18,246 bases of DNA, taken from assembly GCA_964583985.1 (NCBI GenBank), contig CAZOYD010000064.1:1-18246 (forward strand), in the 5' to 3' direction. The position numbers were made by a program, and so were the translations under genes. The stretch comes from an uncultured archaeon (GTDB lineage: Archaea; Asgardarchaeota; Lokiarchaeia; Sigyniarchaeales; SOKP01). Under the pieces are notes generated by a model. That model did no database searches. It saw nothing but the letters and a program-made list of their open reading frames with translations, and had not been told where the DNA came from. Below are positions 1-18,246 of this stretch, piece by piece (positions within the stretch are counted from its first letter, which is position 1; every line of letters starts with the position of its first letter).

Positions 1-76
1 TTTAAATAAAGTTATACTTGATATTTCAATAGAAATTGAAGATATTTTAATTCATATTTTAAATTAAAAAAAAAAT

Positions 77-83
77 GAGGAGG
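77..83 (+). promoter_or_regulatory. Shine-Dalgarno site of tpiA (GAGGAGG)
   Basis: GAGGAGG at 77-83, 5 nt upstream of the ATG at 89, in an otherwise A/T-rich leader. Confidence 0.75.
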
Positions 84-88
84 CACGC

Positions 89-856
89 ATGCGGAAACCT
101 ATAATTGGAGGAAATTGGAAAATGAATTTAGGAGTCCCTTCTGAAGCCGTAGGGATGCTAAAAAGCATGAGATCTATGGTAAAGAATATCGAAGATGTTG
201 ACATTTTTGTCGCACCACCTTTTACCGCTCTTGAATCTGCTATTAGTATCGTGAAGAAATCTAACATTAAAGTTGCAGCCCAAAACATGTATTTTAAAGA
301 AAATGGAGCATTCACAGGTGAAATTTCTCCAAAATTCTTAAAAAATATGGGCATTGAATATGTAATTCTTGGTCATAGTGAAAGAAGGAATATCTTTAAT
401 GAAACTGACGAAATAGTAAATCAAAAAATAAAAATAGCATTATCAATGGATATGTTTCCAATTGTATGTATTGGTGAACATCTTCAACAAAGAGAAGAAG
501 GTAAAACAAAGGAAGTTATAGCATATCAGATGGAAAACACATTTAAAGATATTAGGAAAGAAGACATGATTAAAATAATAATAGCTTATGAGCCAATATG
601 GGCTATTGGCACGGGAGTAACAGCTACGCCTGAACAGGCAGAAGAAATTCATTCCTATATACGATCATTATTGGTTAATAGATTTGATGAAGGAGTGGCT
701 AATAAAGTAAGAATTCAGTACGGAGGATCAATTAAACCGGATAATGCAGAAGCAATTTTTTCTAAACCCAATATTGATGGTGGTTTAGTTGGAGGAGCTT
801 CATTAGAAGCTAAAAGCTTTTATGAGATAATTAAATCTGCGGAAAAAATAAAATGA
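89..856 (+). CDS. tpiA: Triosephosphate isomerase, bacterial/eukaryotic-type (255 aa)
   Basis: Motifs GGNWKMN (catalytic Lys), GAFTGEIS, ILGHSERR (catalytic His), AYEPIWAIGTG (catalytic Glu, loop 6), YGGSIKP and DGGLVGGASL. The ~255 aa length matches the long bacterial type rather than the ~225 aa archaeal type. Confidence 0.98.
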   Translation: MRKPIIGGNWKMNLGVPSEAVGMLKSMRSMVKNIEDVDIFVAPPFTALESAISIVKKSNIKVAAQNMYFKENGAFTGEISPKFLKNMGIEYVILGHSERRNIFNETDEIVNQKIKIALSMDMFPIVCIGEHLQQREEGKTKEVIAYQMENTFKDIRKEDMIKIIIAYEPIWAIGTGVTATPEQAEEIHSYIRSLLVNRFDEGVANKVRIQYGGSIKPDNAEAIFSKPNIDGGLVGGASLEAKSFYEIIKSAEKIK

Positions 857-874
857 TCAAAATCAGGATAGTGT

Positions 875-1735
875 TCATCCTAATAATTGATTAAATGCTG
901 TCGTTAATTTACTTGGAAATTCTCCCATATAGGATTGTGGTTTGGTTATTAAGAGATAAAAATATGGTTCAAATAAACCATCGATAGTTGGACCGACTCC
1001 GGATTTAACAATATAAACCCAAACAGGTTTATTAGCTGAATAAAAAGATTGCCTATATATCCACTCTAGGGGGCTTATTTCTGGAAATACATCTATATTC
1101 CTCAGTAATGAATCAATATCTTTAATCTCCAACTTTTCTCCAAATATCATTATTGGGGAAAGATCAAAAGTAGTAATACAGATGGAAAGTAAGCCATAAT
1201 TTGCCATTTCACTAAAAAATGAAAGAGATAATTTATCGAGTTCGTTCTTGCAATTCATTACACGTGATCTTGCATTAAAATCAGTCAGAACTTCTAAAAT
1301 CTTATCTTCTTCATTTTGTAATATCTCCAATGCGGTTACCAAAGGTATTTTTGGAGCAATATATATATCATAAATCAATTCAATTTTTGCTTTTATAGAA
1401 TCATGTAAAAGGTAGGTTTCTGTTTGAGTTGTAATCAACACATCACCTTTATTTTTTAACTTATTACCTTTCTGTGTTGATTTCCAATCAGAAGAAAACT
1501 CAATTTTTTCGATCTTCTTATCAATATTTTTGGCAAATTCATATAATGCTGATACTAACCCAGCATTTAATTCAAACAAACCCGTGGGATCTATATTAAA
1601 ATTTTGATCCGTGATATTAGTTGAAAAATCAAAAAACCTTAAATATAAATTTACACCTTCAGGAGGCTTTTTTAATTCTATATGATAATAAGGAAAGCCT
1701 GTATTCGTGATTACTGAAAGTTCATAGAATGTCAT
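875..1735 (-). CDS. Hypothetical protein, putative longin-like N-terminal domain plus possible roadblock-like C-terminal domain (286 aa)
   Basis: Clean 286-aa ORF. N-terminal 'ELSVITNTGFPYY' followed by 'LNAGLVSALYEFAK' resembles the beta1-beta2/alpha1 pattern of longin-like domains common in Asgard archaea. The C-terminal half (YGLLSICITTFDLSPI...FYLLITKPQSYMGEF) has a roadblock/profilin-like pattern. Domain calls are by eye only. Confidence 0.55.
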   Translation of the reverse strand: MTFYELSVITNTGFPYYHIELKKPPEGVNLYLRFFDFSTNITDQNFNIDPTGLFELNAGLVSALYEFAKNIDKKIEKIEFSSDWKSTQKGNKLKNKGDVLITTQTETYLLHDSIKAKIELIYDIYIAPKIPLVTALEILQNEEDKILEVLTDFNARSRVMNCKNELDKLSLSFFSEMANYGLLSICITTFDLSPIMIFGEKLEIKDIDSLLRNIDVFPEISPLEWIYRQSFYSANKPVWVYIVKSGVGPTIDGLFEPYFYLLITKPQSYMGEFPSKLTTAFNQLLG

Positions 1736-1853
1736 GATAAAAAAGAATGAGTCATTTTTCGGTTATAATAGTTTTTTAACTCATCTTATTATATGATTAA
1801 AACACATCTATTTAAATTAAATGAGTTAATATCAGCGTGATAAATTGGATACA

Positions 1854-4694
1854 TTATTTTATTATAATTGCTGGTCTCCCCGGTAAAGCTTGTTTTGCTT
1901 TTGGTTCCTCGGTTTTTTCTTCATCGATTATTTTGATATTACAATTATATCTTTTTTTTAGAATGGGAATAATTTCCATAAAGAATTCCAGTTCTTCCAG
2001 TGCGTTGATTGGTGCTTTATTGATTTTCCCCAGATTTTTCATCAGATTATTGACAATTTTAATTATCAATTTACTATGGGGCTTGAACTCTTCATTAGTC
2101 ATGAGAATTTTAATGATCTCTTTTTGTTCCTTGGTTTTTGTAACAATATCCATAAATTGTGAGTACAAGTGAAACTTCCATTGAACAGCCGTAATTAGTA
2201 TAATTTCAGTAACTCTTTCTTTTTTAATAATTAAAAGGATATGATTAATTGCATCAAATGTATCATGTAAAAGAGTCCACTTATAATCATTTATCGGAGT
2301 GAGGAGGGTTTCATCATATTCTGGCCATTTCGCTAAACTTAAAAATCCTTTTTTTCCATTAATTTGCCATAATTCTTCAGTCACGTGAGGAATTATTGGG
2401 TGTAACATTAAAATGAGGCTAATTTTACACGTTTTAAATATGGTGTCATTTACCCCTTCAACCTTGTATTTGTTTAATTCAGAAGCCAATTGGATTAGTT
2501 CGTTTATAGCATCTCTAATTTCTATTTTTTCCATGCGGGAAGATACAGTTTTTATTGTTTTATTCAGGTAATATTCAATGAGTCTATCGCGTATTTTTAC
2601 TTCTTTTCTTGTATCTTCAGGATTATCATAAATTAAAGAATATATGTTTTTTACAAATTTATAGGCAAAATCAACTCCTTCATTTGACCATTCTAATCCA
2701 GATTTTGGGCTTGCACCAAATAATATAAAAAACCGTGAAGCGTCTGCTCCATACTTTTCCATAATTCCAACGGGATCAATGGTATTACCTAAACTCTTGC
2801 TCATTTTTACGCTTTTTAAAATATACTCATTACCACATCTTTTGCATTTTTTATCGTGCATTTCTGCTTTCATGGCGAAAACACCACAATCTGGACAATA
2901 AGGATGGGCTTTATTAATCATTCCTTGGGTAAGCAACCTTTGAAAAGGTTCATCAAAAGAATGCATTCCTATGTCTCGTGCAACTTTTGTGAAGAATCTT
3001 GCATAAAGCAAATGTAATATTGCATGTTCAACTCCACCTATATACTGATCAACATTCATCCAATAATTTGCTATTTTTTTTGTATAAGGTAAATCTTTAG
3101 AATGGGGATCGCAAAATCTAAAAAAATACCAGGAACTATCTACAAAAGTATCCATCGTGTCCGTTTCTCTTTTAGCGGGTTTGTTACATTTTGGACATTG
3201 AACATTTAAAAAGCTTGTACTTGTTATTAAAGGATTTCCCTTTCCTGTAAATTCAACATCTTCGGGTAATTCTACAGGAAGTTGATCATAAGGCACTGGT
3301 AAAATTCCGCAATTATCGCAATAAATAATTGGTATTGGGCAACCCCAATATCGCTGCCTTGAAATTAACCAATCTCTCAGTCTGTAGTTAACTGTATTCA
3401 TTCCCATCTCTAATTCTTCGAGCTTTAATGTAATTGCTTTCATTGCATTTTTATTATCGATTCCATCAAACTCTTTAGAATTAACCAAAATGCCTTCGCC
3501 CTCATATGCACGAGTCATTTTGGTTATATTTATCTCATAATCAAACGGTTGAATGACAATTTTAATGGGGATGTTGTATTCACTTGCGAACTCAAAATCG
3601 CGCTGATCATGAGCAGGAACAGCCATTACCGCACCCGCGCCATATTCAAAAATCACGAAATTCCCCACATAAATCGGAATTTCATCATTAGTAAGAGGAT
3701 TAATAGCATTCTTCCCTATATACATCCCTTTTTTCTCAATTTCAATGTTAGTGCGTTCAAATTTATCTTGTTTTTGTACTTCTTGATAAAATTTGTCAAA
3801 TTCATTTTCATATTTTGTATTTATAACCCATTCTCTTATCCATGGATGTTCTGGAGCGAAAACCATAAAAGTTACTCCGAACAGAGTATCTGGTCTTGTA
3901 GTAAAGATATCAATTGTCCGTTCTTCACCAACAATTGGAAATTTAATTATAGTTCCTTCAGATCTTCCAATCCAATTTTTCTGCATAATTTTTACTTTTT
4001 CAGGCCAATCTAGGGTGTTTAATCCATCTAGTAATTCCTCTGCGTAGTTTCGTATCTTTAAAAACCATTGAGTAAGAAATTTTTGATCAACATCACTGTT
4101 ACATCTCCAACATTTCCCATTTAGTACTTGTTCATTCGCTAAAACCGTAGAGCAATCTGGACACCAGTTAACATATGATTCTTGACGATAGGCTAATCCT
4201 TTTTCAAGCATCTTAATAAAGAACCATTGATCCCATTTCTATTCATTAATGGAACTCATTAACAATTTATAGTAGTTTGGATCATGGCTGTAAATCATTC
4301 TAGTCCAATCATAAGACAAACCAATTCTTTTTTGTTGTTCCTGCATTTTTTTTATGTTTTTATTGGTCCAATCCTCGGGATTAGCACTATGATCAATAGC
4401 TGCGTTTTCTGCGGGTAATCCAAAGCTTTTATGGTATTTCCCACATTGAGAAATACTATCATAGCCCATAGGATATAATACATTATACCCGTTCATTCGT
4501 TTAAATCGAGCTACTGAATCTCCTATTGTATAATTTCGAAGGTGCCCCATATGTAAACTTCCAGAAGGATATGGATACATTTCTAAGATATAATATTTTT
4601 TCATATTTGGATCTTCTTTAACTTCAAAAATCCGTTTATCATTCCACAAATCTTGCCATTTCTTCTCAATTAATTTATGATCATATTCTATCAT
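1854..4694 (-). CDS. leuS: Leucyl-tRNA synthetase, intron-containing: complement(join(1854..4236,4267..4427,4458..4694)), 926 aa after splicing
   Basis: ORFs 4239..4694 and 1854..4211 are in the same frame and separated by one TAG. Motifs: [14 protein letters not shown] (HIGH), [15 protein letters not shown]1 CPDC...CWRC, CP1 editing FTTRPDT and [60 protein letters not shown] (2793-2807). Removing the two 30-nt BHB inserts gives 237+161+2383 = 2781 nt of uninterrupted frame. Confidence 0.95.
4237..4266 (-). other. BHB-type intron 2 in leuS mRNA, 30 nt, contains the in-frame UAG
   Basis: mRNA CUA-CUAU-AA^A-UUGUUAAUG-AGUUC-CAUUAAUGA-AUAG-AA^A-UGG. Exon helix CUA/UGG, 4-bp central helix CUAU/AUAG, two AAA bulges, 9-bp intron stem with a 5-nt loop. 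Excision converts [16 protein letters not shown] to YYKWDQW. Confidence 0.92.
4428..4457 (-). other. BHB-type (tRNA-splicing-endonuclease) intron 1 in leuS mRNA, 30 nt, in-frame, no stop
   Basis: mRNA GGGC-UAUG-AU^A-GUAUUUCUCA-AUG-UGGGAAAUAC-CAUA-AA^A-GCUU. Exon helix GGGC/GCUU, 4-bp central helix UAUG/CAUA, 3-nt bulges AUA and AAA, 10-bp intron stem with a 3-nt loop. Excision converts [18 protein letters not shown] to GYDSFGLP. Confidence 0.9.
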
Positions 4695-4760
4695 AATAAT
4701 CTACCGAAAGCTCTTTACTTTTCAAATAATTGATAAAATTAATCTTTTACTAATAAAATA

Positions 4761-4783
4761 TTATGGTCATTTTATAACCATAA
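4761..4783. promoter_or_regulatory. Imperfect palindrome in the divergent leuS/lipS2 intergenic region, possible operator
   Basis: TTATGGTCAT-TTT-ATAACCATAA: 10-bp arms with one mismatch, overlapping a TTTTATAA TATA-like octamer, about 67 nt upstream of the leuS start. Confidence 0.3.
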
Positions 4784-4937
4784 AATGTTGTTCTTCATAA
4801 TTTTTATTTTTTGGACATCTTAGCATTTATCTTTAAAGTGTTAAATAAACTCATTGCAATAGTTATATCATTTTTTTTTTGATCGTATGAGAATTCTCAG
4901 AAAAAAACTTATCTTTTCAAAATCATTAGGAAATTTA

Positions 4938-5939
4938 ATGACGATAGATAAAATTAGAGTATCAATCGGGAGTGCTTCAGTTCTTGGACTTTATGACACT
5001 ATACGATTCAAAGATCCTCCAACTACTTGCTATATCATGACTTATAAACAAGGCCATTGCGATGCAAATTGTGGTTTCTGTCCACAAGCGAGAGAGTCGG
5101 TGGGATCTACTGAAAAACTTTCTCGTGTCAATTGGCCAGAATTTTCTTTTAAGGATTTTCTTACGAGGTTGAGTTATCTAGTACCAAATAAACGTTTCAA
5201 GAGAATATGCATTCAAACTCTTAATTATTCCAATAACTTTCACGAATTACTTGAAATTATTTCAGAAATTACCAGAATAACCGATATACCTATTTCTGTA
5301 GCAAGCCCTCCTATCACAAAAGAAAATATGCGGGAATTAAAAAATTTGGGGATCGATAGAATTGGGATTGCATTAGATGCTTCAACACAAGAAATATTTA
5401 ATAATGTGAAAGGAAAAAATGCAAATGGGCCTTATTCATGGGAGAAACATTTTGCATCTTTAGAAGATGCTTTAAATGTATTCAATGATGGGAAAGTAAC
5501 AACTCACTTAATTGTTGGACTGGGTGAAACTTCAAAAGAGATTTTAGAATTAATCCAAAAATTAAACGATCTGAAAATTCATATAGGTCTTTTTGCTTTT
5601 ACTCCTATTAAGGGAACAAAGCTTGAAAATCTAGATAGTCCAGAATTATTATATTTCCGAAAAATGCAATTAGGATTATACCTCATTATCAAGCAAAATA
5701 AACGCTTAAAAGATTTTACATTTAATTCTAAGGGTGATATTGTTAAATATAATATTAATAAAAAAGAATTATGGGATATTATTGATACTTCAAATGTCAT
5801 GTTAACTTCAGGATGTCCTGGATGTAATCGACCCTATTATACCTCACGCCCTTCAGGACCAATTTATAATTACCCAAGAGAGTTAACCGAAATTGAGAAA
5901 CAGGAAAATTATAATGCTTTATTAAAATTTGTTAATTAA
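4938..5939 (+). CDS. lipS2: Radical SAM sulfur-insertion protein of the archaeal-type two-component lipoyl synthase (LipS2-like)
   Basis: CxxxCxxC (CDANCGFC) and the C-terminal TSGCPGCNRP motif, matching the TxGCPxC(N/D)RP signature of LipS2. Adjacent to a lipoate ligase and a LipS1-like gene. Start placed at ATG 4938 (MTIDKIRVSIGS); the ORF track's upstream ATG at 4887 is also possible. Confidence 0.85.
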   Translation: MTIDKIRVSIGSASVLGLYDTIRFKDPPTTCYIMTYKQGHCDANCGFCPQARESVGSTEKLSRVNWPEFSFKDFLTRLSYLVPNKRFKRICIQTLNYSNNFHELLEIISEITRITDIPISVASPPITKENMRELKNLGIDRIGIALDASTQEIFNNVKGKNANGPYSWEKHFASLEDALNVFNDGKVTTHLIVGLGETSKEILELIQKLNDLKIHIGLFAFTPIKGTKLENLDSPELLYFRKMQLGLYLIIKQNKRLKDFTFNSKGDIVKYNINKKELWDIIDTSNVMLTSGCPGCNRPYYTSRPSGPIYNYPRELTEIEKQENYNALLKFVN

Positions 5940-5956
5940 TTGTAATTTACACCATC

Positions 5957-6736
5957 ATGAATGATTGGAGATTTATCCCTTTAGAAATTTATAATGGTTA
6001 TTGGAACATGGCTTTGGACGAGGCGATATTAACATTATCAATAGAAAATAAATCTCCAAACACTTTAAGATTTTATAAATGGGATCCCTCGACAATTTCA
6101 ATAGGACAAAATCAAAGCCTTTCTTCAGAAGTTGATATTGATATCGCTCAAAATAAAGGGTTTGACGTAGTTAGAAGAATCACAGGAGGTGGCGCTGTAT
6201 TTCATGATAGGGATCGAGAAATAACTTATTCCATTATCTGTCCTATCAAATTATTAGAGGAGTTGCATGCTTATAGAGTACTTGAACAATTTGAGATTAT
6301 TGAAATGGGAATAATCTCTGGTTTAAAGAATTATGGTTTAGAATCAGAACCTGGAATCATACATTGCCCTGCTCTTTTTCTAGAAGGTAAAAAATTTTCT
6401 GGAAATGCCCAAATAAGAAAAAAGGGATATATTCTTCAACATGGTACCATCTTACTAGAATTAAATGCAGAACTCATGTATTCCGTCTTAAAAGCGCCAA
6501 ATAATGTATCTAAATCAAGAATGGTTAAATCTGTCTATACAAAATGCATTGGAATAAAAGGGCACTTACCTGATTGGAACGAAGATAAATTTTTATTATC
6601 GTTAAAACAAGGGTTTGAAAATACTTTGAAAATTAAATTAAAAGAGGGGCAAATTTCTGAAGAGGAAATTAAATTAGCCAAAAAGTTAATGAAAGAGAAA
6701 TATTCAAATGAAAAATGGTTAAAAAAATATGAATGA
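5957..6736 (+). CDS. lplA: Lipoate-protein ligase / octanoyltransferase catalytic domain (LplA/LipM family, 259 aa)
   Basis: NMALDEA, LRFYKW, VVRRITGGGAVFHD, KKFSGNAQ and LQHGTIL motifs of the BPL/LplA/LipB fold. No C-terminal accessory domain. Confidence 0.9.
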   Translation: MNDWRFIPLEIYNGYWNMALDEAILTLSIENKSPNTLRFYKWDPSTISIGQNQSLSSEVDIDIAQNKGFDVVRRITGGGAVFHDRDREITYSIICPIKLLEELHAYRVLEQFEIIEMGIISGLKNYGLESEPGIIHCPALFLEGKKFSGNAQIRKKGYILQHGTILLELNAELMYSVLKAPNNVSKSRMVKSVYTKCIGIKGHLPDWNEDKFLLSLKQGFENTLKIKLKEGQISEEEIKLAKKLMKEKYSNEKWLKKYE

Positions 6737-7787
6737 GAGTATAATAACGAAAATAACAGAAAATCGAATGAAATGGTCAGATTATGAAGAAATCGTTTCA
6801 GATAACTTCCAACAGATTGATTCTATCTTAAAAATTGCATATAACTTGAAAGTACAATTTTTTGGTGAACGTTTAAAAGTATACGTTCCAAATTATAATT
6901 TTCCTGCTATTAGTATAACTGGGAGTGATTGTAACTTAAACTGTGAACACTGTAATAAAAAATATCTAGAAAATATGAAACCCCTCCTCACTAATAGTGA
7001 ATTAAAAGATTTTTTAATCAATCTTCATAAGAACGGTGGTGTGGGAGCTTTGATTTCAGGAGGGTGTGATCCTAATGGTGCTGTACCTTTAAAACAGTTT
7101 TTAAATACTATTGAAGAAGTCAAACAACAAACTGATTTAATAATCAATCTTCATACTGGTTTAATTGATGAAGATACTGCTTGCGATTTAAAAGAGACTA
7201 CAGCAGATATTATATCTTTCGATATTAATATTGATGAGAAAATAATAAAAAATATATACCACCTTGATAAAACAGTAGAAGATTACAGAAAATCATTGGA
7301 ACTTCTTCAAAAAAATCATCTGAATATAATTCCCCATATTTGTTTTGGATTGTATTATGGAAAAATTCACGAAGAATTAAAATCAATTAAATTTATTAAA
7401 GAAAATTTTCCTAATCCCTCTTTAATCGTAGTAATTGTACTTATTCCTCCAAAAGACTCAAAATTTGAGACTCCAAAACCTGAGGATATTTCCAAATTAA
7501 TAGCGGTAACAAGATTGGTATTTCCTCAGACTGAAATTTCCTTAGGATGCATGAGACCTCGTGGAAGTCTAAAAAGGGAGATTGAACAATTAGCTTTAAA
7601 AGCAGGAATTACAAGAATTGAAATCCCCTCTAAGGCTACTTTACAATGGATGAAGAAATATGATCCAAATGTTTCATTCGAGTTTTATTCTGCTTGTTGT
7701 GCTATACCCGAAAAATATGAAAGGAAAGCCATAAGTAGAGAGGAAGATATAAAATCATATAAATTATTTTTAAGTGGTGAAAAATAG
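6729..7787 (+). CDS. lipS1: Radical SAM protein of the archaeal-type two-component lipoyl synthase (LipS1-like, 352 aa)
   Basis: CxxxCxxC (CNLNCEHC), LISGG, LGCMRP (GC(M/A)R motif) and C-terminal SACCA (CC motif). Overlaps the ligase stop codon by 8 nt. Confidence 0.85.
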   Translation: MNESIITKITENRMKWSDYEEIVSDNFQQIDSILKIAYNLKVQFFGERLKVYVPNYNFPAISITGSDCNLNCEHCNKKYLENMKPLLTNSELKDFLINLHKNGGVGALISGGCDPNGAVPLKQFLNTIEEVKQQTDLIINLHTGLIDEDTACDLKETTADIISFDINIDEKIIKNIYHLDKTVEDYRKSLELLQKNHLNIIPHICFGLYYGKIHEELKSIKFIKENFPNPSLIVVIVLIPPKDSKFETPKPEDISKLIAVTRLVFPQTEISLGCMRPRGSLKREIEQLALKAGITRIEIPSKATLQWMKKYDPNVSFEFYSACCAIPEKYERKAISREEDIKSYKLFLSGEK

Positions 7788-7789
7788 AT

Positions 7790-9199
7790 TTGAGTGAATT
7801 TATTAATCTAATTGCATTAAAAGGAATACCAAAAATAAAACCGGGAGATAATTTAGCAAAGATCATAATTGAATCTGCAAATAAATCAAATATAATTTTA
7901 GAAGAAGGGAATATACTTGTTATTGCTCAAAGTATTGTTTCAAAAAGTCGTGGTTACCTAGTCGATCTAAATACAATTGAGCCCAGCGATTATGCTAAAA
8001 TGTTATATAAGAGTATGATACCTTTAGCAATGAAGGAAAATATTCCTGTGAAAGATCCGCAATTAATACAATTAATTTTAGATGAATCAAATAAATTGAT
8101 TCGAACAAGCCACGTTATGATTGTTGAGACAAAACATGGATTTATTTGTGCCAATGCAGGAATTGATAGATCAAATGTAGAAGGAGAAAATATTGTAACT
8201 TTATTACCGGATAATTCTGATGAAGAAGCAAAGAAAATTACTGACGAACTCAAGAAAATAATTGGGAAAAATTTAGCGGTTATTATTTCAGATTCATTTG
8301 GAAGACCTTTTAGAAGGGGTGCTGTTGGAGTGGCAATAGGACTTTCAGGGATAGATGCAATATTGGATAAGAGAGGTAAATATGATCTTTATGGGAAAGA
8401 ATTGAAAAGCACGATCGTTGGACAAGTAGATAATCTTGCTTCTGCTGCTCAACTCATAATGGGGGAAGCAGATGAGGGATACCCCGTTGTATTAATTAAG
8501 GGATATGAGTTTGAATTAAATGATCAGGCATCTATTAGTTCCATTATACGTGAAAGAAATTCAGATTTATTTAGAGAGAAAGATAGCGATAATGAGATTA
8601 TAAAAACACTAAAGTCAAGGAGGAGTTATAAGTTAGGTTTTTCTTCTAGAGAAGTAGATGAAGAGCTTATTAGAGAATGTATAAACTTATCAACCTGGGC
8701 TCCAAGTGCTCATAATGGACAATTTTGGAGATATGTAATTTTAAAGAAAGGTGCTAGAAGAAATAAATTAATAGAGAGGATGAATGCAAAATTCAGGAAC
8801 GATTTAATAAGTGAAGGTCAATCAGAATCGATCATCAATTTAAAGATTGAAAAAACACGAAATCAATTCTTAAATTCACCTCATTTGATATTACTTTGTT
8901 TGGATAAGCAAGATTTAGAATCATATGAAGATGAAGAACGCAATTTAAATGAATTAATTATGGGAATTCAGAGTATAAGTTCTTCTGCAACTTATTTACT
9001 AATAGCCTTAGAAACTAAAAATTTGTCTTCTTGTTGGTATTGTGCACCATTATTTGCTAAGGAAATTATCAAGGAAGAATTAAATCTTCCAAAATCATAT
9101 GTTCCTATGGCTTTTTTTACAATAGGATATCCCAAAGATGTTCCAAAAACACCGTTTCGCAAGAATTTAGAGGATATTATTTACAAAATTGAAGATTAA
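7790..9199 (+). CDS. cofE: Coenzyme F420-0:gamma-glutamyl ligase fused to a C-terminal nitroreductase-fold domain (FbiB-like architecture, 469 aa)
   Basis: N-terminal CofE motifs (IPKIKPGDNL, IVSKS, HGFICANAGIDRSN, ISDSFGRPFRRG, DNLASAAQLIMGEADEGYPVVLIKG). From about 8594 a nitroreductase domain (KSRRSYK, WAPSAHNGQFWRY, SCWYCAP, IGYP). TTG start preceded by GGTGA. Confidence 0.9.
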   Translation: MSEFINLIALKGIPKIKPGDNLAKIIIESANKSNIILEEGNILVIAQSIVSKSRGYLVDLNTIEPSDYAKMLYKSMIPLAMKENIPVKDPQLIQLILDESNKLIRTSHVMIVETKHGFICANAGIDRSNVEGENIVTLLPDNSDEEAKKITDELKKIIGKNLAVIISDSFGRPFRRGAVGVAIGLSGIDAILDKRGKYDLYGKELKSTIVGQVDNLASAAQLIMGEADEGYPVVLIKGYEFELNDQASISSIIRERNSDLFREKDSDNEIIKTLKSRRSYKLGFSSREVDEELIRECINLSTWAPSAHNGQFWRYVILKKGARRNKLIERMNAKFRNDLISEGQSESIINLKIEKTRNQFLNSPHLILLCLDKQDLESYEDEERNLNELIMGIQSISSSATYLLIALETKNLSSCWYCAPLFAKEIIKEELNLPKSYVPMAFFTIGYPKDVPKTPFRKNLEDIIYKIED

Positions 9200-9212
9200 A
9201 TTGAGATTTGAA

Positions 9213-10142
9213 ATGAGTGAAGATTTTTATACTATACTGGCAGGAGGGGTGGGTGCCGCAAAATTTATTCAAGGATTAGTAAAAGTAGTAGATCCAGGCA
9301 AATTAAAAATAATCATAAATACAGGTGATGATATTGAATTATTTGGTCTTACTATTTGTCCAGATATCGATATAATAACATATAGTATTGCGGAAGTCGT
9401 TGATAAGGAAAAAGGGTGGGGTTTTGAAAATGATACTTTCAATTGTTTGAGCATAATAAAAAATTATTATGACGATGGATGGTTTAATTTGGGGGATAAA
9501 GATTTAGCAACACATATTTATCGAACAGATTTATACCGTAAAGGTTTTACAAAAGCTCAAATTACATCTAAAATATGTAAAAAATTAGGAATAAAAGCAG
9601 ATCTCATTCCAATGAGTAATGAATCAGTGGAAACATATATTGAAACTCCCTTGGGGAAAATGCATTTTGAAGAATATTACATAAAACATAAATGTGAGCC
9701 CGATATTTTAGGTATATCCTTCAAGGGTTCTGAAAAAGCTAATCCTATAGTAGGTGTCATAGATTATATCAAAAAGGCAAGAAAAGTAATAATATGCCCA
9801 TCTAATCCAATAGTTTCAATTGGAACAATCCTGAGCGTCAAGGATATAAAAAATACGCTAATAAGTGTAAAGGATAATGTGTATGCCATTAGTCCTATTA
9901 TAGAAGGATCCTCAGTAAAAGGTCCAGCAGATAAAATGTTAAACTTTTTTGGTTATGAGGTTTCATGCGTTGGTGTTGCTAATTTCTACAGGGGAATGAT
10001 AGGTCATTTCATTATTGATCTTAAAGATCAATCATCGAAACAACAGATTGAGGAATTGGGCATAAAGACATATTGTTTTGATACCCTAATGACGAATATA
10101 AAAAAAAAGGAAAATCTGGCGAGAGAAGTGATGAGCCTATGA
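9213..10142 (+). CDS. cofD: 2-phospho-L-lactate/phosphoenolpyruvate transferase (CofD/FbiA), F420 biosynthesis
   Basis: LAGGVGAAKF, NTGDD, ICPDID, GWG, WFNLGDKDLATHIYRT, HFEEYY, ICPSNPIVSIG and VKGPADKM. Start placed at ATG 9213 rather than TTG 9189. Confidence 0.93.
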   Translation: MSEDFYTILAGGVGAAKFIQGLVKVVDPGKLKIIINTGDDIELFGLTICPDIDIITYSIAEVVDKEKGWGFENDTFNCLSIIKNYYDDGWFNLGDKDLATHIYRTDLYRKGFTKAQITSKICKKLGIKADLIPMSNESVETYIETPLGKMHFEEYYIKHKCEPDILGISFKGSEKANPIVGVIDYIKKARKVIICPSNPIVSIGTILSVKDIKNTLISVKDNVYAISPIIEGSSVKGPADKMLNFFGYEVSCVGVANFYRGMIGHFIIDLKDQSSKQQIEELGIKTYCFDTLMTNIKKKENLAREVMSL

Positions 10143-11573
10143 TGATTGAGCTACTGATTCTTCTATTGGAATTTCGTTAATAGTTTCTTCTTTTTTCACG
10201 TAATCTCCTACAGAAGCTAATATATCTTTGATTCTACCCTCTTGTTGCAGACTTATGATTAAATTACGATGTTTTATATAAGAGATGACTTTTGATATAA
10301 CAGGAAATAAAGATACTATCGGCAATAAGAGAATTAAAATTACTTCTGGTGAATACATTGCCACGCTTTCTGTGATTGCTGGTGGTAAATTGAACACATT
10401 CTCAGCGAACCAGTGAGGTTGTATTACAACATAGCTTACTAAAATTAAAATGATAATACGTGAGAAGAAGTTGATTATTGTTGAAAAGGCTAAACTTTGC
10501 AATTTAGGGGAAGAAGTTCTTGCTGTAAGTGTATCACGAGCCTCTGCATCTTCTTTGAATAATTTCTCCACGTATCCCCCTAATCTTCTTGTTTTTGAAG
10601 CTGCAGTGATTAATTTCCTTTCTTCTTCCTCCAATTTTTTCTTTTCAATCATTTCTTTTACGTAAGAAAATCTTTCTTCCATTTTTAAAAGAAATTTATC
10701 CACACTGGTTTTTCCTTCTTTGTCAATTTCATCTTTGCGTATTTTAGCTTCCTCTTTTATTTTATCGACGTTTGCTACAACAAAATGAGATTCACTTTGA
10801 AGGATCTCTAGTTGAGATTCAAGCCTATCTCGTCTCTCCAAGGATGGCTTGGAAACGGTATCAATATAATTAAGTTGAAATGCTAATTCTAGATAAATAT
10901 ATGATACTATAGCTAGTGAAATAACTGGACTCGCTAAAAACTGAAAAAAGTTATCTATGGGAATGACTGAAAACATTGGATCCAAGGGATTGTGAAGCGA
11001 ATTGATGTAAGGATCACTGATATTAAAAAGATCTAACATGTTATTATATCCAAATACCATAAGAGGTACAACAATCATAAGTATTAGAGACCCAACCGCA
11101 AGCATATCGTGTTTCGGATTAGATTGGAAAAAAGCTCTGATCACATAGAATATCGATACAATGAATAGAATTTGAAAAGCAAATAAATAGAAATCTCCAG
11201 TAAAAACAGAGATTTCTGTCCATATGAGGTTGGGGATTTCTATTAAATCGGGTACCGTACCATTGGGAAAATTAAACCATAATCCAAAATAATTACGCAT
11301 AAAATTATCAAGAAAGTCAAACATAAATTGGGGATTCGGAGTAAAGAGAAAGGAAGTCATCCGAATACTTCCTAAAGCTATTATATAAACAAGTCCAAAG
11401 AAGGCATAAGTAATGATATTTCTTATTCCCTCAAAAAAGGCAGCTATAACTAGTTCCCCACTATCAGTTGTGATAACCTCGTCAAAATGAAATACTGAAA
11501 GAAATATTACTAAAATCCAAAAATACATTAAAATTTTAATTATTTTTAACCCTACTAAATAATATCGCGTCAT
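10137..11573 (-). CDS. Hypothetical polytopic membrane protein with a long charged (coiled-coil-like) cytoplasmic insert (478 aa)
   Basis: About 5 N-terminal hydrophobic segments, a ~125-aa E/K/R-rich helical stretch, then 2 further TM segments. Last gene of the MoxR cluster, starting 3 nt after the DUF58 stop. Overlaps the cofD 3' end convergently by 6 nt. Confidence 0.75.
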   Translation of the reverse strand: MTRYYLVGLKIIKILMYFWILVIFLSVFHFDEVITTDSGELVIAAFFEGIRNIITYAFFGLVYIIALGSIRMTSFLFTPNPQFMFDFLDNFMRNYFGLWFNFPNGTVPDLIEIPNLIWTEISVFTGDFYLFAFQILFIVSIFYVIRAFFQSNPKHDMLAVGSLILMIVVPLMVFGYNNMLDLFNISDPYINSLHNPLDPMFSVIPIDNFFQFLASPVISLAIVSYIYLELAFQLNYIDTVSKPSLERRDRLESQLEILQSESHFVVANVDKIKEEAKIRKDEIDKEGKTSVDKFLLKMEERFSYVKEMIEKKKLEEEERKLITAASKTRRLGGYVEKLFKEDAEARDTLTARTSSPKLQSLAFSTIINFFSRIIILILVSYVVIQPHWFAENVFNLPPAITESVAMYSPEVILILLLPIVSLFPVISKVISYIKHRNLIISLQQEGRIKDILASVGDYVKKEETINEIPIEESVAQSS

Positions 11574-11576
11574 TAT

Positions 11577-12905
11577 TTAATATGCACTCCCCTTTTTCTT
11601 TGCATCTATATACGTTTTTAGTACATTTGTCATCATTTCGTCTGGTCCCGTTGTGATGAGACTAATTCCTAAATTACGAAATTCCCGTCTAAGGATTAGT
11701 ATATGTTCCATCATTTCCTCACTTATTGCTTCAGCTAATGCTTTATCTGTAGAGGATAAATCGATTTCATGAATTTCGAACCAAGGGCTAAATGGATTAA
11801 TGACAATAATAGAATGATTAAATGTAACAAGTTTTCTCATTGCTTGTGATATTTCTTTTACATTTCCTTCTAGATCAGATATTAAAAATATTAAACTCCT
11901 TTTTTGAAACCGTCTAACGAAGTAATCGATAGCTTCAACAATTCTACTCTTTCCTTGAGGTTTTATCCTAGCAACAAAATCTAGAACTTGATAAAAATGA
12001 TCATCTCCGCTTCCTGGTTTTAAAAATTGCAGATTTTTCTTATCTGAATATGAAAATATTCCTACGTTGTCTCTTCGTGTGAGAGCAACTTTGGTTAATA
12101 ACATGCATGATCGAATGGCATATTCAAATTTTGTGTTTTCTATCGCGCCTCCAGCCATGCTATTAGATGAATCAACTAAAATCATAACAGTTACGTCTCG
12201 TTCACTTTCAAATTCCCTCACTATTAATTTTTGAGTCCGTGCACTTGCCTTCCAGTCAATTAATCGAAATTGATCCCCAAAAACATACTTTCTCATTGCA
12301 TGAAATTCGGATCCAAGACCTATTTGTTTCGATCTTTGTATGCCATAATTTAACTGAAGAGAGCGTTTGGATCCAAGAATTTCAATTCTTTTTATATCTT
12401 CATATGGAGGATATATTAAGATATCTGAAACACTATCAGGGATTATTCTTTCAACAGAATTAAATCCTAATCGATCTTTAATGGTTACCGAAAGTGGTCC
12501 AAGGGGATATTCTCCTCGTACTTTGGGTTCAAGAACATAAGAGAATTTAATTAATGCTCTAGGACCTATACGTGTAGATATGAAATTTTCGCCAAGTACT
12601 AATCGAAAAAGTTGAGGATTATAATAATCTCTAATTTCTATGAGGTCAAAACTACCTTTTCCTGTGTTCTTAATTATGACCTTTATATGAACAAAATCAT
12701 CTTTAAATACCTTTTCTTTCTCAAGTTCTCTATGGACTTGTAATTCTTCTATGTTCATTTGCCAATAAAAAAGCGGTAAGCTAATAATAGTACTAAATAA
12801 TAAGAGAATTGCAAAGAAAATAAAAAAGTAATTTACAAATGCAAATCCCGCAGTTAGGAAGAAAACTGCGAATAAAATCAATGTTCTACCTTTTCCACCT
12901 AGCAT
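11577..12905 (-). CDS. DUF58 family protein with vWA (MIDAS) domain and N-terminal membrane anchor (442 aa)
   Basis: N-terminal TM pair, RGEYPLGP...DRLG, GSEFHAMRKYVFGDQFRLIDWKASAR...LIVREFESE, MIDAS DSSNS, and LIFLISDL. Directly downstream of moxR. Confidence 0.9.
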   Translation of the reverse strand: MLGGKGRTLILFAVFFLTAGFAFVNYFFIFFAILLLFSTIISLPLFYWQMNIEELQVHRELEKEKVFKDDFVHIKVIIKNTGKGSFDLIEIRDYYNPQLFRLVLGENFISTRIGPRALIKFSYVLEPKVRGEYPLGPLSVTIKDRLGFNSVERIIPDSVSDILIYPPYEDIKRIEILGSKRSLQLNYGIQRSKQIGLGSEFHAMRKYVFGDQFRLIDWKASARTQKLIVREFESERDVTVMILVDSSNSMAGGAIENTKFEYAIRSCMLLTKVALTRRDNVGIFSYSDKKNLQFLKPGSGDDHFYQVLDFVARIKPQGKSRIVEAIDYFVRRFQKRSLIFLISDLEGNVKEISQAMRKLVTFNHSIIVINPFSPWFEIHEIDLSSTDKALAEAISEEMMEHILILRREFRNLGISLITTGPDEMMTNVLKTYIDAKKKGSAY

Positions 12906-12985
12906 TTACATCTCCAACATGGAATTTAAGATTTTACCGCTTTTCAATTGAATTACATTATTTTATTATTTTTTTAAAAAAAAAT

Positions 12986-13966
12986 TTAAATTGGAACTGG
13001 AATATCTTCTACTATTGATCGAAGCACCGATTTTGCATCTAAACCTTCAAGTTCACTTTCTGCTTTTAACATTATTCGATGGTTAAGAGCAGGTATGATG
13101 AGGGCTCTAACATCATCCGGTGTGACATAAGTACGTCCAAGAATTGCTGCTCGTGCTTTAGCGGTTTTCATTATCGTAAGTGAGGCTCGAGGTCCACACC
13201 CTAATGCAATTTGTGGATGATTTCGTGTTTTAATTATTATGTCCCTAACATATTTCAGGATTCTTTCATCAATATAGACCAGATTCATAATTTTTTGAGC
13301 TGCCAACAGTTCTTCAGCATTGGTGATGACATCTAGTGAGGGCATATCTCCTGATATTTGTCTCCTCATAATTTCTACCTCTTCATCTATTTCGGGATAA
13401 TCTAGCCAAAGTTTAAATAAGAAACGGTCTATTTGTGCTTCTGGTAAGGGGTAAGTACCTTCCATTTCAACGGGGTTCTCTGTTGCAATGACAATAAAAG
13501 GTTTAACTAATTCAAGCGTTTGACCTTCAATAGTTACTTGTCGTTCAGCCATAGCTTCTAAAAGTGCTGATTGAGTTTTTGGAGCACTTCTATTTATTTC
13601 ATCAGCTAGTACAACATTGGCAAAAATCGGACCTTTTTGAAGGACAAATGCACCTTCATTCTGATCAAATATTTTTGTACCTGTTATATCAGAAGGTAAT
13701 AAATCGGGGGTAAATTGAACGCGTTTGAAAGAGATCCCTAAAGTTTTGGCAAAAGATTTAGCCATGACAGTTTTACCCAAACCTGGAACACCTTCAAGGA
13801 GAACGTGTCCATTAACCAAGAGAGCTATGAAAAGTTGCTGAAGAATTTCTCCATTACCGACAATCACTCGACTTACTTCACTTAAAACCTCTTGTGCTAT
13901 TGATCTAATAGAACTTACATCCAATTCTTCTCTTTCATAATACTTTGCTTTATCTGGAGCTTCCAT
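12986..13966 (-). CDS. moxR: MoxR family AAA+ ATPase (326 aa)
   Basis: Walker A GVPGLGKT, RVQFTPDLLPSDITG, Walker B VLADEINR, QSALLEAMAERQVT and NPVEMEGTYPLPEAQIDRF. Confidence 0.96.
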   Translation of the reverse strand: MEAPDKAKYYEREELDVSSIRSIAQEVLSEVSRVIVGNGEILQQLFIALLVNGHVLLEGVPGLGKTVMAKSFAKTLGISFKRVQFTPDLLPSDITGTKIFDQNEGAFVLQKGPIFANVVLADEINRSAPKTQSALLEAMAERQVTIEGQTLELVKPFIVIATENPVEMEGTYPLPEAQIDRFLFKLWLDYPEIDEEVEIMRRQISGDMPSLDVITNAEELLAAQKIMNLVYIDERILKYVRDIIIKTRNHPQIALGCGPRASLTIMKTAKARAAILGRTYVTPDDVRALIIPALNHRIMLKAESELEGLDAKSVLRSIVEDIPVPI

Positions 13967-14035
13967 TTTAATTCACTTCTTTTTTTTTATTTTTATTAAT
14001 TTGATTTTTAATTATATTTGGTTATCTTAATTTTT

Positions 14036-15769
14036 TTAAATATTCTTTACAACCCATTCCATTTCAAAGAAGAGGTTTTCAAAATCTTCTTCATTCTTGA
14101 CTTTATTTTTGCCTTCTTTTATGAGAATTATTCGATCCATAAATCGACTAATTCTTCTAATTTTTAATTTTGTAATATTTTGTTCTTTATTAATGACCAT
14201 ATCGATAACATTTTTAGTGGTAATCTTTTTCCCTCTCAACAAATTGTTCAATTTTCTTTCAAGTCTCCTGTATAGAAGCGTTAAAGCTTTCCCATAGTTT
14301 TGTTTTTCTCGATACCATTGTATTTTTTCAGCAAAATATGAGGAAGTCCTAAATTTTTCTTGTTCTTCGATCTGATCTTGTTTCTCTTCTTTTTTTTTTT
14401 GTTTTTTATCATCTTTTTTTGGTAAGTATTTTCTTAAGGTATAAATCGCTAATAATGGATAGATCCATGCCGTTATCGGATTTGTTGATAGATGTATAAC
14501 ATATTGAATGATAAATCCATATATTCCTACTGAAGTTAAATCCCTTGAATATTCTGGCCGTATATGAGCTTCATCAAATACCACTACCCAATCTTGTTTG
14601 GGTTGTCCATAGGTTAGCCAATCAATTATATTAATCCCAAATTGTCTATTATCATACAATTCAATTAATTCATTATCAAATAAACTAGCATCAGAAGAAA
14701 CGAATATACGACTATTACCAGTATCTTTTGCCATAAAAACACCTTGAGAATAACCACCTAAAGGCCATCGTGTTGGAAATCCAGGAATCGATGCTGCAAT
14801 GAAGCTAATATCAACATAATCATCTTCAAATTTATACATGTGATCATTATTTTTATCTACATATCCATATTCAGTTGAAGACCCCACTAAATCCCAACCA
14901 AAATAATCAATGAAAGGACCTCCAAGAACAGTTGTTGCTTGTGATAAAATTACTTTATTAATTCCATTTGCTATTGGATGGGTTGTGAATGATTCAATGA
15001 CAGGAAAATCCGTTCTTGTATCATAAGACGCGTTATCTCTTAGTGTACCGCTTGGAAATATGGTTACGGGAATTTTTCCCGCTACATCAGGATCAAGAGC
15101 TCCTGCAATAAATAATTCCCATAATAGAGTGCTCGTACTTCCATGATCATGGCAGATTAATAATGAATTTGTTGTATTGGTATCGAAAAAATTAATGAAA
15201 TAAGGGATTTCGAAGATAGCGTTATAATATTGATTTGGTCCAAGAAGAACTAACAAAATAGATTTATTTAATCGTTCTGTTGCACTCAAACTTGATTGAA
15301 TTGACATTATTTCATATCCTTGTGCTTCTATCGTATTTCGAAATGAAGATGATCCATTCCAATCATAGTTATAGATTGAAAAGTTTTGATCATTCTCACC
15401 GCGATCAAATATCGATCCAAATAATGGGACAAAAAGTAATACGAACACGACTAAAAATAACGCATTCTTGTAGATTGATCCTGTTTTGGCTTTTTTCCTA
15501 GATTGTAATTCTCGTGATTTTTGAACCGTGGTTTTTCTAATGAAAATAAATAATCCTATCCCAGTAAATATTGATGCAATGTAGCATAATAATGGAAAAT
15601 AGTTTATAAAAATCGGAAGATCTGAACCAGGATTATTTTCTTGATAAATAATAACAAAATTTTCAAGAAAAATGCCATAAAATAAGAAGAAGATCACGAA
15701 AAATGAATATAAAATCCCCTTTGATAAATTCACGTTCTTCTCTGACACTTTTCCAACACTTGACATCAT
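14036..15769 (-). CDS. Membrane protein with extracytoplasmic DUF4350/GldG-like domain and basic cytoplasmic C-terminal helical domain (577 aa)
   Basis: Three N-terminal TM segments, FSIYNYDWNGSSSF, SRIFVSSDASLFDN...DNRQF and VVVFDEAH, a C-terminal TM, then Y(x)5A(x)2Y...YRRL. These are typical of DUF4350 proteins found next to MoxR genes. Confidence 0.65.
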   Translation of the reverse strand: MMSSVGKVSEKNVNLSKGILYSFFVIFFLFYGIFLENFVIIYQENNPGSDLPIFINYFPLLCYIASIFTGIGLFIFIRKTTVQKSRELQSRKKAKTGSIYKNALFLVVFVLLFVPLFGSIFDRGENDQNFSIYNYDWNGSSSFRNTIEAQGYEIMSIQSSLSATERLNKSILLVLLGPNQYYNAIFEIPYFINFFDTNTTNSLLICHDHGSTSTLLWELFIAGALDPDVAGKIPVTIFPSGTLRDNASYDTRTDFPVIESFTTHPIANGINKVILSQATTVLGGPFIDYFGWDLVGSSTEYGYVDKNNDHMYKFEDDYVDISFIAASIPGFPTRWPLGGYSQGVFMAKDTGNSRIFVSSDASLFDNELIELYDNRQFGINIIDWLTYGQPKQDWVVVFDEAHIRPEYSRDLTSVGIYGFIIQYVIHLSTNPITAWIYPLLAIYTLRKYLPKKDDKKQKKKEEKQDQIEEQEKFRTSSYFAEKIQWYREKQNYGKALTLLYRRLERKLNNLLRGKKITTKNVIDMVINKEQNITKLKIRRISRFMDRIILIKEGKNKVKNEEDFENLFFEMEWVVKNI

Positions 15770-15820
15770 GTCATCCTACAATATTTTTATTATTATGCTT
15801 CTATTCAAATACCTCTTCAA

Positions 15821-16195
15821 TTAAAAACTCATTGCGGGCAGAGATTTTCCAGTAACTTCATTATATAAAGTGGAAAATAATTGGACGGTAAAATTGATTT
15901 CTTTACTCGTGGGTTCAATTCCACCATAAATGATATCTTCAATTTTTTTTATGAAAGGATATACTGTTTCTGGTTTTTGATCTAATTCATTGACACATGT
16001 TATTGCATATTCTCGTATGGTTTGATGTGCTAAACGTGGCTTTTTAAATTTCAAAGTTATTATATCATTATAAACCAAATAGATATAAGCAATAGCTTCT
16101 TTTGCCCGATGAGATTGAACAAGTACTTTAACATTTTCAAACTTTTGTTGAATATCGACTTCTGATTCAACCATTTTCTTGTTCTTTTTTGCCAT
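15821..16195 (-). CDS. Small soluble DUF4129-like helical protein (124 aa)
   Basis: KEAIAYIY...QTIREYA...FIKKIEDIIYGG pattern. Clearly paralogous to the C-terminal domain of 16247..17794. Confidence 0.7.
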   Translation of the reverse strand: MAKKNKKMVESEVDIQQKFENVKVLVQSHRAKEAIAYIYLVYNDIITLKFKKPRLAHQTIREYAITCVNELDQKPETVYPFIKKIEDIIYGGIEPTSKEINFTVQLFSTLYNEVTGKSLPAMSF

Positions 16196-16246
16196 TTTCT
16201 TTTCCTTTATTTTTTTATTAATTATTTTTTCTATGTATATTTAGAC

Positions 16247-17794
16247 TTAGTTTAAAACAAAATTAAATCCAGTAAGTTCATGATATATTGGTGAAAATAA
16301 TTCTATTGTATTATAAAAATCAACAACTGATATACGATACGGTTTAGCATATATAATTTCTTCTACTTTTTGAATGAATGGATAGATATTTGTAGGGGAT
16401 AAATTAAATTCTCTTACAGAGATTATAGCAAAATCTCGAATAGTCTCATTCTCGTTACGTGATTTCCCAAATTTTGCTTGAACTAAATCCAAATATATAG
16501 CGTTAAATAAATATGAAAGAGATTCTTCTAATCTTCCGGTATCCTTCAAGATCAATAAATTTTTAATTCTATTTTCAAGAGGTAAATGTACCACTCGAGA
16601 TTCTTTATCTTGCTTTTTATATCGATAATAACCGTAAATTGATAATCCTACTACTAATCCAATTATAACAGGAATAAATATTGATAAAAATAATACGAAT
16701 GGGGGAGCAATATCGGGTGGGGGTGTTGCAGGAGGAGTTGGGGCCTCAATTATTATAAAATATTGAGTTGAAATATCCTTTCCAAGAAAATTATCTACTT
16801 CTATTTCTAAGAAAGTTACTCCTATACCTGCTCCTAAATGATAGGTGTAATCAAAACGTCCATTGGCGTCAGTTGTGTCTGCATTGATCTGAGTACCATT
16901 GTAAAATATCCTAATATATCTATTACTTACTAATATGCTAGGATCATTAATAGAAACTAATTGCCCTCGAATTCGAAAACTGCTATTTTCTACTATTGTT
17001 GTTGGAAGGTTCCAAATGCAAGATATATTTGAAAATAATTTAGTATTAGTAATATTTGATTGTGACTCACTAATAAAGGGAGCTGAGCTGTAATTTAATT
17101 TTAAAGTTAAATCATCAACCCCCATATCAGGTACAGGAATGGAATTTTGAATTTGACCATTACTGTCAGTAGAACCAATCCCAAAAGATTTTATGGTAGA
17201 TCCTTGATACCAATAATAATCGAAGTTTTGAAATGCAATCCCAGTACCATTTTCGTATCTTAAATAACCTTCAAAAGAAAAGATTTCCCCAAGTATTTTA
17301 GGATCAATTGGATTATATGTTTCAAAATAAGAGGTGGTGTTTATATCAATAACATAATACGTTCTGTATTCTACGTCACCAGGTGGAACAGGGTTAGTAA
17401 CTTTTACTTCTAATTGATGACTCGCAAATACATTAAGAGAATTATCAATAATATAGTCAATTTGGAAATATCCACCACCAGTGGTGATATCATTAAAAGA
17501 GGGATATTGGACGCCATCAATTTCTATTACAACGGTATACCCATCCTTACCTACACTTGTAATTCTATTCCAAAGTCTCCCTTGTAAACTTATTGGGTTA
17601 CCCGTTTGAATTCTTATTCCTGTTCCATTAAAGGTACTATTATTTAAATCTAAGGTCGCCCAAGTACCCGAGAGATTCAATTTTTCTTTATCTTCTAATT
17701 GATTATGATTATTTTGGCTAAAATAGTTAATTGATAATAATGAAATGCAGATTAAGAATGTCATGCTAATGAATGATTTTCGTAGAGCTCTCAT
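16247..17794 (-). CDS. Single-pass surface protein: signal/anchor, about 3 Ig-like beta-sandwich repeats, Pro-rich linker, TM helix, cytoplasmic DUF4129-like domain (515 aa)
   Basis: Repeats ISLQGRL...TTGGGYF, FSFEGYL...TDSNGQI and FRIRGQL...TDANGRF. Many N-x-S/T sequons. Linker APTPPATPPPDIAPP, TM FVLFLSIFIPVIIGLVVGLSIYGYY followed by RYKK. GGTGAT RBS upstream. Confidence 0.75.
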   Translation of the reverse strand: MRALRKSFISMTFLICISLLSINYFSQNNHNQLEDKEKLNLSGTWATLDLNNSTFNGTGIRIQTGNPISLQGRLWNRITSVGKDGYTVVIEIDGVQYPSFNDITTGGGYFQIDYIIDNSLNVFASHQLEVKVTNPVPPGDVEYRTYYVIDINTTSYFETYNPIDPKILGEIFSFEGYLRYENGTGIAFQNFDYYWYQGSTIKSFGIGSTDSNGQIQNSIPVPDMGVDDLTLKLNYSSAPFISESQSNITNTKLFSNISCIWNLPTTIVENSSFRIRGQLVSINDPSILVSNRYIRIFYNGTQINADTTDANGRFDYTYHLGAGIGVTFLEIEVDNFLGKDISTQYFIIIEAPTPPATPPPDIAPPFVLFLSIFIPVIIGLVVGLSIYGYYRYKKQDKESRVVHLPLENRIKNLLILKDTGRLEESLSYLFNAIYLDLVQAKFGKSRNENETIRDFAIISVREFNLSPTNIYPFIQKVEEIIYAKPYRISVVDFYNTIELFSPIYHELTGFNFVLN

Positions 17795-17808
17795 AAAATT
17801 ATCACCAA

Positions 17809-18246
17809 TTATCTAAATAATTCTCTTTCTGTATATTCAATATAATAATAATATGGGTCGATATAATTATCTTGAGGATCAAAACTAACCCAGACTTCTG
17901 CATTATTTGGCCAATTTCCAATTAAGATTGAGATATTAAACCACCCAGTTCCGTTAGTAAGACCCGTTGCAGAAATTATGGTAGCTCCATAACTATCTTT
18001 TATCGTGATGGTAATTTCTTTACCAATTATTGCAGTGCCATTATCCCACCTTAAATAACCAAATGCATATAAAGTATCACCTTCATAAAATTGATCCTTA
18101 ACGACTTGCGTATCGTAATTACCAGAAATAATTACTCGTGCGGTTATATTTACTGGAACCGCCATGCTACTAGCATGAATCATGTAATTGCTTAAAGAGA
18201 TTCCCGCTTCGTTTATACTTCCATTAAAATCAATCCTAAAATAATA
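17809..18246 (-). CDS. 3' end of a larger secreted beta-sandwich repeat protein (partial; frame is open to the window edge)
   Basis: Upstream of ATG 18183 the frame continues without a stop (YYFRIDFNGSINEAGISLSNY) to position 18246. It has the same repeat type as the neighbour (LYAFGYLRWDNGT...TNGTGWF). Confidence 0.75.
   Translation of the reverse strand, partial: YYFRIDFNGSINEAGISLSNYMIHASSMAVPVNITARVIISGNYDTQVVKDQFYEGDTLYAFGYLRWDNGTAIIGKEITITIKDSYGATIISATGLTNGTGWFNISILIGNWPNNAEVWVSFDPQDNYIDPYYYYIEYTERELFR

Follow-up and report, generated by a model that had tools for sequence, protein, structure and literature searches.

Bulge-helix-bulge (BHB) introns in archaeal coding sequence are known from the cbf5 (pseudouridine synthase) pre-mRNA of Crenarchaeota, where splicing was shown experimentally (Watanabe 2002; Yoshinari 2006; Yokobori 2009, PMC2738675), and cbf5 is the only gene for which the literature searched reports such introns; an earlier note on the DNA studied here had likewise named the single cbf5 introns as the well-documented ones. 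The same motif, presumably recognized by the same enzymes, occurs at archaeal tRNA and rRNA introns (Marck and Grosjean 2003; bioRxiv 10.64898/2026.10.13.758758), and a census of tRNA introns exists for Asgard archaea (bioRxiv 10.64898/2026.10.13.758758). In Haloferax volcanii, a BHB element is found in the 5' UTR of an mRNA (PMC7714728).

Here we analysed a window (the whole stretch of DNA under study, 18,246 nt) from an Asgard archaeon (Promethearchaeota, Loki-type), in which a functional, bacterial-type LeuRS gene (leuS) holds two inserts, I1 and I2, that are very probably BHB (tRNA-type) introns of its pre-mRNA, spliced by EndA and RtcB. The literature searched describes no such introns in any Asgard gene, in line with the earlier note, which knew of no multi-intron aminoacyl-tRNA synthetase gene in this group. 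As in cbf5, a short intron lies within an archaeal coding sequence with a BHB at the exon-intron boundaries, the lineages concerned have hetero-oligomeric EndA, and presence is patchy among relatives (gain and loss). The differences are that the host is the bacterial-type leuS, that the phylum is Asgard, that one gene carries two introns, that their build is stereotyped, with 30 nt made up of 1 nt, a 23-nt hairpin, 4 nt and 2 nt, that nadE, RNA polymerase A' and RNase HII of the same genome contain further introns of this kind, and that splicing is here deduced from sequence. The leuS introns do not belong to the cbf5 family, their host gene being leuS (TIGR00396), and their relation to the cbf5 intron is one of mechanism, not descent. 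In contrast to tRNA and rRNA introns, those of leuS are flanked by exons that code for protein in an mRNA, and half of the splice motif must therefore be built from codons; the Haloferax element resembles leuS in that EndA acts on mRNA, but its place is in the untranslated region, and no reading frame has to be restored there.

A parallel in eukaryotes is offered by the unconventional mRNA splicing of HAC1 and XBP1, a regulated stress switch in which the endonuclease IRE1 acts together with a tRNA ligase or RtcB (RtcB for XBP1). There too a short mRNA intron is removed by proteins without a spliceosome, cleavage takes place within small stem-loops or bulges and a tRNA ligase joins the exons, but the cuts are made by IRE1 and not by the tRNA splicing endonuclease, and leuS gives no sign of regulation.

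The leuS gene and its two inserts

The gene lies on the minus strand at 1854-4694 of the window, as ORFs 4239-4694 and 1854-4211, and matches the bacterial-type LeuRS profile TIGR00396 with 961 bits and one TAG inside the match (profile search). Its translation, aligned with 29 related leuS genes, contains two insert blocks of 10 codons and no more, one between PMGYD and SFGLPAEN (I1) and one, including a stop, between PNYYK and WDQWFF (I2). The features are as follows.

leuS exon 1: 4458..4694, minus strand; ATG at 4694 to ...GGC TAT GAT (translation, alignment with 29 relatives, TIGR00396 match)
I1 motif, exonic 5' strands: 4460..4467, minus strand; h GGGC 4464-4467, H UAUG 4460-4463, bulge 1 at 4457-4459
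I1: 4428..4457, minus strand; 30 nt, being 1 nt of bulge 1, a 23-nt hairpin (4434-4456), CAUA of H (4430-4433) and 2 nt of bulge 2 (against intronless relatives)
I1 motif, exonic 3' side: 4423..4427, minus strand; third nt of bulge 2 at 4427, h strand GCUU 4423-4426
leuS exon 2: 4267..4427, minus strand; 161 nt (translation and alignment)
I2 motif, exonic 5' strands: 4269..4283, minus strand; distal GAUC 4280-4283, proximal CUA 4273-4275, H CUAU 4269-4272, bulge 1 at 4266-4268
I2: 4237..4266, minus strand; 30 nt, being 1 nt of bulge 1, a 23-nt hairpin (4243-4265), AUAG of H (4239-4242) and 2 nt of bulge 2 (against relatives)
leuS exon 3: 1854..4236, minus strand; editing domain, rest of the catalytic core and anticodon-binding domain (PF13603, PF00133, PF08264), stop codon 1854-1856

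Both inserts interrupt invariant catalytic-core motifs of LeuRS; I1 is an open frame in the window genome, and I2 has an in-frame TAG at 4239-4241. Two 30-nt insertions 161 nt apart had been described in the earlier note and were borne out at nucleotide level and by alignment with relatives, as was its statement that cuts behind nucleotide 2 of each bulge give the deletion demanded by the protein motif: removal of I1 restores GYD-SFG and removal of I2 restores YYK-WDQWFF, as in intronless relatives. With both inserts removed in silico, the gene encodes 928 aa with 0 internal stops, and the predicted junctions are GGCUAUGAU joined to AGCUUUGGA (at GAU/AGC) and CUACUAUAA joined to AUGGGAUCAA (at UAUAA/AUGG).

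Inserts across relatives and the status of the gene

Homologues of I1 were found in 11 distinct leuS alleles, nine of them with a stop (TAA or TGA) and one 29 nt long and hence frameshifting (G034). I2 has homologues in four alleles, all with stops: the TAG here, and one or two stops in each of the other three (G009, JGI contig L147 and Logan contig L156). Both inserts always measure 29-30 nt, and from about 30 relatives they are precisely absent. An assembly artefact, which the earlier note had named among the possible refutations, can be dismissed, since the gene order of the window recurs in independent MAGs and metagenome contigs. Once inserts are removed, none of 40 leuS alleles has an internal stop, and across these 40 alleles no further stop or frameshift occurs in ~925 codons; dN/dS between intron-bearing alleles is 0.08-0.13. 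Because stops or a frameshift affect 10 of 11 I1 and all four I2 alleles in a gene that is otherwise undamaged and has a dN/dS of ~0.1, the sequences support the conclusion that the inserts must leave the mRNA.

Translation of the inserts, as tolerated 10-residue insertions or with their stops recoded or read through, would agree with two lengths that are multiples of 3 and with the open frame of I1 in the window genome. We nevertheless consider it next to impossible, given the TAG of I2, the 29-nt I1, the position of both inserts in invariant core motifs, and the occurrence of TAA, TGA and TAG across alleles, for which no single recoding works.

The earlier note had called this gene essential and had asked that no other intact leuS exist. 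An archaeal-type leuS is also present at C55:3-1688, where the contig end truncates it (TIGR00395, 511 bits), and because of this second gene essentiality is not shown; the proposed dependence of LeuRS synthesis on the tRNA-splicing machinery would likewise apply to the bacterial-type copy only. The second gene, found in 16 of 23 genomes of the genus, is also what would favor a reading of the window leuS as a decaying copy with the inserts as debris. That reading is very improbable: the case named in the earlier note, a second leuS with this copy decaying, is contradicted by strong purifying selection on the window copy, and neither relaxed selection nor further disabling mutations were found. 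Furthermore, the bacterial-type gene is the commoner LeuRS in the class (52 of 60 genomes), and the inserts are conserved, structured and constant in length.

Structural conservation was judged by slid-register controls together with the stop and frameshift logic, not by covariation statistics. Paired cells amounted to 95% against 28-53% in slid-register controls (I1: 95% against 37-51%). Helix H of I1 is invariant in 11 of 11 intron alleles, changes in its h strand GCUU remain pair-compatible (G-C to G.U), and changes in motif pairs are mostly wobble-compatible, with compensatory double changes in two pairs of allele L147. A shuffle test of I1 covariation was not significant (37 of 500 shuffles reached the observed number of double-change pairs), the covariation being weak because the alleles are close kin. 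On the exon side, the Tyr codon of the I1 motif is TAT in all intron alleles against 14 of 26 intronless ones, and the motif codons are fixed (TAT, AGY, TTT) wherever the intron is present.

Introns are scattered patchily over the leuS tree, a pattern suggestive of lateral spread or of loss on several occasions. In allele pairs that differ in intron state, the 5' 300 nt are 65-75% identical against 85-97% elsewhere. This signal of a mosaic, recombined 5' region is suggestive only, because the N-terminal 150 nt evolve fast also in some pairs of equal intron state; it is possible that introns spread laterally between leuS alleles by recombination.

BHB geometry and the splicing enzymes

By direct reading, I1 pairs as h GGGC/GCUU (4 bp, two of them G.U) and H UAUG/CAUA (four Watson-Crick pairs), with bulges AU/A and AA/A and an intron stem of 7-10 bp. 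I2 pairs as H CUAU/AUAG with bulges AA/A and AA/A and a 9-bp intron stem closed by a 5-nt loop; its exon helix is CUA/UGG only (one G.U), plus a distal GAUC/GAUC across an internal loop. In both inserts, the 3-nt bulges lie on opposite strands, each 3' of its own strand of the 4-bp central helix, so that the handedness is correct, and the intron helix h' is strong. RNAfold ensembles gave H of I1 a probability of 0.03-0.07, because a 3x3 internal-loop register is preferred, and for I2 (z = -4.1) gave 0.93-1.0 to H and h', ~0 to the proximal 3-bp exon helix and ~1.0 to the distal one. The full canonical hBHBh' of the earlier note is therefore a drawable motif and not the predicted minimum-energy fold: it can be drawn for both inserts, and the pairing justifies the term for I1, but I2 has a weak exon helix. 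For I2, the exon helix would be acceptable as the relaxed HBh' form, which needs a broad-specificity EndA.

The limits of both inserts as defined by homology coincide with the BHB cut sites, and the I1 flanks of G022 and G006 (GAC/U...AAA/AGC) permit only the BHB-cut register. A strict hBHBh' (H 4 bp, h' at least 5 bp, h at least 3 bp) occurs genome-wide at 7,702 of ~4.7e8 (position, length) pairs tested, and at this rate of ~1.6e-5, two inserts with homology-defined ends in BHB register are far beyond chance. Frame-restoring canonical motifs showed no genome-wide excess over mirror-topology controls (26 vs 30; 15 vs 14), nor did the other structure-only scans for strict and relaxed hBHBh' patterns with a restored-frame filter (75 vs 78; 696 vs 711), whose matches are mostly neighbouring genes. 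Therefore the motif alone is weakly predictive, the case resting on homology and motif together, and the number of mRNA introns in the genome is not estimable from structure scans.

Profile searches for the enzymes, as proposed in the earlier note, recovered two EndA-domain ORFs (PF01974 matches at C4 and C3, 100 and 67 bits, 207 and 205 aa) and RtcB (PF01139, 557 bits). Read by eye, the Tyr, His and Lys that a catalytic subunit should have are present in one EndA paralog and missing from the other, a pair of sequences consistent with the broad-specificity alpha-beta type; for Asgard archaea, EndA is reported to be an (alpha-beta)2 enzyme with broad specificity (PMC5829648). On the mechanism that we propose, the transcript would fold locally so that four exon nucleotides pair with the intron 3' end (helix H), with a 3-nt bulge flanking H on each strand and an intron hairpin of 9-10 bp completing the motif. 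EndA, as a two-paralog and probably alpha2-beta2 enzyme, would cut after the second nucleotide of each bulge, RtcB would join the exons and probably circularise the 30-nt intron, and the 928-aa enzyme would be encoded by the doubly spliced mRNA only. The earlier claim of EndA/RtcB splicing stands as far as insert ends, encoded enzymes, stops and frameshift are concerned, while EndA and RtcB as the agents, and splicing in vivo, are what we infer from these.

Another nuclease and ligase, or self-cleavage, might remove the inserts instead, which would fit the RNAfold ensembles, since these do not strongly favor the canonical motif. We think this very unlikely, because cuts after bulge nucleotide 2, a 4-bp helix and correct handedness recur in at least five verified introns of a genome that encodes EndA and RtcB. 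To our knowledge, no self-splicing intron is known that could be as short as 30 nt.

Programmed translational hopping is known from phage T4 gene 60, and ribosomes might similarly hop the inserts, an AAA codon standing before I2 and at its end with a hairpin between; alternatively, separate polypeptides might assemble. Both seem highly doubtful. The I1 of G022 and G006 lacks matching take-off and landing codons and no stop follows the putative take-off codon, while the exon pieces have no start codons or ribosome-binding contexts and exon 2, at 161 nt, is not a multiple of 3; moreover, the RNA polymerase A' insert has 31 nt with the same BHB geometry, and the genome encodes enzymes that splice BHBs. 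BHB splicing is the best explanation.

Among 5.8 billion proteins, no full-length product identical to the spliced protein was found; the nearest matches (83-84% identity) are shortened LeuRS of 785, 820 and 837 aa, as intron-bearing alleles give. Two full-length cluster members (P0125 and P0139) were rejected as transcripts, because they are genomic alleles free of introns and flanked by genes on either strand. When metagenomes were scanned for I1's spliced junction, only distant leuS genes matched.

Mini-introns elsewhere in the genome

True introns were picked only by homology, namely Pfam profile continuity and relatives. In nadE, profile positions 143 and 144 meet exactly at the junction of a 30-nt intron; in RNA polymerase A', positions 73 and 74 meet at that of a frameshifting 31-nt intron, absent from 29 of 29 relatives compared; and RNase HII has a 30-nt intron with TAA inside the DEAGRGP motif. 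All three share the architecture of I1 and I2, and at least five homology-verified introns of the genome show cuts after bulge nucleotide 2, 3-nt bulges flanking a 4-bp helix, and correct handedness. By motif, a PurM-like gene (C123:4513-4542) and a VWA/CoxE-like gene (C31:34232-34261) hold further candidates. Interrupted tRNA genes abound in the genome as well: ARAGORN called only 22 tRNAs, 13 with introns. Six intron sequences searched by blastn-short had no related copies in the genome, each being unique; a mobile (homing-type) intron, a multicopy element or a tRNA-intron donor is not supported, as there are no related copies and 30 nt encodes nothing.

We tentatively suggest, as a reading that may well turn out otherwise, that Loki-type Asgard archaea carry a population of ~30-nt EndA/RtcB mini-introns in protein-coding genes, among them core genes of information processing (LeuRS, RNA polymerase A' and RNase HII), gained recently and repeatedly and moving between alleles of related species by recombination with adjacent exon sequence; the intron of RNA polymerase A' has no counterpart in the 29 relatives compared. 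If true, the closest prokaryotic relatives of eukaryotes would splice mRNA as a matter of routine, gain introns and have codons constrained by them. Against the one gene (cbf5) documented in the literature searched, an aminoacyl-tRNA synthetase gene here has two BHB introns, and RNA polymerase A', nadE and RNase HII add to their number. Mini-introns also break gene calls, as the LeuRS pieces held in databases illustrate, and annotation pipelines therefore need to model them. If confirmed by RNA, mRNA splicing would be a regular part of how Asgard archaea express their genes, the expression of core genes would be coupled to the tRNA-splicing enzymes, exon codons would be constrained by building half of the splice motif, and these introns would offer a tractable system for intron origin and propagation in a prokaryotic relative of the ancestor of eukaryotes.

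Two 30-nt inserts in leuS

The host genome (3.8 Mb, 31.7% G+C) includes the window as a complete contig (C64) of 18,246 bp, in which two minus-strand open reading frames, 4239-4694 and 1854-4211, jointly match bacterial-type LeuRS. The TIGR00396 profile covers this leuS over model positions 1-779 (961 bits), and one TAG lies within the match. When 29 leuS genes belonging to genomes of the host's class were aligned with the read-through translation, exactly two blocks of ten codons were private to the window gene, separated by an exon of 161 nt. The limits drawn from relatives are the same as those of the two insertions that the earlier note had read from this DNA alone, and we consider the inserts (introns 1 and 2) a confirmed feature of the gene:

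4428-4457, minus strand: intron 1, 30 nt, between PMGYD and SFGLPAEN; reading frame open in the window
4237-4266, minus strand: intron 2, 30 nt, between PNYYK and WDQWFF; in-frame TAG

Both presence and absence were seen among relatives. Homologues of intron 1 form 11 distinct alleles, from the window, the related genomes G023, G022, G006, G005, G009 (two contigs), G026 and G034, and the JGI contigs L147 and L151, and intron 2 is present in the window, G009 (and also on ENA contigs), L147 and the Logan contig L156. Translation of the inserts was rejected because the loop contains a TAA or TGA stop in 9 of the 11 intron 1 alleles, every copy of intron 2 contains one or two stops, and the G034 copy of intron 1 is 29 nt long and shifts the frame. 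Pseudogenisation was rejected as well, since deletion of the inserts leaves zero internal stops in all 40 of the 40 leuS alleles examined and pairwise comparison of intron-bearing alleles gives dN/dS of 0.08-0.13, not the value near 1 by which decay of the window copy would have been recognized. The register of removal further argues against all such readings: in G022 and G006 the flanks are GAC|U...AAA|AGC, and the single register that retains Asp-Ser is a cut after the second bulge nucleotide, which is the deletion previously claimed to be required by the protein. Finally, assembly error was excluded because independent contigs repeat the gene order of the window (radical SAM, lipoate ligase, radical SAM, leuS, a 286-aa ORF, TIM).

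Elsewhere in the window, the plus strand (7790-10142) encodes a fusion of CofE (F420 gamma-glutamyl ligase) with a nitroreductase domain, of FbiB-like architecture; CofD comes next, and both genes belong to F420 biosynthesis, here in an Asgard archaeon. On the minus strand (11577-13966), a MoxR-type AAA+ ATPase (AAA_3) adjoins a DUF58/VWA protein and large proteins of unknown family, a typical MoxR-VWA cluster.

Folding, conservation and history of the motif

In intron 1, read directly from the sequence, GGGC pairs with GCUU as the exon helix and exon UAUG with intron CAUA as the central helix; the bulges are AU|A and AA|A, and the intron folds into a hairpin of 7-10 bp. In intron 2, exon CUAU pairs with intron AUAG between bulges AA|A and AA|A, the hairpin has 9 bp and a loop of 5 nt, and CUA/UGG, followed past an internal loop by GAUC/GAUC, makes a weak exon helix. 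In both introns each bulge lies 3' of its central-helix strand, the handedness of an EndA substrate. Only ~1.6e-5 of the (position, length) pairs in the host genome carry the strict motif, and its meeting two inserts defined by homology is therefore not chance. Thermodynamic folding was less uniform. For intron 2, RNAfold gave a z-score of -4.1, with probabilities of 0.93-1.0 for the central helix and hairpin stem and ~0 for the proximal exon helix; for intron 1 it preferred a symmetric 3x3 internal loop, with the canonical central helix at 0.03-0.07, a preference that could reflect the bulge penalty of nearest-neighbour models. The full canonical bulge-helix-bulge (BHB) described in the earlier note thus holds insofar as both inserts can be drawn that way, but not as to the exon helix of intron 2 or the predicted central helix of intron 1; "canonical" here denotes a drawable form, not a predicted fold.

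Across the 11 intron 1 alleles, 95% of alignment cells form standard pairs, a share that falls to 37-51% on sliding the 3' partners by 1-3 columns; the central helix is invariant and changes are mostly wobble-compatible. The compensatory changes anticipated earlier were found in part: L147 carries two double changes at the top of the intron 1 stem (U.G to G-C and C-G to U-A), but the shuffle control for covariation was not significant (37/500), as expected for alleles that are close kin, and the three aligned intron 2 alleles (95% of cells pairing versus 28-53% when slid) show zero double changes. The exon half of the intron 1 motif is constrained too, reading GGY-TAT-GAY|AGY-TTT-GG in every intron 1 allele, while intronless relatives use TAC in 12 of 26 cases and TCN serine codons. 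The intron-bearing alleles of G034 and G009b (loci L055 and L056) encode Phe after the intron 1 junction, and their intronless sister alleles Tyr.

On a leuS protein tree from a quick IQ-TREE search, intron 1 occupies at least three separate clades, requiring 3-4 changes, and intron 2 two distant clades; both intron-bearing and intronless forms occur among alleles whose proteins are at least 90% identical. Such pairs differing in intron state (the intronless L154 versus L148, and the intronless L155 versus L152) are 65-75% identical over the 5' 300 nt that surround the intron sites and 85-97% over the remainder, and in pairs sharing intron state this 5' drop is smaller or absent. Such mosaic identity, with the co-varying flanking codons, is suggestive of either repeated precise loss or recombinational transfer of an intron with its adjoining exon sequence; taken with the Phe/Tyr difference, it is a possible signal of recombination or co-conversion.

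Splicing machinery and a second LeuRS

The machinery whose presence the earlier note had presupposed was found in the host genome: two genes with the EndA domain (PF01974; 100 and 67 bits; ORFs of 207 and 205 aa) and one RtcB (557 bits). Read by eye, the Tyr, His and Lys of the catalytic subunit are present in one EndA ORF and missing from the other. In published work, Asgard EndA is classed as (alpha-beta)2, with a loop conferring broad substrate range, and pre-mRNA introns have been associated with hetero-oligomeric EndA (PMC5829648 and its references). The explanation best supported by these comparisons of sequence is EndA/RtcB-type splicing of the leuS mRNA, and we consider it very likely. 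ARAGORN called only 22 tRNAs in this genome (rated 100% complete), 13 of them with introns, in agreement with work on some other Asgard families whose tRNA genes are heavily interrupted (bioRxiv 10.64898/2026.10.13.758758); most host tRNA genes are probably too interrupted for calling.

That leuS is essential, as first supposed, is not established, since the genome also holds an archaeal-type leuS (L146, C55:3-1688; TIGR00395, 511 bits, model positions 383-937), truncated by the contig start, and the host may have a back-up LeuRS. Within the genus, 16 of 23 genomes combine the bacterial type with an archaeal-type gene, compared with only 2 of 16 in the order's other families. Across the class, 52 of 60 genomes carry bacterial-type leuS, and the intron-bearing gene is thus the long-standing LeuRS of the lineage, under strong selection.

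Further introns and their reach

Three more introns of the same build as those of leuS (1 nt, a ~23-nt hairpin, 4 nt and 2 nt) were verified in the host genome, and two candidates fit the motif:

C85:7886-7915 (L142), plus strand: nadE intron, 30 nt with a stop inside, between KYGD and GGVD
C2:24757-24787 (L144/L157), minus strand: RNA polymerase A' intron, 31 nt, frameshifting, at GHFGH|IELARP
C1 ~127,750-127,800 (L208), minus strand: RNase HII intron, 30 nt with TAA, splitting DEAGR|GP
C123:4513-4542 (L143), minus strand: candidate intron, 30 nt, in a PurM/AIR-synthase-like gene
C31:34232-34261 (L145), minus strand: candidate intron, 30 nt, in a VWA/CoxE-like gene

In nadE, PF02540 profile position 143 ends exon 1 and 144 begins exon 2, and PF04997 positions 73|74 likewise meet at the RNA polymerase junction. 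The RNA polymerase insert was found in none of the 29 relatives compared, one of which has an exon 1 that is 95% identical, and it seems to be a very recent gain in the sole copy found of a core gene. The RNase HII intron has a 9-bp stem, a 5-nt loop and a central helix of four G.U pairs. The uL11 N-terminal domain is in frame only partly in this genome. No related copies of the intron sequences were found elsewhere in the host genome, each being unique.

Full-text literature searches for BHB introns in archaeal coding sequences returned only cbf5 of Crenarchaeota (PMC2738675 and the papers behind it), and those for BHB introns in Asgard mRNAs returned nothing, in keeping with the initial impression that a multi-intron aminoacyl-tRNA synthetase gene had not been described in an Asgard archaeon. 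A BHB element is known from an mRNA 5'-UTR in Haloferax (PMC7714728), and the Asgard tRNA-intron preprint is silent on mRNAs (bioRxiv 10.64898/2026.10.13.758758). Public protein databases list intron-bearing leuS alleles as truncated LeuRS of 785, 820, 837, 852 or 857 aa (P0001-P0004, P0037, P0092 and others), each with a small 'tRNA-synt_1' ORF of 83-144 aa upstream. The leuS introns systematically mislead gene callers, and they belong to a wider, apparently undescribed phenomenon.

Follow-up and report, generated by a model that had tools for sequence, protein, structure and literature searches.

A 30-nucleotide insert that interrupts a leucyl-tRNA synthetase (LeuRS) gene, leuS, in an Asgard archaeal genome is very probably excised from the mRNA by the enzymes of tRNA splicing, a reading to which we assign a probability of about 0.87. 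The insert has bulge-helix-bulge (BHB) geometry in an exact register, relatives carry empty alleles at its position, and the genes of the enzymes are present in the genome; cutting of the leuS pre-mRNA by the tRNA splicing endonuclease (EndA) and its ligation by RtcB are what we infer from these features. The value of the case lies in the system of mRNA mini-introns to which the insert belongs and in the excess of stop codons within them, and the UAG in the central helix of the leuS insert, proposed as a switch in an earlier note on this DNA, is its least special part.

The leuS gene occupies positions 4694..1854 on the minus strand of the window, the whole stretch of 18,246 nucleotides that was analysed (contig C64 of a 3.8-Mb genome, G000). 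It shows as two open reading frames of 151 and 785 aa, the split that had been foreseen for automated gene callers. Removal of two 30-nt inserts (4457..4428 and 4266..4237) yields a 926-aa product in which the HIGH motif, as HMGH, lies at residue 48 and KMSKS lies at residue 610, and the earlier note was correct that an unspliced fragment, 151 aa long or 141 aa if only intron 1 is removed, would lack KMSKS. The LeuRS scores as bacterial-type with an archaeal-like tail, and a chimeric LeuRS of Natrialba magadii (PMC4005665) likewise joins a bacterial-type core to an archaeal-type tail. The features of the gene, all on the minus strand, are as follows.

4458..4694, minus strand: leuS exon 1, 79 codons, with the HIGH motif
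4428..4457, minus strand: leuS intron 1, 30 nt, phase 0, strict BHB, no in-frame stop in G000
4267..4427, minus strand: leuS exon 2, 161 nt
4269..4272, minus strand: exon strand CUAU of the 4-bp central helix of intron 2, from fold and pairing
4266..4268, minus strand: 5′ bulge AAA, predicted cut between 4267 and 4266
4237..4266, minus strand: leuS intron 2, 30 nt, phase 2, BHB type, also in genome G009 (26/30 identical)
4243..4265, minus strand: intron hairpin with a 9-bp stem (4265-4257 with 4251-4243) and a 5-nt loop, from the fold
4239..4242, minus strand: intron strand AUAG of the central helix, holding the in-frame UAG at 4241-4239
4236..4238, minus strand: 3′ bulge AAA, predicted cut between 4237 and 4236
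1854..4236, minus strand: leuS exon 3, with the editing domain, KMSKS, and the anticodon-binding and C-terminal domains

Alignment to the Thermus thermophilus LeuRS (1h3n) shows exactly two 10-residue gaps, at the two leuS inserts, and residues 60-200 contain an indel in none of 120 homologues. All 926 exon codons are intact, with 84% identity to close relatives; a protein search returned no near-identical spliced LeuRS, the best match standing at 77%. Because a 10-residue insertion would fall in an indel-free core, we consider that removal is needed with or without a stop codon.

The identification of intron 2 as a BHB intron, proposed at the outset, is upheld by its geometry, by the uniqueness of its register and by comparison with shuffled inserts. 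The central helix CUAU/AUAG is Watson-Crick throughout and lies between two 3-nt bulges on opposite strands, and if each bulge is cut behind its second base, exactly 4266..4237 is excised. There are 25 possible 30-nt excisions at this site, five of which restore the motif YYxWDQW, and the one starting at 4266 is the sole protein-compatible register that combines four of four central pairs with the 9-bp stem; the canonical register and fold together occur with P=2e-5 when the insert is shuffled. As had also been claimed, splicing recovers a conserved LeuRS motif, YYKWDQW, the same as in the empty alleles. The exon-exon helix beyond the 3′ bulge comprises 3 bp (CUA/UGG) and is weaker in G009. 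The surrounding 80-nt region folds with z=-3.9, and the minimum-energy form keeps the central helix, the 5′ bulge and the stem while placing the outer helix further out (-11.6 kcal/mol, as against -6.5 kcal/mol for the strict BHB form). With only two copies known, in G000 and G009, intron 2 shows no compensatory change, and the G009 copy has lost one pair in the stem and another in the outer helix. There was no meaningful Rfam match and no second copy in the genome. A group I, group II or homing-endonuclease intron was ruled out, the insert being 30 nt long with neither a ribozyme core nor an ORF.

The genome encodes two EndA paralogues, one catalytic and one structural, together with RtcB. 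The catalytic paralogue keeps what we take to be the catalytic Tyr, His and Lys positions, and the second lacks the catalytic and loop residues, which fits a structural subunit; a two-subunit EndA is common in Asgard genomes. The nearest relative of the catalytic paralogue is the A. pernix EndA, and a Lys and an Arg align to K44/R46 of the loop that has been linked to broad specificity (PMC3241643). ARAGORN predicts only 22 tRNA genes in the genome, of which most contain introns and several have doubtful anticodons; since these predictions are few and intron-rich, tRNA introns probably hide further tRNA genes. On the molecular level, the leuS pre-mRNA would fold locally into the BHB, the two-subunit endonuclease would cut both 3-nt bulges behind their second base and RtcB would join the exons, giving, with intron 1 also out, the 926-aa LeuRS. 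Ribosomes on uncut intron would terminate inside it and make neither an enzyme with an insertion in its active site nor a frameshifted tail.

Intron 1 was found in 12 copies with lengths of 29, 30 and 31 nt; as some of these orthologues are frameshifting, the inserts are not read as protein. No two-sided covariation was seen in intron 1. An in-frame stop is present in 11 of the 12 copies, and the G000 copy is the sole exception, with TGT in the loop where the others mostly have TAA or TGA, so that the only stop in the G000 leuS introns is the one in intron 2. Intron 2 has a far narrower spread: leuS of this type occurs in 141 of 160 class genomes, and the 794-codon frame, with the stop at intron 2, is confined to G000 and G009. 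A pattern search of the 160 class genomes and the genome collection, which is independent of the stop but requires exact flanks, returned G009 alone, its other matches looking like chance. A set of 80 metagenome leuS loci added one copy of intron 1 and none of intron 2. Site 2 is empty in all but two of the leuS loci aligned, and by a quick tree the closest relatives, G006 and G022, both lack intron 2. Synonymous-site identity between the leuS genes of G000 and the distant G009 (L025) is 55% overall and 78-79% near both introns, with 32-67% for intron-free alleles, a pattern that is only suggestive of lateral movement of an intron-bearing tract or of repeated loss. In another genome (L283, G081) leuS near 600-690 is missing the codons that surround the HIGH motif and has a frame shift, probably an assembly error.

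A second, archaeal-type LeuRS is encoded on contig C55 of G000 (L296:3-1697), so the intron-bearing leuS cannot be called the sole LeuRS copy. This paralogue has KMGKS and, at the active-site motif, TAIMH, where a GKDL-type motif is usual; its HIGH motif is intact in relatives. Searches did not recover it from G009, which is 85% complete, nor from 7 of 23 genus members. The intron-bearing type is the LeuRS copy found across the class, and the archaeal-type paralogue is patchy in the genus.

The remainder of the window offers context for the gene. Directly downstream of leuS, and adjoining it in many relatives, is a 286-aa gene (875-1735, minus strand) with no NCBIfam match. On the other side, at 4887-7787 (plus strand), LipS2, lipoate ligase and LipS1 form a cluster, of a known type for lipoate assembly, that is transcribed away from leuS. 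By eye, a CofE-nitroreductase fusion and then CofD, both of F420 synthesis, follow at 7790-10142 (plus strand), and a MoxR-type AAA ATPase, a DUF58/vWA-like partner and membrane proteins lie at 11577-15769 (minus strand). A promoter scan was uninformative.

The UAG itself does lie inside the central helix, the TAG at 4241-4239 falling within the AUAG that pairs with CUAU, but the view that the splice signal incorporates this stop in some special way is not supported. The exon strand CUAU encodes Tyr-Tyr and can pair only with the four strands A/G-U-A/G-G, which in this phase read UAG or UGG; the place of the UAG in the central helix follows from Watson-Crick pairing with exon CUA in phase 2, at a site coding for Tyr-Tyr-Lys. 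Shuffled intron-2 inserts contain an in-frame stop in 74% of cases, so the stop alone is not beyond chance, and only one of the 21 candidate inserts of the genome, leuS intron 2, has a stop in its central helix. The tie between the UAG and the splice signal is real but incidental, and, given splicing, the position of the UAG in the helix is likely a by-product of where the intron sits. Nor would the UAG be what makes splicing obligatory, as the insert sits in an indel-free core and 13 of the 21 inserts shift the frame anyway.

These 21 candidate inserts, 28-38 nt long, interrupt 16 genes. A scan detected those in an AIR-synthase-like (AIRS-like) gene (C123), a vWA gene, mevalonate kinase and a thiolase; further hosts that were located are rnhB, rubredoxin, rpoA1, an EF-1alpha-like gene, a Rab-like GTPase, gyrB, cdhD, uL11, SCP2 and additional thiolases. 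In every located gene removal of the insert gives an open junction, in most with a recognisable family motif. The central helix has four of four pairs in 17 inserts and three of four in the other 4, and the first base of the bulge is A in 18/21 and 19/21 for the two bulges, in a set that was curated and may therefore have been selected for BHB shape and visible stops. A motif-free comparison of orthologues at about 170 loci yielded 32 well-aligned inserts, 31 of them forming a 4/4 central helix in a register that homology allows, and the remaining one a protein indel. It confirmed the inserts in leuS, the AIRS-like gene, rnhB and rpoA1; those elsewhere are less firm candidates, identified by motif restoration, among them the mevalonate kinase insert, which was not recovered in the orthologue comparison. 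The AIRS-like insert type is found in 7 genomes with four compensatory pairs, and its covariation score was reached in 0 of 500 shuffles.

Scans of the whole genome for BHB motifs from sequence alone gave as many matches to decoy geometries as to the real one, so such scans are no basis for an intron count. Filtering by homology, against paralogues and 45% of the complete genome G043, left few inserts only, namely that in the vWA gene, one in a mis-sized thiolase and three already known, and one more homology-filtered scan of the genome returned no insert. At the same codon of rpoA1, very different inserts of 30 and 31 nt are found in L323 (G032) and at G000:C2:24787..24757; both have the BHB shape and an early in-frame stop, and they represent either separate gains or deep divergence. 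An MvhD-like gene (G000:C13, about 36480-36600, minus strand) has about 10 additional codons ahead of its TGA (Sec) codon, possibly another insert.

Stop codons in these inserts are in frame with the host gene more often than expected. An in-frame stop is present in 19 of the 21 inserts (12.6 expected, P=0.002) and in 12 of the 13 frameshifting ones (7.6 expected, P=0.0085), whose interruption of the gene would be noticed even if they held no stop, and most lie no more than 12 nt from the 5′ cut. When the other two frames serve as the control, the first 12 nt contain 14 stops in frame against 3 and 6 (P=0.003), or 10 against 2 and 4 among the frameshifting inserts (P=0.007), and the position of the stop tracks the reading frame in all three phases; total stops by frame (24/14/18) do not differ significantly (p=0.087). 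In-frame stops are kept in orthologues, although these are kin and not independent (leuS intron 1 11/12, rnhB 9/9, AIRS-like 7/7, rpoA1 2/2), while out-of-frame hairpin stops appear and disappear among them. Selection probably favours the presence of some in-frame stop in these introns, a view we hold with limited confidence. This suggests a general, constitutive safeguard across the inserts of the genome with no switch specific to leuS; the quality-control role advanced earlier finds some statistical support across these inserts.

The alternatives to constitutive excision differ in what they require of the RNA and of the protein. Regulated splicing of intron 2, in which the UAG provides the off state and LeuRS levels are set by the spliced fraction, is the on/off switch of the earlier note. 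Negative regulation has been proposed, not shown, for the cbf5 intron (PMC2738675). Unspliced leuS RNA cannot give active enzyme, and the second, archaeal-type LeuRS makes control of one copy conceivable; yet the intron-2 break occurs in 2 of 141 leuS genes and is absent from the closest relatives, similar inserts hit unrelated housekeeping genes, and no alternative fold or sensor was seen. In addition, the tRNA endonuclease has no known condition-specific activity, and a regulated switch is unsupported and unlikely. A dead gene replaced by the archaeal-type paralogue, whose HIGH motif is intact in relatives, or a heterodimer made from the two ORFs would dispense with splicing, but both are very improbable: the exon codons are intact and well conserved, the insert is itself conserved between distant genomes, and the paralogue, with its KMGKS and altered active-site motif, was not recovered from G009 or from some of the genus members searched. 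For a split enzyme, the break would fall inside the Rossmann fold and a start at the next ATG (4211) would drop WDQWFFIK, and such inserts also interrupt single-copy genes such as rpoA1, which encodes an RNA polymerase subunit, and uL11.

Two further explanations leave the RNA uncut. In programmed ribosomal bypassing of the T4 gene 60 kind, the ribosome would take off at AAA and land on AAA 30 nt downstream. Both G000 leuS inserts are indeed flanked by matching codons (AAA/AAA and AGT/AGC), and have a hairpin and a stop, though none in frame in intron 1; the codon match is, however, lost in G009 intron 2 (AAA/AGA) and in most intron-1 orthologues, and matched codon pairs flank 5 of the 21 inserts compared with a 4/4 central helix in 17, which makes bypassing a highly unlikely explanation. 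Amber readthrough, by pyrrolysine or a suppressor, would produce a LeuRS with a 10-residue insertion, and the insert is in frame with one TAG in G000. Against this, the genome has no PylS above the cut-off, TAG is the terminator of 37 of 173 aligned genes, G009 intron 2 contains two TAGs, the second of them in its first codon, and the site is free of indels in 120/120 homologues, so that readthrough is barely credible. Excision of intron 2 by the tRNA-splicing enzymes thus remains our preferred reading.

Extended beyond leuS, the same reasoning leads to a broader proposal, for which we see even odds: that mRNA splicing by the tRNA endonuclease is routine in Loki-type Asgard archaea, that each genome would carry tens of 28-38-nt introns in core genes that are still being gained, lost and moved, and that a selected in-frame stop just inside most of them serves as a translation-level safeguard. 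If true, mRNA splicing would be routine in the gene expression of a lineage close to eukaryotes, touching RNA polymerase, uL11, gyrase and RNase HII, and many of the 'pseudogenes' and marker genes that look truncated in Asgard MAGs would be intact. The excess of early in-frame stops also offers a testable idea of the way in which splicing coexists with ribosomes loading on nascent RNA. The proposed safeguard would further represent an archaeal counterpart, in the closest prokaryotic relatives of eukaryotes, of the way eukaryotes control retained introns.

Eukaryotic spliceosomal introns of length 3n are enriched in stop codons, so that retained introns end translation early, and this enrichment is coupled to nonsense-mediated decay. 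In contrast to these, the stop excess described here extends to frameshifting inserts and to the stretch close to the 5′ cut, and there is no known decay pathway for such archaeal intron-bearing mRNAs. The literature searched, outside of which most subscription papers lie, held no report of several BHB introns within coding regions of Asgard archaea, and endonuclease splicing of a coding sequence in archaea is confirmed only for cbf5. A 2026 preprint on Asgard tRNA introns (bioRxiv 10.64898/2026.10.13.758758) describes the same motif, a two-subunit EndA and repeated gains in Asgard lineages, but concerns tRNA genes only, the word 'mRNA' being absent from its text. The BHB intron in the 5′ UTR of Haloferax HVO_1309 is likewise an mRNA substrate of the tRNA splicing endonuclease; it differs in lying in an untranslated leader, in its length of 46 nt and in leaving the reading frame unaffected, and its authors named cbf5 in 2020 as the only other mRNA case (PMC7714728). 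The cbf5 pre-mRNA of Desulfurococcales and Sulfolobales (Watanabe 2002; Yokobori 2009, PMC2738675) is the closest parallel, with a short BHB intron in coding sequence (16-44 nt in cbf5, 30 nt in leuS) at a conserved catalytic region, cutting by a heterotetrameric EndA (predicted for leuS), some copies that keep the frame and others that do not, and frequent mis-annotation. Whereas cbf5 presents a single gene with a single old intron whose splicing has been shown, leuS presents two introns in one gene, among some 21 candidates that one Asgard genome carries in 16 genes, with a patchy distribution in the genus and splicing that is predicted.

Follow-up and report, generated by a model that had tools for sequence, protein, structure and literature searches.

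In bulge-helix-bulge (BHB) structures, the tRNA-splicing endonuclease cuts each bulge between its second and third nucleotides. In eukaryotes, cleavage of the HAC1 and XBP1 messengers by IRE1 is followed by ligation by RtcB or Trl1, RtcB being the ligase in metazoans. Regarding archaeal coding sequences, a pre-mRNA intron of the BHB type is described in cbf5, the gene for a pseudouridine synthase, of Crenarchaeota (Watanabe 2002; Yoshinari 2006; Yokobori 2009, PMC2738675). In searchable papers, cbf5 is the only archaeal protein-coding gene reported to be spliced by the tRNA endonuclease. BHB introns at non-canonical positions are also abundant in the tRNAs of Asgard archaea (bioRxiv 10.64898/2026.10.13.758758; PMC5829648), for which an (alpha-beta)2 EndA endonuclease with an L1 loop is reported (PMC5829648), mRNA introns not being reported in the first of these studies (bioRxiv 10.64898/2026.10.13.758758).

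The window analyzed here, a stretch of 18,246 nucleotides, carries on its minus strand the gene for a bacterial-type leucyl-tRNA synthetase (LeuRS) of a Promethearchaeota (Asgard) metagenome-assembled genome, which is interrupted by two inserts of 30 nt each. The one at 4428..4457, referred to as intron 1, is very probably an archaeal BHB intron in the pre-mRNA of this Asgard bacterial-type LeuRS. The gene is organized as follows:

4458..4694, minus strand: LeuRS exon 1, 79 codons (M1-D79, from the translation), including the HMGH motif
4428..4457, minus strand: intron 1, candidate 30-nt BHB intron, in frame and stop-free here, adding 10 residues if translated
4267..4427, minus strand: LeuRS exon 2, 161 nt
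4237..4266, minus strand: intron 2, candidate 30-nt BHB intron, with the TAG (4241-4239) at which a 151-aa ORF terminates
1854..4236, minus strand: LeuRS exon 3, with the editing domain, KMSKS, the anticodon-binding domain and an archaeal-type C-terminal domain, stop included

Exon 1 matches the leuS_bact model (TIGR00396, NCBIfam) starting at profile position 1, and its last codon encodes D79, which is aligned to D80 of Thermus thermophilus LeuRS. Intron 1, whose minus-strand sequence (4457..4428) is AGT ATT TCT CAA TGT GGG AAA TAC CAT AAA, lies directly 3' of this catalytic Asp codon, after YPMGYD. The ten additional in-frame, stop-free residues that a preliminary description had placed right after Asp79 are thus confirmed, as is its equation of this residue with the bacterial Asp80, which in Escherichia coli LeuRS hydrogen-bonds leucine and leucinol (PMC13454842), while the D95A replacement of the equivalent Asp in Natrialba LeuRS1 abolishes aminoacylation (PMC4005665). 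Alignment with the T. thermophilus (1H3N/2V0C) and E. coli enzymes leaves a clean 10-residue gap at the insert, all LeuRS sequences in the PDB are devoid of the ten residues and show no indel at the Asp motif, and at least 25 orthologues from the genus and the order are devoid of exactly these 30 nt, in agreement with the earlier view that the motif is essentially indel-free. Excising 4457..4428 restores GYD joined to the downstream motif, the same arrangement that is found in all orthologues.

Intron 2 is located downstream, separated from intron 1 by 161 nt, and the leuS_bact profile joins across it at position 130. Once exons 1, 2 and 3 are joined, they amount to 2781 nt with a single terminal stop and encode a product of 926 aa, which aligns with the intronless 926-aa orthologues P0126 and P0127 over 926 columns with 0 gaps. 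The TAG formally breaks the gene, and the genome also contains an archaeal-type LeuRS, of which a fragment is visible at the end of a contig, so that the bacterial-type gene may be non-essential; it could therefore be proposed as a decaying redundant paralogue in which the inserts are merely disruptive. On the contrary, neither frameshifts nor further stops are found in the gene outside the introns, and the spliced product is gap-free over its whole length. Moreover, exon dN/dS values among five intron-bearing species are 0.03-0.12 (pS being 0.30-0.79, most pairs having saturated synonymous sites), many diverged lineages retain these inserts, and bacterial-type LeuRS was matched in all 40 of the 40 genomes searched within the order. 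Decay is therefore considered very unlikely.

The predicted RNA structures at both inserts, as read from the sequence, comprise the following elements, hyphens within bulges marking the predicted cuts:

4423..4467, minus strand: complete hBHBh' motif of intron 1
4467-4464 with 4426-4423, minus strand: outer helix of intron 1, 4 bp, exon-exon (G7-U51 to C10-G48 in the fold)
4463-4460 with 4433-4430, minus strand: central helix of intron 1, 4 bp, UAUG/CAUA
4459-4457 and 4429-4427, minus strand: bulges of intron 1, AU-A and AA-A
4456-4448 with 4442-4434, minus strand: inner stem of intron 1, 9 bp, GUAUUUCUC/GGGAAAUAC, with a 5-nt loop
4233..4275, minus strand: hBHBh' motif of intron 2, outer helix ACU/UGG (3 bp), central helix CUAU/AUAG
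within 4233..4275, minus strand: bulges of intron 2, AA-A and AA-A, with a 9-bp inner stem and the loop AGUUC

Intron 1 shows a 3-4-3 bulge-helix-bulge arrangement in the strict hBHBh' form with both flanking helices, its hairpin having an MFE of -13.7 kcal/mol (z = -2.7). The BHB that had been proposed for the insert is therefore canonical, and the nearly perfect 10-bp hairpin described along with it is this same stem as it appears in the MFE fold. The predicted cuts, two nucleotides into either bulge, fall exactly on the insert boundaries and would remove 30 nt. BHB structure alone is not significant genome-wide, since decoys match as often as the real descriptor, both giving about 50 matches per genome with scores of at least 36 (~7e-8 per position-and-length pair). 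The coincidence of BHB cuts with the boundaries of an insert that orthologue alignment defines independently is significant, its chance being roughly 1e-7 to 1e-6. Intron 2 was picked up independently by a scan combining BHB structure and ORF rescue, with a score of 32, and it is also present in G009 and several metagenome lineages, occurring both with and without intron 1.

Ten homologous copies of intron 1 at the same site, from congeneric genomes and metagenomes, were then compared. In eight of them the loop is interrupted in frame by TAA or TGA, the rest of the gene being open wherever it is read through, and stop-free copies are found only in this genome and in one metagenome lineage (Ga0307419). 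The loop here reads TGT GGG, while 8 of the 9 other copies display a stop-containing variant, as for example TAA G(G/T)G; owing to this difference, intron 1 stays in frame and open in this genome and ORF finders translate it. The copy in Ga0307419 reads SISYLTKYHK, both partners being replaced in two of its pairs (C-G by U-A, and U.G by G-C), which turns the peptide QCG into YLT, the two open copies thus differing in their loop codons while keeping their stems. Across the ten sequences 96.5% of 170 cells are paired, as compared with 39-54% in slid controls; the outer helix is paired in 100% of cases and the inner stem in 93%, and the central helix is invariant. Divergence within intron 1 averages 13%, with 27% in the loop versus 8% where bases are paired, and one-sided changes compatible with pairing occur at five pairs. 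Pairs changed on both sides are limited to two, all in one lineage, a number that 34 of 500 shuffles of these ten highly conserved sequences also reach, so that covariation is statistically weak. The preliminary description had set conservation of the peptide without that of the RNA pairing against its own reading, and the opposite is seen, pairing being conserved and stops interrupting most copies.

These copies also bear on whether the ten codons might be a real translated insertion, that is, an exonised former intron, retained beside the active-site Asp here and in Ga0307419. Such a reading would fit the open frame that they keep in two of ten lineages, and RNA cutting is itself something that we infer. 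Nonetheless, considering that (i) neither stop-free copy has lost its BHB and the compensatory changes in Ga0307419 alter the peptide, (ii) the other eight homologous copies are untranslatable, (iii) the site adjoins the leucine-binding Asp, where no PDB LeuRS or orthologue has an indel, and (iv) a full-length enzyme here needs the TAG-bearing intron 2 to be removed anyway, translation of the insert appears quite unlikely.

The distribution of intron 1 does not match the LeuRS tree, at least two changes being forced by well-supported branches, which rules out a single origin; gain and loss, lateral transfer or recombination may account for this. Because of this mismatch, the strong conservation of intron 1 could partly be due to recent lateral spread, rather than to selection. 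Rickettsia palindromic elements are present in many copies per genome and are really translated within proteins. A small palindromic mobile insertion of this type, or of the MITE type, tolerated or bypassed and with an only incidental BHB-like fold, would agree with the hairpin nature of the insert and with the patchy presence of both introns off the LeuRS tree. On the contrary, blastn-short searches with both inserts and their flanks in the 3.8-Mb genome returned only their own loci and chance matches of 11-17 nt, no target-site duplication is present, the exact 3-4-3 geometry makes use of exon sequence at both inserts, and the stop codons exclude simple tolerance at the protein level, making a mobile palindrome extremely unlikely.

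Programmed translational bypassing, with ribosomes hopping over the insert, is exemplified by T4 gene 60 and by the byp elements of yeast mitochondria. The 30-nt size and the hairpin resemble bypass elements, and the codon preceding intron 2 and the last codon of this insert are both AAA in this genome. Nonetheless, the take-off and landing codons do not match for intron 1, which is preceded by GAU or GAC and ends in AAA or AAG, the landing codon of intron 2 is AGA in G009 and other lineages, the BHB rule accounts exactly for both inserts, and tRNA-type introns are abundant in the genome, where 13 of the 22 tRNA genes found by ARAGORN contain them. Bypassing is thus hardly credible.

If the inserts are BHB introns, as we favor, the LeuRS transcript would fold locally to form the hBHBh' motif from exon and intron sequence, and the tRNA-splicing endonuclease would cut each 3-nt bulge after its second nucleotide. 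RtcB would then ligate the exons, the resulting GAU-AGC junction restoring the LeuRS frame, and intron 2 would be removed by the same route. The genome encodes two EndA paralogues (PF01974; 100 and 67 bits), one of them alpha-like, with its best match to the crenarchaeal catalytic subunits of Aeropyrum, Sulfolobus and Pyrobaculum, and the other divergent and beta-like, with a weak match to subunit beta; the pair would be consistent with a heterotetramer. The two paralogues lie in the regions C4:51753-51977 and C3:71349-71597. RtcB is encoded as well (557 bits). Comparison of the spliced and unspliced junction patterns with JGI metagenome contigs gave only two matches, both unspliced, and the spliced product of this species was not found by protein searches at near and longer lengths. 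Since no spliced RNA or cDNA-derived contig for LeuRS was found, it is from the genome that we infer excision in the cell, by EndA and RtcB.

Interruptions of this kind affect at least three genes of this genome besides LeuRS. NadE contains a 30-nt BHB insert between positions 143 and 144 of the Pfam NAD_synthase profile, and an AIR-synthase-like gene and a VWA_CoxE gene are interrupted likewise. Genome scans were controlled with decoy descriptors having 2- or 4-nt bulges. The strict 3-4-3 BHB descriptor gave 11,448 matches over the whole genome versus 10,948-11,366 for decoys; the enrichment was slight whatever the score, and the length distribution had no peak, indicating that BHB geometry alone cannot find introns in a genome of 32% GC. 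A relaxed descriptor combined with ORF rescue yielded 163 matches versus 139-177 for decoys, the real descriptor standing out only at scores of at least 30 (4 matches versus 0-1). For in-frame, stop-free BHBs inside ORFs, 2 matches versus 0-1 for decoys were obtained at scores of at least 36. These in-frame matches show no excess over decoys, so the proposal that unnoticed introns of 3n length are widespread finds no support, and the result suggests that the class of hidden in-frame introns is small in this genome. The sole in-frame candidate outscoring intron 1, C14:40518 (42 nt, score 39), was rejected as a hidden intron, as all orthologues and paralogues retain its whole length and it is ordinary coding sequence.

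As had been anticipated, gene callers translate straight through intron 1, the exact 151-aa product being present in the NCBI and JGI collections, and the other stop-free variant (P0008) is likewise stored in public collections. Since intron 1 is in frame and has no stop, public databases very probably hold a LeuRS with ten false residues at its active site. Two such entries were found, both with the extra residues beside a catalytic residue, and alignments, structure predictions and family models derived from read-through entries would be contaminated. Stop-free introns of 3n length are invisible to screens for broken ORFs, and counts of such introns are therefore lower bounds.

With two introns in LeuRS and at least three other interrupted genes, mRNA splicing looks to be part of normal Asgard gene expression. 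Endonuclease-mediated splicing of mRNAs would thus belong to normal expression in the lineage closest to eukaryotes, and one may ask how a cell devoid of a nucleus coordinates it with translation. A more far-reaching and unlikely proposal is that endonuclease-spliced mini-introns are regular and mobile in Asgard mRNAs, and that BHB splicing is usable as a post-transcriptional switch, with active LeuRS, for example, being produced only from spliced mRNA. They are called mobile and regular because they are patchy in close relatives, depart from the gene tree and occupy several sites in a single gene. Where such an intron is open and keeps the frame, the transcript would encode one protein before splicing and another after it, which, if true, would represent a spliceosome-independent kind of alternative splicing in the archaea most closely related to eukaryotes.

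In comparison with described systems, LeuRS shares with cbf5 a short, BHB-defined intron in the coding sequence, the link to a hetero-oligomeric endonuclease, and gain or loss among close relatives. The LeuRS introns further agree with the cbf5 type in lying inside an ORF under purifying selection and in having to be removed for a full-length protein. On the contrary, the hosts differ (Crenarchaeota versus Asgard/Promethearchaeota), as do the genes (a pseudouridine synthase versus a bacterial-type LeuRS), and splicing was demonstrated experimentally for cbf5 while for LeuRS it is predicted. Unlike cbf5, LeuRS carries two introns, both of 30 nt, in a genome with at least three other interrupted genes, and its intron 1 can be read through in frame. 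Rickettsia palindromic elements resemble intron 1 as short in-frame hairpin inserts that end up in database proteins; unlike them, intron 1 is single-copy, contains stops in most lineages and shows BHB geometry. HAC1 and XBP1 have in common with LeuRS an endonuclease and a ligase acting, independently of the spliceosome, on a short mRNA intron with paired stem-loop sites, but their enzyme is IRE1 and not EndA/Sen, their motif is another one, and their splicing is regulated and frame-changing. Finally, the tRNA introns of Asgard archaea have in common with those of LeuRS the motif, the sites of cutting, the presumed enzymes (RtcB and an EndA alpha/beta with an L1 loop), the small size and the patchy, repeated gain, whereas in LeuRS the host RNA is an mRNA, in which removal of the intron must restore the reading frame and compete with translation.

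The leucyl-tRNA synthetase (LeuRS) gene of the window is of the bacterial type according to Pfam and NCBIfam profiles (TIGR00396 leuS_bact, 771 bits, together with the PF13603 editing domain), and the ORF finder recovers it in two pieces, the first covering positions 1-130 of the leuS_bact profile and the second positions 130-779. These pieces and the two putative introns are arranged as follows.

4694..4239, minus strand, LeuRS piece 1, 151 aa
4457..4428, minus strand, intron 1, 10 in-frame codons, stop-free
4266..4237, minus strand, intron 2, 30 nt
4211..1854, minus strand, LeuRS piece 2, 785 aa

Intron 1 directly follows ...YPMGYD, while the TAG ending the 151-aa ORF lies within intron 2. 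Joining the three exons yields 2781 nt encoding 926 aa with a single terminal stop, a product whose alignment with P0126 and P0127, orthologues that lack the introns, has 0 gaps over 926 positions. Reading of 4457..4428 on the minus strand bears out the coordinates, frame and lack of a stop assigned to this insert in the preliminary description, as well as the proposed correspondence of the preceding Asp with Asp80, since upon alignment to the T. thermophilus and E. coli LeuRS structures this residue falls at T. thermophilus position 80 and is followed by a clean 10-residue gap at the insert. Asp80 of E. coli LeuRS hydrogen bonds to leucine, leucinol and an adenylate analogue (PMC13454842), and the equivalent D95A mutation in Natrialba LeuRS1 abolishes aminoacylation (PMC4005665).

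As RNA, 4467..4423 reads GGGC UAUG (AU/A) GUAUUUCUC-AAUGU-GGGAAAUAC CAUA (AA/A) GCUU, with bulges in brackets and predicted cuts as slashes. It comprises an exon-exon helix and a central helix, each of 4 bp, along with two opposite-strand 3-nt bulges and a 9-bp intron-intron stem; the bulge-helix-bulge (BHB) motif earlier proposed here is thus found in the strict hBHBh' form, as defined in PMC5829648. In the MFE fold of intron 1 this stem recurs, accompanied by a symmetric internal loop. The splicing enzyme cuts after the second nucleotide of each bulge, and the cuts so predicted excise exactly 4457..4428, joining GAU/AGC. Intron 2 follows the same plan (ACU CUAU (AA/A), 9-bp stem, AUAG (AA/A) UGG) and was picked up by the BHB scan without prior knowledge. 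In the AT-rich host genome, G000, BHB matches scoring at least 36 number ~50 for the true descriptor, with similar totals for decoys whose bulges measure 2 or 4 nt; the rate for a BHB of intron 1 quality is thus ~7e-8 per position-and-length pair. Since such motifs are common in this genome, significance comes not from the fold itself but from the coincidence of the cuts with the orthologue-defined insert boundaries, for which chance is roughly 1e-7 to 1e-6 per intron.

A LeuRS orthologue was matched in all 40 of the 40 genomes of the same order, most copies reading YPMGYD/SFG (or SYG, AFG) with nothing inserted. A 30-nt insert occupies exactly the intron 1 site in 10 distinct copies (G000, G009 on two contigs, G023, G006, G022, one G005 contig and three metagenome lineages), and its loop carries TAA or TGA in 8 of them, remaining open only in G000 (TGT) and in the metagenome lineage Ga0307419 (TAC TTA ACG, protein P0008). 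Intron 1 diverges by a mean of only 13%, paired positions differing by 8% and loop positions by 27%; standard pairs fill 96.5% of pair cells across the ten copies versus 39-54% with the partners slid, and the central helix is invariant. Five pairs show one-sided pairing-compatible changes (e.g., C-G to U.G, A-U to G.U), and in Ga0307419 both partners of two pairs are replaced (C-G to U-A, U.G to G-C), altering the would-be peptide from QCG to YLT. Pairing is kept and the peptide is not, the opposite of the peptide conservation without RNA pairing that the preliminary description had named as counting against an intron. In the formal covariation test 34 of 500 shuffles matched the observed value, this test being weak because the sequences are few and very similar. 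That the 10 codons are a genuine translated insertion is very unlikely, given the stops in eight of the ten copies and the compensatory changes in the stem. This comparative evidence decides the case of intron 1 at the sequence level: 4428-4457 is very probably a BHB intron in LeuRS mRNA, the excision of which is predicted.

In five of the intron 1-bearing genes, removal of the 30 nt leaves a frame (~630 codons in each) that is open as far as the available sequence extends; dN/dS among them is 0.03-0.12 at pS of 0.30-0.79, most pairs being saturated. Its conservation and low dN/dS speak for the bacterial-type gene being functional; its being a pseudogene is even less likely than a translated insertion, in view of the purifying selection on the exons and the gap-free spliced product. 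Less probable again is a repeated palindromic element, as the insert is single-copy and no further copies of intron 1 or intron 2 were found elsewhere in G000. Translational bypass across the inserts appears the least likely reading of all, matching take-off/landing codons being absent at intron 1 and, in G009, at intron 2 as well. Regarding the predicted splicing, a pattern fitting the spliced or unspliced junction gave two contigs in JGI metagenomes, both unspliced, and protein searches returned no spliced LeuRS product of the G000 species.

The LeuRS of the window looks chimeric from its sequence. Its second piece matches the bacterial model up to residue ~647 (leuS_bact 130-779 of 843), while the C-terminal ~150 aa (window 1854-2300) match archaeal models only, to the model ends (leuS_arch 614-937, PRK12300 624-946), the same bacterial-body/archaeal-C-terminus arrangement as is described for Natrialba magadii LeuRS (PMC4005665). 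A second, archaeal-type LeuRS is also found in G000 as a contig-end fragment (C55:3-1688, 511 bits), so the bacterial-type gene may not be the sole source of Leu-tRNA. Another Promethearchaeota lineage has a LeuRS fragment, P0013 (179 aa; NCBI and Logan), without introns 1 and 2; it diverges from all orthologues directly after NWCPKC and ends 17-18 residues on, a point that may mark a third intron site.

In the LeuRS tree, the intron 1 genes of G023, G000, G006 and G022 form one clade (support 98/98), and G009, with both introns, sits at the base of an intronless group (96/95); at least two changes are needed for intron 1. Intron 2 accompanies intron 1 in G000, G009 and Ga0307419, occurs without it in the P0006-P0012 lineages, and is missing from G006 and G022, the nearest relatives of G000. 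Presence of either intron is therefore patchy and at odds with the tree (loci L003-L032, L130, L134), and this conflict, together with their separate occurrence, indicates that both were gained, lost or transferred independently. The pattern points to repeated loss, to lateral gain or to recombination.

The ORF-rescue scan, in which excision of a BHB match must join two long open frames, gave 4 matches at scores of at least 30, versus 0-1 for decoys, and a fifth in NadE.

4266..4237, minus strand, LeuRS intron 2, score at least 30
C123:4513-4542, minus strand, AIR-synthase-like gene, 30 nt, score 40
C31:34232-34261, minus strand, VWA_CoxE-domain gene, 30 nt, score 35
C42:7953, 39 nt, score at least 30
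C85:7886-7915 (locus L126:687-716), plus strand, NadE, 30 nt, stop inside, score 24

The C123 and C31 inserts, which have the top scores, are flanked by Pfam domains on both sides. That of NadE splits the motif TKYGD/GG, and its exons match Pfam NAD_synthase 3-143 and 144-242; the insert thus lies exactly between adjacent profile positions and excision restores the profile. Inserts in LeuRS, AIR-synthase-like, VWA_CoxE and NadE genes all measure 30 nt.

Gene callers do translate intron 1, as had been anticipated: the exact 151-aa read-through product is present in the NCBI and JGI collections, along with the 785-aa fragment starting at an internal ATG, and the other stop-free variant, P0008, appears in JGI and Logan data (9 contigs). 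The suggestion that similar hidden introns could be widespread found no support, in-frame stop-free BHBs within ORFs showing no clear excess over decoys. The only in-frame candidate scoring above intron 1, a 42-nt segment of a membrane-protein gene (C14:40477-40518, minus strand, locus L127; score 39), is retained without shortening by every orthologue and paralogue and is hence ordinary coding sequence; this false positive shows that BHB geometry alone is no evidence in G000. As weak motifs and short exons are poorly detected by the scan, a modest number of hidden introns may remain.

The G000 genome (3.8 Mb, 138 contigs, 31.7% GC) encodes the RNA ligase RtcB and two paralogues of the splicing endonuclease EndA, one best matching the catalytic subunits of the Aeropyrum, Sulfolobus and Pyrobaculum heterotetramers and the other divergent, with a weak subunit-beta match. 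ARAGORN detected only 22 tRNA genes and predicted introns in 13 of these; many others are probably too interrupted for recognition. This tRNA-intron load and EndA set fit the heavily interrupted tRNA genes (bioRxiv 10.64898/2026.10.13.758758) and the (alpha-beta)2 EndA with L1 loop (PMC5829648) reported for Asgard archaea. Beside LeuRS, window 4887-10142 (plus strand) contains a series of cofactor genes. Two of them encode radical-SAM proteins, one of which has a BATS domain; the others are a lipoate-protein ligase-like gene and the genes of CofD and of an F420-0:gamma-glutamyl ligase carrying a fused nitroreductase domain. The set has the look of an F420-biosynthesis cluster, here in an Asgard archaeon.

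Within the searchable literature, cbf5 (PMC2738675) is the archaeal coding sequence for which a BHB intron is documented, and the Asgard tRNA-intron preprint (bioRxiv 10.64898/2026.10.13.758758) does not mention mRNA introns. Intron 1 is distinctive in that its host gene is an Asgard aminoacyl-tRNA synthetase, where it is one of two introns, and in that, in G000, it escapes ORF-based detection.
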